Source: Bacillota bacterium
GTDB lineage: Bacteria; Bacillota; Desulfotomaculia; Desulfotomaculales; Pelotomaculaceae
Assembly (NCBI GenBank): GCA_035369845.1
Contig: DAOOVD010000003.1
Coordinates: 2,244-66,243 of the forward strand
Length of the DNA: 64,000 nucleotides
Reading direction: 5' to 3'
The notes beneath the pieces were generated by a model, which did not search any database, was not told the DNA's origin, and was given only the letters and a program-made list of their open reading frames with translations. A program made the translations under genes and the position numbers. Position 1 is the stretch's first letter; every line of letters starts with the position of its first letter. Below are positions 1-64,000 of the stretch, piece by piece.

Positions 1-5
1 CTTAA

Positions 6-995
6 CTACTTTATCCTCTTTATATTGCTGTTACTATTTTTATTTTTAACTTTCGGCATAACCATCTCACTGTCGCTCATAATGTCGTCGATGCAGTTCC
101 AAATGTCCGGCAATTGCGCAAACAGCACATAAGCGTCGGGAACGTGATTTTTGAGTGTACCGGCTACGTACTCGCGCATAACCTCGGCCGCCGGTTCCAC
201 TTCCCAACGCAGTTCGTCCAGCAAACGTTCGCAGTAGTCCAAATCGGCAGACGCGCCGACAATGATAACAGGCAGCAGAACCGACAACATTAACATTTCT
301 TTCTGTCCCACGCCCTCCGGCTGTATCTTGCACTTGGCCGGCACGGGCACTATGTTGTCGGGATACCTGAGTATCCTGTTTACATCACAAAATATTCTTT
401 CGAATTCTTCCGCTTTGAAGGGCGGTATGAACCGGTCACCGACGTACAACCTGATCCCCCGGCTTCTGAAAGGCGACAGTGGTTTGAAATCCGGCACAAC
501 CGCAAAAACGCTTCTCACATTCGCGGCAATGCGGCTTAATGTCCCGTGAGGCAAGCTTTCAGCCATTAACTGTATCTCGTTTTTGTTTTCTATAAACACC
601 GGTATGATTCCGTACAGCGTGAGGATACCCGTTTCTTCTTCCACCGGAGGCGATGGCATTACAGGATGTTTCTCCAGCAATGCGGACAGGACCTTCGGGT
701 TTTTTGCCACATCCAGCGCCCACGCGCTGTATGATTCCCGCTTCTTTGCCCAGTAAGGCTTTTTCTTCAGCCAATTTTTATACGTCTCCTTATCGAACGG
801 CACATGGACGATACGGACCGGTCTGCAAGATATTACGTCCAAACAATTCTGACGCTCCAGCAAATAATCTTTATATTCGTCCAGGCTGCGGCCCATCTCC
901 TTAAAGTCTTCCAGAGAGAACACCGCTGCCGCTACCAAACTGCCTTCAGCGGCAATACCCTGATAAATATCGTATGTTCTAATTTGAATCACCAT
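6..995 (-). CDS. Hypothetical protein, cassette component D2 (full-length paralogue of 5801-6475)
   Basis: 329-aa ORF with ATG start. The N-terminal ~185 aa align by eye with D1 (EGSLVAA, YKDYLLE, SAWAL.V.KNP, DRFI). I recognise no motif. Confidence 0.6.
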   Translation of the reverse strand: MVIQIRTYDIYQGIAAEGSLVAAAVFSLEDFKEMGRSLDEYKDYLLERQNCLDVISCRPVRIVHVPFDKETYKNWLKKKPYWAKKRESYSAWALDVAKNPKVLSALLEKHPVMPSPPVEEETGILTLYGIIPVFIENKNEIQLMAESLPHGTLSRIAANVRSVFAVVPDFKPLSPFRSRGIRLYVGDRFIPPFKAEEFERIFCDVNRILRYPDNIVPVPAKCKIQPEGVGQKEMLMLSVLLPVIIVGASADLDYCERLLDELRWEVEPAAEVMREYVAGTLKNHVPDAYVLFAQLPDIWNCIDDIMSDSEMVMPKVKNKNSNSNIKRIK

Positions 996-1082
996 TCCTT
1001 TCTGCCGCGCGGATGCCCCTGCCTTTAAGCGCGAGGTCTATGGCACTTCTTGCACCCTGCGAGTTTTGTAAACCCGGTCTTT

Positions 1083-2294
1083 TTACGCCGTCTTTTTCTT
1101 CTTATCCGGCAACACTCTGGGCTTCTCTTTCCATAACACCGTTTCGGTAGAAATTACGTACCTGCACCCTTCCGCCGGGTCGAACATGATGTCCAGCATC
1201 ACTTCTTCCATTACCGCCCGCAGTCCCCTGGCCCCGGTACCCCTCTCCAGCGCCTCCCGAGCCACTGCCTCCAAAGCGCCCGGCGTGAACTCCAGCGTAA
1301 CCCCGTCCGGCTTGAGAAGAGCCTGATACTGTTTCACCAGGGCGTTTTTTGGTTCGGTGAGTATCCGTACCAGGTCGGCTTCCGTCAGTTTGTCCACCGG
1401 CACCACAACTGGCAGCCTGCCGATAAACTCGGGGATGAAACCGTATTTTACAAGATCTTCGGTAGTTACATTTTCCAGATCGTTGCTGTTTTTGGTAGTT
1501 GGCAACACGCCGAAACCAATGAATTTTTTATTCGTTCTTTCACGGACGATACTGTCCAACCCGACAAAAGCCCCTCCACAAATGAAAAGTATGTTTTTGG
1601 TGTCAATTTGCATGCATTCCTGGTGAGGATGCTTGCGGCCACCCTGGGGCGGCACGTTTGCCGCGACGCCTTCCAGCAACTTCAACAACGCCTGCTGGAC
1701 GCCTTCGCCGGAAACGTCCCTAGTAATGGAGGGGTTTTCCGACTTGCGGGCGATCTTGTCTATCTCATCTATGTAGACAATACCTTTCTCGGCCTTTTCT
1801 ATGTTATAGTCCGCTGCCTGAATCAGTTTGAGCAGGATATTTTCCACATCCTCGCCAACGTAGCCGGTTTCTGTAAGCGATGTCGCATCAGTTATCGCAA
1901 AAGGCACCTTGAGCAGTTTCGCAAGGGTCTCCACCAGGTAGGTCTTTCCGCTGCCGGTCGGTCCTAAAAGCAGGACGTTGCTTTTCTGGATTTCTAAGCT
2001 GTTATCGTTGCAAGTAATTCTTTTGTAGTGGTTGTAAGCGGCTACCGCCAGTGCTTTTTTGGCTTTGTCCTGACTGATTACATACTTGTCCAGGTGCTCT
2101 TTAATTTCTTTGGGTTTAGGAATAACCATTTCCTGGTTAATTTCTAGCTCGTCCGCTAAAATTTCGTTGCACAGGTCTATGCACTCGTCGCATATGTGGA
2201 CGTTGGGGCCTGCAACCAGTTTGTTTACTTCGCTATGGAACTTGCCGCAAAACGAGCAGCGGATGGGTTTTTCGTTTGTTTTTGGTTTTGTCAA
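1083..2294 (-). CDS. clpX: ClpX-family AAA+ unfoldase, element-borne paralogue 2
   Basis: C4 zinc N-domain (CSFCGK..CDEC), Walker [12 protein letters not shown], pore-1 GYVGED, IGF loop (FIGFG), C-terminal KKKKTA. Start placed at TTG 2294, 8 nt after AAAGGAG, the same context as paralogue 1. The ORF track extends to 2324. Confidence 0.85.
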
Positions 2295-2313
2295 AACGCC
2301 AACAACTCCTTTT

Positions 2314-2343
2314 CTAAAATACAAAGACCCGGCTTTTGCCGGG
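2314..2343 (-). terminator. Possible intrinsic terminator between the 286-aa ParB-fold gene and clpX paralogue 2
   Basis: Minus strand reads CCCGGC-AAAA-GCCGGG followed by TCTTTGTATTTT. The stem is short (6 bp, GC-rich). Confidence 0.4.
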
Positions 2344-2399
2344 CGCGGGGTATGTATGGCAGCAGGAGCGCAAAGTCAAGAGTTAAACCGAAAGCTGGC

Positions 2400-3260
2400 T
2401 TAAAACAACCTCAGCCACATCTGAGTCAGCTGCTTCATGTGATACATACGCCAGCACCCAAAACGATATACGGTCTTTAAAGGCGGGTTTGATGATTTTG
2501 GGGAAAATATTTCTTTTGCCGGGGCTTCTAAAAGCCAGATTTTTGTTTTTGAGTGATCCGGCTCGATCAAAACCTCAGACTCTACAACGAGCCGGTCCAT
2601 GCGCCGGAAAATACCTCGCTTTTCCGATTTTCTACAAACTGAAACCTTATACTTAAACCCCGGGAAAAGCTCTACAAAAGAACCCTCTGTATTCTGAGGC
2701 ACATCCAGCCACGCTCCGCGAAAATCGAACGCACCTGCAATCATCCCCGGAGGGCTGCTTACCCATAAATAGGCAACTGTCCCCCTAACACCTTGAGGAT
2801 TCCGAAAGTTCAGACCAAAAGAAGAAGAAAAACAATAATGACCAGGCCTGCCTTCCGGCATCAACAAAGATTCGGTGTCCTCTTTTAGACGATACACAAC
2901 AGCTTTCAGATTTTTAACTCCGGCTCTCTTTGCCAAACACACGCGGTGCTTGCCTTCCGACACCCAAAACCGGCCTTCGTATTCCAGGAGCCGGATTGGA
3001 TCGCGTTCGGCGAACGGCGTCTCGCCTTTCTTAAATATTTCCCAAAACTTCCGGCAGCGGCTGTACCTCAGACAAATGTCGAGTGATTCAGGGCGTTTTG
3101 CATTTTCGACAAGCGCTTCGAGGATCTCTTCTTCGCTATTCCTGTAAGCGCTTAACCCTAACTCCTGCAGCAAAAGGCACCTGCTACCCAACTCGGACGG
3201 AAACTCAATAATATCCGAGACTTTTACAATACGAATTTCCGATTTTTGTTTTTGAACCAT
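2400..3260 (-). CDS. ParB/Srx-fold N-terminal domain protein with unknown C-terminal half
   Basis: 286-aa ORF. PIRLLEYEGRFWVSEGKHRVCLAKRAGVKNLKAVV resembles the ParB-like nuclease-domain GxHR core. The C-terminal ~160 aa carry no motif I recognise. Confidence 0.5.
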   Translation of the reverse strand: MVQKQKSEIRIVKVSDIIEFPSELGSRCLLLQELGLSAYRNSEEEILEALVENAKRPESLDICLRYSRCRKFWEIFKKGETPFAERDPIRLLEYEGRFWVSEGKHRVCLAKRAGVKNLKAVVYRLKEDTESLLMPEGRPGHYCFSSSFGLNFRNPQGVRGTVAYLWVSSPPGMIAGAFDFRGAWLDVPQNTEGSFVELFPGFKYKVSVCRKSEKRGIFRRMDRLVVESEVLIEPDHSKTKIWLLEAPAKEIFSPKSSNPPLKTVYRFGCWRMYHMKQLTQMWLRLF

Positions 3261-3288
3261 TGCTACCGCCTCGTTAATCCACTTTCCT

Positions 3289-3621
3289 TTAGCGACAACC
3301 CAATACTTTTTGCCTTATTTCTTCCAGAGCCGCTTTTGTCTCAGTAGAATAGTCAGCGTACGGCAAAACCTGATCCCTCTGGACAATGCCTTCGAAGTAC
3401 ATCTTCCAGTCGCTGCAGCGCTCGAAAAGCTGCATTTTGCAGCCGGGGTATTTTTCGGCGGCCTCCCGTATGGTGTCGGTAATGCCCGAGTTCCATTTCC
3501 CGCCGATAGGCATAAGCACGACTTCCTCTTCTTTGGTGAGCACCGCAAGAACAGCAAATACGCACGGATCAGTAAGATTTTTGACAGCTGTTAATGCTTT
3601 GTCTTTTGGTTCACCCATCAT
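3289..3621 (-). CDS. Hypothetical protein (110 aa), present only in cassette copy 2
   Basis: ORF packed tightly between neighbours on the same strand; no motif recognised. Confidence 0.5.
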   Translation of the reverse strand: MMGEPKDKALTAVKNLTDPCVFAVLAVLTKEEEVVLMPIGGKWNSGITDTIREAAEKYPGCKMQLFERCSDWKMYFEGIVQRDQVLPYADYSTETKAALEEIRQKVLGCR

Positions 3622-3656
3622 AGAATACCCCCATCCGGCCTGCTCTTGTCGAGTTT

Positions 3657-4493
3657 TTACCGTCTTGATAGGTCAACAATTATCAGTTCACCGCCTGCAG
3701 TATCTGGTTCCCCTGCGAAAAACGCTGCAATTTTGTCCGGTATGAGGTGCAGTGTCGCCTCGATATGCGGCTTCCACCAGTCAAATATTCCGTGCTCGCG
3801 GTGGTTCAGGCTTATTTCCAGTTGAATCTTCAGGGCGTGTTTCAGGCTTTTCTCGGCAATCTCCCTTAATTCGCGGGAAAACTCGCGCGTGACTTCGTGA
3901 TTCTTTGTGCAGCGGCCGATTATCTGGGCGGTATCTTCCAGCCGCTGCCGCTCTTTAAAAGTGATGCTCAAATACCCACGAGCCACGTCGCTCTTGAGGG
4001 CATTCCGCATGTAGCAGTCCTCTAAAAGCTTTAGACCGCAGACCGCTATGGCTTTAAAAAGCCAGTCCTCATTGCAGAAGGAATTCCTGAACAAATACGC
4101 TTTTTCTGCGCTGCCGACATACATTTTATCGGTCAGTTTTTTGGCCAGGTACTCGACGTATTGGCACAAATATCTGGCACTCCACACGCCCCCGGAAAAA
4201 TGAGCAGCCCTTTCCTTCCGGTACATCGTCACCAGCCCCGGTCGGACAAGCCTGTCCCTCCGTTTGGTGTCATTTAGCTGGGCAATGAGCATATTCTTGC
4301 TGGCAGTGCCCGGAGGTACTTTGTTTATAAGGTCGGCATAGTGAACGGTGTTCCAGTTTTTAGCCAGAAATATTTCATTCGCAATGTCCAGCTCTTCCTC
4401 GATTCTTTTCCTCGCCTGGATTTCAGCGAAACGCTCCACCTCCAGGAGATCGACAGGCTTCGGCTCAGTTGGAACTTGCAACCACTTCGACAT
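3657..4493 (-). CDS. Hypothetical protein, cassette component B2
   Basis: 278-aa ORF that aligns with B1 ([38 protein letters not shown]). It overlaps the 3' end of A2 by 29 nt, which suggests translational coupling. Confidence 0.6.
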   Translation of the reverse strand: MSKWLQVPTEPKPVDLLEVERFAEIQARKRIEEELDIANEIFLAKNWNTVHYADLINKVPPGTASKNMLIAQLNDTKRRDRLVRPGLVTMYRKERAAHFSGGVWSARYLCQYVEYLAKKLTDKMYVGSAEKAYLFRNSFCNEDWLFKAIAVCGLKLLEDCYMRNALKSDVARGYLSITFKERQRLEDTAQIIGRCTKNHEVTREFSRELREIAEKSLKHALKIQLEISLNHREHGIFDWWKPHIEATLHLIPDKIAAFFAGEPDTAGGELIIVDLSRR

Positions 4494-5856
4494 CTACGAC
4501 ACCACCCTTCAAGCTAACCCATTCTCTCATTTCCCCGGCAGCTTTCTCCAAGAGGCCGGCGCACTCCATAACGCTCCTGTAGACTTCGATGTCGCTGGAA
4601 TACCTGCTTATTTCGAGCTCTGCCCGCTTCATGTGTTTTCCAATATCCTGGACAAGGGACGACAGCATGTCCTGGATTTTGTAGCGGTCCTTCTGCAGGA
4701 TCTGAGAACGGGTGAGAGCAAGCAGTTCCTCGTTCTTCTTCTGCAGCTCTTGTTTGAGATTGAGGTAGTCCTCCGGAATCTTTTCAACAACCTTGGGCGG
4801 GCGGGATTTCAGCTCGGCAATCTTTTTGTTCAGTCCCGCAATCTGTTCCTGAAGGCTTTTTATCTTGGCATCGCGGGCGGCAATATCACCGTGCAGCTTT
4901 TCTTTGATTGCCTGCTGGGCTTTCTCGTATTTTTCTTTTGCTTCACGAGCCTTTACTTCAGCCTGCTCTCTGGCCTGTCTGTAGTCCTCGGCCCTTTTCG
5001 CCATCCGGGCCGCCTTTTCTTCCAACTCGCGGATTTTTTCTTCAGCCGCTCTGCGCTCTTCACGGCGGGCATCTTCGGCGACATCAGCCAGCCGGCTCTG
5101 CATGTCAGATAGCTCCCTCCGCACGTCGTGCAACTCGTCTTCGGCTTCTATGGCCCGGCTTTCCAGAGCCTGAGCGTCGGCTTTGGCCTGTTCCAGCTCC
5201 TTTTCTAACCGTTCCTTTTCCTCGACCTTTTTGCGCAGGTCCTTTACTTCTGCAACGGTCATGTCTGCGATTTGTTCCTTGATTTGCCGGTAAATTTCAG
5301 CCTGTGCCTCGGGCGACAGGTAAGCTACTTGCTCTGCTGCTGAGGTGCCAAGTTTACCGGAGGAAACCATTGCTTGGAATTCAGGTATTAGATCGTTGAG
5401 TTTGAGAAGACGATTTAAATGTGTAACATCTACACCAACAACCTCTGCTATATCTTTGGCCGTCTTAATTTCGCCATTTTGGCGAAATTTAGGCCCCTGT
5501 CTTACACCCCAGTATTCCTTTAAAAATGCCGCGCGTCTTGCTTTCTTCATTGGGTCGTCATCAGACTGGCGCCGTTCCTCGTTCTCTGCAATTAAAAGGT
5601 ATTCTGCCTCTTCTGGCGAGATGTCTTTGATTTCGATTGGTACTTTTTCTAACCCCAACTCTAAAGCAATTCGATACCGTTGGTGACCTGAGATGATTGT
5701 GTAGTCAGGTAAGACTTTGAGCGGATCGCGAATACCGTGAAAAGCAATACTGCGCTTAATCTCTTCGTACTTCTCCTGGGAAAGATCATTATAATACTCA
5801 TTATTTTTTGGGTGCGGTTTCAGAAGTTTCGGATTGATTTCCCCCATAACTCTCAT
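4465..5856 (-). CDS. ParB/Srx-fold N-terminal domain + HTH + long coiled-coil protein, cassette component A2
   Basis: LLKPHPKNNEYY..IISGHQRYRIALELG..LIAENEERRQ matches ParB N-domain boxes. This is followed by a probable HTH and ~200 aa of heptad-like E/K/A/R-rich sequence. ATG start is 4 nt after AGGGGGG. Confidence 0.7.
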   Translation of the reverse strand: MRVMGEINPKLLKPHPKNNEYYNDLSQEKYEEIKRSIAFHGIRDPLKVLPDYTIISGHQRYRIALELGLEKVPIEIKDISPEEAEYLLIAENEERRQSDDDPMKKARRAAFLKEYWGVRQGPKFRQNGEIKTAKDIAEVVGVDVTHLNRLLKLNDLIPEFQAMVSSGKLGTSAAEQVAYLSPEAQAEIYRQIKEQIADMTVAEVKDLRKKVEEKERLEKELEQAKADAQALESRAIEAEDELHDVRRELSDMQSRLADVAEDARREERRAAEEKIRELEEKAARMAKRAEDYRQAREQAEVKAREAKEKYEKAQQAIKEKLHGDIAARDAKIKSLQEQIAGLNKKIAELKSRPPKVVEKIPEDYLNLKQELQKKNEELLALTRSQILQKDRYKIQDMLSSLVQDIGKHMKRAELEISRYSSDIEVYRSVMECAGLLEKAAGEMREWVSLKGGVVDVEVVASSN

Positions 5857-6475
5857 TTACCCCCCTAAGATTGCTCTCTACATCGCTTCCTGTGTTTTTA
5901 CCTATAGCACCGCTGGTGATGAAACGGTCCGCGACAAATATTTTCAGCCCGCTGCAGCGCAGTTCGCTTAACTGCCGGAACGGAGGGCACGCTGAAAAAT
6001 ATTGCTGAAATTCGGCACGCACCAGTTCGACCAGACTCCGTGGCAACCGTCCGCTCATGGGATTCGTTGCTGCATCAGCGTGAATAGCCGTGGGAACTAT
6101 CCCGTATATGACCAGCACATTGGTCTTTTCGTGCAACGGCGGGGCGGGAAGATACGGGCGCTCACTGAGCAAATCGGCCAGCGCCTGAGGGTTCTTGACC
6201 ACTTCCAGCGCCCACGCGCTGTGAGCTTTCGTCGCGCTACCGGCTTTTTTCCAGCAAGGGTTGCTCTCGAGCCAGCGTTCGAAGCTGCCCCTGGAAAAAG
6301 GCACGCTGATAACGCGCACGGCGTCTGAATATATCAGCTCTGCTAAGAAATCCTGCCATTCTAAAAGATAATCTTTGTACTCGAGCCCGCCAGGGTAATC
6401 TTCGGGAAAATATACGGTCGCGGCTACAAGACTTCCTTCGCGGGCCACGCCCGGAAAAATGTCGTACTCCAGCAT
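5801..6475 (-). CDS. Hypothetical protein D1, C-terminally truncated paralogue of D2
   Basis: 224-aa ORF that aligns with D2 only up to ..DRFI. The remaining ~37 aa read through the intergenic spacer into the A2 5' end in another frame. Confidence 0.5.
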   Translation of the reverse strand: MLEYDIFPGVAREGSLVAATVYFPEDYPGGLEYKDYLLEWQDFLAELIYSDAVRVISVPFSRGSFERWLESNPCWKKAGSATKAHSAWALEVVKNPQALADLLSERPYLPAPPLHEKTNVLVIYGIVPTAIHADAATNPMSGRLPRSLVELVRAEFQQYFSACPPFRQLSELRCSGLKIFVADRFITSGAIGKNTGSDVESNLRGVNESYGGNQSETSETAPKK

Positions 6476-6509
6476 ACAAAATAACCCCCTATCTGCAAAC
6501 GGCAGTTCC

Positions 6510-7718
6510 TTATGCCGTCTTTTTCTTTTTGGCCGGCACCACTACGGGCTTTTCTTTCTGCAGGACGGCGGCTGCGGAAATCATATATTTGTGCCCCTCT
6601 TTCGGATCGAACATGATGTCCAGCATTAATTCTTCCATCACTGCCCGCAACCCCCTGGCGCCTGTAACCCTCTCCAGCGCTTTCCGGGCTATCGCTTCCA
6701 AAGCTCCCGGAGCGAACTCCAGCGTCACCCCGTCCGGCTCCAAGAGCGCCTGATACTGCTTTACCAGGGCATTTTTTGGCTCAGTAAGTATCCGCACGAG
6801 ATCGCCTTCGGACAGCGCATCCAGCGTCACTATAACCGGCAGCCTGCCGATCAACTCGGGAATAAAACCAAACTTAACCAGGTCTTCGGTCGCGACATCT
6901 TTTATGCCGCTATTTCCCTGCCTGAACGCCGAACCGAAACCAATGACTTTTTCGTTCGTCCTTTCCTGGACAATCTTATCCAGGCCAACGAAAGCGCCGC
7001 CGCAAACAAAAAGGATGTTAGCGGTGTTGATTTGTATGAATCCCTGGTGCGGGTGCTTGCGGCCGCCCTGCGCCGGCACATTCGCCACGGTACCTTCTAA
7101 AATTTTCAACAAGGCCTGCTGAACGCCTTCTCCGGAAACGTCCCTGGTGATGGACGGGTTTTCGGACTTGCGGGCGATTTTGTCAATCTCGTCAATGTAC
7201 ACTATCCCCTTTTCGGCTCTTGCAACATCGTAGTCCACTGCCTGGATGAGCTTCAGCAGGATGTTCTCCACGTCCTCGCCTACGTAGCCGGCTTCGGTAA
7301 GAGAGGTGGCATCGGCGATAACAAAAGGCACCTTAAGCAGCTTTGCTAAGGTCTCCACCAGGTAGGTCTTGCCGCTGCCGGTCGGCCCCAAAAGCAGGAC
7401 GTTGCTCTTCTGGATCTCCAAATTGCTGCCGTGGCTGAGCCTCTTGTAGTGGTTGTAGGCCGCTACGGCCAGGGTTTTCTTCGCCTTATCCTGGCCAACC
7501 ACGTATTTATCTAGTTGCTCCTTGATTGTCTTGGGTTTGGGAACGATTATTTCCTGTTTGACCTCAAAGTCTTCTTCCATCATAATTTCGTTGCATAAGC
7601 AAATACATTCGTCGCAAATATATACTCCCGGCCCGGCGACGAGCTTTTTGACCGCATCCTGAGCCTTGCCGCAAAAGGAACAATGAGGGGGTTTATCGTT
7701 TGTTCTTGATTTTACCAA
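6510..7718 (-). CDS. clpX: ClpX-family AAA+ unfoldase, element-borne paralogue 1
   Basis: CSFCGK..CDEC zinc domain, [22 protein letters not shown] (IGF loop), KKKKTA tail. Start placed at TTG 7718 after AAAGGAG. The upstream part of the track ORF (to 7847) overlaps B1 and looks non-coding. Confidence 0.85.
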
Positions 7719-7747
7719 AGTACCAACATCTCCTTTTTGGCTAATGG

Positions 7748-8632
7748 TTAACACTCTACCTGCTGAGAGATCAGCATCTGCCCTGAAAAATCCAGCGCTA
7801 CCCTCTCGATCACCAAACCTACAGTGCTTTCGATTTTCGGCAGCCACTTTTCGAGCAGGGCGTATTCTTCGTGTGCATGGTTAATTTCCAGAAAACTGCG
7901 GTACGTATTTTTTAGAAACTGCTCCAGTGTACTGTCCAACTCGTTCTTCATCTCTTCTATCTCGTGATTCTTTGTACTGCGCCCGATGGTGGCACTGAGG
8001 CTTTTTGCCACAGCCCGAACATAGAACAGAAGGTCCAGATGGGACTTCGCTACAGTACTTTTTATAGCTCCACGCCGGTAATTGTTCTCCAGAAGTTTAA
8101 GGCCGCAGACGGCAGCAGCCTTGTAGAACCAATCTGGGTCGGAAAAAGATTTTTTGAATACCAGGGCATTGCTTTTACCGACATATTTTGGGTCAGTTAA
8201 TTTCTTGACAACGTATTCCATAAACAAACAAAAATTGCGGGCTATCCACACCCCGCCGTCGAAATGGTCGCGGTTCTCTAGTTGATAAAGAGTTACTACG
8301 CCCGGCCTGGTCTTGCCGTTTCTTGTATAATCATTCAGCCAAGCAACCAGCTTGCTTTTGCTGGCAAGACCTTCCGGAACGTCGGACATTAAATCGGCAT
8401 AAAATATAGCATTGCAATGTTTGATCAGGTATACCTCGATAGCCACGTCAAGCTCGTGCTCTATCCTCTTTTGCGTCTCTGCGGCAATGAGTTTCTCCGG
8501 CGCCAGAAGCGTCAGTGCGCCGTCTGAACCCAACGACAGAAACGACTTTTTGGGCAGCAAATCATTAAACGACAACTTCAATATAATCGCCTCCCGCTCT
8601 CGCATCCAGCGATACCATGTTGCGCAGTTCAC
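7748..8632 (-). CDS. Hypothetical protein, cassette component B1
   Basis: 294-aa ORF, paralogue of B2. The exact start is uncertain because it overlaps the A1 3' end. Confidence 0.6.
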
Positions 8633-10079
8633 CGGCTATTTTTATCAAAAGGTCTGCGCAGTCCATAACATCTTTGTAGGCAACCGTATCTATAGACCGC
8701 CGCTCCATTTCATAACGTAGTTTGGTGACGTGTTTGCCTACGTCCTGCGCTATCTTCGTTACGATTTCCCGTACCCAGTAGCGGTCCTTTGTTTCAATTT
8801 GTTCCCTGGTCAGGCCGAGCAGCTCCGATTCGGCTTTTTCTTTTTCTTTCTTCAGGGTTTTAATCGTCTGCTTTAGTTCCTCATAATCCTCGGGCACTTT
8901 TTCAACTACTTCCGGCGGGCGGGATTCTAGTTCGACAATCTTCTTGTTCAGCTCCGCGATCTGTTCCTGAAGACTTTTTATCTTGGCGTCCCGGCTGGCA
9001 AGATCTTTGCGAAAACGTTCTTCAACGGCCCGGTGGGCATTGGTCAGCTTTTCTTCTATTTCCCTAACTTTGGCCTCGGCCTTTTCTTTATCCTGCTTGA
9101 GTTTTTCTGCCCTCTCAGATAACCGGTTCACTCTTTCCTGAAACTTGACAATTTCTTCCTCAACCGCCTTTTGTTCTTCTTTCCTTGCATCTTTTATGGC
9201 TTCTTCCATCCGGTTCTGAACATCGGAAAGCTCCCTGCGCACGTCATGCAGCTCGTCTTCAGCTTCGATGGCCCGGTTTTCCAGAGCCTGAGCATCGGCT
9301 TTGGCCCTTTCCAACTCCTTTTCCAGTTGCTCCTTTTCCTCGACTTTCTTGCGCAGTTCCTTTATTTCTGCAACAGTCATATCCGCAATTTGTTCTTTGA
9401 TCTGGCGGTAAATTTCAGTCTGCGCTTCGGGTGACAGATAGGCTACCTGCTCGGCTGCTGAGGTGCCCAGTTTACCGGAAGAAACCATTGCCTGAAATTC
9501 AGATATCAGGTCGTTGAGTTTTAAAATGCGTTTAACCGCCTTTTCGTTCGGCAGACCCAAAGCCTTTGCGATATCTTCGAGTGTTTTACCAGTATCTGTA
9601 TTTTTCAAGAGGACATTTTGTCCTCTTGAAATTTCCGAAAATTTTCCAGTATGCCTATCCCATCTCTTGCCGCCCCAGCCGACTTCCCAATACTTAGCCA
9701 GAAACTTTGCCCTTTTTGCCACCTTCATCGGGTCGCCACCGCCCTGCCGCCGCTCTTCGTTGTCAGCTATAAGCAGGTAAGTGATAATCTCTTCCCATTC
9801 TTCTTCGGTTTCAGCTCTCGGCCGGATCTCCTGGAACGGTACCTCTTTCAACCCTAGTTCCAGAGCTATGCGCAGCCGTTGGTGACCGGACACTACGGTG
9901 TTGTCCTCCAGTATCCACAGCGGTGTCCTGATTCCACCGGCCTCTATGCTCCGGCGGACCTCCTGGTATTTATCATTGTCCAGATCATCGTAGAACTCGG
10001 CATTTTTCGGGTGAGGTTTTAGCAGCTTTGGATCTATTAAACCCTCCTTGATTATGTCATATATTTTAGCATCGAGCAT
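8565..10079 (-). CDS. ParB/Srx-fold N-terminal domain + HTH + coiled-coil protein, cassette component A1
   Basis: LLKPHPKNAEFY..VVSGHQRLRIALELG..LIADNEERRQ, HTH-like KTLEDIAKALGLPNEKAVKRIL, and a long coiled coil. The central ~110 aa are nearly identical to A2. Confidence 0.7.
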   Translation of the reverse strand: MLDAKIYDIIKEGLIDPKLLKPHPKNAEFYDDLDNDKYQEVRRSIEAGGIRTPLWILEDNTVVSGHQRLRIALELGLKEVPFQEIRPRAETEEEWEEIITYLLIADNEERRQGGGDPMKVAKRAKFLAKYWEVGWGGKRWDRHTGKFSEISRGQNVLLKNTDTGKTLEDIAKALGLPNEKAVKRILKLNDLISEFQAMVSSGKLGTSAAEQVAYLSPEAQTEIYRQIKEQIADMTVAEIKELRKKVEEKEQLEKELERAKADAQALENRAIEAEDELHDVRRELSDVQNRMEEAIKDARKEEQKAVEEEIVKFQERVNRLSERAEKLKQDKEKAEAKVREIEEKLTNAHRAVEERFRKDLASRDAKIKSLQEQIAELNKKIVELESRPPEVVEKVPEDYEELKQTIKTLKKEKEKAESELLGLTREQIETKDRYWVREIVTKIAQDVGKHVTKLRYEMERRSIDTVAYKDVMDCADLLIKIAGELRNMVSLDARAGGDYIEVVV

Positions 10080-10104
10080 CCGAAATCAACTCCTTCTTTT
10101 GGTT

Positions 10105-10141
10105 TCCAAAAAACTTCAGGGAGCCGTGATATCGGCTCCCC
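10105..10141 (-). terminator. Intrinsic terminator, copy 1 of a duplicated ~45-bp terminator sequence
   Basis: GGGAGCCG-ATATCA-CGGCTCCC (8-bp perfect stem) followed on the minus strand by TGAAGTTTTTTGG. It lies directly after the stop of 10151-10456. Confidence 0.75.
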
Positions 10142-10150
10142 GAAAACGTC

Positions 10151-10456
10151 TTAATTTGTCTGTCGCATGATGATGCCAGCAATTGCACATTCCCTTATCG
10201 CTCGGTTGGCCTGTTTGTACCTTTCGTAAGCAATCTTTGCCTCATGATTTTCATCGACATCAGCAAAGAAAGCATCCAGCTTTGATTCCAACGATTTATC
10301 AGCAAGCAGGTTACGCAAATTATGTTGTTCTCCAGACACCCCACTGGAAATATAAAACGAAACTGCTTTAATCAGGTTCTGTTCAAAAGCTTTCCAAAAT
10401 GGATCAACACGGTTATGTTGTTCAAAAACAGCCTTTTCTTCCGATTGTTTGTACAT
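10151..10456 (-). CDS. Hypothetical protein (101 aa)
   Basis: ATG-initiated ORF with helical-looking composition; no motif recognised. Confidence 0.5.
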   Translation of the reverse strand: MYKQSEEKAVFEQHNRVDPFWKAFEQNLIKAVSFYISSGVSGEQHNLRNLLADKSLESKLDAFFADVDENHEAKIAYERYKQANRAIRECAIAGIIMRQTN

Positions 10457-10542
10457 TCAATTCATCTCCTTCTATTAAAGGATTTTTTTGTAATTTGTAG
10501 AATTTCCCAGCATCAACTAACTTCGAAAGGAGGGTTTAGGAA

Positions 10543-10731
10543 TTGTCTGCCGTGCAAAACGAAAGTCCTAACAGTTCCTGCTGCCCTTTTACAAAAAATA
10601 CTTGTTCTAAAGAGTGTCCACTAAGTTTTCCTTATCCTAACAGAGTTGCTGTTTGTGCGTTTACCGCAATTGCTATGCTTTTATACAACATAGAAGCACG
10701 ACTTAACGACATAAAAAACAATATACGATAA
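10543..10731 (+). CDS. Possible small Cys-rich protein with one hydrophobic segment (62 aa)
   Basis: TTG start 8 nt after AAAGGAGGG. It is the only plus-strand ORF between 6 and 18860. N-terminus has five Cys (..SSCCPFTKNTCSKEC..), followed by VAVCAFTAIAMLLY. Confidence 0.35.
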   Translation: MSAVQNESPNSSCCPFTKNTCSKECPLSFPYPNRVAVCAFTAIAMLLYNIEARLNDIKNNIR

Positions 10732-10825
10732 ATCCCTCCTTTTTTATCAGGATTATCAGGATTGCCAAAAAATCTAGGGGGTTCTTAACAGTTACCTTAC
10801 TCCCGACAAAGTTCAATTTAGATTC

Positions 10826-10863
10826 TTCCCAAAAAACTTCAGGGAGCCGTGAAATCAGCTCCC
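10826..10863 (-). terminator. Intrinsic terminator, copy 2 of the duplicated terminator sequence
   Basis: GGGAGCTG-ATTTCA-CGGCTCCC with one mismatch, followed on the minus strand by TGAAGTTTTTTGGG. It lies directly after the stop of the HNH gene. About 85% identical to 10105-10150 over ~45 nt. Confidence 0.7.
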
Positions 10864-10871
10864 TGAATACA

Positions 10872-11681
10872 TTAGCCAACCAGTTCAATCAACTTTTCCC
10901 GCAACCACTCCGCTCCTGGCCCTCCCTTTGCAATGACGCTTTCGACCTTTGCATAAACCTTTTTTGCCTCCTGTATTTCGTCTGCTTCTTCCTTTTTTGC
11001 AATGTCTTTGAATTCATCGCTTGCCTCCTCTTCGATAATCAGTTTGCGCATCTGTCTGGTGCTCAGATGCTCGTCGGCAGCCCTGGCTAAGATTTCATAA
11101 GGGTCTTTCTTAGACGTTAACGCAATATTGTGGTGCTCAAACTTCAGGCCAGGTATCCGCATGCTTTCTTCGGGAAAAGCCTTGTAAACCTTCACATATT
11201 TTCTTATAAAAGAAACGCTTACATTTAGTTGCGATGCCAGCCACTTAACACTTACCCCAGTGGACAATAGGGCATCCAGCAACTGCGCTTTGGTCCACTT
11301 TATGTCAATTTCCTGTTCGTCTAGCGATATGTACGCCTGAATCAATTCCTCAATTCCAGGTTCCTGCTCTTTCTCCGACAGCGGAGGGAATTTGTCGGGT
11401 ACCGGTATTTCGATGGCCCGGCAGACTTCCTCGGGTGTTGTTTTCTCCCGCCTGGCAACTATCTGAACAAGCACCAGCCGGTCAATTTTATATTCCTGGG
11501 CGGCCCGGTGGTGCTCCGGGCACAGCCTGATTCTGTTTAACAATATGTCTTTACCGCCTGTACCTCTGGTTTTAATATGGTGCGTCTCGACGTAACCCGG
11601 TTTGCCGCAGTATTCGCACCAGGCAACCGGTTCTTCCAGTTCGTAAGCAGGTTTATTAAGCGGAATAGTTGCAAGCTCCAA
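10872..11681 (-). CDS. HNH endonuclease fused to a helix-turn-helix-like C-terminal half
   Basis: CEYCGK..ETHHIKTRG..NRIRLCPEHHRAAQ is an HNH/Cys-box pattern. The C-terminal region (SVKWLASQLNVSVSFIRKYVKVY .. LSTRQMRKLI) is HTH-like. Confidence 0.7.
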   Translation of the reverse strand: MELATIPLNKPAYELEEPVAWCEYCGKPGYVETHHIKTRGTGGKDILLNRIRLCPEHHRAAQEYKIDRLVLVQIVARREKTTPEEVCRAIEIPVPDKFPPLSEKEQEPGIEELIQAYISLDEQEIDIKWTKAQLLDALLSTGVSVKWLASQLNVSVSFIRKYVKVYKAFPEESMRIPGLKFEHHNIALTSKKDPYEILARAADEHLSTRQMRKLIIEEEASDEFKDIAKKEEADEIQEAKKVYAKVESVIAKGGPGAEWLREKLIELVG

Positions 11682-11709
11682 AAAACAAATCCCCCTTTCC
11701 TTCGAGCTA

Positions 11710-11943
11710 TTATAACCGATCTTTTAGTACTCGCAAGGTGCGCGACTTGCCTGGTTCGAAATCGATGTATCCCTGTCGCCTAATTTTTGTAAGATGTTCG
11801 TGAATAGTTGCTGACGATCTTAACCCAACTATTGCACCTATTTCCCTAACCGACGGCGAGTAACCCTTAACCTGGATAAATTCTCGTATTGCATTGTAAA
11901 TTTTTTGCTGGATCTCAGTCAAACTAAAACACCCCTCAACCAA
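11710..11943 (-). CDS. LexA-type winged-helix DNA-binding domain protein with no peptidase domain
   Basis: 77 aa. LTEIQQKIYNAIREFIQVKGYSPSVREIGAIVGLRSSATIHEHLTKIRRQGYI matches the LexA N-terminal domain. The ORF ends before any S24 Ser/Lys domain. Confidence 0.7.
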   Translation of the reverse strand: MVEGCFSLTEIQQKIYNAIREFIQVKGYSPSVREIGAIVGLRSSATIHEHLTKIRRQGYIDFEPGKSRTLRVLKDRL

Positions 11944-11949
11944 TTGGCC

Positions 11950-12210
11950 TTATGCTGTCATTTCCAGCTCAGTTATGCCCCGCTTTAAGTACAGCACTTT
12001 AACTCCGCGCCTCTTCGCCTCTTTTTTGACATAATGCATGGCTTTGTGGCTTATGAATCCGGTCAGGATTATGACTAGATCAACCATCGGCAGGGCAAAC
12101 ACCTTCTTGCTCCTGCCGTCCCAGTGCAGCACTTCTTCGGCGCCGAATTTTTTCTTAAGATAATCAGCTTTTGTGCCCAGGTTGTCAGCGCCCACAACCA
12201 AACATCGCAT
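11950..12210 (-). CDS. DUF2325-like small protein
   Basis: MRCLVVGADNLG..LVIILTGFISHKAMHYVKKEAKRRGVKV resembles the DUF2325 pattern. Start set at ATG 12210, which overlaps the stop of the upstream ORF (TGATG). The track ORF extends to 12270. Confidence 0.55.
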   Translation of the reverse strand: MRCLVVGADNLGTKADYLKKKFGAEEVLHWDGRSKKVFALPMVDLVIILTGFISHKAMHYVKKEAKRRGVKVLYLKRGITELEMTA

Positions 12211-12407
12211 CACTTTACACTCCTTTCCCTGTTTTTTTTGGGATATATACTGCCTTTTTTCATTTCCCACTCTACCGGACTATAAAACCTGGTCTTTTTT
12301 TTGATGCCCATCCTAACCAGCACAGGCCCTTTTCTGTCGAACATCCTGGCAATGTACTCCAACTGCTCAGGTGTGAAATCAGCAGGACTGCCTTTGAACC
12401 TTTCCAT
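12210..12407 (-). CDS. Hypothetical small protein (65 aa)
   Basis: ORF whose stop overlaps the next start, which suggests translational coupling; no motif recognised. Confidence 0.4.
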   Translation of the reverse strand: MERFKGSPADFTPEQLEYIARMFDRKGPVLVRMGIKKKTRFYSPVEWEMKKGSIYPKKNRERSVK

Positions 12408-12451
12408 AATCTTACCCCAAAAATACTGAGGGCCGGACTAACCGGCCCTGT

Positions 12452-14671
12452 TCAATTTTCTGCAACCTGATTTTGCAACCATATGCCAGAATTTTCGATT
12501 CTATCCCTGAGCTTTGTGTTTCTCGCTGACAACTTATTGTTTCTAACCGCTATCCAATAAGCTTTTTTGGTCCCTACCAGCACCACTTTTTCCTTGGCCC
12601 TCGACACCGCCGTGTAAATGAGCTTGCGGTTCAGCATGATATAGTGGCTGGTCGTCAGGGGGATCACCACCGCTTTGAACTCCGACCCCTGGCTTTTGTG
12701 GGCAGTGATCGCATAGGCCAGTTCCAGGTTGTGCAGCTCGCTTTTGCCGAACTCTACATCGCCTTGATGTTCAAAGTAAACCGTAATGCCAGCGGCTTCT
12801 CCGTTTTCGTTTTCTATCACGCGACTGATAATGCCGGTCTCGCCGTTAAAGACGCCGTACTCGCCCTTTTCGTAATTGTTTCGGACGCATATAACCCGGT
12901 CGCCAACCCGGAATACGGCATCGCCGCAAGTGATTTCTCTCCCTCCTGCCTTGCTGCTTGGGTTTAACCTTTCCTGCAACATGCGGTTTAGCGTTATAGT
13001 TCCGACTGGACCGTTCTTCATAGGAGACAGCACCTGTATATCATCCAGGGAGTAACCGAGTTTTAAAAACCTCATAACGCATCCGACAATTGTCCTGGTG
13101 ATTTCCTCCGGCTCGCTTTTCTCGATGAAATAAAAATCACCCCTGCCATGGTCGGGGTAAAAAACCTTCCCTTTATTTATTGCGTGCGCTCCGGTCACAA
13201 TCTGGCTTTGCGATGCCTGCCGGAACACTTTCTCCAACCTCACCGCAGGCACTCCCGCCGCCAGGAGATCAGCCAGGACATTGCCCGGCTCGACCGAAGG
13301 CAGCTGGTCGGCGTCGCCCACAAGCAACACGCGCGTGTCCTCGCCAACTGCGTCGAACAACATCTTCGCCATGCTTACGCCCATCATGGACACCTCGTCT
13401 ACGACCAGGAGGCCGCAGGGCAAAGGGCTGCTCCTGCAGTATGCCGGCGTTGGCGCGCCCGGCCTGAAACCCAACAACCTGTGGACCGTGCTCGCGCCCC
13501 TGCCGGTCACCTCGGCCAGCCTGCGGCTGGCCTTGCCGGTGGGCGACGCCAGGAGGACGGGTTTGCCGAAAAGGCTTTCGTAAACGCTTATCACTGCTTT
13601 TACGGCAGTGGTCTTGCCAACGCCGGGGCCGCCGGTCAAGATCAGCAGGTTGTTGTTCATCAGGCTAACCACGACCTGCTTCTGCTCGCTAGAAAGCCTT
13701 ATGCCTTCCCTAAGCTCGTACTGTTTAACGAGCCTTTCGACTTTTTCCGGCAAAATGACATCTTTCCGAGGCTTTAACATCGACCTAGCGCTCTCCGCCA
13801 GCAAAACTTCGTCTTTGTATAGCTTGGGAGTGTAGACTGCATTATCTTCTATTACCAGCCTGTCGCTACTGGACAGGTGCTTAAGCATATTGTCCACCTG
13901 TTCCCTTGTGACGCATTTCTTTTTATGATTCAGCAGTTTTAAGGCTTTTCCCAATAACTCTTCTCTTGTCGCATAGCAATAGCCGTTGTCCCAGATTATT
14001 TCTTTGAGCGACTGGCGGATTGCGCCTGCAATTCGGCCCGTGCTGTCAAGGGATACGCCCAAGCCCTGGGCGATGGCGTCAGCCTTCAGAAACCCGATGC
14101 TGTCTACTTCCATAAGACAGTACGGATTCCGCTTGACCAGCTCTGCAGTAGCGCCGCCGAACTTTTTATGTGCTTTCATGGCGGCATTGACGGATATGCC
14201 GAGCGGCAGGAGTTGCGATACAATCCTCTGGGCTTCGTAGGCGCCTCTCACGCTTTCATAGACTTCCTGGGGCTTCCGTAAACCTTTTATACCTGCAAGC
14301 GCTTCAACGCCTTTTTCCATGATGTTTTTTACCGCCTCGGCACCGAGTTTTTCGACGATCCTCTTGGCAGTGACCGGGCCGACTCCTTTAATCAGGCTGG
14401 AGGACAGAAATGCAATAGCCTGTTCTTCAGTGGTGGGTACGATACGCTCCCAGGTATCTACCCTAACCTGGCGGCCGTACTTCTGATGTACGTACCATTC
14501 ACCTTTTACAAAAATCCTCTCTTTTTCCTCCGCACTGTAGAGATTACCAGATATGATTGCCTGCTTGTCGTTATAAACAAACAGAGCGACGTGATAGTCA
14601 TCGCTTCTGCTTTTAAAATAAAAACGGGTTACATGACCTTCGGCTGAAAACGATTCTTTTGTTTCTTCCAA
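12452..14671 (-). CDS. RecD2-like SF1B DNA helicase
   Basis: 739 aa. N-terminal OB/HhH region (IKGVGPVTAKRIVEKLG), Walker A LTGGPGVGKTT, LLVVDEVSM, VLLVGDADQLPSV, and C-terminal AITAHKSQGSEF..YTAVSRAK. Confidence 0.85.
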   Translation of the reverse strand: MEETKESFSAEGHVTRFYFKSRSDDYHVALFVYNDKQAIISGNLYSAEEKERIFVKGEWYVHQKYGRQVRVDTWERIVPTTEEQAIAFLSSSLIKGVGPVTAKRIVEKLGAEAVKNIMEKGVEALAGIKGLRKPQEVYESVRGAYEAQRIVSQLLPLGISVNAAMKAHKKFGGATAELVKRNPYCLMEVDSIGFLKADAIAQGLGVSLDSTGRIAGAIRQSLKEIIWDNGYCYATREELLGKALKLLNHKKKCVTREQVDNMLKHLSSSDRLVIEDNAVYTPKLYKDEVLLAESARSMLKPRKDVILPEKVERLVKQYELREGIRLSSEQKQVVVSLMNNNLLILTGGPGVGKTTAVKAVISVYESLFGKPVLLASPTGKASRRLAEVTGRGASTVHRLLGFRPGAPTPAYCRSSPLPCGLLVVDEVSMMGVSMAKMLFDAVGEDTRVLLVGDADQLPSVEPGNVLADLLAAGVPAVRLEKVFRQASQSQIVTGAHAINKGKVFYPDHGRGDFYFIEKSEPEEITRTIVGCVMRFLKLGYSLDDIQVLSPMKNGPVGTITLNRMLQERLNPSSKAGGREITCGDAVFRVGDRVICVRNNYEKGEYGVFNGETGIISRVIENENGEAAGITVYFEHQGDVEFGKSELHNLELAYAITAHKSQGSEFKAVVIPLTTSHYIMLNRKLIYTAVSRAKEKVVLVGTKKAYWIAVRNNKLSARNTKLRDRIENSGIWLQNQVAEN

Positions 14672-14811
14672 AAAACCTGCTCCTTTCTAAAGAAAGGTTT
14701 CGAAATGGAGTTCTGCGACAATTGAGACATTTTTTCGGTAGGTTAGTCTTTGCGACGCTGTTACTAATCGATCACTGAAAGAAAAATCGTGGATTAACAA
14801 ATGTTTTTCCT

Positions 14812-15714
14812 TTACCTTGCGGCTTTTTTCGTAAAAGAAACTGTTCCGGGTTCCTTCTTTGGCACCAGGAATTTGCTGTTCTTTTGGTCAAAGGCCAGTT
14901 CGATTACTTCGCAGTTGCCAAATCTGTTTTTTATTACTACAAGTTCGACATTATTTGTTTTCTTGGGATCGCTGGATTTGACGAGGTTAATCGCTACATC
15001 AACGTCATAGTCAATATCTCCAGACTCCTTGAATCCATAGGCCATTTTATCTCCGTAATACGCGGCTCTGCTCAAGCCACTGATGAGCATAACCCCGACG
15101 TCTTTTTCATCTCCAGCAAGGCGCTGGAATTCTGCGCTTGCATTTGCTACTGCTATTCGGGGATCGTTTTCATGTCTGGTCTCGGCCAATTTCTGGAGGT
15201 AATCAACGATTACCAGGAATTTTGCATCCGGTTCTTTCTCTCTCCGGTACCCGTTGATTATTTCCAGGATCATTTTTACCGAAAAATTTTTGTCTATCTT
15301 TTTGAAGCAAATCCTGCCCTTTGTTGCTGTAAAGTGCTCTCGACCAGCTTTTTCAAAAACTTTCAGATCTCCCAACCCTCTAGTGTAAGCCGTTACATCG
15401 AGGTTGGAATATTGGCATATCATCCTGGTATGTAAATTCTCCAGTTTATTCTCAGCGAAGCAGTAGATGATCACTGAATCATCGAATTTAGCAACGTTGG
15501 TTGCTATCTGAAGGGCCAATGCAGTCTTGCCTACACCTGGTTGACCGCCGATTACTACCACACTGCCGGGATTAATCCCGTTTATCATGGCATCCAGATC
15601 AGGAATTCCGGTGGAAAATCCAGTGAAGCACCTTCCCGTGCTTTGAGCAGCATCTTTTCGTAACTGGCATTCTTTCACGGTCATTTCCAGTGATCTATCT
15701 AACCAAACGTCCAA
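14812..15714 (-). CDS. DnaB/RepA-type RecA-fold replicative helicase-like ATPase (C-terminal domain only)
   Basis: GIPDLDAMINGINPGSVVVIGGQPGVGKTALALQIA, LVIVDYLQ, MLISGLSR. Start placed at TTG 15714, 8 nt after AAGGAGG; ATG 15684 is an alternative. The track ORF (to 15798) runs into origin repeats. Confidence 0.7.
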   Translation of the reverse strand: MDVWLDRSLEMTVKECQLRKDAAQSTGRCFTGFSTGIPDLDAMINGINPGSVVVIGGQPGVGKTALALQIATNVAKFDDSVIIYCFAENKLENLHTRMICQYSNLDVTAYTRGLGDLKVFEKAGREHFTATKGRICFKKIDKNFSVKMILEIINGYRREKEPDAKFLVIVDYLQKLAETRHENDPRIAVANASAEFQRLAGDEKDVGVMLISGLSRAAYYGDKMAYGFKESGDIDYDVDVAINLVKSSDPKKTNNVELVVIKNRFGNCEVIELAFDQKNSKFLVPKKEPGTVSFTKKAAR

Positions 15715-15736
15715 AACTAAAACCTCCTTGAGAAGG

Positions 15737-15777
15737 AAGAGGGAGTGGCGGGTATTTATTGCCCGCCACTCCCTCTT
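15737..15777. repeat. Perfect 16-bp inverted repeat with a 9-nt loop, inside the origin region
   Basis: aagagggagtggcggg - tatttattg - cccgccactccctctt. No U-tract follows on either strand. Confidence 0.9.
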
Positions 15778-15778
15778 G

Positions 15779-15805
15779 AAGATCTTAAAGATCTTCAAGA
15801 TCTAC
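15779..15805. repeat. Three tandem 9-bp repeats, each containing AGATCT (a GATC site)
   Basis: aagatctta aagatcttc aagatctac. Confidence 0.9.
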
Positions 15806-15861
15806 AGCAAAATCGATGACCTCTCAGCCTTACTCTCCCAAGGCTCAGAAAATTTTTCCAT

Positions 15862-16003
15862 GTCCTGTGAGGTCGAGAAAATCGTCCTGTGAGATCGAGA
15901 AAATTGTCCTGTGAGATCGAGAAAATTGTCCTGTGAGATCGAGAAAATTCTCTATAGATGACTTAAGATACAGAAAAATATGCCCTGTGAGATCGAGAAA
16001 ATC
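15862..16003. repeat. Iteron array: four contiguous 22-bp direct repeats plus a fifth copy after a 32-bp spacer
   Basis: gtcctgtgag(g/a)tcgagaaaat(c/t) at 15862, 15884, 15906 and 15928; gccctgtgagatcgagaaaatc at 15982. The array abuts the stop of the 303-aa ORF. Confidence 0.9.
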
Positions 16004-16004
16004 C

Positions 16005-16916
16005 TTAGCTCCTTTTTCTTCCAGCCAATATTACATGGTATATGTTGCCATCATAGTTGTAGTCTTCTATTACAAACGGATTCAGTTTCGACAAGATGTT
16101 TTCGATTGCCTTTTGAACCTTATCCTTTCTGTTACTTGATATGTTGCAGATTTCCCTGAGTTTTTCCAGCTTAAATTTGAGGTTTGTGTCAGGAATTCTT
16201 GAAGCCAAATAATAAGCAATATTTTTTATGCCATTTGCAACTATCGGATTTTTTTGTTGGTGAGCAATTTCCAACGCCTTGACAGGTACGGGAGCAGGAA
16301 TAATATCATTTATAGTTCTTGAATAATATTTGTTTATATGAATGTAAACGGGTTGTTTGTTTGTTGGAATCGCTATGTCGTCAATTTTAACGGTCCTTCC
16401 TACTCCATCGATAAAACCAAAAATTATATATTGGGTCTCAATTCTTCCTTTTTCATTTTTAAAGCGCCAGGGGTAATTCTTAATTGTATATGCGCGACAA
16501 AAAGTCAAGATATTCATTATGTTCTCAATATTTTTCCCGTTGGTTGATAACCCCAAAAGGTTTGCCAGTTTATATGTACTGGTTTTAACCATTAGATTTG
16601 CTCTATCGCCGCTAGTTAAGTACATCTGCGTAGAAGCCGCTATAACATCCCGCGCCATGCCCATGAGCCTTGCATATTGGAACAGTTCTACAGGGACATA
16701 AAATACTCTGTCATCTCCCGGCCATTTCCACTGGACAACTTGACAATAATCACCGGTATGGATCCGGTCATAGGCCAGTAGGTTTTCGTTTTTGGTGACA
16801 TCTTGCTGTAATGGGCGGAACAGATTAGTATCCCTGGCTGCATTGCGGTCGATGTTAATGACGTTGGGTTCTAACCAGGAAAACTTTTTTAGTTTACTGG
16901 TGTTCAATCTCATCAT
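16005..16916 (-). CDS. Putative replication initiator (function inferred from the adjacent iterons)
   Basis: 303-aa ORF immediately upstream of the iteron array and helicase genes. I recognise no sequence motif, so the function is from context only. Confidence 0.5.
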   Translation of the reverse strand: MMRLNTSKLKKFSWLEPNVINIDRNAARDTNLFRPLQQDVTKNENLLAYDRIHTGDYCQVVQWKWPGDDRVFYVPVELFQYARLMGMARDVIAASTQMYLTSGDRANLMVKTSTYKLANLLGLSTNGKNIENIMNILTFCRAYTIKNYPWRFKNEKGRIETQYIIFGFIDGVGRTVKIDDIAIPTNKQPVYIHINKYYSRTINDIIPAPVPVKALEIAHQQKNPIVANGIKNIAYYLASRIPDTNLKFKLEKLREICNISSNRKDKVQKAIENILSKLNPFVIEDYNYDGNIYHVILAGRKRS

Positions 16917-16932
16917 TCCCCAAGGCTTGTTC

Positions 16933-17316
16933 TCAGTTTCTTTGTTTTCGCGCTTTAGAATTCATGGTCTTGGCAAAGGTGTTGCGCCTGCTTTGACGCC
17001 ACTCCCCGCCGTTACCGCCGACTAGCTCCTCGGCAAGCTCGGCGGCTTCAGCGTTTATGTCGTACACAGGAGGATCGCTGACCTGCACCATGTCGCATTT
17101 TTGATGCGCGTGCAGTTTTTTGGCCCGGTAGTATTTTTTTGTCCAGTTAATAATTTCGTTACAATCAACGCCGATTTTTTCAGAAAATATCTGTACTGCC
17201 GGTTGCCCGTTGGAGTTATTTATTTTTTCTATAATCGCTGCTCTTTCTGAAGAATTGTTTATGTATCTGAGCGCCAGCTCGTTCAGCTCGCTTGTTGTCA
17301 TCGACCTCAGTGACAT
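16933..17316 (-). CDS. Hypothetical protein (127 aa)
   Basis: ORF overlapping the 3' end of the upstream gene by 10 nt; no motif recognised. Confidence 0.5.
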   Translation of the reverse strand: MSLRSMTTSELNELALRYINNSSERAAIIEKINNSNGQPAVQIFSEKIGVDCNEIINWTKKYYRAKKLHAHQKCDMVQVSDPPVYDINAEAAELAEELVGGNGGEWRQSRRNTFAKTMNSKARKQRN

Positions 17317-17690
17317 GCCGCACGCTCCTTATAGTCCTTTCTTAGCATTATCTCGACGTCTAAGCATTCTAAGAAGTATTTTTTATATAAAGCATCTTTT
17401 TTAATCCATGACGGTATTTGGTAATATTCGGGTTTTGGGCGATATCCGTTTCGTACTTTACAGCGGGCTACTTTTTCAATTTTTTCTCTTGTTGCTTTTG
17501 CAATACCCTTCGGGCAACTCGGAAGGTAAACTATATTCAGTTGTTGCAGCACTGTTTTTGCTTCTAAGCGCATGCGCCCGTCAGCGCCCGAATTCATCAT
17601 TTCTCTCATGGCGATTTCATTGAATATGCGCAATCCTTTTGTTTTGTGCTTGGGAATAAGCGCTGTTTTAGTTGAAACTTTCGAATACAT
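17307..17690 (-). CDS. Hypothetical protein (~127 aa from ATG 17690)
   Basis: The track ORF starts at TTG 17738, inside an 11-bp hairpin, so ATG 17690 is preferred. No motif recognised. Confidence 0.45.
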   Translation of the reverse strand: MYSKVSTKTALIPKHKTKGLRIFNEIAMREMMNSGADGRMRLEAKTVLQQLNIVYLPSCPKGIAKATREKIEKVARCKVRNGYRPKPEYYQIPSWIKKDALYKKYFLECLDVEIMLRKDYKERAACH

Positions 17691-17724
17691 ATTTATCCAA
17701 CACCAACTCCCCAAATATATTTTG

Positions 17725-17756
17725 CAGTTCCCCGGCAATTAAAAACCGGGGAACTG
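17725..17756. repeat. Perfect 11-bp stem hairpin at the edge of the ORF-free segment
   Basis: cagttccccgg - caattaaaaa - ccggggaactg. Confidence 0.85.
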
Positions 17757-18348
17757 TTTGATACTTTGACAAAACACAAAACGAATACAACTGTCGATTA
17801 CCTGCAGCCAGCCAGACGAATCGTCCTCCATAGCCTTCCTGTTAAGGGTAATTTAACTGCCGGTTTCTTTCTCTAAAATTCAGGCAGCAAATTGGCGTGC
17901 ACAGGAACAGCATTTCAGAGGGGGTGGTTATTTCCACCCTCACACTGCCGGCTGATGATTTTCGCACCATATTCGCTTGTCAGGACTGGAATGATTGGTT
18001 CCAATCCTTATCCCGGCTTGCCGCTGCATTTTGGTATTGTTCTTGACGGCGGTCAGCCAGGTAGCCCTCTTACGATAACGCCTGGCAATTTATACGTGTT
18101 GCCGCCACGCCGGTTTTTTAAATCCGAGCTTGCAGCAAAACTTTGGGTTCTGCTGCCGGGGGAATCCCTACCGGAAAAAGCTGCCCGCTTAAACTATAGA
18201 CGATTTTTGCGCACCCTCCGCGCACGCTGCGCAAAAATACGGTTTCCCGCGACCTCCTGGACAGAGGTTTCGCCCTGGAACCACCCGGGCTCTTTCAGGC
18301 GGGTAAAATTTTGTGCTGTGCAGGACTTTCACGAATTAAGAAGAATAT

Positions 18349-18588
18349 CTAATATTTAACCCGCTGGATTGGCTTTCGCGAATCGGCCGGATCGTTTGTC
18401 TTTTCCTTTAGAAGAAGTATGCGGGCCAAAATATCGACCGCTTCATCGTAATCTTTCTGCCAGCCAGGTTTAGGAATAAACTTATGGGTCACAGCATACG
18501 ATTTTGTCCTGCTGCTTTTGCAGAGCATTTTCTCAAACCTTTCTAAAAAACAGAATCTAAGATTCGAATAAAAAGCATCCTTTCTCAA
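18349..18588 (-). CDS. Hypothetical small protein (79 aa) coupled to the Cro-like gene
   Basis: 4-nt overlap with the upstream XRE gene; no motif recognised. Its position would suit an excisionase/RDF or an early gene, but that is speculation. Confidence 0.45.
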   Translation of the reverse strand: MRKDAFYSNLRFCFLERFEKMLCKSSRTKSYAVTHKFIPKPGWQKDYDEAVDILARILLLKEKTNDPADSRKPIQRVKY

Positions 18589-18842
18589 CTAAACTGCAGT
18601 ACGGCTTGTTCTATTTCGTCATTTATATGCGACATTTCGTTCGGTTTGAGGTCATAAAAAATCACATCCAAAGGTTCGCCGAATAATTCCTGTATTTTAA
18701 GGGCAATGTGCAGCTTCGGGGTCCTAATGCCGGTTTCGAACATGCCATAAAGCCTGTCCGATATACCGAGCTGTGCCGCAACTTCTTTCTGAGTCCATCT
18801 TCTTTCTTTGCGCAATTTTATCAGGTATTCTCTTTTTGCCAT
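18585..18842 (-). CDS. XRE-family HTH regulator (Cro-like, leftward)
   Basis: LRKERRWTQKEVAAQLGISDRLYGMFETGIRTP is an XRE HTH. ATG 18842 follows GGGGTGA. The track start at TTG 18860 is less likely. Confidence 0.8.
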   Translation of the reverse strand: MAKREYLIKLRKERRWTQKEVAAQLGISDRLYGMFETGIRTPKLHIALKIQELFGEPLDVIFYDLKPNEMSHINDEIEQAVLQFS

Positions 18843-19028
18843 ATACGTCACCCCTACCAATTTTAAGTTTATTTTAATTATACAGAACTAACTGTAGTTA
18901 GTCAACTAATTTAACTACATATTGTTCTTTTATATTTTTTATAATACCATAAAGATATTTCATATAAAACTTTAAACAAATAATCCTGTAATCAGATAAT
19001 CATTTTCTCTTAAGGAGAGGCGGAAAGT
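18843..19028. promoter_or_regulatory. Divergent promoter/operator region between the two XRE genes
   Basis: 186-bp AT-rich spacer. Inverted repeat ACTAACT-GT-AGTTAGT at 18887-18902, overlapping TTAGT-CA-ACTAA at 18898-18909, repeated AACTA motifs, and TATAAT at 18940-18945. Confidence 0.6.
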
Positions 19029-19433
19029 ATGGAATTAGAAAAAAGCCGGATGTTTGTAAAAAGGCTGAAACAGGAAAGAGAAATAAAGGGAATCACTCAA
19101 AAAGAATTAGGAGCATTGCTTGGGGTAACTGACCGAGCTGTTGGCCTCTGGGAAACAGGCAGGCGCATGCCCGATGCTGATATGCTTTTGAAGCTAGCCG
19201 AGATTTTTGATTGCACTGTTGATTATCTGCTCGGTGCTACGAATGAACGGAAATCTCGTACTGGCACTGATTTTGATCCTGAAATGGCTGAAATATTTAA
19301 TCGAGCTAAAAAATTAAGCCCAGAGGGGCGGGAATATTTCAAAAAAGCCGTTAAATGGATTTTTGAAGTCGATAAGGATAGGGAAGCATTGAAAAAATTA
19401 AAGGGAAAGGCAAAAAAAGATTTTATGAACTAG
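19029..19433 (+). CDS. XRE-family HTH repressor-like protein (ImmR/CI-like, rightward)
   Basis: KGITQKELGALLGVTDRAVGLWETGRRMPDADMLLKLAEIFDCTVDYLLG. AAGGAGAGG lies upstream of the ATG. Confidence 0.8.
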   Translation: MELEKSRMFVKRLKQEREIKGITQKELGALLGVTDRAVGLWETGRRMPDADMLLKLAEIFDCTVDYLLGATNERKSRTGTDFDPEMAEIFNRAKKLSPEGREYFKKAVKWIFEVDKDREALKKLKGKAKKDFMN

Positions 19434-19688
19434 TTATGCTTATATCCCTGTCCTCGAGGGGGGGGTGAGTATGTCTTCCATGCGTTACGTTACACGGACA
19501 GTTTTTTGTAAGTGGCCTCAGTTGAACGGGGCTGCCTGCTGGTTTTACCGGTAGAATCCTTCGATTTTGGTCGAACCAGGCTTCACATAATACAATTATT
19601 GTCTTCCTGTGACTATTATGGTAATATTAGCAATAGAACATTTGTTCTGTTCATTAAAACCAAAACCTTCAAGAAAGGAGCTGTACTG

Positions 19689-20510
19689 GTGGAATCAACC
19701 TATTCACCCGGAACCACAAAAGCGCAGGAGTTAATAACCCGCGTAAAGCCTTCATATCCGCTTGATATAGTGTGGCTTTTGGATAAACTCAACGAGTTTA
19801 AGATGAATAAGCAGGTCCAACTGGTACCCTGCGATTACTTGCCAGACAGCGTCAGCGCTTCCCTAATACAGCACCCCGGACTTAATTACCAGTATATTAT
19901 TTATAATTCCGCCCATAACATTGAAAGAAAAAGGTTCAGCGTAGCGCATGAGTTTGGCCACCTTGCCTTGGAGCATAAGGCCTACAGCATCGGCGACGAC
20001 GAAGATCCGGCAATAAAAAAAGAAGCGGACGACTTCGCGACAGAGCTCCTGATGCCTCGGTCAAAATTTACTTATGCTGCAGCCGTGAATTTCCACCTTG
20101 ATCCGATATCGCTCGCGATGAAACTGCGCGACAGGCGGCATTTCTGGACGTCGCTGGAAGCAACGTGCAGAAGACTGCTCGACCTCGGCCTGTTTACGGG
20201 AGCTTTTGTTTTGTATGACAGCAACAGGCGGTATTTCTTATACAATTCCGAAGATTTCGACCCCTGCGAAGATAGGGCGGAGATCATCAACAAGCTACTG
20301 AACGAATTTAAACATACTGCCAACCCGAAAAAATTTTCAACAAAAACTTCCGACCTCTTCTTTTTCGCCCGGAAATTCTCAAGCGGCCAAATACTTGTTG
20401 CCTTAACCCCAAAAGACTGCATCGGAAGCAGTTTATATTTTAAAATCGCAGAGCAAAGTGCCTTTTGGCCCGTTGCCGGAGAGGTTTGTATAGACGGCCA
20501 TAATCTCTGA
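19689..20510 (+). CDS. ImmA/IrrE-family metallopeptidase
   Basis: FSVAHEFGHLALEH (HExxH) with downstream ADDFATELLMP. Start placed at GTG 19689, 8 nt after AAAGGAG. The track ORF starts at 19512. Confidence 0.75.
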   Translation: MESTYSPGTTKAQELITRVKPSYPLDIVWLLDKLNEFKMNKQVQLVPCDYLPDSVSASLIQHPGLNYQYIIYNSAHNIERKRFSVAHEFGHLALEHKAYSIGDDEDPAIKKEADDFATELLMPRSKFTYAAAVNFHLDPISLAMKLRDRRHFWTSLEATCRRLLDLGLFTGAFVLYDSNRRYFLYNSEDFDPCEDRAEIINKLLNEFKHTANPKKFSTKTSDLFFFARKFSSGQILVALTPKDCIGSSLYFKIAEQSAFWPVAGEVCIDGHNL

Positions 20511-20520
20511 GGTGATCAAA

Positions 20521-22419
20521 ATGACGAACTCGCAATTTATTGCGCTATACGCAAGGGTTTCTACTGAAGAGCAAACCGAGAATTTCAGCATACCGGCGCA
20601 GATGGAGCTTTTGAGAAGCTACTGCCGCAGCATGAATTATACGATATACAGCGAATACATTGACGCCGGCTATTCCGGCACAACACAGGATCGGCCCGAA
20701 CTTCAGCGCCTGTTGAGGGACGCTGAACAGGGAAAGTTTCAGGTAATTCTCGTCTACCGGATTGACCGTTTCTTCCGAAGCGTTAAGGATCTCCTCTTCA
20801 TTGTCGATTACCTCGACAGCATCGGAGTTTCTTTTCGTTCGGTTACCGAGCCCTTCGATACGATGAACCCAATCGGAAAATTCATGCTTTCCCTGCTTGG
20901 TTCAATAGCTCAGCTCGAACGGGATACTTTCATAGAACGGTCCAGGATGGGTAAAATGAGACGCGCGGAAGAGGGTTATGTCGTGCTCACCCACCCTCCT
21001 TTCGGCTACGACTATATAATACCTGAAAGAAAAACCGGCGATGACGGCAAGAAACAGAAGAATGGCAAAAGGGGCTATCTGGTTATAAATGACGAAGAAG
21101 CGGAAACAGTTGGCCTCATATTTAAAGAGTACATAAAACCAGACAGCAGCACGTACTCAGTAGCTGAATTGTTGACAAAATTAGGCAAAAGAACCAAACG
21201 TAACGGAAAGTGGACAGGAGAAAGGGTCTACGCCGTATTGACCGACACCTGCTATGTCGGAGAATGGCTTTACAAGGGAATCAAGGTGCAGATACCCAGT
21301 ATCATCGACCGTGAAACCTTTGATAAGGCTCAAAATCTGTTAAAAGAGCGGAGAAACATGATCCACAGGAAGACGCCCAGACAGTACCTCCTGCGCGGTT
21401 TGCTCAGGTGCGGATACTGCGGCTCTCATATGGGAGGGACCACTGAAGTAGCGAAACACAGGAAAAACGGGAAAAAATACGGGGAACCTTATGGCGAAAC
21501 CCATTACTACAGATGCCACAAGAACATTATGTCCTCAAGAAACAAAAGAGCCGACCGCTGTGATGCTCCCTGGATAAGGGGAGAAGAACTGGAACGGCAT
21601 GTGCTTTCCTATCTTGCCTTGACACTTTCTAACTCTGAAAGGCTTCAAGAAGCTATAAATTCTCACAACAATTCAACAGGCGCCAAAAGGGCAGAACTGG
21701 AGAACAAAATAAAAGATCTTAACAAAAAACTAATGAAACTTTTAAATGAAAAAGAAAGAATATTGCAAGCTTACAGGGAAGGCGTAATTGAAATATCCGA
21801 CCTTAAAAAGGAAATCGACCTGGTAAAAGAGAAACAGACCTCACTCGAACAGAATATTGAAGAACTCAGGTTATATTTAAACCTGGAAAACGAAAGGATT
21901 AATAACATCAATAACCTTGCCGAAAAATACAAAAACCTGAATTTGGAAAATATATTAAACGCTCCATTTAACGAAAAAAGAGATCTTCTTATGAAACTTG
22001 TTTCAAACATTTGGGTAAAGAGCAGGGACAACCCGATTAAAGTTAACATCGAATGTATAATACCAGAACTGGACCACCCACTTGACGAGCGTGCAGGTAC
22101 TACAACACCGCTTGCGTTACATGCACGAGACCCGTCTCGGAAAAAGCTCGCCTGGTGTCTCTGTCAATGGGTCCCTGTATGCCGAATACGATGCCGTTCA
22201 CAATCCGGGCCCAGGCAGGCGGAAGGCCGGCCGCCGCACCGGCCGCAAGCCTCTGTTTCAGCGTCAGGACGGCTTTCAACAGGGGGTTGGCCGAATATTC
22301 GCCGGTTCTTTCAACCGCTCCCCGTCCACGGCAAAAAAGCGTCACTTTTATCCCCTGGCGCTCCAGGTAGGTCCTGTAGTCAAACAAGCCGGGGTTGCCG
22401 GAGGATGCGGGCCGGCTGA
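20521..22419 (+). CDS. Large serine recombinase (integrase); the ORF has no stop inside the element and reads on into antisense comEC
   Basis: ALYARVSTEEQ catalytic Ser region, VYRIDRFFRS, recombinase domain, zinc ribbon CGYCGSHM..YYRCHK, and a coiled coil. Recombinase-like sequence ends near aa ~530 (about 22110). The last ~100 aa are Arg/Pro/Gly-rich antisense-derived sequence. Confidence 0.85.
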   Translation: MTNSQFIALYARVSTEEQTENFSIPAQMELLRSYCRSMNYTIYSEYIDAGYSGTTQDRPELQRLLRDAEQGKFQVILVYRIDRFFRSVKDLLFIVDYLDSIGVSFRSVTEPFDTMNPIGKFMLSLLGSIAQLERDTFIERSRMGKMRRAEEGYVVLTHPPFGYDYIIPERKTGDDGKKQKNGKRGYLVINDEEAETVGLIFKEYIKPDSSTYSVAELLTKLGKRTKRNGKWTGERVYAVLTDTCYVGEWLYKGIKVQIPSIIDRETFDKAQNLLKERRNMIHRKTPRQYLLRGLLRCGYCGSHMGGTTEVAKHRKNGKKYGEPYGETHYYRCHKNIMSSRNKRADRCDAPWIRGEELERHVLSYLALTLSNSERLQEAINSHNNSTGAKRAELENKIKDLNKKLMKLLNEKERILQAYREGVIEISDLKKEIDLVKEKQTSLEQNIEELRLYLNLENERINNINNLAEKYKNLNLENILNAPFNEKRDLLMKLVSNIWVKSRDNPIKVNIECIIPELDHPLDERAGTTTPLALHARDPSRKKLAWCLCQWVPVCRIRCRSQSGPRQAEGRPPHRPQASVSASGRLSTGGWPNIRRFFQPLPVHGKKASLLSPGAPGRSCSQTSRGCRRMRAG

Positions 22420-22861
22420 TAAGTCCCGTCGCCCTCAGCATATCGCCGTAGCCGCGCACCTGCTCCGGATCTTTCTCCACAAGCCTGACGGTTCCGGAAA
22501 TCTCCCGCCGCTCCCCGCCGGCGGAAACTTCCCGCGCCTTCACCAGATAAAACACCCTGTCTTCGCGCACGTCCGGCTCCGCGGCCACCCAGCCGGTGAC
22601 GGTGACCCGCCTGCCTTCGTAGTCCAGCAGCGCCGTCTCACTCCCCGCGAGCCAGAGGCGGCTTGCGGCCAGGCCCGTCAACACAAAGAGAACAACGATG
22701 ACAAGCCGGCCGCCCCGCCATCCCCGGACGTACCAGACCAGAGCCGCCAAAAAGCAAAAAGCCGCCAGGGCCAAAGCCGTGGAAGCCTTTATCACTGCAA
22801 AACCGCCGATTAATATGCCGGCCGCATACGACACCGTCAACACGACCAGGGGCCTGTTCAT
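22100..22861 (-). pseudogene. comEC: comEC 5' fragment (N-terminal membrane/DUF4131-like region), interrupted by the element
   Basis: N-terminal TM helices, OB-like region and RRAFSETGLVHV, where ComEC proteins normally continue ..H(L/V)LAISGLH.. Here the frame ends TQAVL-stop at the GC/AT composition break. Confidence 0.75.
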
Positions 22862-22894
22862 GAAGCCCTCCCGTTAGAGGATTGGTGTTCTTGC

Positions 22895-23596
22895 TCAAGC
22901 GGTGAAATTAACCTTGTTTTTAAGCACTTTCCTTACATAGTCTCTGGTTTCCCGGTAGTTGGGTATCCCGCCCGCCCTGTCGACCGCGCCGGGACCGGCG
23001 TTATAAGCGGCAAGAGCCAGGCTGACGTCGCCGCCGTACCGGTCGAGCATCTGTTTCAAATAACGGGTCCCCCCGTCGATATTCTGGGCCGGGTCGTAAG
23101 GGTTTTTCACTCCCAGCGAAGCCGCCGTTTCCGGCATCAACTGCATCAGACCCATCGCCCCCGCAGGCGACGTGGCCCCCGGGTTGAAACTGGATTCGGC
23201 CCGAATCACCGATTTCACCAGGTCCGGGTCCACTCCGTATTTCTCAGCCGTACTCTCGATCAGTTTCTCGAGACCGGAAACACCAACCCCGGCCGTCCTC
23301 CCGCCGGCGGCTCCGGGACTGCGGGCGCCGGGCGCACGTCCCCCGGCGCTTCCCTCAGCCCGTGACACCGCACGTGTTCCGCTTTTACGTTTCTCCGCCG
23401 CGCCGGCGCCTGCGGACGGCGACTTGAAATCGGTTCCGGCCAGGGCGAGGAAGAGAAAAACCGAAAAAAGATCATCGAGTCCGCGCCGGCCGTCCTCCCT
23501 GCCCGCTTCCATCGCGCTTGTCGCACAGTCCAGCATCAGTATTCTGATCAGCGGATTGATATCCATTGTAAATCTCCTAAAAAAATCCTTCTCCAA
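22895..23596 (-). CDS. Lytic transglycosylase (SLT domain) protein
   Basis: [39 protein letters not shown]. Confidence 0.85.
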
Positions 23597-23725
23597 AAAT
23601 ACTTATCGCCCGTTATTCAGAAAACCTTTAGCTCTCCCGAATATTTTCCTTTCTTTTCGAAGGCCGGGCGCCTTGCGCCGGAACAGCCTCCCAAAGCTTG
23701 CTTTTCTGAAAAAATCAACCGCTGT

Positions 23726-24505
23726 TTACCCGTTTCTTTCCCGCACCTTCCTCCACTCTTCCCTTTCCAGGAAGCTGCCCTCGACGTTGGACTCCATTTC
23801 CAAAAACATCTTGTAGGGCACCGTAAAGGAGAGGATGTCTCTGTCCACATGCTTTCTGGCTGAAATGTCCGTAAGGCCGATAATGGCCCTCGGGTTTTCC
23901 GCCGCTTCTTCCCTGTAGGGAATGATGCAAATGGAATGGCAGCCCGCCCCAAACGGGACGACTACGTTTTCGTTCGTCTCCCGGGAATAATTCGCCAGAA
24001 CCACCAGCGCGGAAAGCTGGTCGGGATTTGCCAGGAAAACGACGACCTTCGGGGTTTCGCCGCCGGAAAGCCGCTCCAGCGGTTTGAACACCACATACTC
24101 AGCCGGCACGTCCACAACCGGCAGCGCGTCGATAAACTTTTTGGCCAGTTCGGGATTCTTTACATAGCCCTCCCCGTGCTCTATGGCCGGCATGTTCCTC
24201 ACCATGTTCCGTCCCGCATCCGTTTTGCAGAATTCCTTGTTGCCGGTGGAGATAAAGTATTCTATACCCGCGGGGAAATTCACGTACTGGTTGCCGAAAC
24301 CCAAACCCGTACCGCCGCCCAGACAGCCGAAGGTCTTTCTGTCAAATACCGCCGTCCTTCCTTTGGCAGCCGCACTGAGCATGGAAACAACGCAGCCCCA
24401 CCGTCCTTCCACAAACTGAAGGGCTTGTTCGGGCTTTTTGTCGGTCAGAATTACCGCAACGGGAGAATACTTCATTCCGACAACCCTGGCGATTTTGCTT
24501 TCCAT
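23726..24505 (-). CDS. DUF169-family protein
   Basis: MESKIARVVGMKYSPVAVILTDKKPE..FGCLGGGTGLGFG is the pattern typical of DUF169 (COG2043). ATG 24505 is preferred over the GTG at 24562. Confidence 0.65.
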   Translation of the reverse strand: MESKIARVVGMKYSPVAVILTDKKPEQALQFVEGRWGCVVSMLSAAAKGRTAVFDRKTFGCLGGGTGLGFGNQYVNFPAGIEYFISTGNKEFCKTDAGRNMVRNMPAIEHGEGYVKNPELAKKFIDALPVVDVPAEYVVFKPLERLSGGETPKVVVFLANPDQLSALVVLANYSRETNENVVVPFGAGCHSICIIPYREEAAENPRAIIGLTDISARKHVDRDILSFTVPYKMFLEMESNVEGSFLEREEWRKVRERNG

Positions 24506-24818
24506 AAAGCCAAACCCCCCGACATTGAATTTTTTTGGACGATTCCCGCAATATTTATTCACCGGGGATATTCAAAAAACCTTCCAGCAAGACAAAATCG
24601 CCAAACCCACAATGAGTTTGGCGCCGGGAAGCCGGGCACGGCCCTTCTGCGGCAGCAAATACAGAAGGGCTCTGCTTTCCAAAAAACAAAACAATACAGT
24701 CTCACAAAAGATTTCTTTAAGGAAGGGTTATTTCTTCCCGGCTTCCCCAAAACAATCCGGCAATGCAGATTTCAAACCCTGTCTTTTAAGAATATTTAAA
24801 AAATATTGAACGCGATTT

Positions 24819-25100
24819 TTACTTTACGGAGTCTTTCAAGTTTTTACCTGCTTTAAACACCGGTATCTTGGCCGCGGGGATCGTGATCTCTTTGCCGTTC
24901 TGCGGGTTTCTCCCCTTGCGGGCCGCTCTTTCCCTCACTTCAAAGGTCCCGAAACCGACCAACTGAACTTTATCCCCTTTGGCGAGGGCGTCCTGAATAC
25001 TGGATAATACCGCTCCCACGGCCTTTTCAGAGAGTTTTCTGGTAAAATCGGTTTTTGCTGCCACACTTAAAACGAGGTCATTCTTGTTCACTTTTTCCAA
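24819..25100 (-). CDS. hup: DNA-binding protein HU
   Basis: [49 protein letters not shown]. Confidence 0.9.
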
Positions 25101-25216
25101 ACCTCCTGTATTTATTTATAATACTATTATTTACCTTAATGTTGCTGATTCCTGCTTGCAAAATCGAAAAAAATGGAAATTTCAACAAATTTTTTATTTC
25201 GGGGTTTACGGCAAAG

Positions 25217-25606
25217 TCAGGCTTTTTCATCCGGCCGCCTGCAGTAGCGTACCAGGTGGTATCCTTTCCCGCCGTTGACAAATCCGTATCGCTTGTACCA
25301 TTCCACGAGCTGTTTTTCGCTCAGGGCTCCGCCGGAGTGCACGCAGGCGTACAGATCTATGCCGTGCCTGTCAAGGTACCCGGTCAATTTTTTCAAAACC
25401 AGCGACCCGTATCCTTTCGACCTGTGTTCCCCGGAAACATCTATCCCCTGAAAAACCCATACGCCGCCCGCGGTTCTGATGCGGGCCGAGGCGAGAACCT
25501 CCCCGCTCCGGCAAAGGCAGACGACGCATGATTTGCATATGCTGTTTGTTTCTTCTATTATCAGAAAACCGTCTTCCCTGTAAGAGTTTTTGCTCACGGC
25601 AGGCAC
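25217..25606 (-). CDS. GNAT-family N-acetyltransferase
   Basis: VSGEHRSKGYGSLVLKKLTGYLDRHG is a GNAT motif A-like region. Confidence 0.6.
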   Translation of the reverse strand: MPAVSKNSYREDGFLIIEETNSICKSCVVCLCRSGEVLASARIRTAGGVWVFQGIDVSGEHRSKGYGSLVLKKLTGYLDRHGIDLYACVHSGGALSEKQLVEWYKRYGFVNGGKGYHLVRYCRRPDEKA

Positions 25607-25794
25607 GCTTCCCTCAACAGGTTTTGACTGTATATTTTCATGCCGTCCGGTATTATCCCTGCCCTCCGTTCATATTTATTTTTCAGAAAAAAAGAAAGAC
25701 CCGGCCGACTGCGCAAGGACTTTCTGGAAACGCATCGAAATTACCATATAAACAGTAACGGCTCCTTTCAAAATACACCGGAGGTGTTCGTATC

Positions 25795-25956
25795 ATGGAA
25801 GCTGAGGAGAAAAACAAGCTGAACGGCACTGCCTGCTGCGACTGCGGCGGCCGGAGAAAACACCTGCACAGCACGGAAGACGAGGAGTATGTTTACGAAT
25901 TTTACAAATGCAAAGAATGCGGCGACATAATCGACGTCGGCGTCCCGAAACGTTAG
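25795..25956 (+). CDS. Possible 53-aa zinc-ribbon mini-protein (below the ORF-track size cutoff)
   Basis: My own translation: MEAEEKNKLNGTACCDCGGRRKHLHSTEDEEYVYEFYKCKECGDIIDVGVPKR. GGAGGTG lies 7 nt upstream of the ATG. It has CxxC...CxxC spacing. Confidence 0.45.
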   Translation: MEAEEKNKLNGTACCDCGGRRKHLHSTEDEEYVYEFYKCKECGDIIDVGVPKR

Positions 25957-26082
25957 GCAGGCGCCTTTCCAAAATTTTTTAAATCTGAATAGCTGCTGCC
26001 GTAATGCACGCGCCATGCCAGTCCAGGTTACGAATCCCGCAAAATATAGGGATTTATTTTTATCTCCCGTGGAGGAATTTTT

Positions 26083-26835
26083 ATGAAGATTGTTTTTCAT
26101 GAGCGGTATCTTGACGTTTATACCCGCGACCCGGCCGCTGAAAAGGGAAGATTGGACGGCATCGTCGAAGAGTTGACGGACATTTACGAATTCGTCGAAC
26201 CGGAGCCGGCAGAAGAACAGGACATTCTCCTGGTACACAGTCCCTTTCACCTGGAACACATCAGAAAGAGGGGCGGGCTGTACGAATACGCCGCTCTCGC
26301 TGCAGGCGGAGCCGTCAAGGCCGCGGAACTCGCCGTGCGGGGGGAACCGTCCTTCGCCCTGATCAGGCCTCCCGGTCACCATGCCGGCAGAAACTCCTGC
26401 TGGGGTTTCTGCTGGTTCAACAACGTCGCCATTGCCGTGGAAAAACTAAGAACAAACAAAATGGTCAACAAGGTGCTCATTGTCGACATAGACCTGCATT
26501 TTGGCGACGGGACAAACGACATCTTCGCGCACGTGCCCGATGTCACCTATCACCATCTCGATGACATCGGCGGGTTGGACAGGTGTCTTAAAGAAAACGG
26601 CGACTGCGAACTCGTTGCCGTGTCCGCGGGATTTGACCGGCACGTCGACGACTGGGGCGGAACCCTTTACACCGAAGACTATGCCGCCATAGGCAAAATG
26701 ATTGCCGGTTACGCCCGCAGGGTCTGCAGCGGCAGGCTGTTTGCCGCTCTCGAAGGGGGGTACAACCACAAGGTCCTGGGTAAAAACGTAAAAGCCCTGC
26801 TGCAGGGTTTTGAACAAGAGGAGGTTTTAAGGTGA
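26083..26835 (+). CDS. Histone deacetylase-family (arginase/deacetylase fold) protein
   Basis: RPPGHHAGRNSCWGFCWFNNVAIA, VLIVDIDLHFGDGT, LEGGYN. Confidence 0.85.
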   Translation: MKIVFHERYLDVYTRDPAAEKGRLDGIVEELTDIYEFVEPEPAEEQDILLVHSPFHLEHIRKRGGLYEYAALAAGGAVKAAELAVRGEPSFALIRPPGHHAGRNSCWGFCWFNNVAIAVEKLRTNKMVNKVLIVDIDLHFGDGTNDIFAHVPDVTYHHLDDIGGLDRCLKENGDCELVAVSAGFDRHVDDWGGTLYTEDYAAIGKMIAGYARRVCSGRLFAALEGGYNHKVLGKNVKALLQGFEQEEVLR

Positions 26836-27248
26836 AAGGCAGAACAATCAACCAGTTGAAAATCGGTGACAGGGAATCCTTCCAGAAAACGATCAGCGAG
26901 ACCGACGTCTACCTTTATGCCGGAATAACGGGAGACTTGAACCCGGTCCACGTAAACGAGGAGTTCGCCGGGAGCACCATGTTTAAAACCAGAATAGCCC
27001 ACGGCATGCTGACGGCGGGACTGATATCGACCATTCTGGGCACGAAGCTGCCCGGTCCGGGAACCGTATACCTGGCGCAAGAGCTTAAATTCACCGCGCC
27101 GGTAAAGATCGGCGACACCATCAAGGCCGAAGCCGAAGTAACCGAAATCGACAGGGAAAAGAACAGGATCAAGCTGAAAACCACATGCACCAACCAGTCC
27201 GGCAATACGGTGCTTGCGGGGACGGCTACCGTCATGCCCCCGAAATAA
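26832..27248 (+). CDS. MaoC-like (R)-specific enoyl-CoA hydratase/dehydratase
   Basis: YAGITGDLNPVHVNEEFA..RIAHGML hot-dog fold motif. 4-nt overlap with the upstream gene. Confidence 0.8.
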   Translation: MKGRTINQLKIGDRESFQKTISETDVYLYAGITGDLNPVHVNEEFAGSTMFKTRIAHGMLTAGLISTILGTKLPGPGTVYLAQELKFTAPVKIGDTIKAEAEVTEIDREKNRIKLKTTCTNQSGNTVLAGTATVMPPK

Positions 27249-27285
27249 ATGAAGCCGCACCTTTGCCACTACGCCGGACCTGCCG

Positions 27286-27927
27286 TCAATAAACCGTTAT
27301 GCTGTCTTTCAGCCTTTCATAGTTTTTATCCCCTATCCCGGAAACATTTTTCAAATCCTCGGGCGTTCTGAACGGTCCGTTTGCTTCGCGGTACTGAATG
27401 ATCCGCTGGGCAAGCGCAGGGCCGATGCCGGGCAGGGTATCCAACTGGCTCACATCCGCAGTGTTTATGTTGACAAGCCCCCCTGCCGGCAACGTCTCTG
27501 CCGTACCCGGCCGGCCTTTGTTGAGAACAACGCCCAGCGCCGCACCCGGCCCTGCATCCGATTTTGACGGAACGGTTATGGTCTGCCCGTCGATGACCGG
27601 CGAGGCGAGCTTCAAGGTATCCAGCGCGGCATCTTCAGCGGGGCCGGCCATGTTTACCGCGTCGATAACCCTGGAACCCTCCGGAATCTGATAGACACCG
27701 GGCCTTGCCACGGCGCCGGCCACATGCACCTTGAATTCTTTGACCCTGTTCTCCCGCGGGCTTTCCAGCGCGGGCCTGCTTTCTGCCGCGGCCTTCTCTT
27801 TGATCTGGGCGTAACGGTATCCGCCGCCGAAAAGAATCACTCCCGCGAGGACAAGTACAACCAACTGCTGTTTGCGTTCAAGCCGGAACATGGAATTGCG
27901 CCCCCGTTGCCTTTTTTTGCTGTACAT
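27286..27927 (-). CDS. comEA: ComEA-family DNA receptor (SLBB + tandem helix-hairpin-helix)
   Basis: VNINTADVSQLDTLPGIGPALAQRIIQYREANGPFRTPEDLKNVSGIGDKNYERLK, plus an N-terminal TM helix. Confidence 0.85.
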   Translation of the reverse strand: MYSKKRQRGRNSMFRLERKQQLVVLVLAGVILFGGGYRYAQIKEKAAAESRPALESPRENRVKEFKVHVAGAVARPGVYQIPEGSRVIDAVNMAGPAEDAALDTLKLASPVIDGQTITVPSKSDAGPGAALGVVLNKGRPGTAETLPAGGLVNINTADVSQLDTLPGIGPALAQRIIQYREANGPFRTPEDLKNVSGIGDKNYERLKDSITVY

Positions 27928-27955
27928 GCACTTTTATTAGATATACAGGTTTATT

Positions 27956-28660
27956 CTACCAAATGCGACTTTTTCCTCCTGTCGTTTTCGGATTTACGAA
28001 GAGCCTGCCGTCCGTGCCGAGGGAAGCCAGCAGGACGTTCCTGTAAGTGAGGTTCCTCTCCCTCAGGACTTCGTGCAGCCATTTCTCGTCGAGGTTTATT
28101 TCCTTCAGGTTTTGCCTCAATATGTTCCCGTCCATGACCAGCACCGTGGGCAGACCCTCGTAGGCCGTGGAAATTCCCAGGTCGGCGGGGGTAACCGGCC
28201 GGCGCTGCGACTTGAGGATGACGCTGAGCTTCCCGGAGGTTTCGAGGACTGCGAATTCCACATCATCAATATTTACAATGCCTTTTTCCCTCATCTGAGC
28301 CATCAACTCGTCCAGGTTGTAACGGGCCCTTCTCATTTCGTCTCTCAGCAGCAGTCCGTTTTTGATGATGACCTGGGGCTGCCCGCAGACTACGCCGCGC
28401 AGTCTGTGGCTGAACAGGGTGGCGTAAGAAACCAGAACCTCAAGCAGTCCCAGAATAACCAGCGGCAGTATGCTGTGCCACAGGGGCATTTCAGTCGCTT
28501 CCATCGGGATTGCGGCAAGTTCCGCAATAATAACGGCCACTACAAAATCAAAGGGGGAAAGCTGTCCCACTTCGCGCTTCCCCATCATCCTGATTACCGC
28601 CAGCACCAGGAAATAGATTAATGTCGTCCGGTAGATATATTCCCAGATCAAGCCAAGCAC
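27956..28660 (-). CDS. DUF421 (YetF-like) membrane protein
   Basis: N-terminal TM helices, RMMGKREVGQLSPFDFVVAVIIAE and a C-terminal soluble domain, the pattern typical of this family. Confidence 0.7.
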   Translation of the reverse strand: MLGLIWEYIYRTTLIYFLVLAVIRMMGKREVGQLSPFDFVVAVIIAELAAIPMEATEMPLWHSILPLVILGLLEVLVSYATLFSHRLRGVVCGQPQVIIKNGLLLRDEMRRARYNLDELMAQMREKGIVNIDDVEFAVLETSGKLSVILKSQRRPVTPADLGISTAYEGLPTVLVMDGNILRQNLKEINLDEKWLHEVLRERNLTYRNVLLASLGTDGRLFVNPKTTGGKSRIW

Positions 28661-28898
28661 CGCCCGGTCCGTAATATTTGCCCATACTTATGATTTGCCG
28701 GATCAAGCAAAATTTATTACCCGTCATATATAACTGAATTTTCAAAATTTATGAACTTTTTGGCTTTGCGTCGTTTATCGCTTTACATCCGGTTCGAAAA
28801 GTGTAAAATATGTATAGGAAATGGAAATGTATAATAATGAGATTTATTTCATTTTGAGATGGTTTGATTTTTAAGGGACTGATGACCGGAATCTCAAT

Positions 28899-29135
28899 AT
28901 GATACAAGGCGGGGAGATAATGAGGGAAAATCTCGCGGCAGTGGGACGGAGCAAAAGAGTAAATGTAAACAAAACCTGGTGCAAGGGCTGCGGAATATGC
29001 GCCTCCATCTGTCCGAAAGTGTTTATAATCGACAGCAGCGGCAAGGCGGCGGCGGCCAACCAGCACCTGTGCACCGGCTGCCGCATGTGTGAAAGCCATT
29101 GCCCCGATTTTGCGATAAATATGGGAGTGGAATAA
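28899..29135 (+). CDS. korD: 2-oxoacid:ferredoxin oxidoreductase delta subunit (2x[4Fe-4S] ferredoxin)
   Basis: CKGCGICASICP and CTGCRMCESHCP. ATG 28920 is an alternative start. Confidence 0.8.
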   Translation: MIQGGEIMRENLAAVGRSKRVNVNKTWCKGCGICASICPKVFIIDSSGKAAAANQHLCTGCRMCESHCPDFAINMGVE

Positions 29136-29136
29136 G

Positions 29137-30291
29137 TTGTCAGAATTACTTCCCCTTGCCCGTTTGATGCAAGGAAATGAAGCGATCGCCGAAGGCGCCC
29201 TGGCAGCAGGTGCGCGTTTTTTTGCCGGTTATCCGATTACGCCCTCCACCGAAATAGCGGAGATCATGGCTGAAAAACTGCCCCTGGTCGGCGGCAAGTT
29301 CATCCAGATGGAAGATGAAATCGCAAGCATGGCGGCCGTTATCGGAGCCTCCCTGGCCGGCCTGAAATCTTTTACCGCCACCAGCGGTCCCGGCTTCTCG
29401 CTCAAACAGGAAAACATCGGCTTCGCTGCCATGGCGGAAGTTCCCTGCGTCATCGTGAACGTACAACGTTTCGGACCCAGCACCGGCATCCCGACCGCGC
29501 CCGCCCAGGGCGACGTGATGCAGGCCCGCTGGGGCACGCACGGCGACCATCCTGTCATAGTTTTGTGCCCCTCGTCCGTTCAGGAGTCATATTCTCTAAC
29601 GATAACCGCTTTCAATCTGTCCGAAAAATACAGGGTGCCGGTAATCATGCTGACCGATGAAGTGATCGGCCATTTGAGGGAGCGCGTCATCCTTCCGGAA
29701 CCGGGCGAAATACCTGTTTTTTCCCGTAAAAAACCCCGTCCGGGCCTGAAAAATTATCTGCCCTTCCGTCCCGGCGAAAACGGCGTACCGGAAGTGGCCG
29801 ATTTTTGTGATGGTTACCGCTTTCACGTAACCAGCCTGGCTCACGACAAGAGCGGTTTTCCCACCACCAATCCCGAGATTGCGGAAAAATTGATCAACCG
29901 TTTGAATGACAAGATAATGAACAATCTCGGGGACATCATCATTTATGACACTTTCCTGGCGGAAGACGCGGAAGTGGTGGTCATAGCCTACGGTTCGGTT
30001 TCGCGCTCGGCAAAGAGGGCGGTCAAAGAGGCCCGGGCGGCGGGAATCAAGGCAGGACTTTTCCGCCTGGTAACCATCTGGCCCTTTCCGGAAAAAGAAG
30101 TGGCTGCTCTGTCCGGAACCGCCGGCGCCCTGATCGTCCCTGAAATGAATCTGGGCCAGCTCAGGAGAGAAGTCGAGCGGGCGGCCGGACAGGGAGCCCG
30201 GATCGTCGGCCTGAACAGAGTCGGCGGCGAACTGATCACGCCCGGTGAAATTCTGGCCGCCATCCGCAAATCGATAAAAAAAGACCGGTGA
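29137..30291 (+). CDS. korA: 2-oxoglutarate/2-oxoacid:ferredoxin oxidoreductase alpha subunit
   Basis: 384 aa. GNEAIAEGALAAGARFFAGYPITPSTEI is typical of the OFOR alpha N-terminus. Confidence 0.85.
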   Translation: MSELLPLARLMQGNEAIAEGALAAGARFFAGYPITPSTEIAEIMAEKLPLVGGKFIQMEDEIASMAAVIGASLAGLKSFTATSGPGFSLKQENIGFAAMAEVPCVIVNVQRFGPSTGIPTAPAQGDVMQARWGTHGDHPVIVLCPSSVQESYSLTITAFNLSEKYRVPVIMLTDEVIGHLRERVILPEPGEIPVFSRKKPRPGLKNYLPFRPGENGVPEVADFCDGYRFHVTSLAHDKSGFPTTNPEIAEKLINRLNDKIMNNLGDIIIYDTFLAEDAEVVVIAYGSVSRSAKRAVKEARAAGIKAGLFRLVTIWPFPEKEVAALSGTAGALIVPEMNLGQLRREVERAAGQGARIVGLNRVGGELITPGEILAAIRKSIKKDR

Positions 30292-30298
30292 AATCGAA

Positions 30299-31126
30299 AT
30301 GCAGAACAACCACAAAAGATTCCTGCGGGAAAACAAACTTCCTCATATCTGGTGCCCCGGATGCGGCAACGGCATCGTCCTCGGCGCTTTTGTCCGGGCA
30401 TTCGGCCAGCTTGGCTTCGATCAGGACAAGACCGTGATCGTTTCCGGCATCGGCTGCTCTTCGAGAGCGGCGGGGTACCTGGATTTCAACACCCTGCACA
30501 CCACTCACGGAAGGGCTCTCGCTTTTGCCACCGGGATAAAAGTTGCCCGTCCGGAGCTTAACGTTTTTGTTTTCATGGGCGACGGAGACGCGAGCGCGAT
30601 CGGGGGAAACCATCTCATTCACGCCGCCAGGCGCAACATCGATCTCACGGCAATCATCTTCAACAACAGCATATACGGCATGACCGGAGGACAGTACTCC
30701 CCCCTCACCCCGCAAGACTCCCGCGCCGCAACCGCGCCTTACGGCACTGTCGAAAGGCCTTTCGACCTGGCCGAACTGGTCAAGGCTGCGGGCGCAACCT
30801 ATGTCGCCCGCAGCACCACCTTCCACGTCCCCCTTCTGATCAGGCTGATCAAGGAGGGCGCCGTTCACAGGGGTTTCAGCGTGATAGAGGTCATTACCGC
30901 CTGCCCGGTGTCCTACGGGCGGAGAAACAAGCTGGGGAACGGTTACGAGATGCTGATGCACCAGAAGGAACACGGCGTCGCGGTTGAAAAGGCAAAGGAT
31001 TATACGCAGGAACAAATGCGGGGGAAATTTCTCATCGGAGAACTGCACAGGGCCGAAGCTCCTGAATTCACGGAAATTTACGGCCAATTGGCGGAGAAAA
31101 TCCGTAAGAACTACGGGAAGGAATGA
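30299..31126 (+). CDS. korB: 2-oxoacid:ferredoxin oxidoreductase beta subunit (TPP-binding)
   Basis: WCPGCGNG, GIGCSSR, FMGDGDASAIGGNHLIHAARRN. Confidence 0.85.
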   Translation: MQNNHKRFLRENKLPHIWCPGCGNGIVLGAFVRAFGQLGFDQDKTVIVSGIGCSSRAAGYLDFNTLHTTHGRALAFATGIKVARPELNVFVFMGDGDASAIGGNHLIHAARRNIDLTAIIFNNSIYGMTGGQYSPLTPQDSRAATAPYGTVERPFDLAELVKAAGATYVARSTTFHVPLLIRLIKEGAVHRGFSVIEVITACPVSYGRRNKLGNGYEMLMHQKEHGVAVEKAKDYTQEQMRGKFLIGELHRAEAPEFTEIYGQLAEKIRKNYGKE

Positions 31127-31132
31127 TTTCGG

Positions 31133-31678
31133 TTGGTGAAAAACAGTGAGATTATTTTAAGCGGCTTTGGGGGGCAGGGGCTCATCATGGCCGGACAGAT
31201 CCTGGCCGAGGCTGTTGTCAGGGACGGGAAAAACACCGCGCAGACCCAGTCCTACGGTCCGGAAGCCAGGGGAGGAGCAAGCAAGGCGGAAATAATCATC
31301 AGTGACGCAGAGATCGACTACCCGAAGGTAACGTCGCCCGACATTCTTCTGGTCATGAGCCGGGAGGCGCTGCACAAGTACATCGGCAAGCTGAACGACA
31401 ATTCCACCCTTATCGTCGACACCACCTACATCGACGAAATACCTCCCACCCCTGCCAAGGTATACGCGCTCCCTTATACAAACCTCGCCAAGGAACGTTT
31501 CGGCCGGGAGATCGTGGCAAACATCGTCGCCCTGGGAGTTCTCGCCGCTCTGACCGGCGTGGCCACCAAAGAGTCCCTGGAAGCCGCCATAATTTCACGC
31601 ACCCCGCGTGGAACCGAGGCTTTGAACAGGCAGGCGTTTGAATTCGGATGGCAGAGTGCGCGTCAGATAGCCGCCTGA
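31133..31678 (+). CDS. korC: 2-oxoacid:ferredoxin oxidoreductase gamma subunit
   Basis: GFGGQGLIMAGQILA..QSYGPEARGGASKAEIIIS. Confidence 0.85.
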   Translation: MVKNSEIILSGFGGQGLIMAGQILAEAVVRDGKNTAQTQSYGPEARGGASKAEIIISDAEIDYPKVTSPDILLVMSREALHKYIGKLNDNSTLIVDTTYIDEIPPTPAKVYALPYTNLAKERFGREIVANIVALGVLAALTGVATKESLEAAIISRTPRGTEALNRQAFEFGWQSARQIAA

Positions 31679-31725
31679 CAGCAAGTTTTTTCACTTGACA
31701 ATACATCTCATTCGGTAATTTTCCG

Positions 31726-31752
31726 GCGCCGCATCAAAGCGGCGCTTTTTTT
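31726..31752 (+). terminator. Intrinsic terminator of the kor operon
   Basis: GCGCCGC-ATCAAA-GCGGCGC followed by TTTTTTT. Confidence 0.8.
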
Positions 31753-31919
31753 ACACGTAAGACAACCGTAAACGGCAGGAAAGGGCTGAAAAATAAAGAA
31801 CAATAAATATGGATCAATTTCGCCTTGAAACAAGCGGTAAGTGCAGCCGGCGCAAAGCACCAGGAGTAAGCGGTGACAAGGCGCTGACCGGAAAAGTATT
31901 TTGGGGGAGATGCGAACTC

Positions 31920-33713
31920 ATGTCCAGGCTTGCCCGGGTAAGCGAAAGCTGCCAGCAGGTTGCCGAAGCTATCGCCACGGTGCTCAAAGTCGAAGTGGAG
32001 ATTATCGACACCGACCTCGTCCGCATCGCCGGAACCGGGATGGTGAGAACCGACGTCGGCACCAGGCTGCTGCGCGGCCTGGTAAACAAACACGTGCTTC
32101 AAACCGGCGCCCACATTTTTATCAACGAAGCCGGGTTCCACGAGATATGCCTGTCCTGCCCCCTCACCGGCAAGTGTTTCTACAAGGCGTCAATAGTGTA
32201 TCCGGTCACAGCGGAGAACGAAGTTATCGGAACCGTCAGCCTGATAGCCTTCAACCAGGCCCAGAAAGAAACCCTTCTGAAAAACACCGATTCCCTCATC
32301 GGGTTTATCAGCCGGATGGCCGATCTGATCAGCAGCAAGGCCCTCGAACATCAGATCCTTACCGAACTTACGGTCATGGCCAACCGCCTCGAGGCGGTGG
32401 TGGACTCCGTCGAGGAGGGCATCATAGCGATAAACAGCGACGGCGTAATCACCCATTTCAACAGTTCGGCGGAAAGGCTTTTCGGAACGAAAAAAGAAAA
32501 CGTCATCGGCAGGGATTCCGGCTCGCTGATGCCCGCCCTGCCGCTTTCATCGGTACTCCAGGACGGCAAGGGTTTCAATTCCCGCGAAATCTTCATGAAT
32601 TACGAGGGGCGAAAGCTCCACCTTTTGAGCACGGCAAAACCGATCAAAGTTAAAGACGGCCGGGTGGTCGGAGTCGTCTCGTCGCTCAGGGACTTTAAGG
32701 AGACGCAGAAGCTTGCCTACGAGATCATGAACACGCATGACGAAATGATAGGTTTCGACGACCTGGTGGGCATCAGCAAATCCTGGACGGAAGCCAAAGC
32801 CAAAGCTCAAAAAATATCCGCCGGCAATTCCACCGCCTTGATCATAGGCGAAAGCGGCACCGGCAAGGAAATTTTCGCCAGGGCTATTCATTCCGCCGGG
32901 CCGCACGGCCACAAGCCCTTTATTTCCGTCAACTGCGCGGCCGTACCGGAAAATCTCCTTGAAATCGAGCTGTTCGGCTACGACGACGGCGCTTTTGCCG
33001 GCGCCCGGCGCGGCGGCAAGCCGGGAAAAATCGAACTTGCCAGCGGCGGAACGATATTTCTCGAAGAAGTCGGAAACCTCTCCCTCTACCTTCAGACCAA
33101 ACTGCTGAAGCTTCTCCAGGAACGCGTCATCGAACGGGTGGGCGGCGCCAGGCCGGTCATGGTGGACACCAGGGTCATCGCAGCCACCAACACCGACCTG
33201 CAGGACGCGGTGCGGAAAAACCTTTTCAGGGACGACCTGTATTACCGTTTAAGCGTCATGCCCCTGATTATCCCCCCCTTGAGGGAAAGGCAGGAGGACA
33301 TCCCGATCCTGCTGGACTTTTACATGAAGAGGTTCAACAAACTGCTCGGCAAAAACATCAAAGGCTTCACCGCCGAAGCCATCAACGCCTGCATGAAATA
33401 CCACTGGCCCGGCAACGTCAGGGAACTGGTCTACTCGGTGGAATACGCCATCAATATCGAAGAGGGGGATCTTATCACCATCGAGAGTCTACCCCACGTT
33501 CTGCGCGAACAGACCAGGAAAAGGACGAGGAGCGGCATGGCGGGAGACGGCCGGCTGTTGAAGCTGGCCCAGCTTGAAAAAGAAGCCATCGCCGCGGCCC
33601 TTGAACAGTACGGATGGTCGGACGAGGGAAAGGTGAAGGCTGCCCGCGTGCTCGGCATCAGCCGGGCGACCATTTACCGCAAAATCCAAAAGTACGGGCT
33701 GAAGCCGGTCTAG
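31920..33713 (+). CDS. Sigma-54-dependent transcriptional activator (N-terminal sensor + PAS + AAA+ + Fis-type HTH)
   Basis: IIGESGTGKE, ELFGYDDGAFAGA, GGTIFLEEV, C-terminal ARVLGISRATIYRKIQKYGL. ATG 31920 lies 9 nt after GGGGAGA. The track ORF starts at 31809. Confidence 0.85.
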   Translation: MSRLARVSESCQQVAEAIATVLKVEVEIIDTDLVRIAGTGMVRTDVGTRLLRGLVNKHVLQTGAHIFINEAGFHEICLSCPLTGKCFYKASIVYPVTAENEVIGTVSLIAFNQAQKETLLKNTDSLIGFISRMADLISSKALEHQILTELTVMANRLEAVVDSVEEGIIAINSDGVITHFNSSAERLFGTKKENVIGRDSGSLMPALPLSSVLQDGKGFNSREIFMNYEGRKLHLLSTAKPIKVKDGRVVGVVSSLRDFKETQKLAYEIMNTHDEMIGFDDLVGISKSWTEAKAKAQKISAGNSTALIIGESGTGKEIFARAIHSAGPHGHKPFISVNCAAVPENLLEIELFGYDDGAFAGARRGGKPGKIELASGGTIFLEEVGNLSLYLQTKLLKLLQERVIERVGGARPVMVDTRVIAATNTDLQDAVRKNLFRDDLYYRLSVMPLIIPPLRERQEDIPILLDFYMKRFNKLLGKNIKGFTAEAINACMKYHWPGNVRELVYSVEYAINIEEGDLITIESLPHVLREQTRKRTRSGMAGDGRLLKLAQLEKEAIAAALEQYGWSDEGKVKAARVLGISRATIYRKIQKYGLKPV

Positions 33714-33824
33714 CCGCAGGCCCGCTGCAGGTATATCCCTGGCTTCTGCCAAACTTTCCGATCAAGGAATATTGATTGCCCCGCACATTTAAAAAAGAAT
33801 ACGCCACGTTCCCCCATGTGTCCC

Positions 33825-34046
33825 TCAAGGTTTTTTCAACCACTCCGCCACGGGCTCAAACAGCGCCTTGATAATCGCGTTGGAGTCCAGGGGCCGCACC
33901 TCGTACACCTGCGGGACGGTCAGGGCCATGCCGGCGGCCAGGTAAACCGAAAAAGCTATCAGCTCCCGCCACATCTTCTTCTTCACCAGGCCCGGCGCCT
34001 CAAGCCCGGCAATGAGCGCAAAAGCCAGCAGTACCAGCACTATCAT
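33825..34046 (-). CDS. Small two-helix membrane protein (73 aa)
   Basis: Two hydrophobic segments; lies downstream of the ger operon. No motif recognised. Confidence 0.45.
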   Translation of the reverse strand: MIVLVLLAFALIAGLEAPGLVKKKMWRELIAFSVYLAAGMALTVPQVYEVRPLDSNAIIKALFEPVAEWLKKP

Positions 34047-34088
34047 GAAACTTCGCCTGCCTCTTTTTCAAAATTGCAAAGTTGTTGA

Positions 34089-35273
34089 CTACTCCCTCGG
34101 AGTTAATCTTTTGGCTATCAAACCGCTGCGTCTCAGGTGGGCCTCCACGGAAAACCGGACTTCGGCGCCGGCGAACAGTTCGTTCCAGCGGTCCTTGATT
34201 TCTTTCCACTTTTTCGGATACTTGCGGTGGAAGGCCACCCCGAAGTCGAACAGGTCCGCCCCGAATTCCGCCTGGGCCTTCTCCAGGGCAAGCCTGGCTT
34301 TTTTTTCCACTTCCCCGGCCATTGCTCTTTCTATGGCCTCCAGCGCCTCGCGTTCCGGCAACTCATCCTTGGACTGCTGCTCCAACAGATCCCCTTCCAC
34401 AATGATCTCCACGTCAAACCACACCGATTCTCCGTCATAGCGCGGTTTAACTATCGTTCGGCCGCGGATAATGTCAATGGACATTTCCTTGCCTGGTTCG
34501 GCCGGTGAAGGAATGCTGATGATCCCCTTCAACACCTCTCCCCTGAGCCAGAGCAGGCCCCGGGTTTCCGATTCGTCCAGCCACCCTGCCAGCGTTTCCC
34601 CACGGAACACGGCCGTTCCGGTAAGGGCCGGCCCCTCCTCTTCGACGGATTTTTCCATTGCCGGAGCCCCCGGGACAACCCCGCGTCCGATGATTTCAAC
34701 CCGGGCGGCTATGGGGTTGCTTCCTTTGGTGGCCAGCATGACGAGAAAATCTTTGAAATTGACGGAGTAACCCGTTCTGGCCCTGGCCAGGAAGCCGATA
34801 TCCTGAGCCGAAGTTTTCTCCAGAATTGAACGGCTTTCCAGTATGTCCCCGGCCTTTCCTCTGGCCACCAGGAACCACATGGTCTCCCTGGGTTGCGGCG
34901 CCTGGGCGAAAAAGCTTATATACCGCCTAATTCCGCTACGGGCCGCATCTTCGCCGACAACCGCAATCACACAGTGGGACCAGTAAATATTGCGGGAAAT
35001 CCGGAGGGCCAGTTTCCTCTGCGCGTCAAGAACAGTCTTGCCCGTCTCGGAAACCACCCAGGTGGCCGGTTCTCTTCCCCTGGCCTCCCCGCCCCCCACA
35101 AAGGCGCTCGGCCTGGCCAGTTGCAGAGTCAACTGGACCTGATCGTCGGGGGTGCGGTCAACGCCCACCCCGAGAACGATAGCCAGTTCGTTCAACTCTT
35201 TGCGGCTCCAGCAGCCGCTCATGATACCGGCTCCAATTACCAGAAGCGCCAAAAAGGCCAAGACTTTTTTCAA
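34089..35273 (-). CDS. Spore germination receptor C subunit (Ger(x)C lipoprotein)
   Basis: Lipobox LLVIGAGIMSGCWS, then the WSRKELNELAIVLGVGVD pattern typical of GerAC-family proteins. Confidence 0.8.
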   Translation of the reverse strand: MKKVLAFLALLVIGAGIMSGCWSRKELNELAIVLGVGVDRTPDDQVQLTLQLARPSAFVGGGEARGREPATWVVSETGKTVLDAQRKLALRISRNIYWSHCVIAVVGEDAARSGIRRYISFFAQAPQPRETMWFLVARGKAGDILESRSILEKTSAQDIGFLARARTGYSVNFKDFLVMLATKGSNPIAARVEIIGRGVVPGAPAMEKSVEEEGPALTGTAVFRGETLAGWLDESETRGLLWLRGEVLKGIISIPSPAEPGKEMSIDIIRGRTIVKPRYDGESVWFDVEIIVEGDLLEQQSKDELPEREALEAIERAMAGEVEKKARLALEKAQAEFGADLFDFGVAFHRKYPKKWKEIKDRWNELFAGAEVRFSVEAHLRRSGLIAKRLTPRE

Positions 35274-36370
35274 CCCGGCGAACCTCCCCTTCCTCTGGCT
35301 GCGGCGACGGCCAGCAGCAAGAGGGGAATGCCCGCTATAAATATGGTGAGGGCGTAAGGCCCCCAGTACCTGCCCAGAAAATCAAACAAATCCAGAATGC
35401 TGTCGTGCAGCGTGATGGACATGGCGAGCAGGATCGCCCCCAGCGGGAGGACAAGAGGCTTGTAGTCTTTTAGCTCCAGCCACTGGGCGCTGCCGAGCGC
35501 CGCCGCCCAGTAGAAAACGCAGATCTTTACGAGGCCCCCGGCCACCCAGATGCCCATTTGAATGGCTTCCAGCCGTTCCAGGTAGTTGGCCAGGTGGATC
35601 ATCCTGATTTCGTTCAAGGCCGGGAAAAGCCACCCGGCGGTGATTTCGGGGCCGAAGATCGCAATATCGATAACCTGGGTGACCGCCAGAAAGAAACCGG
35701 TAATCAGAGTAGCCGCCGCGGCTATCCGGTGAGCTTCTTCCGCCCTGCTCAGGTAGGGGATGAGCACGGCCATGGTGACGATTTCACCCATCCAGGCGGC
35801 GGGCATGACGGCGCCTTTTATCACAGGCACCGCCCCGTATTCAAAAACCGGCAGAAGGTTTTTCATATTCATCTCCGGAGTGACCAGAAAAATTATAATG
35901 ACAACCGACCCCAAAATGAGGGGGAGCACGATTTCATTCACCCGGGTGAACACCTCCAGGCCGTTGCGCACGGCGTAGGCGGCTATGGCCGTGATAAGCA
36001 GTTCGATGAAGATAATCGGTGTTTCAGGCATGAAGGCGGAAACCACGAAAGAGCCGAACTGCCTGACAATTTCAGCGTTCATATGGATATACCACCAGAT
36101 GTACAGCAGGGTGACGGCCTTCCCCGGCCACCTGCCCAGGATTTCCTCCGTAAACTGAAACAGGGTCTTTCCCGGAAAACGCAGGCTCAGGCTTACCGCC
36201 AGCCGGGCGATAAGCAGGGCAGCCAGGGTGGCCAGCAGGATCGAGATCCAGCCGTCCTGCCTGGCCAGATGGGAAGTGACCGAAGCCACGAAAAGAAAGG
36301 CCGTGGGAAGAACCATGCTCACCATCAAGAAAACAGCCTGCCTGGCGCCTATTCTGCCTCCTTCAAGCAA
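35270..36370 (-). CDS. Spore germination receptor B subunit (spore permease family)
   Basis: 366-aa polytopic membrane protein positioned between the A and C subunits; 4-nt overlap with the C subunit. Confidence 0.75.
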   Translation of the reverse strand: MLEGGRIGARQAVFLMVSMVLPTAFLFVASVTSHLARQDGWISILLATLAALLIARLAVSLSLRFPGKTLFQFTEEILGRWPGKAVTLLYIWWYIHMNAEIVRQFGSFVVSAFMPETPIIFIELLITAIAAYAVRNGLEVFTRVNEIVLPLILGSVVIIIFLVTPEMNMKNLLPVFEYGAVPVIKGAVMPAAWMGEIVTMAVLIPYLSRAEEAHRIAAAATLITGFFLAVTQVIDIAIFGPEITAGWLFPALNEIRMIHLANYLERLEAIQMGIWVAGGLVKICVFYWAAALGSAQWLELKDYKPLVLPLGAILLAMSITLHDSILDLFDFLGRYWGPYALTIFIAGIPLLLLAVAAARGRGGSPG

Positions 36371-36384
36371 CGCCGCCCCACCCC

Positions 36385-38073
36385 TTACCGCTTCCGCCCG
36401 TCCGGGGGCGGAGACGGTTCAAGTCCTGCCGCCTCCCGCCGCGGGTCGGTCTTGCCGATCAGCCGGGGGCGGCGCAGCATGACCCACCAGGGCGCCCGTA
36501 CGACCACGTCTTTCATGTCGCCGGCGGAGAACGGCGCCACCGGGAACAGGTAGGGATAACCGAACGAGCGCAGGGTGGCCAGGTGCGTCAAAATGGTCAG
36601 CACCCCGCAGATCACCCCGTAGAGCCCCAGAGTGCCCGCCAGCACCATCATCGGAAACCTCAAGAAGCGTATGGAGACGCTGGCGGAATAATAAAAAGTA
36701 AAGGAGGCGATACCCGTCAGGGCAACCACAATCACCGTCGAGGCGGCGATAATCCCGGCCCGCACGGCAGCCTCCCCGATGATCAGCGCGCCCACGATGC
36801 TGACTGCCTGGCCCACCTGCCGCGGCAGGCGGATACCGGCCTCCCGCAGGATCTCAAAGGCAAATTCCATGACAACCGCTTCAACGAGGGCCGGGAAGGG
36901 CACCGCCTCCCGCTGGGCGGCCAGGCTCAGCAGCAGGGCCGTGGGCAGCATCTCCTGGTGGTAGGTCACTATGGCTATATACAGTGAAGGGCCCAAAAGG
37001 GAGATGACCAGGGAAATCAGGCGGACCAACCTTACCGCCGAACTGTACACCGACCGCTCGTAGTAGTCCTCCGGATTTTGTATGGCTTCCACAAAAAACA
37101 CCGGTACGGTCAGCGCGTAGGGTGTGCCGTCCATCAGTATGGCCGCCCTCCCTTCCAGCAACTGCGCCGCCACCTTGTCCGGCCGTTCGGTGTGGTAAAC
37201 GGTGCTGAAAGGGCTCCAGGGACTGTCCTCGATCAGTTCCTCGATGTAGCCGGTTTCCAGCACGGCGTCGATTTCAATCCTGCCCAGCCTCTCCTTGACC
37301 TCGGCAACCAGCTTGTCGTTGACGATACCTTTGATATATACCACCGCCACGTCGGTTTTGGTCACCCGCCCCAGCTTCATCATCTCAATCTTCAGGTCGG
37401 GACTCTTGATCTTGCGGCGGAGCAGGGACAAATTCACCCGGATTGTTTCGACAAACGCTTCACGGGGACCCCGCACCGCCAGTTCCGTCTGGGATTCCTC
37501 CACATTCCGGCCTTCCCAGCCCCTGGAGGCGTTGATGATGGCGCTCGCGTGCCCGTCCACAAACAAAACGGTGTCCCCTGACAAAACGGCGTCTACGGCT
37601 TTACCGAGATTGTTTGTCTCCTCGATGTGTTGAATGGGCAAAAGCTTCTTTATCGTTGTCAAAGCCCGTGCCCTGGTGAGTTCCTCGTCCTGCTCCACCA
37701 GCGGGGCGTCCAGCATCAGGCTGCGCATGATCTGGGCGGTGATCTGTATTTTGTCAGCCATGCCGTCCATGTAAACTATAGCCAGTTTGATCCGCTCGTC
37801 CCCGGCGAAATAAAACTCCCTGAAGATCGCGTCGCTGCATTCGCTGAAAACCGTTTTCATCATCAGCAAATTGATCTCCAGATCCGGGCTCAATTCCCGG
37901 TCTTGGATCCCGCGGCCCGCAAATACGTCGCCTTCCCGGTGCTCCCCGGGGCCGCCGCCCTGCCCGGCAGCCGGCTTTCTGCGTCCTGGCAGGCCGGCTT
38001 TGAAGGGTTTTATAAACCTTACCAATCGAAGCGCTCCTCCAAAAGAAACAGATCTCTTAGATTTTTCCACCAC
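36385..38073 (-). CDS. Spore germination receptor A subunit (GerAA family)
   Basis: INLLMMKTVFSECSDAIFREF..VVYIKGIVNDKLV..ETGYIEELIED..RPDKVAAQLLEGRAAILMDGTP. The true start may be internal. Confidence 0.8.
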   Translation of the reverse strand: MVEKSKRSVSFGGALRLVRFIKPFKAGLPGRRKPAAGQGGGPGEHREGDVFAGRGIQDRELSPDLEINLLMMKTVFSECSDAIFREFYFAGDERIKLAIVYMDGMADKIQITAQIMRSLMLDAPLVEQDEELTRARALTTIKKLLPIQHIEETNNLGKAVDAVLSGDTVLFVDGHASAIINASRGWEGRNVEESQTELAVRGPREAFVETIRVNLSLLRRKIKSPDLKIEMMKLGRVTKTDVAVVYIKGIVNDKLVAEVKERLGRIEIDAVLETGYIEELIEDSPWSPFSTVYHTERPDKVAAQLLEGRAAILMDGTPYALTVPVFFVEAIQNPEDYYERSVYSSAVRLVRLISLVISLLGPSLYIAIVTYHQEMLPTALLLSLAAQREAVPFPALVEAVVMEFAFEILREAGIRLPRQVGQAVSIVGALIIGEAAVRAGIIAASTVIVVALTGIASFTFYYSASVSIRFLRFPMMVLAGTLGLYGVICGVLTILTHLATLRSFGYPYLFPVAPFSAGDMKDVVVRAPWWVMLRRPRLIGKTDPRREAAGLEPSPPPDGRKR

Positions 38074-38134
38074 GCTTATTATTTCTCTGTTTTAACACGA
38101 TATACCCGCCGGGAACAATCTTGTGCGCTGCAAG

Positions 38135-38170
38135 AAAAAACCCGTATCAAGACCTTCCTTTTGATACGGG
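38135..38170 (-). terminator. Intrinsic terminator hairpin with U-tract (the distal copy of a duplicated hairpin downstream of leuS)
   Basis: Minus strand reads CCCGTATCAAA-AGGAAGGT-CTTGATACGGG followed by TTTTTT. Confidence 0.65.
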
Positions 38171-38173
38171 TGA

Positions 38174-38535
38174 GGTTGTTGACAAAGTAGAACCTTGAGG
38201 TTGAAACGCTCGCTCAGATGCTTAGCGTCAAGTGAGCCAGGGCAGTGCCCTGTCACCGCTCACTCCCGGTGCTTCGCGCCGGCGGCACTTGCTGCTTGCA
38301 TCGGGCGAAACCGGGCGCCTTTAACTCGCCTTCCCGGCTCGGTTCAGGCTGGCGCGGACGTCCGTGTCCGCGCCCCCGGTTTCGCAGCCTCGCTGCGCAA
38401 AGTGCTGCTGCGGCGCTTTCGCAATGTCGTTCGCCGCTGACAAAGGCGCTGCCCGCCCGCGCGGGGTTGCAGATTGTGCTGCGCAATATCGCTCGCTTCC
38501 TTCAACCCCAAGGTCCCGAACAGTTTGTCGGCAGT
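38174..38535. repeat. MITE-like fold-back element, copy 1 (362 bp, GC-rich, imperfect terminal inverted repeats)
   Basis: Left end is ggttgttgacaaagtagaaccttgaggttgaaacgctcgc. The right end reverse-complements to gccgacaaactgttcgggaccttggggttgaaggaagcgagc. The core tcggttcaggctggcgcggacgtccgtgtccgc is shared with copy 2. Confidence 0.65.
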
Positions 38536-38539
38536 CCGA

Positions 38540-38569
38540 CCCGTATCAAGGACTTGCTCTTGATACGGG
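38540..38569. repeat. Second copy of the leuS-downstream hairpin (no U-tract)
   Basis: cccgtatcaag-gacttgct-cttgatacggg has the same stem as 38141-38170 with a different loop. Confidence 0.8.
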
Positions 38570-38694
38570 TCAAACCTTTCATCTCCGGACTTTAAATGTC
38601 TAAAGCGTTTTTTCTGACTTGCGGATTTAATAACAACCTGAGGAACATCCTGTGTCCGGTCGATCACTTTCCTCCGGGCAGAAGACCGTCGGCA

Positions 38695-41196
38695 TCATTT
38701 CACCACAATATTTACCAGCTTGCCCGGAACCGCAATCGTTTTCACTATCTTTTTCCCCTCGGTAAGCCGGATCACCCTCGGTTCCTTCATCACCGCCTCC
38801 TGCATCTCCTGCGCCGACAGTCCCGCTTTGACCAGCAACCTGTCGCGGACTCTGCCGTTTATCTGAACCACGATGGTTATCTCGTCCTCCGCTATGGCGT
38901 CGGGATCGCAGGCGGGCCACGGCTGCAGGTGAATGCTTCCGCTGTGGCCGGAGGCTTCCCAGATTTCTTCGGTAATGTGGGGCGCAAAGGGAGCCAGCAG
39001 CAGCAGCATGCTGTCGACCGCCTCCCGCAAAACGGCCGGGTCGCGGTCGCTTTCGGGAACTTCCCTGAACTGGTAGAGGGCGTTGACCAGTTCCATTATG
39101 GCGCTGATGGCGGTGTTGAAGTTGAAACGGCTGCCTATATCCTCAGTCACTTTCTTGATAGTGCTGTGGGTGATTCTCCGCATCTCCCGGTTTACTCCCA
39201 CCAGATCGCGGGAAATCTTTTCAGGTGCCTTCCGCAGCACATCCACCAGCGGAACAACCAGGCGCCAGACCCTGTTCAGGAAGCGATAGCACCCTTCAAC
39301 ACCCTGGTCGCTCCATTCCAGATCGCGCTCCGGAGGGGCGGCGAAAAGGATGAAAAGTCTGGCGGTGTCTGCGCCGTAGCGGGCAACAATATCCTCGGGG
39401 CTCACCACGTTGCCCCTCGACTTGGACATCTTGGCGCCGTCTTTCAGCACCATGCCCTGTGTCAGAAGATTCGTAAAGGGTTCCCGGCAGTTGACCAGAT
39501 TGAGATCGTAAAGAACCTTGGTGAAGAACCGGGAATACAGCAGGTGCAGTATGGCGTGCTCCACGCCCCCGATGTACTGGTCCACAGGCATCCAGTAACC
39601 GGCCTTGTTCATGTCCCAGGGCCCCTCTTTTTCACGGGGGCTGGTATACCTGTAATAATACCAGGAAGAGCACATGAACGTGTCCATGGTGTCCGTTTCC
39701 GCCTTGCCGGGCCCGCCGCAGCTCGGGCAGACGGTGTGGACGAATTCCGGACATTCCGCGAGAGGCGAGCGTCCCGTCGGCTTAAATTCCACATCCATGG
39801 GGAGCAGCACCGGCAAGTCGGATTCCGGAACCGGTACGATGCCGCAGTTGTCGCAGTACACAATGGGTATCGGCGCCCCCCAGTAGCGCTGGCGGGAAAT
39901 CAGCCAGTCCCTCAGGCGGTACGTCACCCGGAACCTGCCCTGTCCCCTTTCCTCGAGGTGGGAAGTGATCGCCTTCATGGCCTTCACATTGGGCATGCCG
40001 TTGAAGCGGCCGGAATTGACAAGCACGCCTTCTCCCTCGTAGGCTTCCTGCATGGTGGCGGGATCGAGTCCGGCTCCCGGCGGCTGGATGACGACGCGGA
40101 CCGGGTAGCCGTACTTCCGGGCGAATTCAAAGTCCCGCTGGTCGTGGGCGGGTACTCCCATCACGCAGCCGGTGCCGTACTCCAGCAGCACGTAATTGGC
40201 CACGAGAACGGGCACCCGTTCCCCGGTCAGGGGGTTGATGCAGTACGCCCCGGTCGGCAGGCCGACCTTTTCCGCCTCCGTCGAGGTGCGGTCGATTTCA
40301 CTCAGCTTTCTGACCGACCGGACAAACTCCTTGATTTCTTCCTCCCGGTCGGTGCCGCTGATCAGTTTTTCCACCAGCGGGTGCTCCGGAGCCAGGACCA
40401 TGTAGGTCACGCCGAAAACCGTGTCCGGCCGCGTGGTGTAAACGGTGATCACGTCGTCGGAACCGGCCACCTTAAAATCTATTTCCGCGCCTTCACTGCG
40501 GCCGATCCAGTTTTCCTGCATGATCTTGACCTTCTCGGGCCATCCGTCCAAAAGTTCGAGATCATTCAACAGCCGCTCGGCGTAATCAGTAATTTTGAAA
40601 AACCACTGATCGAGTTCCCGCTTCTCCACCTGGGCCTTGCAGCGCTCGCAGCTCCCGTCTTTCAATACCTGCTCGTTTGCCAGAACGGTGGCGCACCCGG
40701 GGCACCAGTTCACCGCCGCCCGCTTTTTGTAAGCCAGTCCGTTATGAAAAAGTTGCAGAAACAGCCACTCCGTCCAGCGGTAATACTCGTGGTGGCATGT
40801 TGCGATTTCCCTTTTCCAGTCATAGCTGATGCCGAGTTGTTTCAACTGGGCGCGCATGTTGTTTATGTTTTCATAGGTCCAGTCCGCGGGGTGAATGCCG
40901 TGTTTGATGGCGGCGTTTTCAGCCGGAAGACCGAAGGCGTCCCAGCCCATCGGGTGGAGGACGTGATAACCCTGCATGGTCTTGAAGCGGGCCACCACAT
41001 CGCCGATGGAGTAATTTCTGACGTGCCCCATGTGAAGTTTCCCCGAAGGATACGGGAACATCTCAAGGCAATAATACTTGGGACGGTCGGAAAAATCGGG
41101 AACAGCGTAAATGTCGTCCTCCTCCCAGCGGGCTTGCCATTTTTCTTCCAGTTCTTTGAAATCATACCTTTCTTTCATGTTATCGCCCCTTATCAA
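38695..41196 (-). CDS. leuS: Leucine--tRNA ligase
   Basis: 833 aa. [16 protein letters not shown] (HIGH) and KMSKSRGN (KMSKS). Confidence 0.95.
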
Positions 41197-41311
41197 CCAA
41201 ACCGCATTACAGGCGCAAGCACAAGGCGCTTTTCATACAGCGCCCCTGCCACTAGAAAATTTTATCATATAAAACCCGCCGTCACAAGCCGGGCAGGCCC
41301 GGCTTCTACAA

Positions 41312-42976
41312 TCAGGCGGTCTCGATCTTCGCCGCCTCCTGGAGGCCCAGCATCTCGATCGCCATCTCGCGCAGCTTGTACTTCTGGATCTTTCCGCTTG
41401 CGGTGCACGGATAACTGTCGACAAAAGCGACGTATTCGGGAATCTTGAAGTGGGCAATCTTGCCTTTGCAATATGCCTTGATCTCATCCGGAGTAACGGC
41501 GGCGCCTTCCTTCAACTGGATGAAGGCCATTACCTCCTCGCCGTACCTGACGCTCGGCACGCCCACCACCTGGACGTCCTTGACGGCCGGGTGGGTATAG
41601 AGAAATTCCTCTATTTCCCTCGGGTAAACGTTCTCCCCGCCGCGGATGATCATATCTTTCAAGCGGCCGGTGATCTTGCAGTAGCCGTTTTCATCCATCG
41701 TGGCCAGGTCGCCGGTGTGCAGCCAGCCGTCCTTGTCGATGGCCGCCGCCGTCGCCTCAGGCATTTTGTAATATCCTTTCATCACGTTGTAGCCCCGGGC
41801 GCAGAGTTCGCCCTGCACGCCGGGCGGCACTTCCCGGCCGGTTTCCGGGTCTACGATTTTCACCTCTACGCCGGGCACCGCCCGGCCTACGGTAGTAACC
41901 CTCAGTTCAAGCGGCTCGTCCGTCCTGGTCATGGTAATCGCGGGAGAGGATTCGGTCTGTCCGTAGGTAATGGTTATTTCTCCGGCGCCCATAATATCTA
42001 CAACCTTTTTCATCACCTCGATGGGACATGGAGACCCCGCCATAACTCCCGTGCGAAGGGAAGATGTATCGTATTTTTTCTTCTCCATTTCCTCCAATTC
42101 CATTATAAACATGGTGGGAACTCCGTGAACAGCCGTGCAGCGCTCTTTTTCAACCGTCTCCAGCACTTTCCTCGGATCAAATGTTTCAACCGGAACCATA
42201 GCTGCCCCCGAAACAACACAGCACATGGTGCCGATGACGCATCCGAAACAGTGGAAAAAAGGCACCGGAATACACAACCTGTCGGTAGGACCGAGGTTCA
42301 TGCATTCCGCCATACCGCAGCCATTGCCGATAAGATTGTGATGTGTTAGCATGACTCCTTTCGGAAAGCCTGTGGTGCCGGAAGTATACTGCATATTGAC
42401 CACGTCGTCGGGCCCGAGAACGGCCCGGCGGGCGGCAAGTTCGCTGTCCGGCACTTCTTGACCCATACTCATAACCTCATCCCAGGTGAACATGCCGGGA
42501 TAGCGTTTGTCTCCGAGAAAGATCACGTTTCTCAAAAGGGGCAGCCTTTCCGACTTCAGCCGGCCGGGTTCGCAGTCTTTCAACTCCGGGCACAGTTCAT
42601 AAATCATTCCTATGTAATCGGAATTCTTCGTTCCTTCGATCAATAAAAGAGTGGTCGAATCAGACTGCCTCAAAAGGTACTCGAGTTCGAACACCTTGTA
42701 GTTGGTGTTTACCGTTACGAGCACAGCCCCCGCCCGCGGGCTGCCGAACTGGGTAATCACCCACTCGGGCACGTTGGTCGCCCAGATGGCGATGTGCTCC
42801 CCTTTTTTGATCCCCAGTTTCAAAAGCCCCTTTGCCAGCCGGTCGCAAACTTCCCGGAACTCCCTGTAGGAATAGCGCAAGCCCCGGTCGGGGTAAACAA
42901 GGGCGTCGTTGTCGGGATAGGACTCCGCTATACGATCGACAAGCTCTCCTATAGTTATCTTCCCAAAATCTTTCAT
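41312..42976 (-). CDS. AMP-dependent synthetase/ligase (acyl-CoA ligase family)
   Basis: MQYTSGTTGFPKGVMLTH, YGQTE, GWLHTGD, RLKDMIIRGGENVYP. ATG 42976 lies 7 nt after GGGAGGG. The track ORF starts at TTG 43036, inside the leader. Confidence 0.85.
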   Translation of the reverse strand: MKDFGKITIGELVDRIAESYPDNDALVYPDRGLRYSYREFREVCDRLAKGLLKLGIKKGEHIAIWATNVPEWVITQFGSPRAGAVLVTVNTNYKVFELEYLLRQSDSTTLLLIEGTKNSDYIGMIYELCPELKDCEPGRLKSERLPLLRNVIFLGDKRYPGMFTWDEVMSMGQEVPDSELAARRAVLGPDDVVNMQYTSGTTGFPKGVMLTHHNLIGNGCGMAECMNLGPTDRLCIPVPFFHCFGCVIGTMCCVVSGAAMVPVETFDPRKVLETVEKERCTAVHGVPTMFIMELEEMEKKKYDTSSLRTGVMAGSPCPIEVMKKVVDIMGAGEITITYGQTESSPAITMTRTDEPLELRVTTVGRAVPGVEVKIVDPETGREVPPGVQGELCARGYNVMKGYYKMPEATAAAIDKDGWLHTGDLATMDENGYCKITGRLKDMIIRGGENVYPREIEEFLYTHPAVKDVQVVGVPSVRYGEEVMAFIQLKEGAAVTPDEIKAYCKGKIAHFKIPEYVAFVDSYPCTASGKIQKYKLREMAIEMLGLQEAAKIETA

Positions 42977-43037
42977 AAATTTTCCCTCCCACAAAAAAAT
43001 AGCATTATTTTTATCGACATCATGGACGGTTAACAAT

Positions 43038-43364
43038 AAAAAACCCCCCGCCCCTGTTTATACAGGGACGAGAGGTTGTTTCCCGCGGTACCACCCTTCT
43101 TGGCAAAAAACTTTTGGTGGAGCTGGCGGGGATTGAACCCGCGTCCTCTTCCATGCCAAGGAAGCGCGCTCCCACTGCGCCACAGCCCCATCGTCTGCCC
43201 TCTTTGTCGCGGTAACGGCGCGTCCGGCCTGAAGTAATTTGTTTTTCCTCCAGACAGCTCTAAGGCGAGCTTCAACAGCCTCGCCCGCCGCCTCGCACCC
43301 GTACGGCGGCTCTCTTCAGAGCTGCGCTGTTTACTACTCCTCGTCATTGCCTCGGATTAAACTG
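43038..43364 (-). promoter_or_regulatory. T-box riboswitch leader (Stem I, antiterminator/T-box, terminator) with a tRNA gene embedded in it
   Basis: Read on the minus strand. The Stem I-like region has GCAATGACGAGGAGTAGTA, an AGAGAG bulge and a GGGTGCGA distal loop. T-box core AGGGTGGTACCGCG lies at 43084-43097, with ..CGTCCC antiterminator closure. A 14-bp terminator (CCTCTCGTCCCTGT/ACAGGGGCGGGGGG) plus T6 lies at 43038-43075. Confidence 0.7.
43115..43189 (-). tRNA. tRNA-Ala (anticodon GGC), CCA encoded
   Basis: Hand-folded cloverleaf. Acceptor GGGGCUG/CAGCUCC with G3:U70. D arm GCGC-AGUGGGA-GCGC. Anticodon arm CUUCC-UUGGCAU-GGAAG. T arm GCGGG-UUCAAUC-CCCGC. A73-CCA at the 3' end. Confidence 0.9.
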
Positions 43365-43370
43365 AAATCT

Positions 43371-43399
43371 ATTATAAATTATTAGTTTTTATATGTCAA
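43371..43399 (-). promoter_or_regulatory. Consensus sigma-A promoter driving the T-box/tRNA leader
   Basis: Minus strand has TTGACA (43399-43394), a 17-nt spacer and TATAAT (43376-43371). Confidence 0.75.
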
Positions 43400-43425
43400 C
43401 ACTGCCGCCTGCAATCGGGCCCAAT

Positions 43426-43788
43426 TTATATATTCACCGGTACCCCCACTACCCTGGCGTCTCCCCACAGGCGTTCGAGGTTGTAAAACTGCCGCTCGGC
43501 CTCCTGGAAGACATGAACAACAACATCACCGTAATCCACCAGCACCCAGCCGCCCTCCCGGAAACCCTCCCGGCGCAGGGCGAAGACGCCTTCCTCCTCA
43601 AGCTTCTCAATGATATTTCCAACAATCGCCTGCACCTGTGCCCTGGAGCGGCCGCTGCAGATTATGAAGTAGTCGGCCACGATGGATACTTTTCGAATGT
43701 CGAGAACGGTGATATCCAAAGCCTTTTTGTCTTCCGCCGCCTTTACGGCGACATTTACCACTGCCTGTGGACTTAGGGACAATGCCAC
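43426..43788 (-). CDS. rsfS: Ribosome silencing factor RsfS
   Basis: ALDITVLDIRKVSIVADYFIICSGRSRAQVQAI..WVLVDYGDVVVHVFQEAERQFYNLERLW. Confidence 0.9.
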   Translation of the reverse strand: MALSLSPQAVVNVAVKAAEDKKALDITVLDIRKVSIVADYFIICSGRSRAQVQAIVGNIIEKLEEEGVFALRREGFREGGWVLVDYGDVVVHVFQEAERQFYNLERLWGDARVVGVPVNI

Positions 43789-44086
43789 TCCCCCTTTGGT
43801 TTTTAAATACTTTATTCTATTTTATCCATGCCGGTTCCTTCTGTCAAAAAACACGAAAGACATCTTCACCGTCCCGGAGAAAAGGGGACTGTCCCTCCCG
43901 GATTGCCAAATACGGGAAAGAAAAGTCCCCTCAAATTCAGCAAAAAATTTTTAGCGCCTCAAGCTTTCGATTCCTTCCGCCCGGATACCGCGCAAGAACC
44001 GGGAACCGGACTACCCGCATTCGGGACATCACACTTCATATCGCAACTTTACTGAAGCGTCGGGCAAAACCCCCTGAGCTTAAAGA

Positions 44087-44350
44087 TCAGGCGTTCCTCT
44101 GGTTTTCCCTCGGTTTCGCTTCGTTTACCGTAATAACCCTGCCGTTCAGTTCGGTGCCGTTCATTGCGGCAATCATGGCGTCGGCGTCCTCGTCCCTGAC
44201 CTCAACAAAGCCAAAACCGCGGGACCGGCCGGTTTCGCGATCAGTAATAACGCGGCTACTCAAAACTTCTCCATACGCCGAAAAAGCATCGGTAAGATCT
44301 TCGGCTTTAGTAGCCCACGGTAAGTTTCCTACATACAAAGTGCGCGCCAT
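44087..44350 (-). CDS. RRM-type RNA-binding protein
   Basis: RNP-2 LYVGNL and RNP-1 RGFGFVEV. Confidence 0.85.
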   Translation of the reverse strand: MARTLYVGNLPWATKAEDLTDAFSAYGEVLSSRVITDRETGRSRGFGFVEVRDEDADAMIAAMNGTELNGRVITVNEAKPRENQRNA

Positions 44351-44455
44351 TCACCAATCACCTCTTTCCCCCCAAAAAACTTTTCGCTTTTCGCTATTAT
44401 TTGCAAAAAGCTTTATCCTAATACAATCTTAACCAAGCTAAGATTTTTCCAAATT

Positions 44456-45088
44456 TCATCCCCTATAAAGACCGTTTCTCACAATGTAGTCTTCCACGGA
44501 TTCGGGAATAAGGTACTTTATAGGTCTCCCCTCCCGCACGCGGCGCCTGATGTCGGTGGAAGAAACGGCAAGCGCCGGCACTTCCATGCAAAAAATGTTT
44601 TGCCTTAAACCGGGGGAAAGTCTCCTCAGCACTTCCCACAGCCCTTCAAGCTTATAACCGGGCCGGGTCGCCGCGATAAATTTACACTCCGTCAACAATT
44701 GCTCGACGTTTTTCCAGGTGAGTATTTCCATCACGGCATCGGCGCCTGTAATGAAATATATTTCCGTATGCGGGTAAACGCGGGAAACCTCTCTCACCGT
44801 ATCTATCGAATACGATGGTCCCGGCCGATCTATCTCCAAAGGCAAAGCTTCGAAAAAAGGGTTGGAGGCGATTGCAAGACAGGTCATATTATAGCGGTGC
44901 TTTGGCTCCGTGATATTATAATTCAGCTTGTGGGGCGGCCGGCCGGCTGGTACGAAGATTACCTTCCGCAAACCGTGTTCAAACCTGGCGCCTTCAGCAG
45001 TTACCAGATGTCCGTAGTGAACCGGATCAAATGTACCACCCATTATGCCCAGGCGACCCATTTCTTGCTTTTCCGTTTTCATAAGCAA
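44456..45088 (-). CDS. nadD: Nicotinate-nucleotide adenylyltransferase
   Basis: GIMGGTFDPVHYGHL, plus SSTDIRRRV near the C-terminus. The start may be the internal ATG (MGRLGIMGG). Confidence 0.9.
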   Translation of the reverse strand: MLMKTEKQEMGRLGIMGGTFDPVHYGHLVTAEGARFEHGLRKVIFVPAGRPPHKLNYNITEPKHRYNMTCLAIASNPFFEALPLEIDRPGPSYSIDTVREVSRVYPHTEIYFITGADAVMEILTWKNVEQLLTECKFIAATRPGYKLEGLWEVLRRLSPGLRQNIFCMEVPALAVSSTDIRRRVREGRPIKYLIPESVEDYIVRNGLYRG

Positions 45089-45236
45089 ATTTTACATTTT
45101 TATTCCTGGAAAAGCAAGAAAAAGCTTTCCTGTTGCGATAACTGCACCCCCCTTGCCTTTTTAATCGACAACTCCAGCGGGCTTGCGTTGCAAGCTCCGG
45201 TTATCCCGCTCATTTCGAAGTCCCGCATATTTTGCG

Positions 45237-46382
45237 TCACAGGTCGAGGACCAGGTTGTTCCGGTGCACGACTTCGTCATAATCCTTGTAACCGAGAATG
45301 CGGGAGATTTCTTTAGTCTGCACTCCCTTTATCCTGTTTATTTCATCGGCCGAGTAATAAACGATGCCCCTGCCGACTTCCTTTCCGTCGGGCCCGACTA
45401 TGCTTACCGTGTTGCCCATTTCAAAAGCTCCTTCCACCCCGGTAACGCCCGAAGGAAGAAGGCTTTTGCCCTGCTCGACGAGAGCCCGCACGGCGCCCCC
45501 GTCTACGATCACCCTGCCGCAAACCGCCGAGCCGTAAGCTATCCATCGCTTTTTGTATTCGAGTTTATTGGCCGTAGGCCAGAAAACCGTTCCCGTTTCG
45601 GCGCCGCTTACAACCTTCCGGATCACGTCCTTTTCCCTGGAATTGGCCAGCACCGTGATCACACCGGAATGCATCGCTATCCGGGCGGCCTGCAGCTTGC
45701 TGGCCATGCCGCCCGTTCCCAGCCTGCTTCCCGTTCCGCCGGCGAGAAGCTCGATTTCAGGCGTTATTTCCCTTACCTCCCTGATCAGGGAAGCGCCGGC
45801 ATCCTTCCTCGGATCGGCGGTAAACAGGCCGTCCACGTCCGAAAGCAACACCAGCAGTTCCGCGTCGACCAGGCTGGCCACCATTGCTGAAAGACTGTCG
45901 TTTTCGCCGACCTTTATTTCGTCAACAGCTACCGTATCGTTTTCGTTTATTATGGGAATGACCTCGTATTGAAACAGGGCGTGTATGGTATTCCTGGCGT
46001 TCAAAAAGCGCCTCCTGTCGGAAAAATCCTCCCTTGTAAGCAGCACCTGGCCGACGGTGACTCCGTATTCGGCAAATATTTTCCCGTATATGTGCATCAA
46101 CGCTCCCTGGCCGACGGCGGCCGCCGCCTGTTTTTCGGGCAGTGTCTTCGGCCGCCCGGCCAGACCCAGCTTGCCCGCGCCAGTCCCGATGGCCCCCGAG
46201 GTGACCAGGATTACCTCCTTGCCCTGGTTGTGAAGGTCGGCAAGCTGCCGGACAAGAATTTCTATCTGGAACAGATCTGTTTTGCCGGTCGGGTGGGTGA
46301 TTGAACTTGACCCGACTTTTACCACCAGCCGCTTGAACCGGCTGAAGTTCCGGCCCGACTCCCGCATATACCACACCTGCAA
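45237..46382 (-). CDS. proB: Glutamate 5-kinase with PUA domain
   Basis: RLVVKVGSSSIT, VILVTSGAIGTG, NENDTVAVDEI, GTGGMASKL, and a C-terminal PUA-like region. The start may be ATG 46367. Confidence 0.9.
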   Translation of the reverse strand: MQVWYMRESGRNFSRFKRLVVKVGSSSITHPTGKTDLFQIEILVRQLADLHNQGKEVILVTSGAIGTGAGKLGLAGRPKTLPEKQAAAAVGQGALMHIYGKIFAEYGVTVGQVLLTREDFSDRRRFLNARNTIHALFQYEVIPIINENDTVAVDEIKVGENDSLSAMVASLVDAELLVLLSDVDGLFTADPRKDAGASLIREVREITPEIELLAGGTGSRLGTGGMASKLQAARIAMHSGVITVLANSREKDVIRKVVSGAETGTVFWPTANKLEYKKRWIAYGSAVCGRVIVDGGAVRALVEQGKSLLPSGVTGVEGAFEMGNTVSIVGPDGKEVGRGIVYYSADEINRIKGVQTKEISRILGYKDYDEVVHRNNLVLDL

Positions 46383-46493
46383 TTCTTCCAGTTAACCGTC
46401 CATGAAGCGCCGGATATGCGCATCTTTTTGGCGCGGCTAGACAAAGTATACCATATTTAACCGCCCGGTTAAAGACCGTTGTAAGACGGCGGC

Positions 46494-47768
46494 CTACTCC
46501 GCGTACTCAAACTCCAGCCTTCCTATCCTTACCGTGTCTCCCTCTTTGATGCCCGCCTCCTTTAGGGCCTCCTCGATCCCCATCGTCTTGACAATCCTCT
46601 GGAGGCGCCGCACGGCCTCTTCATTGTCCATGTCGGTCATGGCAACATGCCGTTCGATTTCCCTGCCCCCCACCCAAAAGACGCCTTCCCTGCAGGTGAC
46701 GGTAAAGCGGGGCCCGCTCCGGTGAACTGCCGGTTGACTGTCCTTTGCTGCAGGCGCCCCGGCGGGTATTTCCTCGAGCAATGCCGCTATCCTGTAAAGA
46801 AGGGGCTTCAACCCGCTGCCGGTTGCGGCCGAAACGGGAAAAATCTCGAATTTTTCTCCGTAGGCTTTTTGCAGACTCAACAGGTTTGACCGCGCCTCGC
46901 CGAGATCCATTTTGTTGGCCGCAATGATCTGCGGCCTGGAGCCGAGATCCGGGTTGTAAAGCGTCAGCTCCGTATTAGTGATTTTAAAGTCCTCAACCGG
47001 ATCTCTTCCCTCCGTCCCCGCCGTGTCGAGAACGTGGACCAGAAGGCGTGTCCTTTCAACGTGTCTCAAAAATTCATGCCCCAGACCGGCGCCGGCATGG
47101 GCGCCCTCGATCAGACCCGGAATATCGGCCACGACGAAGCTGGAACCGTCCTCCATCCGCACCACGCCGAGATTCGGCGTAACCGTCGTGAAGGGGTAGT
47201 CCGCTATCTTCGGTTTGGCCGCCGAGATCCGCGATATCAAAGTGGATTTGCCGGCGTTGGGAAAACCCACAAGACCCACGTCGGCCAGCAGTTTGAGTTC
47301 CAGGCTCAGCCGGCGCTCTTCACCCGGCTCCCCTTTTTCAGCCATTCTCGGAGCCTTGTTGCGCGGTGTGGCGAAGTGGGCGTTGCCCCGGCCGCCCCGG
47401 CCGCCCCGGGCAACTGTCGCTTCCTGTCCGTGCGTAACCAGGTCGGCAATCAGTTCCCCCGTATCAGCATCCCTGACTACCGTACCGACCGGCACCCGCA
47501 GGTAAAGATCCTCTCCCGAAGCGCCGTGTTTGTTTTTGCCTTCTCCGTGACGGCCCCGCCCGGCCCTGTAATGCCTTTTATAACGAAAATCCGCCAGGGT
47601 TCTCAAGCCCTCTTCAGCCCGCAGGAGCACGTCTCCGCCCCGGCCGCCGTCGCCGCCCCAGGGACCCCCTTCGGGCACGTACTTTTCCCTGCGCATGGCG
47701 ACGCAGCCGTTGCCCCCGTCGCCGCCTTTGACAAATATCAAAGCCTTGTCAAAAAACATAAGACCCAC
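46494..47768 (-). CDS. obg: GTPase Obg
   Basis: MFFDKALIFVKGGDGGNG Gly-rich Obg fold, GFPNAGKST, DIPGLIEGA, NKMD, and a C-terminal OCT domain. Confidence 0.95.
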   Translation of the reverse strand: MGLMFFDKALIFVKGGDGGNGCVAMRREKYVPEGGPWGGDGGRGGDVLLRAEEGLRTLADFRYKRHYRAGRGRHGEGKNKHGASGEDLYLRVPVGTVVRDADTGELIADLVTHGQEATVARGGRGGRGNAHFATPRNKAPRMAEKGEPGEERRLSLELKLLADVGLVGFPNAGKSTLISRISAAKPKIADYPFTTVTPNLGVVRMEDGSSFVVADIPGLIEGAHAGAGLGHEFLRHVERTRLLVHVLDTAGTEGRDPVEDFKITNTELTLYNPDLGSRPQIIAANKMDLGEARSNLLSLQKAYGEKFEIFPVSAATGSGLKPLLYRIAALLEEIPAGAPAAKDSQPAVHRSGPRFTVTCREGVFWVGGREIERHVAMTDMDNEEAVRRLQRIVKTMGIEEALKEAGIKEGDTVRIGRLEFEYAE

Positions 47769-47779
47769 CTGTCGTTAGT

Positions 47780-48406
47780 TTAACCGGATTGAAGCTTTTT
47801 GCGCGGGAAGTTCAAAAAGATTTCCACACCGTTGTCGGCCATGGCCAGGTTTACCCGCCCGCCGTACGGGTTCAGCAGTTCGCTCACGGCGGTCAGCCCC
47901 TTCTCCAGGACTTCCGGATCGCCTGTCAGCAGTTCCGGAAAAAGCAGGCGGCAAATGCAGTTTTTTTCGCTCTCCGAAATAATCACTTCCAGATGCTTGT
48001 CCTCTACTTCGTGTGAACTCATAGCGGAGATCACGATACCCAGACTGTACTCCAGCGCGTCTCCCATCACGGGACCCGGAACCGTACAGTTGTCAAAAGT
48101 GGAATCGACCGTAAGCTCGATTTCAATCTGGGACATGGAGGCGTCATAGAAACCATTCAACAAAACGGCTGTAATCTCCGGCACATTCAACCTGGCCGTT
48201 TTGCCGAGCTGGGCCATTTCCATGCTGACCTGGTTTATGTATTCACGCACCCTGTCAATCTTGTTGAGCTGGAGAAGACCGGAGATTACCTGAAAATGGT
48301 TTAAAAAATCATGCCTCTGTGCCTGGATGATTTTCAAAAGTTTTTCCAAATACAATTTGTCTCCTCCCTTCAGACATCTTATTAATTTCGACGCGGCTGC
48401 CGCCAA
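47780..48406 (-). CDS. spo0B: Spo0B-like sporulation phosphotransferase
   Basis: QRHDFLNHFQVISGLLQLNKIDRVREYI resembles the Spo0B His-helix (RHDWMNKLQLIKG..YDRV). Its position between rpmA and obg matches B. subtilis. Confidence 0.65.
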   Translation of the reverse strand: MAAAASKLIRCLKGGDKLYLEKLLKIIQAQRHDFLNHFQVISGLLQLNKIDRVREYINQVSMEMAQLGKTARLNVPEITAVLLNGFYDASMSQIEIELTVDSTFDNCTVPGPVMGDALEYSLGIVISAMSSHEVEDKHLEVIISESEKNCICRLLFPELLTGDPEVLEKGLTAVSELLNPYGGRVNLAMADNGVEIFLNFPRKKLQSG

Positions 48407-48471
48407 TCCCTTTTAAATAACCGGGTAAAACAAGAGGGCCGTCCCGTCAGACGGCCCCCGATTTTCAAGGC

Positions 48472-48744
48472 TCAAGCCATGTTCTCCACCGGGAAAACGC
48501 TTACCGCTTTTTTGTCCCGGCCTTTTCTGTCAAAGCTTACCACCCCGTCTATCTTGGCGAACAGGGTGTCATCGCCGCCCCTGCCGACATTGTAACCGGG
48601 GTGAATTTTGGTGCCGCGCTGCCGCACCAGGATGCTGCCCGCCAGGACGAACTGGCCGTCCTGCCTCTTAACGCCAAGCATTTTCGGCTGGGAATCCCGG
48701 CCGTTGCGCGAACTGCCTACGCCCTTTTTATGTGCCATATCCAA
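48472..48744 (-). CDS. rpmA: 50S ribosomal protein L27
   Basis: [16 protein letters not shown]. The start may be the third codon (ATG 48738). Confidence 0.95.
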
Positions 48745-48784
48745 TCACCTCTTTCAGGAAATAATAAAATCAAACGGCTAGAAA

Positions 48785-49108
48785 TCATGCCTCGATTTTT
48801 TCAACAGTCACCTGGGTAAAAGGCTGCCGGTGGCCCTTCTTGCGGCGGTAGTTTTTCTTTGCCTTGTACTTGAAAACGAAAATTTTCCTTCCCCTGCCGT
48901 GCCGGACAACCTTCAGCAGCACCCTGGCTCCTTCCACCAGCGGGGCGCCTATCCTGACATCGCCTTCCCCTACCACTGCAAGAACCCTGTTTACCTCAAC
49001 GGTCTCACCGGCTCCGGCCGTCAGTTTTTCAACGCAAAGGGTGTCTCCTTCCTTTACACGATACTGTTTGCCGCCGGTTTCAATAATTGCGTACAACCCG
49101 CAAAGCAC
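48785..49108 (-). CDS. rplU: 50S ribosomal protein L21
   Basis: [17 protein letters not shown]. The exact start is uncertain. Confidence 0.95.
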
Positions 49109-49320
49109 CTCCCCGAAATCATAGGACTCGCCGGAAAAGCAGGCAGGGGCTGAAAGCCGGCCCCGTTTGAAAACCAGTTCCGTGCGGTGTCAAGGCATAA
49201 TCGCCTACAGTAAGTTATTTTAACATACCCTGCGGTTTTGTCAAGGCCGCCTTTTTCGCCTTTTTCCGGGCCGGATTGGAACCACGCCTCACCAGAACCC
49301 GCGCGATTCGGGCAGACAGG

Positions 49321-51012
49321 TCAGGATTTGACCTGCCTGGCCTTGGCATAGGTCCTGTATACCTTGCTGACCTCCACCGGAATGGTTTCACCGACCAGGG
49401 AGCCGGCCCCCTCAATGTCGAGAATAAACCCGTTGACCCTGGCGATACCGTCATTGACATTGGTTATGTGGGGCTCCTCGACCTTGACCTCCAGCACCTC
49501 GCCCGGCCGCACCGGCAGGGTCTGGGCCTGGATGTTCTCGTTGTCGGTCAGGGGCCGGATGGTGACGGATTCTATGTGGTGGCTTGCCGATCCCCTTATG
49601 TAAAGGCTCTTGCCGGTTTTGCTTTCCAGATCGCGCAGGTTCGCGCCGCCGCTGCCGATAAGCCGCGCCGCCACCACCGGGTTGGCCTCCACCAGGATGG
49701 TCCGGGCCGGAGTCTGGCGGGCTACGTTATAGATCTGGTTCTTGAAGTGAATGCCGAGAGTTTCCTCCGACAGGACCTTCCCCCTCCCCTCGCAATACGG
49801 GCAGGGTTTTTGAACCACCTCGGCCAGACTGGGCCTCACTTTTTTGCGGGTCATCTCCACAAGACCGAGTTGGGTTATGCCGAGAATGTTCGTCTTGGTC
49901 TTGTCTTTTTTTATCTCCTCTTCCAGGGCGCGGAGCACATCCTGGCGGTGCCCCTCTTTATTCATGTCGATGAAATCAACGATGATTATTCCGCCGATAT
50001 TGCGCAGACGTAGCTGCCTGGCAATTTCCTGGGCGGCTTCCAGGTTGGTTTTCAGCACCGTGTCTTCCAAATTCGTACTCCCGACGTACTTGCCGGTGTT
50101 CACGTCAACCGCGGTAAGCGCCTCGGCCTGGTCGATTACCAGATACCCGCCGCTCTTCAGCCATACTTTCCGTTTCAAAGCCTTTTCTATTTCGAGTTCG
50201 ATGCCGTAGTCTTCGAAAATATTTTCCCGCTCGTCCAGGGATACCTTGAACTTCAAACGGGGACCGATGATGTCCAGCAAATCAAGAACTTTTTCATATT
50301 CGTAGCGTGAATCGAGAATAAGACGGCCGACATCCTCGGTAAAAACATCGCGCAGAATGCGCTGTATCAGTTCCAGGTCGCGGTGCACCAGGTTCGGCGC
50401 TGGGCCGCGGGCGGCCCTGTTCAGAATCTTTCGCCAGAGTTTCGAGAGCATGGCGATATCCTGGCGGAACTCCTCCTCGTCCATGCCTTCGGCCACGGTG
50501 CGCACTATCACGCCCATTCCCTCCGGCTTGACCCTCGAGGCAAGCTCCTTCAGCCTCTCCCGCTCCCTGTCCGACTCAATCCGGCGGGAAATGCCGATGT
50601 AGTCCACGGTCGGCATAAGCACGAGATAGCGGCCCGGCAGGGTGATATGGGTGGTAACACGCGGGCCCTTGGTGCCGATGGGCTCCTTTACAATCTGCAC
50701 CAGCACCTCCTGACCCTCTTTCAGTATATCGCATATATTAGCGCCCAGAACCGAAGCGCCGTGATCGGCCCCTTCCGGTGAACTTTCCGGGAGCGCGTCT
50801 TCCACGTATAAAAACGCGTTTTTCTCCAGCCCGATGTTTACAAAGGCCGCCTGCATACCCGGGAGGACGTTTTCCACCCGGCCCTTGAAGATGTTGCCGA
50901 CAAGGCGCTGGTTGACGGACCTCTCTATGTATATTTCAACCGGCACTTTGCCTTCAAGCACCGCGACCCTGGTCTCCTCCTCACCCACGTTGACGACGAT
51001 TTCTTTTAACAT
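49321..51012 (-). CDS. rng: Rne/Rng-family ribonuclease (RNase G-like) with a C-terminal extension
   Basis: The N-terminal S1 region has GNIFKGRVENVLPGMQAAFVNIG, followed by AVDVNTGKY. The C-terminal ~90 aa form an extra beta-rich domain. Confidence 0.85.
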   Translation of the reverse strand: MLKEIVVNVGEEETRVAVLEGKVPVEIYIERSVNQRLVGNIFKGRVENVLPGMQAAFVNIGLEKNAFLYVEDALPESSPEGADHGASVLGANICDILKEGQEVLVQIVKEPIGTKGPRVTTHITLPGRYLVLMPTVDYIGISRRIESDRERERLKELASRVKPEGMGVIVRTVAEGMDEEEFRQDIAMLSKLWRKILNRAARGPAPNLVHRDLELIQRILRDVFTEDVGRLILDSRYEYEKVLDLLDIIGPRLKFKVSLDERENIFEDYGIELEIEKALKRKVWLKSGGYLVIDQAEALTAVDVNTGKYVGSTNLEDTVLKTNLEAAQEIARQLRLRNIGGIIIVDFIDMNKEGHRQDVLRALEEEIKKDKTKTNILGITQLGLVEMTRKKVRPSLAEVVQKPCPYCEGRGKVLSEETLGIHFKNQIYNVARQTPARTILVEANPVVAARLIGSGGANLRDLESKTGKSLYIRGSASHHIESVTIRPLTDNENIQAQTLPVRPGEVLEVKVEEPHITNVNDGIARVNGFILDIEGAGSLVGETIPVEVSKVYRTYAKARQVKS

Positions 51013-51053
51013 ATCAGCTTACCTTTCTTAAAAACTTATAATACATTTATTAT

Positions 51054-51746
51054 TTACCACATCAATTTTTTTTTATCTCCGTCCCCGGCCCTGTACAGAC
51101 CCGTCCTGCAAAGCGAAAACCTGCTTAAAACGGACAACCCGGTATTCTTTTCCAGGGAGGAGAGCACTTCTTCGAACCTCACATTCCCGCTGCTCCCCGC
51201 CTTCAGTTCGGCCTCCACAACAATTATATCACCGTCAATCCTGCCCGACACCGAAAAAATACCCGGCTTTATGTCGAACAGTTTCTTTTCCCCGGCCTTG
51301 TTCTTCCGTTCCACCAGGATTTCCGGCAAGGACAGGAAATCCTTTATGCGCCCGGCAAGCCAGTCGCTATCGGCTGGCTGTTTGAGCTTCGCCACAGCCC
51401 GGTAAGTTGCCCGCCCGACGGCGGACATCAGCGGCGGCGACTGTTCCGGCACCTTCCTGACTTCGATGACGCGCAGCCCCTCCGGCATTGCCCCGGAAAG
51501 ATCCCCGGCCACTCTTTCCGGTAAAATGTCGGCGGCGAGTTCGAGGTCGGCGAACTCCCTCTCGCCGGCCGTTCCCACTCCCAAAGGGGCGGCAAAGGAT
51601 ATCTTCGGGTGGGGGTTATAACCACGGGTAAAGGCCAGCGGCAAACCGGCTCTCCTGGCCGCCCGCTCGAAAGCCCTCAGAAGATCGAGATGAGACAAGT
51701 ACCTGGCCGGACCAGCTTTGGCGTACATGATCCTGTATTTGGACAC
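51054..51746 (-). CDS. Radical-SAM-linked protein (DUF2344 / TIGR03936-like)
   Basis: YRIMYAKAGPARYLSHLDLLRAFERAARRAGLPLAFTRGYNPHPKISFA. Start placed at GTG 51746 after GGGAGGTGA. The track ORF overlaps the upstream gene. Confidence 0.75.
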   Translation of the reverse strand: MSKYRIMYAKAGPARYLSHLDLLRAFERAARRAGLPLAFTRGYNPHPKISFAAPLGVGTAGEREFADLELAADILPERVAGDLSGAMPEGLRVIEVRKVPEQSPPLMSAVGRATYRAVAKLKQPADSDWLAGRIKDFLSLPEILVERKNKAGEKKLFDIKPGIFSVSGRIDGDIIVVEAELKAGSSGNVRFEEVLSSLEKNTGLSVLSRFSLCRTGLYRAGDGDKKKLMW

Positions 51747-51750
51747 GCTC

Positions 51751-53589
51751 TCACCTCCCGGCGCAGACCGGCCGCACTTCAAGGGCGGAACAGAGGCCGC
51801 AGCCCCGGCAGGACCCCGTGCGGCAGTCTCCGGTCGTCACCCCGGCCATCGCCAGGCGGTGTTCGTTTACCAGAAACTCCTTGCTGACTCCCGCGTCAAT
51901 ATGATCCCAGGGTAGAACGTCATCATAACAGTAGCGCCTGTATGCGTACATTCCGGGATCAAGGCCGGCCGACCGGAACGCTTCCAGCCAGCGGGACAGG
52001 TCGAAGTGTTCCGTCCATCCGTCGAATTTGCAGCCCGACTCGAAAGCCCTGATCAGGACTCCGTTCAGCCGCCTGTCGCCCCTGGCGAAAGCAGCCTCAA
52101 TAAAACTTAAGCCGGGGTCGTGGTAATTAAAAACTATTCCCCTCTCCTTAAGCCTCCCCGAAAGATAGGCCTGCTTCCGTTTCAGTTCTTCCATGCCGGC
52201 CTGCGATTCCCACTGGAAAGGCGTGTGCGCCTTGGGGACAAAAGACGAGGCGCTCACGGTCACCTTCAGCCGCCCCCGCTGCGCCCCCGCCCGCCGGCCA
52301 GCTTCCAGAACCTTTCTGGCCAGGGCGGCAATCCCGTCCAGATCGTCGTCCGTTTCGGTGGGCAGGCCGATCATAAAGTAAAGCTTCAACGAGTGCCATC
52401 CTTCCTTAAAAGCGGCCTCCGCAGTTTCGATCAGGTCTTCTTCGGTCACACCCTTGTTGATCACGTCCCTGAGACGCTGCGTACCCGCCTCGGGGGCGAA
52501 GGTGAGGCTGGAGCGGCGCACACGCTGGACTTCTTTGGCCAGTTCTATCGAAAAACCGTCTGCCCTGAGTGAAGGCAGTGAAACACCGACACCCCGGCAA
52601 GCGTGTTTGTCCAGAATGGACGAGACGACCCGCCGGACCGGAGTGTAGTCACTGGTGCTCAAGGAAGTGAGAGAAATTTCATCGCAGCCGGTATTGCGAA
52701 CAAGTTCGTCCGCCTGCCGCAGAACTGTTTCCGCTTTTCTCTCCCGCACGGGACGGTAAATCATGCCCGCTTGGCAAAAGCGGCAGCCCCTGGTACAGCC
52801 CCGAAAAACCTCAAGCATGATCCGGTCGTGCACCGCCTCGGTTGACGGAACCACGGGCTTTACAGGAAACGGAGCCTGGTCCAGGTCCCCGACCAGTCTT
52901 TTGATCACCCTGCGCGGCGCTCCGTTTAAAACCGGCTCCACCCCGCCCGGGGACCCGTCCTCCCGTAGGCAGGGCCGGTAGAACGAAGGAACGTACACGC
53001 CCCGCACCCCGGAAACTTCAAGAAGGAATTCCTTTTTTGTAAGGCCGCGCTTCCTGCCGTCCAAAAAAACGTCCAGAAATTCATCGATTGCTTCTTCCCC
53101 TTCACCGATGACGAAGAGATCGATTATTTCGGCCAGCGGCTCGGGATTGAACGCGCACGGTCCTCCCGCTATAACCAGCGGACGGCCTTCCCGCCGGCGT
53201 GATTCGAGCGGTATGCCGGCCAGATCCAGCATGTACAAAATATTTGAAAAGCTCATTTCGTACTGAAGGGTAAAGGCCAAAATATCAAAATCTTTTACCG
53301 GCCGCCGGGACTCCAGGGTAAAAAGCGGCAGTCCGTGCCCCTTCATCTTCTCCGCCATGTCGGGCCACGGCGCGAACACTCTCTCCATCAGGGCGCCGGG
53401 CCGGGCATTTACGATACTGTAAAGGATATGCAGCCCGAGATGCGACATACCCACCTCGTAAACATCCGGATAGGCGAAGGCAAGCCTGACGTCCGCCCCG
53501 TCCCAGTCCTTCCGGACGGAATTCCACTCGCCTCCCGCATAGCGGGCCGGTTTTTGCACCGCGGGTAAAATTTGATCGAGAATCTCCAC
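51751..53589 (-). CDS. B12-binding-domain radical SAM protein (TIGR03960-like)
   Basis: VFRGCTRGCRFCQAG is a CxxxCxxC cluster motif. 612 aa. Confidence 0.85.
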   Translation of the reverse strand: MEILDQILPAVQKPARYAGGEWNSVRKDWDGADVRLAFAYPDVYEVGMSHLGLHILYSIVNARPGALMERVFAPWPDMAEKMKGHGLPLFTLESRRPVKDFDILAFTLQYEMSFSNILYMLDLAGIPLESRRREGRPLVIAGGPCAFNPEPLAEIIDLFVIGEGEEAIDEFLDVFLDGRKRGLTKKEFLLEVSGVRGVYVPSFYRPCLREDGSPGGVEPVLNGAPRRVIKRLVGDLDQAPFPVKPVVPSTEAVHDRIMLEVFRGCTRGCRFCQAGMIYRPVRERKAETVLRQADELVRNTGCDEISLTSLSTSDYTPVRRVVSSILDKHACRGVGVSLPSLRADGFSIELAKEVQRVRRSSLTFAPEAGTQRLRDVINKGVTEEDLIETAEAAFKEGWHSLKLYFMIGLPTETDDDLDGIAALARKVLEAGRRAGAQRGRLKVTVSASSFVPKAHTPFQWESQAGMEELKRKQAYLSGRLKERGIVFNYHDPGLSFIEAAFARGDRRLNGVLIRAFESGCKFDGWTEHFDLSRWLEAFRSAGLDPGMYAYRRYCYDDVLPWDHIDAGVSKEFLVNEHRLAMAGVTTGDCRTGSCRGCGLCSALEVRPVCAGR

Positions 53590-54047
53590 CTGCGCATTCC
53601 CCCGTTAGCTGAGCTGTTGACAAACTTTTTTACCATAGCCATTGATAGCTTCCTGTCGTTGAAGCCATCTGCTCAACACAGGAAAAGCCTGGTCAACATC
53701 CCCATAATAGATGTTAGCATAAACGGAATTCCCTGTCAGAGGCTAGTATTGCCAAAAATAAACGGAAAAATATTCCTATCTAATATATTCTACAGGGGAA
53801 CAAAAAAACCTACGTAATTACATACGCGGAAACCGTATTATATTAAGCGTCCGATTCATAAACGGCGCCGCATCACGAAATCCTGAGACGACTCAAAAAG
53901 GAAGGGTTTTATACGGCGTCCGTCGATTTCTTCCGCCGATTTCTCCGATGACATTCTTGTGCGAAACCTGGTCGCCTGTCATGTTATTGCAGAATTTAAG
54001 CTGAAGCGCATACGATACGGAAGAGAGCTGTTACTTTACCGGCCAGT

Positions 54048-54740
54048 TCACCGTTGCGAAGGGTGAGGTATTTCTTTTCCGTCGTATCCCGCCCCGAGGA
54101 ATACCACCTGGGGGATGTTCTCCTGAAACGCTTGTTTTACAATGTGGTCAATGTAGGCCGTGCGGGCAATAAAATATTCGTAAACGCCTCCCTTCATCAA
54201 GTTCTTCATAACCCATTCCCGGGCGGCAGGATCTCTCAGGGTTTTTTTGCCTTCTTCGTCAATAAAAATCTCCGCCAGATAATCAGGACCCTTAACCTCA
54301 TCCCTTCTTTCGCAGGCCGCAAGCGCGCGGCAAAACGCGGTGGTCAAAGCCGTATCAGACGGCTGATCCTCAAGAGACTTGTCCGTGTCAGAAGCTTTTC
54401 CTGTAATTCCTATGATGTTGCCAAAGGGATCTACAACTTTTGCAACTCTGGAATTAAAAACATTTATACTGATTTCGGTATGCGCAGCGGCGCCAAATTC
54501 AAGCAGCCGCTGATAAGCCGTATGAATGTCATCAACACCCCAGTAAGCTACTGGAGGCTGTCCGCCGCCAGGCGAGGAATCTGGTTCCGGGACAAGGATC
54601 AATAAAAAATCGCTGATTTTAAATACAGTGATAAAAGGTGAATCGATAACCGGTTCTTTATTCAGGATCCTGCTGTACCAATCCCTTGCCTTTTCAATAT
54701 CCGGAACCTGATAGGTCACTCTATCCAAATTGGCGAACAT
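54048..54740 (-). CDS. Glyoxalase/VOC domain fused to the N-terminal part of an LCM-type SAM methyltransferase (appears truncated)
   Basis: The N-terminal ~115 aa are VOC-like. Then SDTALTTAFCRA..YFIARTAYIDHIV..VVFLGAGYD, the start of SAM motif I, is followed by only 10 more residues and a stop. Confidence 0.6.
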   Translation of the reverse strand: MFANLDRVTYQVPDIEKARDWYSRILNKEPVIDSPFITVFKISDFLLILVPEPDSSPGGGQPPVAYWGVDDIHTAYQRLLEFGAAAHTEISINVFNSRVAKVVDPFGNIIGITGKASDTDKSLEDQPSDTALTTAFCRALAACERRDEVKGPDYLAEIFIDEEGKKTLRDPAAREWVMKNLMKGGVYEYFIARTAYIDHIVKQAFQENIPQVVFLGAGYDGKEIPHPSQR

Positions 54741-54757
54741 TGCTCTTCCTCCATCTT

Positions 54758-55459
54758 TTACGTTTTATTGTGACGGTGGCCGTTTTTTTTCGTGAAAAAA
54801 GCTGTCTGTTCTTTATCAATCACCCGGCAAAAACATCCTTCATGTACCCTCCTGTCAAACGCTCCGTTAAGAAAAAGATCCACCTCCCTCTCGATAATAT
54901 CGCTCAAAGGCTTTTCAGGGTAAGCCAGCCATAATATCATTACTGAAGCGCTGATCCATTCCAGGTGGTTTGACAGTTCCTCGGCGGATATGTCCGGCCT
55001 GATTTCACCAGCTTCCTGACCCATCCTGACAATCGGTTCCAGAATGTTGTTAAAACCGCTTCTCATACCCCGGTTCTTCACGGTTTCAAGCGATCTTTGC
55101 AACATGTAAACTATATATACTTTGAGAACATCCCTGTTGAGATTTTTGTCAAACCATTCCAGAGAGCGCTGTAATAATGCGGTTAGCCTCGACCTAGTAT
55201 CGGGTAACTCTTTCAGCAAATTAACCGCTTCAGCGCCTGTCTCTCTTGCGTTTCTTCGCACATACTCCGCAACAATAGCTTCTTTGGAAGGAAAATGATT
55301 AAATATGGTCCCTTTGGCAACGTCGGCACCTTCGGCTACCTGATCTACCGTAGTCCGGGCATAACCCCGTTCATTAAACAGTTCCATGGCAACAGCAATG
55401 ATTTTTCTTCTTGTTTCTTCTTTTTTTCTCTCGGTTCTGTTTCTAATAACATTCTCCAT
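54758..55459 (-). CDS. TetR-family transcriptional regulator
   Basis: RRKIIAVAMELFNERGYARTTVDQVAEGADVAKGTIFNHFPSKEAIV. Confidence 0.9.
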   Translation of the reverse strand: MENVIRNRTERKKEETRRKIIAVAMELFNERGYARTTVDQVAEGADVAKGTIFNHFPSKEAIVAEYVRRNARETGAEAVNLLKELPDTRSRLTALLQRSLEWFDKNLNRDVLKVYIVYMLQRSLETVKNRGMRSGFNNILEPIVRMGQEAGEIRPDISAEELSNHLEWISASVMILWLAYPEKPLSDIIEREVDLFLNGAFDRRVHEGCFCRVIDKEQTAFFTKKNGHRHNKT

Positions 55460-55642
55460 GATTCATCTTCTATACAAAGTATAATTTTATACTAAGTTAA
55501 TAATTGGACTTAGTTCATTTTAGCAGAAAAAATCCGGATTGACAAGAATCTTATGAAAACAAAGGAAAAGAACAGGGAAAATCCTGCTCTTCATTTTAAT
55601 TTTTATTCCACAGTTGCTGCTTTTACCGGCAACCCAAAACAG

Positions 55643-56521
55643 TCACTTCCCGTCGAGAAGGTCGCCCACCGGCGCATCTACGCCCCTGGCAAGCAGGGCG
55701 TCGATAATCTGGACCTCGCTGACCACACCACGGTACTGCCATTTCTCGTCAAGCAGCAGAACCAGGTGAAAACGCTTTGGGACAAAGCTCCTGATGACGT
55801 CGCCAAGCCTGACGGTGTCGAGTGAAACGACAGGCTCGCCCGGCAGGACGCCGGCGGCTGCGAGCTCTTCTTTTTTTTGCGCCAGGTGCCTGATAAAATG
55901 GTAGGGCGCCAGTCCCTTTTCCCTGGTCGCGGCATAAAAGAGAAACAGTCCGGTAATGATTATGTCCAAACCGAACACTCCGGCGGCCAGCCCGGCCGTT
56001 CCCCCCAGCACAACGGCTACGCCCCAGAGCTGACCCCACCAGGCCGCCCGGTAAGTAGCCCGTTTAAAACCGACGCGCCTTGCCAGGTAGGAGCGAAAAA
56101 TCCTGCCGCCGTCCAGAGGAAGCGCCGGCAGAAGATTAAAGGCGGCCATCATCAGGTTGCACTGCAGAAAAAAAAGACCCGGATTGCCGAACCGCACGCC
56201 GTAATTCTCCAGAGCGGTCGCCAGCCCTGCCAGAAGCAGGTTGACGGCGGGGCCGGCGGCGGCCACCAGCACTTCCCTGGACGGGTCAAGCACCACCTCT
56301 CCGCTTATGCGGCTGACGCCCCCGAAGGGAAGGAGTTCGACGTCCGACACGTGTATGCCGAAGCGGCGTGCCGCAGCAACGTGGGCCATTTCATGCAGAA
56401 GCACCACCGCAAATGCAATCAGCCCTTTCCCCAGTACGCCGGCCACAAAAAACAGCCCGAGCAGGGCCAAAAACGCGTTGTTCACATGTATCTCCACGCC
56501 TGCAATACGGCCCACTTTCAA
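55643..56521 (-). CDS. spoIVFB: Site-2 (M50) intramembrane metalloprotease with CBS domain, SpoIVFB-like
   Basis: LLHEMAHV (HExxH), NLLPALPLDGG, and a C-terminal CBS-like region. It lies downstream of the M23 gene, as in the B. subtilis spoIVF operon. Confidence 0.75.
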   Translation of the reverse strand: MKVGRIAGVEIHVNNAFLALLGLFFVAGVLGKGLIAFAVVLLHEMAHVAAARRFGIHVSDVELLPFGGVSRISGEVVLDPSREVLVAAAGPAVNLLLAGLATALENYGVRFGNPGLFFLQCNLMMAAFNLLPALPLDGGRIFRSYLARRVGFKRATYRAAWWGQLWGVAVVLGGTAGLAAGVFGLDIIITGLFLFYAATREKGLAPYHFIRHLAQKKEELAAAGVLPGEPVVSLDTVRLGDVIRSFVPKRFHLVLLLDEKWQYRGVVSEVQIIDALLARGVDAPVGDLLDGK

Positions 56522-56641
56522 CTTAACCGCCCCCCAGCCTCACTTCGAAAAGATGTTACTCCCAAAAACCTGCCGCCGATTCTTATCACACCCGGAAAAA
56601 GAAGGCTGCAGGCCGCAAACCGCAACAAAATGCCGTGACGG

Positions 56642-57388
56642 TCAATTGTTCATCTGCAGCCGCGTGAGCGGATCCACCAGCTTGTTGTTTTCTCTTATTT
56701 CAAAATGAAGACCCCCTCCGGCAATATCCCCGGCATTACCCACCTCGCCAATAACCTGACCGGCCGGGAGAGTTTGTCCTTCGCTGATTGCGACTCTGGA
56801 AAGCCCACCGTAGAGGGTGAAATTACCCTCGGAGTGCTCCAGCAAAACGTACCTTCCCAAAACGGGGCTTTCGCCCGTTTTTTTCACCTTGCCGTCCTTC
56901 ACCGCCTTTACGGGGCTTCCGACGGGAGCGGCGATGTCGACACCACAATGAAACCTCTCCATGTTGTCAATCGGGTCCACTACCATTCCAAACCCCCGGA
57001 CCACCTTTCCCGAGACGGGAACGGGCAGACCGCCGGGGGTTTTATTATTGTCGAAACCGGTTATCACCGGCTGGGGACTGCTGAAGAAAGGCCACTCCAT
57101 ATCGGCTATCTGCAGGCTGAACTGGACGATTCTTTCAAATACCGGCTGGTAGTTCCATTCAGTGGTCAAAACATACTTCAATTTTTCCCGGGCCTGCACC
57201 CCCCAGGGATTGCCGGCGTTCTTGAGAGCCAGGGCAAACATTATGATCAGTAGGGCCACGCCGATTCTGAGAATGGTCTGCCGCCTCCCGCCGTCGGGCT
57301 TAGGCTTTCTCCATTGCGGCTGCCGGTAGTTTGCAAACCGGTCGTCTGTTTTCAACGGCCCTCCCGGTTTGAAATCCGTTCCTTTCAA
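56642..57388 (-). CDS. spoIVFA: M23/LytM-domain protein, SpoIVFA-like
   Basis: HCGVDIAAPVGSPVKAV..GRYVLLEHSEGNFTLYGGL..GLHFEIREN, plus one N-terminal TM segment. Position also supports the call. Confidence 0.6.
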   Translation of the reverse strand: MKGTDFKPGGPLKTDDRFANYRQPQWRKPKPDGGRRQTILRIGVALLIIMFALALKNAGNPWGVQAREKLKYVLTTEWNYQPVFERIVQFSLQIADMEWPFFSSPQPVITGFDNNKTPGGLPVPVSGKVVRGFGMVVDPIDNMERFHCGVDIAAPVGSPVKAVKDGKVKKTGESPVLGRYVLLEHSEGNFTLYGGLSRVAISEGQTLPAGQVIGEVGNAGDIAGGGLHFEIRENNKLVDPLTRLQMNN

Positions 57389-57457
57389 ATCAATCCCCCC
57401 AAAAAGATAGCCTGTCTAATAGAATATATTTTCCTTTAAAAGGAAATATACCGGCTG

Positions 57458-57495
57458 AAAAGAATAAATGCGACAGGGGAAACCCCCTGTCGCAT
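57458..57495 (-). terminator. Intrinsic terminator hairpin with U-rich tail (the distal copy of a duplicated hairpin downstream of rodA)
   Basis: Minus strand reads ATGCGACAGGGG-GTTT-CCCCTGTCGCAT followed by TTATTCTTTT. Confidence 0.55.
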
Positions 57496-57754
57496 GATTG
57501 TAGACAAACCCAAACAATACAAAGCGCATGGTGTTGAAACAAGCTGCTCCGTTACGGAGCGTCGTCAGTAAACTAAGCGAAGCTGAGGATGCGAAATTGG
57601 ATGAGCGGACTGGATGTCCGCGAAAGCCTGAACCGAACCAGGACGGTGAGTTGAAGGCGGTCCAATTTCGCCCGTAGCAAGCTGACAGTTTACTAGACGC
57701 GGAGTAGAGGAGCCAAGCGGTTTCAACACCATGAACGACTTTGTCAACAACCAG
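57496..57754. repeat. MITE-like fold-back element, copy 2 (259 bp), inverted relative to copy 1
   Basis: The right end reverse-complements to ggttgttgacaaagtcgttcatggtgttgaaac, and the left end is gattgtagacaaacc..catggtgttgaaac. There are internal paired arms (gcgaaattgga/tccaatttcgc, cagtaaact/agtttactag). The core is homologous to copy 1. Confidence 0.65.
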
Positions 57755-57782
57755 ATGCGACAGGGGAAAACCCCTGCCGCAT
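57755..57782. repeat. Second copy of the rodA-downstream hairpin (no U-tract)
   Basis: atgcgacagggg-aaaa-cccctgccgcat is nearly identical to 57468-57495. Confidence 0.8.
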
Positions 57783-57851
57783 TATGATAGATAAACGTTA
57801 CGTCACTGTCACATTACCGCAGTTGGAAGCCCGGAGTGCCGCTCCGGAGAT

Positions 57852-59012
57852 TTAAAATAAGATTTTCTGACGCCTGACGTTAATATTGAGCAGCAGCCCG
57901 AGAGCGGCCAGGTTGGCTATCATGCTGCTGCCTCCGTAACTGAACATGGGCAGCGGTATGCCTGTCACCGGCATAATCCCCATTGTCATTCCCACGTTGA
58001 CCAGAATGTGAAACGTAATCATCGCAACAACACCGGCAGACACCAGGTAGCCGAAATGGTCTTTTGCATTAATGGCGATGAAGATGCAGCGGTATATCAG
58101 AACGAAATAGAGAAACAGCAGCAGAGCCGCCCCGATGAAGCCCCATTCCTCCCCGACGACTGAAAAGATAAAGTCGGTCTCCTGAATGGGAAGGAAGTCG
58201 CCGTGCGTCTGGCTGCCCTGGAACAAACCGCGCCCGAAGAACCCGCCCTGGCCGATGGCAATCTGCGACTGGATTATGTGATAACCGTCTCCGTGCCAGT
58301 CCTTCCAGGGGTTGATAAAGGTTATCAAACGCTTTAGCTGGTAGTCTTTTAAAGGAATCCAGAGATTGAAAGCAGTGTGTGCCTTAAACCAGAAGTGGGC
58401 CCAAACCCACAGCGAAGCCAGGGAGAGGCCGCCGGAAATCAACCCGGCCAGCAGCGCAGGCCGCGCTCCCGCGGCAAACAACATTCCGAACATGATCGCC
58501 ATAAAAACGAGCGACGTTCCCAAATCGGGCTGTTTTAACACAAAAATGGTGGGCACGCCGATAAATGCAAAAGCGGGGAGCAGATCTCTCAGCCGTTTCA
58601 GTTTCCCTTCCCGTTTAGTCAGGAAGGCGGCGAAGCAAATGATGGTAATTATTTTGGAAAACTCGGAGGGCTGAAACCTGAAGAAACCTATGCCGATCCA
58701 GCGCGTAGCCCCCAGGGCGGACTGGCCCATGAAAATAACTGCCGCCAGCATGACCAGGTTTAGAATATACAGGAGCTTCATATGCTTGGCCAGGTCTTCG
58801 TATTGAATGAAGAGCATAAATACCATGACGCACAGGCCCAGCAGAATATTGATCACCTGTTTTTCAACGTGATAAAGCTGGTTGCCGTACTCTATCAAAT
58901 CGGACTCCCTGGTGGCGCTGTAGATGACAATGATGCTGAACAGGATTATCATCGCCACCGTCAACAGCAGGGTATGGTCCAGCTTTCTTAAAACTCTGCT
59001 TTGCCTGAACAA
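57852..59012 (-). CDS. rodA: SEDS-family peptidoglycan polymerase RodA
   Basis: 386-aa polytopic protein with DFIFSVVGEEWGFIG and PLPMFSYGGSS. TTG start. Its position after minE is as expected. Confidence 0.85.
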   Translation of the reverse strand: MFRQSRVLRKLDHTLLLTVAMIILFSIIVIYSATRESDLIEYGNQLYHVEKQVINILLGLCVMVFMLFIQYEDLAKHMKLLYILNLVMLAAVIFMGQSALGATRWIGIGFFRFQPSEFSKIITIICFAAFLTKREGKLKRLRDLLPAFAFIGVPTIFVLKQPDLGTSLVFMAIMFGMLFAAGARPALLAGLISGGLSLASLWVWAHFWFKAHTAFNLWIPLKDYQLKRLITFINPWKDWHGDGYHIIQSQIAIGQGGFFGRGLFQGSQTHGDFLPIQETDFIFSVVGEEWGFIGAALLLFLYFVLIYRCIFIAINAKDHFGYLVSAGVVAMITFHILVNVGMTMGIMPVTGIPLPMFSYGGSSMIANLAALGLLLNINVRRQKILF

Positions 59013-59063
59013 TATCGCTCGCTTCCTTTAAGCCTCAGGGGCCCGGACAGTTTGTCAACAGCC
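59011..59063. repeat. Solo copy of the MITE end sequence, forming the rodA 5' UTR/RBS
   Basis: aatatcgctcgcttcctttaagcctcaggggcccggacagtttgtcaacagcc compared with 38484-38535 aatatcgctcgcttccttcaaccccaaggtcccgaacagtttgtcggcagtc. Confidence 0.7.
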
Positions 59064-59250
59064 TGACGTTATAATTATATTATAACTGATTGACAAAAAC
59101 AAATTTAAAACCCTGGTATTACCGGCTTCAAAGCTTGCCGGAGCAGTCCCTTTCGCCGACGAAGCGAATAAAAAAGCCCGCTTTGGAGTTAACGGGCCCG
59201 TACAAGTTATCCGACCTGTTGCCTTTAAAAAATTCTTCAGTATTATTTTC

Positions 59251-59520
59251 CTACGCACCCGCGACCCGCTTCATCCCTTTGACCGGAATGTTCGCCACAA
59301 GCGCCACCGTATTGCCTTTCGAGTCCAGGCTTACCTCCAGGGCTTTTTCGTCGATGTCCATATAGTTGGAAATGACCTTTATCAGGTCTATCTTAAGGGT
59401 CTCGAGCAATTGAGGCGAAATGCTGGTCCTGTCATGCACCAGAACCAGGCGCAGTCTCTCTTTGGCGATATTCTTGCTTCCGCTGTCCCTGCCGAAAAGC
59501 TTCGACAAAAATTCGAGCAC
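59251..59520 (-). CDS. minE: Cell division topological specificity factor MinE
   Basis: MLEFLSKLFGRDSGSKNIAKERLRLVLVHDR. Confidence 0.9.
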   Translation of the reverse strand: MLEFLSKLFGRDSGSKNIAKERLRLVLVHDRTSISPQLLETLKIDLIKVISNYMDIDEKALEVSLDSKGNTVALVANIPVKGMKRVAGA

Positions 59521-59542
59521 AGCCGTTTTCCCCCTTCGCCGG

Positions 59543-60343
59543 TTACTTCAGGCCAATAATTTTCTTGAACCTTTTAAAAAAGCCGCCTTCGTCTTCCAGG
59601 TTCATCATCGGAACATCCTCGTTCAAGATCCGCCTGGTAATGTTGCGGTAGGCCTGCCCCGATTTGGAATTCTGGTCGAGCACCACCGCTTCGCCCCGGT
59701 TGGTCGTAATGACAATCATTTCATCCTCGGGTATTACCCCCAGCAGGTCCACGGCAAGAATGTCGATGATATCTTCTATGCTCATCATATCCCCCTGCCT
59801 GACCATCCTGGGGCGAATGCGGTTGATGATCAATTTCGGTTCCCGCAGTTCGGCCGCTTCCAGCAAGCCGATTATCCTGTCCGCGTCACGCACGGCGGAA
59901 ACTTCCGGGGTGGTCACCACCACTGCTTTTTCCGCCCCCGCTATGGCGTTCCTGAAACCCTGCTCTATCCCGGCGGGACAGTCGATGATGACGAATTCAA
60001 ACTCTTTTTTCAGTTCCTCGCACAGGTCGCGCATCTGGTCCGGACTGACCGCCGTTTTATCCTTCGTTTGCGCCGCGGGGAGCAGGTGCAGCCCGTCCAG
60101 CCGTTTATCCTTAATCAAAGCCTGCCTCAGGCGGCAGTTCCCGCTGGTAACGTCAACTATGTCATAGACGATTCTATTCTCCAAACCGAGGACGACATCC
60201 AGGTTCCTCAAACCTATATCGGCGTCGACCAAAACCACCTTATACCCCTTAGCCGCCAGGCCTGTACCGATATTTGCGGTTGTGGTGGTTTTCCCGACCC
60301 CTCCTTTACCGGAAGTCACTACAATTACTTCACTCATCACCAA
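59543..60343 (-). CDS. minD: Septum site-determining ATPase MinD
   Basis: VIVVTSGKGGVGKTTTTANIG deviant Walker A, and a C-terminal amphipathic tail GFFKRFKKIIGLK. Confidence 0.95.
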   Translation of the reverse strand: MVMSEVIVVTSGKGGVGKTTTTANIGTGLAAKGYKVVLVDADIGLRNLDVVLGLENRIVYDIVDVTSGNCRLRQALIKDKRLDGLHLLPAAQTKDKTAVSPDQMRDLCEELKKEFEFVIIDCPAGIEQGFRNAIAGAEKAVVVTTPEVSAVRDADRIIGLLEAAELREPKLIINRIRPRMVRQGDMMSIEDIIDILAVDLLGVIPEDEMIVITTNRGEAVVLDQNSKSGQAYRNITRRILNEDVPMMNLEDEGGFFKRFKKIIGLK

Positions 60344-60422
60344 ATTTCCTCCTCTTGTAAAGTCAACGAAAGCCGCTCACCGGATAAGTGACTCCATGCG
60401 AAAACAGCGGGAAGTGATAAGC

Positions 60423-60860
60423 CTACCTTCCCTGACGCTCGCCGCCGGCTTGAAAAGCCTCGATTGTAACCACGCCGTCTTTAATCCGTGCCATCTCGGG
60501 GAGATCGGCATCCACTTCTTCGTTGTCCGGCGGCCTGGTAATATGGTTGGCAATCCTCAACTGAGTCGGCCTCAACCTGAAGGCCAGCACCACCGCGTTT
60601 TCGTCGCCGCCGGCTCCGGCGTGCACCAGGCCTCTAAGAGCCCCCATAACAATAACATTCCCGGATGCCGTCACCTCAGCCCCAGGATTCACGTCCCCCA
60701 GAACAACAACGTTTCCGTTATAACGAATGCTCTGGCCCGATCTCAGAGTGCGCTGGACCAGAATCGTATTTTCATCAACCAGTCCGTCCTGATCCGGCGG
60801 GCTGCCCTGAACGTACCCGGAAACGGAATTACCCTGAATACCCCTCCTGGAATAATCCAA
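60423..60860 (-). CDS. minC: MinC, unusually short (C-terminal beta-helix domain only)
   Basis: RSGQSIRYNGNVVVLGDVNPGAEVTASGNVIVMGALRGLVHAG is the MinC C-domain repeat. TTG 60860 lies after AGGAGGAG. A terminator sits 73 nt upstream. Confidence 0.8.
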   Translation of the reverse strand: MDYSRRGIQGNSVSGYVQGSPPDQDGLVDENTILVQRTLRSGQSIRYNGNVVVLGDVNPGAEVTASGNVIVMGALRGLVHAGAGGDENAVVLAFRLRPTQLRIANHITRPPDNEEVDADLPEMARIKDGVVTIEAFQAGGERQGR

Positions 60861-60932
60861 AACTATCTCCTCCTGTACCGGGACTACCAGTTAATTCTAC
60901 AAGCGCCAACCAAATCCTGCTAAAAAAATAAC

Positions 60933-60957
60933 AAAAAAAAGGGCGAACAACGCCCCC
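60933..60957 (-). terminator. Intrinsic terminator after pbp2
   Basis: Minus strand reads GGGCG-TTGTT-CGCCC followed by TTTTTTTT. Confidence 0.75.
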
Positions 60958-60998
60958 TGCAGTCGCGGCACAGAGCTGGTTTCAAGCCGCCGGCCGCC

Positions 60999-62960
60999 TT
61001 ATTCAGGGCTGTACACGTATTTCTCGCCCGGCGCCGGTAGCCTGAAATAAGCCGCCAGCATGTCCTCGACCACCGGACCGGCTACAGTCCCCCCGTGGCC
61101 GCCGAATTCCACTATCGCGGCTACCGCTATTTCCGGGTTGTCGTAAGGCGCGAAGGCAACAAACAGGCCGTGGGTGCTGTCGTGTCCGTACACCTCCGCC
61201 GAGCCGGTCTTTGCCGCCACCGGAGGGAATCCCGCAAAATAACCGTAGGCGGTTCCGTCCGGGGGCAAGGTCACTTCGCGCATGCCCTGCCTCACTGCGG
61301 CAAGGGTTTTGAGTGAAACACCGGCGCGGCCCAGCACGACAGGCGAGTTTTCTTTGATTATCCTGCCGTCCGGGGAGACGACCTTCTGCACCAGATACGG
61401 CTTGTAGCGGGTTCCCCCGTTGGCAATGGCGGCGACATAGCCGGCCAGTTCAAGGGGGGAATAGCGGTTGTCTCCCTGACCGATTGACGAGATAATGGTG
61501 TCGTAGTCGTGCCAGTCCAGTTCCCAGTCAATGGCCCGCAATTCTTCCGACCTGTCCCTCATCAAAGCCTTCCGCCGGGCGTCGTCGACGGTCCCGGATA
61601 GCAGTTCGTTGTATTTTTTTACTATTTCCTGAGCCTTTTTCCTCGACTCGGCACTCAGGTAATAAAGCCTCTGCTGAACCTTGGCATCCGGACCGGGCAC
61701 CACGCCGCTTTCCTCCCCGGGCAGTTCAATCCCGGTTTTCTCACCCAGGCCGAATTCCTTCGCAATTCTCGCGATTTGCTCAATACCCACATTCAGTCCC
61801 AGTTGGTAGAAAAAGGTGTCGCAGGAAACCTTTATGGCTCTGATCAGGTCCACCCGTCCGTGTCCGCCCGGCTGCCAGTCGTTGAACGTCCTGTCCCAGA
61901 AGAAGTAACCCGGGTCCGAAATGGCGTCCTGCAAGCCGATTTTGCCCGACTCCAGCGCGGCCATCGCCACGATCATTTTAAACGTGGACCCGGGAGCGTA
62001 GGGGAGCAGCGCCCTGTTCAGCAGTGGTTTCGACGGGTTGTTGAAGATCTCTTCAAAGTCTTTTTGCGTCAATATTCCGGACAGCTTGACCGGATCATAG
62101 GAGGGATAGCTGGCCATGGCCAGAACGGCCCCCGTCCTCACGTCCAGCGCCACCGCCGCTCCCGCTCCGGCTTCCCTGTGCCCCTGCTTCACAGCCTCCC
62201 TGGTCACTCTCGCCAGAGCTTCCTCGGCCGCCTTCTGTACTTTGTAATCGATGGTCAGCACGAGATTGTTGCCCGGTACGGGATCTTTTACACCCAGGTC
62301 ACGCACCGGCCTGGCCATGGAATCGACCTCCACCTGCCTCCCGCCGTCCTGGCCCCGCAGGTATTCCTCGCAGGTGTTCTCAAGGCCGGATTGCCCGTAG
62401 GAGTCGCCTGGCTTGTAGCCCTTGTCCTTGTTGGCGTTGTACTGTTCCTCGTTTATCTGCCTCACGTAGCCCATCACCTGGGCAAGCAGGTTCCCGTTGG
62501 GGTATTCCCGCACCGGCTCGATATCGATTATAACGCCGGGCAGGTCGAGACGATTTTCCTCTATCCTGGTCACTACTTCGGGCGATACCCTGGTGGCAAT
62601 TTTTACAGGTTCATACAGCATCTTTTGCTGTTTTATCTTGTCCTGTATTTCACGCGGGTCGACGCCCAGAATGCCGGCCAGCTTCCGGACAACCTCCTCC
62701 TTGTCCGCGCGGTCCAGGTTGACCAGTGAAACGGTGTAAACCGGCTGGTTGCCTACCAGCTTTATCCCGTTGCGGTCAAACACCTCGCCGCGGGGCGCGG
62801 GGATGGTAATAAGTCTCATCCTGTTTTCTCTGGCAAGAGTGGAAAACTTGTCGTTTTGAATTAACTGCATGTACGCCAGTCTTGCCGCCAGAATCAAAAA
62901 AATGGCGGATACAATGTAAAGGAAAATCTGCATCTTTTTCTCTATGACTCTTCTTTCCAT
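60999..62960 (-). CDS. mrdA: Penicillin-binding protein 2 (elongasome transpeptidase)
   Basis: N-terminal TM segment, STFK (PGSTFKM), SCD (SxN-type) and KTGSAE motifs. Confidence 0.9.
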   Translation of the reverse strand: MERRVIEKKMQIFLYIVSAIFLILAARLAYMQLIQNDKFSTLARENRMRLITIPAPRGEVFDRNGIKLVGNQPVYTVSLVNLDRADKEEVVRKLAGILGVDPREIQDKIKQQKMLYEPVKIATRVSPEVVTRIEENRLDLPGVIIDIEPVREYPNGNLLAQVMGYVRQINEEQYNANKDKGYKPGDSYGQSGLENTCEEYLRGQDGGRQVEVDSMARPVRDLGVKDPVPGNNLVLTIDYKVQKAAEEALARVTREAVKQGHREAGAGAAVALDVRTGAVLAMASYPSYDPVKLSGILTQKDFEEIFNNPSKPLLNRALLPYAPGSTFKMIVAMAALESGKIGLQDAISDPGYFFWDRTFNDWQPGGHGRVDLIRAIKVSCDTFFYQLGLNVGIEQIARIAKEFGLGEKTGIELPGEESGVVPGPDAKVQQRLYYLSAESRKKAQEIVKKYNELLSGTVDDARRKALMRDRSEELRAIDWELDWHDYDTIISSIGQGDNRYSPLELAGYVAAIANGGTRYKPYLVQKVVSPDGRIIKENSPVVLGRAGVSLKTLAAVRQGMREVTLPPDGTAYGYFAGFPPVAAKTGSAEVYGHDSTHGLFVAFAPYDNPEIAVAAIVEFGGHGGTVAGPVVEDMLAAYFRLPAPGEKYVYSPE

Positions 62961-63043
62961 CTTCTACCTCATCTCTACGCCGATAATGGAAAGGAAAGCG
63001 CCCGGGGCCAGTCGCGGCAGGTTGAATTACAGGCAAACAACCG

Positions 63044-63538
63044 TTACAGCAAGTCCTTGCTTCTGATCAGCACGAATCGGGACACGCGCCCGAAGAGCAG
63101 CAGCACCAGCGCCGCGGTATATAACGCTGTCGGGACAATCACCCTCAAGAGGGCGTAAAAAGGGGAAATACCGATGCCGAGATGGAGCAGTAACAGGTAA
63201 TTGAGCAACAGGCCTGCAACGCTGGAGAAAAACGTCACACCGGCGGCAACCAGGATGTTTTCCCTGTACAGGCGGTCCCCCGCAACACCCGCCAGGTAGC
63301 CGGCAGCCATTTTGGAAAGGGCGTTCAGCCCGATATAGCTCCCCGAAAACAAATCCTCGATCAGCCCTCCGGCAAACCCCCAGAAAGCCCCCTCCCTTTT
63401 GCCCAGGAGGAAACCGCTGAAAATCGCCAACAGCATCACCAGGTCCGGTTTGATGTCGAATACGCTGATGAAGTCCAGTACAGTTGCCTGCAAAATTAAA
63501 ACGGCCCCGAACAGGAGCACGAAAATATATACTTGCAC
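63044..63538 (-). CDS. mreD: Rod shape-determining protein MreD
   Basis: 164-aa polytopic membrane protein positioned between mreC and pbp2. Confidence 0.75.
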   Translation of the reverse strand: MQVYIFVLLFGAVLILQATVLDFISVFDIKPDLVMLLAIFSGFLLGKREGAFWGFAGGLIEDLFSGSYIGLNALSKMAAGYLAGVAGDRLYRENILVAAGVTFFSSVAGLLLNYLLLLHLGIGISPFYALLRVIVPTALYTAALVLLLFGRVSRFVLIRSKDLL

Positions 63539-63542
63539 GGTT

Positions 63543-64000
63543 CTACCCCCTCCCCGGCGGTGAACCGGTCTCCGGAAAAACCCTGGTCAGGATCAAAACC
63601 TCCTCCAGCCGGTTCAAGTCTGCCCGGGGGCGAATATCGGCGCTCTTGAACAACCCGGACGGCTCACTGCGCACACCGGCGATTTCACCCACGGGTATGC
63701 CCTTGGGGAAAACGCTGCCAAGCCCGGACGTTACAACGGTTTGTCCCACGTCAACGGGTGCGTCGTTGGGGATATGAATCATCCTGGCCACTCCGGAACT
63801 GCCGGCGGTCCCTTCGACTATTCCCGGCGTGCGGGTGTCCTGGATCACCGAGCCGACCCCGCTGCGCGGGTCTGTAATCAAAAGCACTTCGCAAGTGGAA
63901 TCCGAAACGGACACTACCCGCCCCACCAGTCCTTCCGGGGTCAGCACCGTCATGTTCTCCTTTATCCCGTCACTGGAACCCCTGTTCAAGATCACCGTCC
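63543..64000 (-). CDS. mreC: Rod shape-determining protein MreC (C-terminal part; N-terminus lies outside the window)
   Basis: GLVGRVVSVS.., VVTSGLGSVFPKGIPVGEI. The reading frame is open to the window edge. Confidence 0.8.
   Translation of the reverse strand, partial: TVILNRGSSDGIKENMTVLTPEGLVGRVVSVSDSTCEVLLITDPRSGVGSVIQDTRTPGIVEGTAGSSGVARMIHIPNDAPVDVGQTVVTSGLGSVFPKGIPVGEIAGVRSEPSGLFKSADIRPRADLNRLEEVLILTRVFPETGSPPGRG

Follow-up and report, generated by a model that had tools for sequence, protein, structure and literature searches.

Transfer RNAs that share a transcript with other genes are familiar in bacteria: they are co-transcribed with protein genes, as in the thrU-tyrU-glyT-thrT-tufB operon of Escherichia coli, and they lie in rRNA operons. 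Such tRNAs have no promoter of their own, stand beside the other elements of a dual-purpose transcript and are excised from it by RNase P and 3' nucleases. Cleavage of regulatory leaders is known as well: the mRNA of Bacillus subtilis thrS is stabilised when its T-box leader is cut, and RNase P has been reported to cleave some riboswitch leaders, the cut coming after the regulatory decision and parting the sensor from the mRNA. A canonical leuS T-box (Rfam family RF00230), like those of Desulfolucanica intricata and Desulfurispora thermophila, has a Stem I with a K-turn, the specifier CUC followed by a purine, an AG bulge and a distal loop, then Stem II, the IIA/B pseudoknot, a Stem III with a loop of 5-8 nt, a UGGU bulge and a competing terminator, with leuS downstream. 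The frame of its discriminator has been defined as 5'-RRRxG-Stem III-AA-3', and 'curious insertions' have been remarked for all T-box domains (PMC7583486). Lineage-specific insertions of this kind include stem Sa of the staphylococcal glyS T-boxes (PMC9177973).

The locus described here lies in a window of 64,000 nucleotides (the whole stretch of DNA that was analysed) from a Bacillota bacterium of the Pelotomaculaceae. It has all of the elements of a canonical leuS T-box and differs in that its Stem III loop is 86 nt long and holds a gene for tRNA-Ala(GGC), so that the leader would also be a tRNA precursor (Table 1). Like stem Sa, the insertion is extra RNA at a peripheral site of a canonical T-box and is conserved by lineage; unlike stem Sa and its kind, which are hairpins without a gene function of their own, it is a gene for a different tRNA, with identity and processing signals, and it occurs in several phyla. 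In contrast to the tufB and rRNA operons, the tRNA stands between the strands of a helix that the regulator requires, and in contrast to the leader cleavages mentioned above, a genuine tRNA would set the sites here and come out as a functional product. A search of open-access papers and bioRxiv found no description of a tRNA gene nested in a T-box, in agreement with a sequence-only reading of this DNA that had preceded our analysis and knew of no described leader of this type. Our preferred explanation, which we hold to be probable, is that this is a working leucine T-box with a functional passenger tRNA-Ala(GGC) gene in the apical loop of Stem III, and that its leader transcripts double as pre-tRNA.

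Table 1. Coordinates of the features of the nested tRNA/T-box locus, in window positions, with the evidence for each.
Feature	Coordinates	Strand	Evidence and details
rsfS, upstream neighbour of the leader	43426..43788	-	conserved synteny rsfS-[leader]-(ligase)-leuS
Sigma-70 promoter, TTGACA-17-TATAAT	43371..43399	-	12/12 consensus positions; -35 at 43399-43394, -10 at 43376-43371
T-box leader, complete (Stem I, Stem II, IIA/B pseudoknot, Stem III, antiterminator), enclosing the tRNA	43061..43356	-	RF00230
Stem I	43257..43350	-	RF00230 alignment; same elements in homologues
Specifier CUC (Leu), 43269-43267, and trailing purine G, 43266	43266..43269	-	RF00230 alignment, homologous leaders, TBDB rule, leuS downstream
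Purine string AAGAG (RRRNG), 43204-43200, and Stem III 5' strand GGCAGA, 43199-43194	43194..43204	-	
tRNA-Ala(GGC), 75 nt	43115..43189	-	ARAGORN; Rfam RF00005, 67.7 bits (cutoff 29)
Stem III 3' strand UUUGCC, 43107-43102, and conserved AA, 43101-43100	43100..43107	-	
T-box sequence and antiterminator	43064..43096	-	RF00230 alignment and sequence; GGGUGGUACCGCG at 43096-43084; UGGU bulge at 43093-43090; CGUCCC
Intrinsic terminator and U run	43036..43077	-	16 pairs, 43077-43042; overlaps the 3' half of the antiterminator
Acyl-CoA ligase, AMP-binding, fatty acid CoA ligase family; first regulated gene	41312..42976	-	PF00501, PF13193; same position in relatives
leuS, leucine--tRNA ligase	38695..41178	-	TIGR00396 at 1130 bits; matches the CUC specifier

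The leader, about 300 nt long with its insertion, aligns with the RF00230 model over positions 1-219 of 219 at 114.5 bits (E=1.4e-24), above the gathering cutoff of 93 bits, and the alignment places the 86-nt insertion at a consensus loop of about 7 nt. Both Stem I and the antiterminator are present in this full-length match of the intact leader, as had been supposed from the letters alone, and the consensus promoter claimed upstream of them is equally sound. A consensus scan of the minus strand from 43371 to 43042, which includes the interval between Stem I and the terminator, gave no second promoter-like site; a single such site lies upstream of both leader and tRNA, and neither a promoter nor a terminator separates the operon promoter from the tRNA, as expected of a tRNA co-transcribed with an mRNA. 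The T-box sequence does follow close behind the tRNA, beginning 18 nt after it and not 20, and the terminator with its U run was found where it had been placed, with 16 pairs scored and not 14. The UGGU bulge is of the UGGN type and complementary to A73-CCA; bacterial tRNA-Leu has A73. The 16-pair stem overlaps the 3' strand of the antiterminator, and the two structures are mutually exclusive. A single-sequence minimum free energy (MFE) fold of the 327-nt leader missed both the cloverleaf and the canonical Stem I, a usual failure of such folds, and it was set aside as uninformative. On these features the leader is a canonical transcription-attenuating T-box riboswitch, predicted to respond to uncharged tRNA.

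Concerning the nested gene, ARAGORN and Rfam both return the perfect 75-nt tRNA-Ala cloverleaf that had been seen by eye, with G3:U70, A73, an encoded CCA, the anticodon GGC at 43157-43155 and a U(-1) at 43190. G3:U70, A73 and all seven acceptor pairs are kept in 110 of 110 homologues, and CCA is not encoded in 28 of them. Among 43 distinct tRNA sequences, all 903 stem cells are paired (100%), with both-sided changes in 15 of the 21 pairs, a level of covariation that none of 500 shuffles reached, and position 3:70 is G:U in every one of the 43. The anticodon is GGC in each nested tRNA-Ala of the genome and metagenome sets; GCC is the commonest alanine codon in the genes of the window (126 of 248). 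Moreover, U(-1), which is the preference of RNase P, precedes the tRNA in 74 of 111 homologues against a U background of 19%. The nested gene is thus under full tRNA constraint, and we infer from it a functional tRNA-Ala(GGC) that would be processed, aminoacylated and used in translation.

The nesting is not peculiar to this genome. With a generic pattern, a tRNA T-loop followed by a T-box sequence and neutral as to tRNA identity, a genome scan returned 120 loci, 114 of them with tRNA-Ala(GGC) and none with any other tRNA inside the T-box, and in a metagenome replicate 98 of 120 matches were tRNA-Ala(GGC) in the same type of leader. Because the matches of two independent scans of public collections are in such proportions the same tRNA in the same leader, a chance origin of the arrangement is excluded. 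Altogether the arrangement is found in more than 200 loci from isolates, metagenome-assembled genomes (MAGs) and metagenomes, carrying the labels of at least six phyla, and its cultured carriers include Pelotomaculum thermopropionicum, Desulfoscipio gibsoniae and Syntrophomonas wolfei; in P. thermopropionicum SI the locus is at about 843.8-844.2 kb of AP009389. In every testable genome locus (19 of 19) the RF00230 alignment runs from position 1 to position 219 through the nested gene; the cutoff is reached by 10, and the other 9 have scores of 50-91 bits and E values of 1e-8 to 1e-18. Anaerolineae loci have a tRNA-Ala(CGC) that ends 5-20 nt upstream of Stem I, and the whole unit there would therefore be one transcript. 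Judged by record titles, many carriers are thermophiles or syntrophs. Several pattern matches were set aside: a hairpin mimicking a T-loop (L017), a tRNA-Met followed by a chance match (L236), and L044, L046, L066, L067 and L117 together with 17 metagenome matches, which gave no evidence of a tRNA in a T-box and which, where the sequences were inspected, are ordinary GC-rich, apparently coding DNA. One metagenome locus, L190, contains a tRNA-like copy that has G33 and for which ARAGORN makes no call. Apart from that copy, only the oddity of the arrangement would speak for a functionless accident, whether a tRNA newly inserted, a pseudogene in decay or an error of assembly, with the T-box inactivated; with more than 212 independent loci in at least six phyla by their labels, compensatory changes in both the tRNA and Stem III, and conserved T-box motifs, such an accident is hardly credible.

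The GGCA...UGCC sequences that flank the tRNA had been suspected to be Stem III, and they are indeed its base, within the canonical frame, which reads here AAGAG-GGCAGA...UUUGCC-AA. The AA that follows Stem III is kept in 105 of 110 homologous leaders. When Stem III was searched for in 107 homologous leaders, anchored on RRRNG and AA, its first five positions were paired in 88% of cases, compared with 65.5% (maximum 69%) for shuffled partners, and positions 2-5 exchange AU for GC and CG for UA while both flanks are kept. Stem III thus covaries, as it would if it forms around the tRNA in these leaders. Two close relatives without the tRNA, a comparison that the sequence-only reading had proposed, have an ordinary small loop instead: the orthologous leader of Desulfurispora thermophila is an intact T-box of 103 bits with an 8-nt Stem III loop, and that of Desulfolucanica intricata an intact T-box of 142.6 bits with the 5-nt loop ACGUC, whose stem GGUAAA/UUUACC matches the stem GGUAAR/UUUACC that holds the tRNA in Desulfofundulus. 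T-box and operon are both retained in these orthologues. The earlier claim of a complete tRNA-Ala(GGC) that stands in the Stem III loop, after Stem I and before the antiterminator, is therefore borne out by the RF00230 alignment, by the covariation of Stem III in the 107 leaders and by orthologues with a loop of 5-8 nt at the same place. At the level of sequence, the T-box is shown to be independent of the nested tRNA, which would be a passenger.

It might be argued that the tRNA aids the folding or timing of the riboswitch, either as a pre-folded clamp on a short Stem III or by delaying the antiterminator by 75-90 nt while a class II tRNA-Leu docks. Stem III is short here (5-8 bp) and indispensable to discriminator function (PMC7583486), and the many thermophiles and syntrophs among the carriers would be in keeping with such a role. 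In Desulfolucanica, however, a 5-nt loop suffices for an equally short Stem III, and the conservation of the anticodon, G3:U70, A73 and U(-1) is more than a clamp or a spacer would need. We regard this explanation as quite improbable.

The question of which tRNA is sensed was answered from Stem I and from the operon. Stem I lies upstream of the tRNA as had been claimed, with the K-turn AAUGA, the specifier loop 5' side AGUAGUA, the AGAGAG bulge and a distal helix GCCGCC/GGCGGC closed by the loop GGGUGCGA; the CAGCUCU/AGAGCUG helix that had been counted as part of it falls outside the consensus pairing and was rejected as an alternative pairing that the single-sequence MFE fold alone produces. 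The RF00230 alignment gives GAAGCUCG as the 3' side of the specifier loop, which is of the S-turn type (AGUA/GAA), and the codon with its purine, the AG bulge and the distal loop are all in place. The specifier had been read by eye as AUU or UUA, but the covariance-model alignment assigns the bases concerned (CCUU-A) to the helix that closes Stem I, and it gives CUC as the specifier. This GAA-CUC-R register is present in 102 of 111 related genome leaders and in 84 of 98 of the metagenome set. Downstream, the ligase gene had been recognised and leuS, just beyond it, overlooked. The ligase scores 809.8 bits against NF009233, below the cutoff of 832, and the LeuS protein shares 100% identity with a protein from a Bacillota MAG and 86% with that of Pelotomaculum thermopropionicum SI. 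leuS lies downstream in all genome loci with enough sequence, directly in 94, after a class IV aminotransferase gene in 14 and after the ligase in 3; the corresponding metagenome counts are 75, 10 and 1. Because the specifier is CUC and the operon consists of the acyl-CoA ligase gene and leuS, the tRNA that this riboswitch is predicted to sense is tRNA-Leu, not the embedded tRNA-Ala.

These data bear directly on the idea, also raised at first, of a cis role for the embedded tRNA. As ligand or competitor of its own T-box, the tRNA would tie leuS to alanine or tRNA-Ala status through an anticodon-GCU register, through ACCA and the UGGU bulge or through contact of the elbow with the Stem I platform. 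The loop GAAGCUCG of the window does contain a GCU register that GGC could read by G-U wobble, and A73-CCA of the nested tRNA could pair with UGGU. However, the extra G that creates GCU is rare (2 of 111 leaders from genomes, 1 of 98 from metagenomes), so that GCU was rejected as an alanine specifier, and CUC-R, a leucine codon with its purine, is the conserved register. The missing CCA of the 28 homologues, a regulated gene that is always leuS and the intact T-box of the two tRNA-free orthologues argue against a cis role as well. Moreover, the 3' end of the nested tRNA runs on into the transcript, and a T-box discriminator excludes anything past the 3'-OH of its tRNA (PMC7583486). We thus consider a cis role most improbable.

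Under the passenger reading, events at the locus may be pictured as follows. RNA polymerase would begin at the consensus promoter, and Stem I and Stem II would capture tRNA-Leu through CUC-anticodon pairing and contact with its elbow. The 5' strand of Stem III would emerge next, followed by the 75-nt tRNA, which would fold on itself and join its ends before the 3' strand closes the helix; the place of RNase P cleavage in this folding order is our supposition. The UGGU bulge would then probe the ACCA end of the bound tRNA-Leu, uncharged tRNA-Leu stabilising the antiterminator and allowing read-through, and charged tRNA-Leu leading to the terminator. Terminated leader and read-through mRNA would both contain pre-tRNA-Ala, from which tRNA-Ala(GGC) might be released by an RNase P cut at G1 and by maturation of the 3' end, the task of exonucleases in genes that encode CCA and of RNase Z in those that lack it. 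Because the tRNA lies upstream of the terminator, tRNA-Ala would be made from the leader promoter at any leucine status, and an otherwise discarded leader would be a tRNA precursor. It is from the features of the locus that we infer where transcription starts, that RNase P cleaves, and that a mature tRNA arises and is charged. Among the three roles originally envisaged for the tRNA, that of terminated leader transcripts doubling as tRNA precursors is hence the best supported; the uncoupling of Stem I from the antiterminator by RNase P is possible as a consequence of the pre-tRNA role, and if RNase P acts before the choice between terminator and antiterminator is made, the discriminator would lose its connection to Stem I.

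Such cleavage might also be the main purpose of the tRNA unit, in the style of tRNA punctuation, with decoding secondary: RNase P and 3' cleavage would split the Stem I/II sensor from the expression platform and thereby give the ligase-leuS mRNA a new 5' end that tunes its stability, or recycle the bound tRNA-Leu. The enrichment of U(-1) shows selection for RNase P cleavage, every read-through mRNA necessarily contains the tRNA, and the cleavage of the thrS leader and of some riboswitch leaders offers precedents. Nevertheless, an invariant GGC, G3:U70 and A73 together with covariation of the full cloverleaf exceed the needs of a processing signal, and no drift to another tRNA identity has occurred, as it could have if shape alone mattered; the tRNA-free orthologues, moreover, keep T-box and operon. 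A device of this sort therefore seems unlikely to us. The passenger reading itself does not obviously account for the persistence of the arrangement in six or more phyla, where the tRNA is invariably this one and the gene invariably leuS, although common descent with selection on the tRNA would explain this. A more far-reaching view, rather improbable in our opinion, is that the nested tRNA is part of the regulatory circuit, with programmed, irreversible RNase P and 3' cleavage separating sensor from platform, or else that the nesting is ancestral to leuS T-boxes and records an origin of the discriminator inside a tRNA-Ala operon. If the circuit reading were true, cleavage would set the 5' end and lifetime of the mRNA, free the bound tRNA-Leu or time the decision. 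The Anaerolineae leader flanked by tRNA-Ala(CGC) may be mentioned beside the ancestral-operon view.

The passenger arrangement raises a kinetic question, namely the order of co-transcriptional T-box sensing and of RNase P cleavage, which would halve the sensor. Natural matched pairs of leaders exist in cultured organisms, with Pelotomaculum thermopropionicum, Desulfoscipio gibsoniae and Syntrophomonas wolfei on one side and Desulfolucanica and Desulfurispora on the other. For structural work on T-boxes and their engineering, the Stem III loop offers a proven site that tolerates a folded insertion of 75-90 nt, and for annotation the nesting accounts for over-long leuS T-boxes that score below the Rfam threshold (50-91 bits) in Chloroflexota and other phyla. 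To conclude, our results support the notion that a riboswitch can carry the working gene of another RNA within its own helix, and that leader transcripts usually deemed waste can act as tRNA precursors.

The leuS leader of the window is a T-box riboswitch whose Stem III loop holds a complete tRNA-Ala(GGC). Indeed, ARAGORN and the Rfam T-box and tRNA matches bore out the claim of a sequence-only reading that a tRNA-Ala lies inside a T-box leader. All canonical elements were aligned to the covariance model (K-turn, specifier loop, AG bulge, distal GGUGNRA loop, Stem II, IIA/B pseudoknot with CCGUUA, Stem III, the T-box sequence AGGGUGGUACCGCG and CGUCCC), and the sole anomaly against this model was an 86-nt insertion in place of the consensus Stem III loop of about 7 nt. 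The nested tRNA, the only one in the 64-kb window, bears the G3:U70 pair and A73, and its CCA end is encoded. The promoter proposed in that reading was recovered as a perfect consensus, and the scan found no second promoter-like site between it and the terminator; the terminator has the expected stem and U run, with 16 pairs rather than 14. Upstream of the leader lies rsfS, preceded by nadD, proB and obg. The window belongs to a Bacillota MAG, and its LeuRS shares 86% identity with the enzyme of Pelotomaculum thermopropionicum SI. Antisense to leuS runs a 950-aa ORF without a match in the Pfam search, which can almost certainly be dismissed as a shadow ORF. Two weak matches to TwoAYGGAY RNA (RF01731) were also recorded, of which the minus-strand one lies between leuS and the GerA gene.

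Positions of the features in the window and in other loci
Feature	Locus	Position	Strand	Basis
Sigma-70 consensus promoter, TTGACA-17-TATAAT	window	43399-43371	-	promoter scan
T-box leader	window	43356-43061	-	Rfam, 114.5 bits (gathering score 93), model positions 1-219 of 219
tRNA-Ala(GGC), Stem III insertion	window	43189-43115	-	ARAGORN; Rfam tRNA, 67.7 bits
Terminator, overlapping the antiterminator	window	43077-43042	-	
AMP-binding acyl-CoA ligase, 3' of leader	window	42976-41312	-	
leuS, 3' of ligase	window	41178-38695	-	TIGR00396, 1130 bits
Antisense ORF	window	38596-41448	+	
TwoAYGGAY RNA, weak match	window	38269-38423	-	45.5 bits (gathering score 43)
TwoAYGGAY RNA, weak match	window	57552-57707	+	43.7 bits (gathering score 43)
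AMP-binding ligase	L241 (relative)	4227-5891		
AMP-binding ligase	L242 (relative)	4206-5870		
AMP-binding ligase	L243 (relative)	3699-5363		
AMP-binding ligase	L244 (relative)	1973-3631		
Ordinary T-box	L017 (Oribacterium sinus)	5523-5764		105.4 bits
tRNA-Tyr(GTA) with T-box-like sequence	L182 (metagenome contig Ga0066793_10076155)	~1-180		

The specifier had been read as AUU or UUA, a reading that fails since these bases (CCUU-A) close Stem I in the covariance-model alignment. On its 3' side the specifier loop reads GAAGCUCG, and the TBDB rule, which places the specifier within the last five loop bases (PMC7778990), gives CUC followed by the purine G in the window, with GCU as the -1 alternative. 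Among the matches listed, 102 of 111 homologous leaders have GAA-CUC-G or GAA-CUC-A, and the extra G that gives GCU is confined to two leaders, that of the window and one more; the GCU register is thus ruled out by the CUC register of the homologues. Because a CUC specifier is combined with leuS downstream, we read the window leader as a leucine T-box. tRNA-Leu carries A73, with which the UGGU bulge is compatible.

Orthologous rsfS-leader-(ligase)-leuS loci were fetched via LeuRS homologues. Stem III encloses tRNA-Ala(GGC) in P. thermopropionicum SI (T-box 125 bits), Desulfoscipio gibsoniae (133.7 bits) and Desulfotomaculum copahuensis (119 bits). The tRNA is absent from Desulfurispora thermophila (103.3 bits, 224 nt; Stem III GGUCGCG-uuuugcug-CGCGGCC) and from Desulfolucanica intricata (142.6 bits, 210 nt; AAGUG-GGUAAA-acguc-UUUACC-AA). 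Since the Stem III of Desulfolucanica corresponds to the GGUAAR/UUUACC helix around the tRNA in Desulfofundulus, the tRNA sits exactly in the apical loop, where it had been suspected, and is not needed by the T-box, which these comparisons indicate to be independent of it. That the nested tRNA serves as a folding clamp or timer is very unlikely, given that this matching stem closes a mere pentaloop in Desulfolucanica.

We then consider how far the arrangement extends. The genomes of 185,579 species, one for each, were scanned with a pattern blind to tRNA identity (T-loop GGTTCRANTCC, 14-44 nt, then GGGTGGNACCGCG), which matched at least 120 loci. Among the 120 matches listed, 110 hold a complete tRNA-Ala(GGC), 4 a copy cut by the locus edge and 6 are chance matches or a hairpin; none has another tRNA inside a T-box. 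The pattern by itself is insufficient as evidence, as seen in the ordinary T-box of L017, where a Stem III hairpin contains GGTTCGATTCC and no tRNA. Metagenome contigs, scanned with the broader GGTTCRANNCC, gave at least 120 matches, and the 120 listed comprise 98 tRNA-Ala(GGC), 2 cut copies, one G33 variant and 19 others: 17 without a tRNA (the sequences viewed are GC-rich and apparently coding), one tRNA-Met with a chance match and one tRNA-Tyr with T-box-like sequence. The G33 variant, in the leuS-type leader of metagenome locus L190, has G33 for U33, was not called by ARAGORN and may be a decaying copy. At L182, tRNA-Tyr(GTA) is followed 44 nt on by T-box-like GGGUGGGACCGCG...CGUCGUCCCC, and the contig end cuts the 5' part; this may represent another type of tRNA/T-box nesting, or a chance match. 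All 19 genome loci tested gave a full-length Rfam T-box match across the tRNA, ten at or above the gathering score and nine at 50-91 bits (E-values 1e-8 to 1e-18). By record title, the loci belong to Bacillota (Syntrophomonas, Thermosyntropha, Desulfofundulus, Desulfitispora, Peptococcaceae, Thermacetogeniaceae), Chloroflexota (Thermomicrobiales, Anaerolineae, Chloroflexia, Ktedonobacter, Sphaerobacter, Caldilineae), Armatimonadota, Candidatus Sysuimicrobiota, Coprothermobacterota and Caldisericota. The nested tRNA is a widespread class and not an accident; an accidental or artefactual nesting, excluded by these comparative data, has a nearly negligible probability.

All 110 complete tRNAs among the genome matches listed have G3:U70, A73 and seven of seven acceptor pairs. 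Every one of the 903 stem cells in the 43 distinct sequences is paired, and 15 of 21 stem pairs have changed on both sides, with a covariation score of 0.528 against 0.137 when shuffled (0 of 500 shuffles matched the observed values). The GGC anticodon is invariant among the nested tRNAs listed, and 126 of the 248 alanine codons in seven genes of the window are GCC, the commonest of them. These patterns, together with those of Stem III below, argue that tRNA and T-box are both under selection. A U precedes G1 in 74 of 111 matches listed, against a U background of 19%, which is a known RNase P preference. This U would be compatible with a processing device, in which the nested tRNA sets the 5' end or stability of the mRNA; we consider this rather unlikely, as it leaves the full tRNA identity constraints unexplained. 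Of the 110 matches listed, 82 encode CCA, which is mostly lacking from loci labelled Chloroflexota. Copies lacking CCA, the conserved CUC register, a discriminator that excludes 3' extensions and the orthologous leaders without a tRNA all make it highly improbable that the tRNA-Ala is a cis ligand or competitor of its own T-box.

Stem III is indispensable, with variable stem and loop sequences (PMC7583486). When aligned on the flanking RRRNG and AA motifs, 88% of cells at its positions 1-5 are paired, against 65.5% with the 3' strands shuffled among loci (1000 trials, maximum 69%), with pair exchanges AU 49/GC 34, CG 50/UA 38, AU 56/GC 16/CG 11 and GC 47/AU 29; AA lies directly 3' in 105 of 110 matches listed. 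The helix required by the discriminator is therefore built from the two flanks of the tRNA, which means that the T-box would act on the unprocessed transcript.

In the genome matches listed, leuS follows directly in 94, after a class IV aminotransferase in 14 and after an acyl-CoA ligase in 3; the corresponding metagenome numbers are 75, 10 and 1, three loci being cut after the first gene and 9 too short for a downstream gene. Since leuS lies downstream in all listed loci with enough sequence, they represent a single orthologous locus. The aminotransferase is ilvE-like (PF01063) and lies between the tRNA-bearing leader and leuS at L011, L026, L047, L048, L053-L055, L058, L059, L064, L075, L088, L104 and L105 (genome-scan loci labelled Sysuimicrobiota, Armatimonadota or Anaerolineae, several titled merely 'bacterium'); in other phyla this gene occupies the site of the acyl-CoA ligase, which is conserved in Desulfotomaculia. 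The window ligase matches the 'fatty acid CoA ligase family' NF009233 at 809.8 bits, slightly below the cutoff of 832. Because this gene stands between the Leu T-box and leuS in the window, Pelotomaculum, Desulfoscipio, Desulfurispora, D. copahuensis and Desulfofundulus, it is apparently leucine-regulated; its activating a branched-chain acid (e.g. isovalerate) for leucine synthesis is speculation. Moreover, a tRNA-Ala(CGC) ends 5-20 nt 5' of Stem I in several Anaerolineae loci (L019, L031, L038, L049, L063, L104, L108, L120), a gap too small for a promoter, so that the leader appears to be co-transcribed there within a tRNA-Ala operon. Two further loci (L111 and L115, Anaerolineales/Chloroflexia) have about 80 nt between tRNA-Ala(CGC) and tRNA-Ala(GGC), with Stem I apparently mostly missing; they keep the T-box sequence and terminator, followed by a LeuRS-like ORF (clear in L111), and may carry a truncated or degenerate T-box.

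A search of open-access full text, which covers older comparative work in part, found no published account of a tRNA gene nested in a T-box, and a T-box review of 2020 mentions solely unexplained insertions (PMC7583486). As tRNA and T-box are each detectable by standard annotation, novelty is claimed for the nesting and its conservation alone. Taken together, the leader is probably a Leu T-box with a passenger tRNA-Ala, serving as a tRNA precursor, and we infer its steps from start to processing as follows. Transcription would begin at the consensus promoter, and tRNA-Leu would be bound by Stem I and Stem II. The tRNA-Ala would fold as an independent domain with its ends side by side, so that Stem III can close, and the UGGU bulge would probe the 3' end of tRNA-Leu before the polymerase terminates or reads through. 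Either outcome would yield pre-tRNA-Ala, from which RNase P and 3'-end nucleases would free the tRNA. Thus, with the precursor made on termination and read-through alike, synthesis of the tRNA would be independent of the leucine signal, and the leader would double as its precursor.
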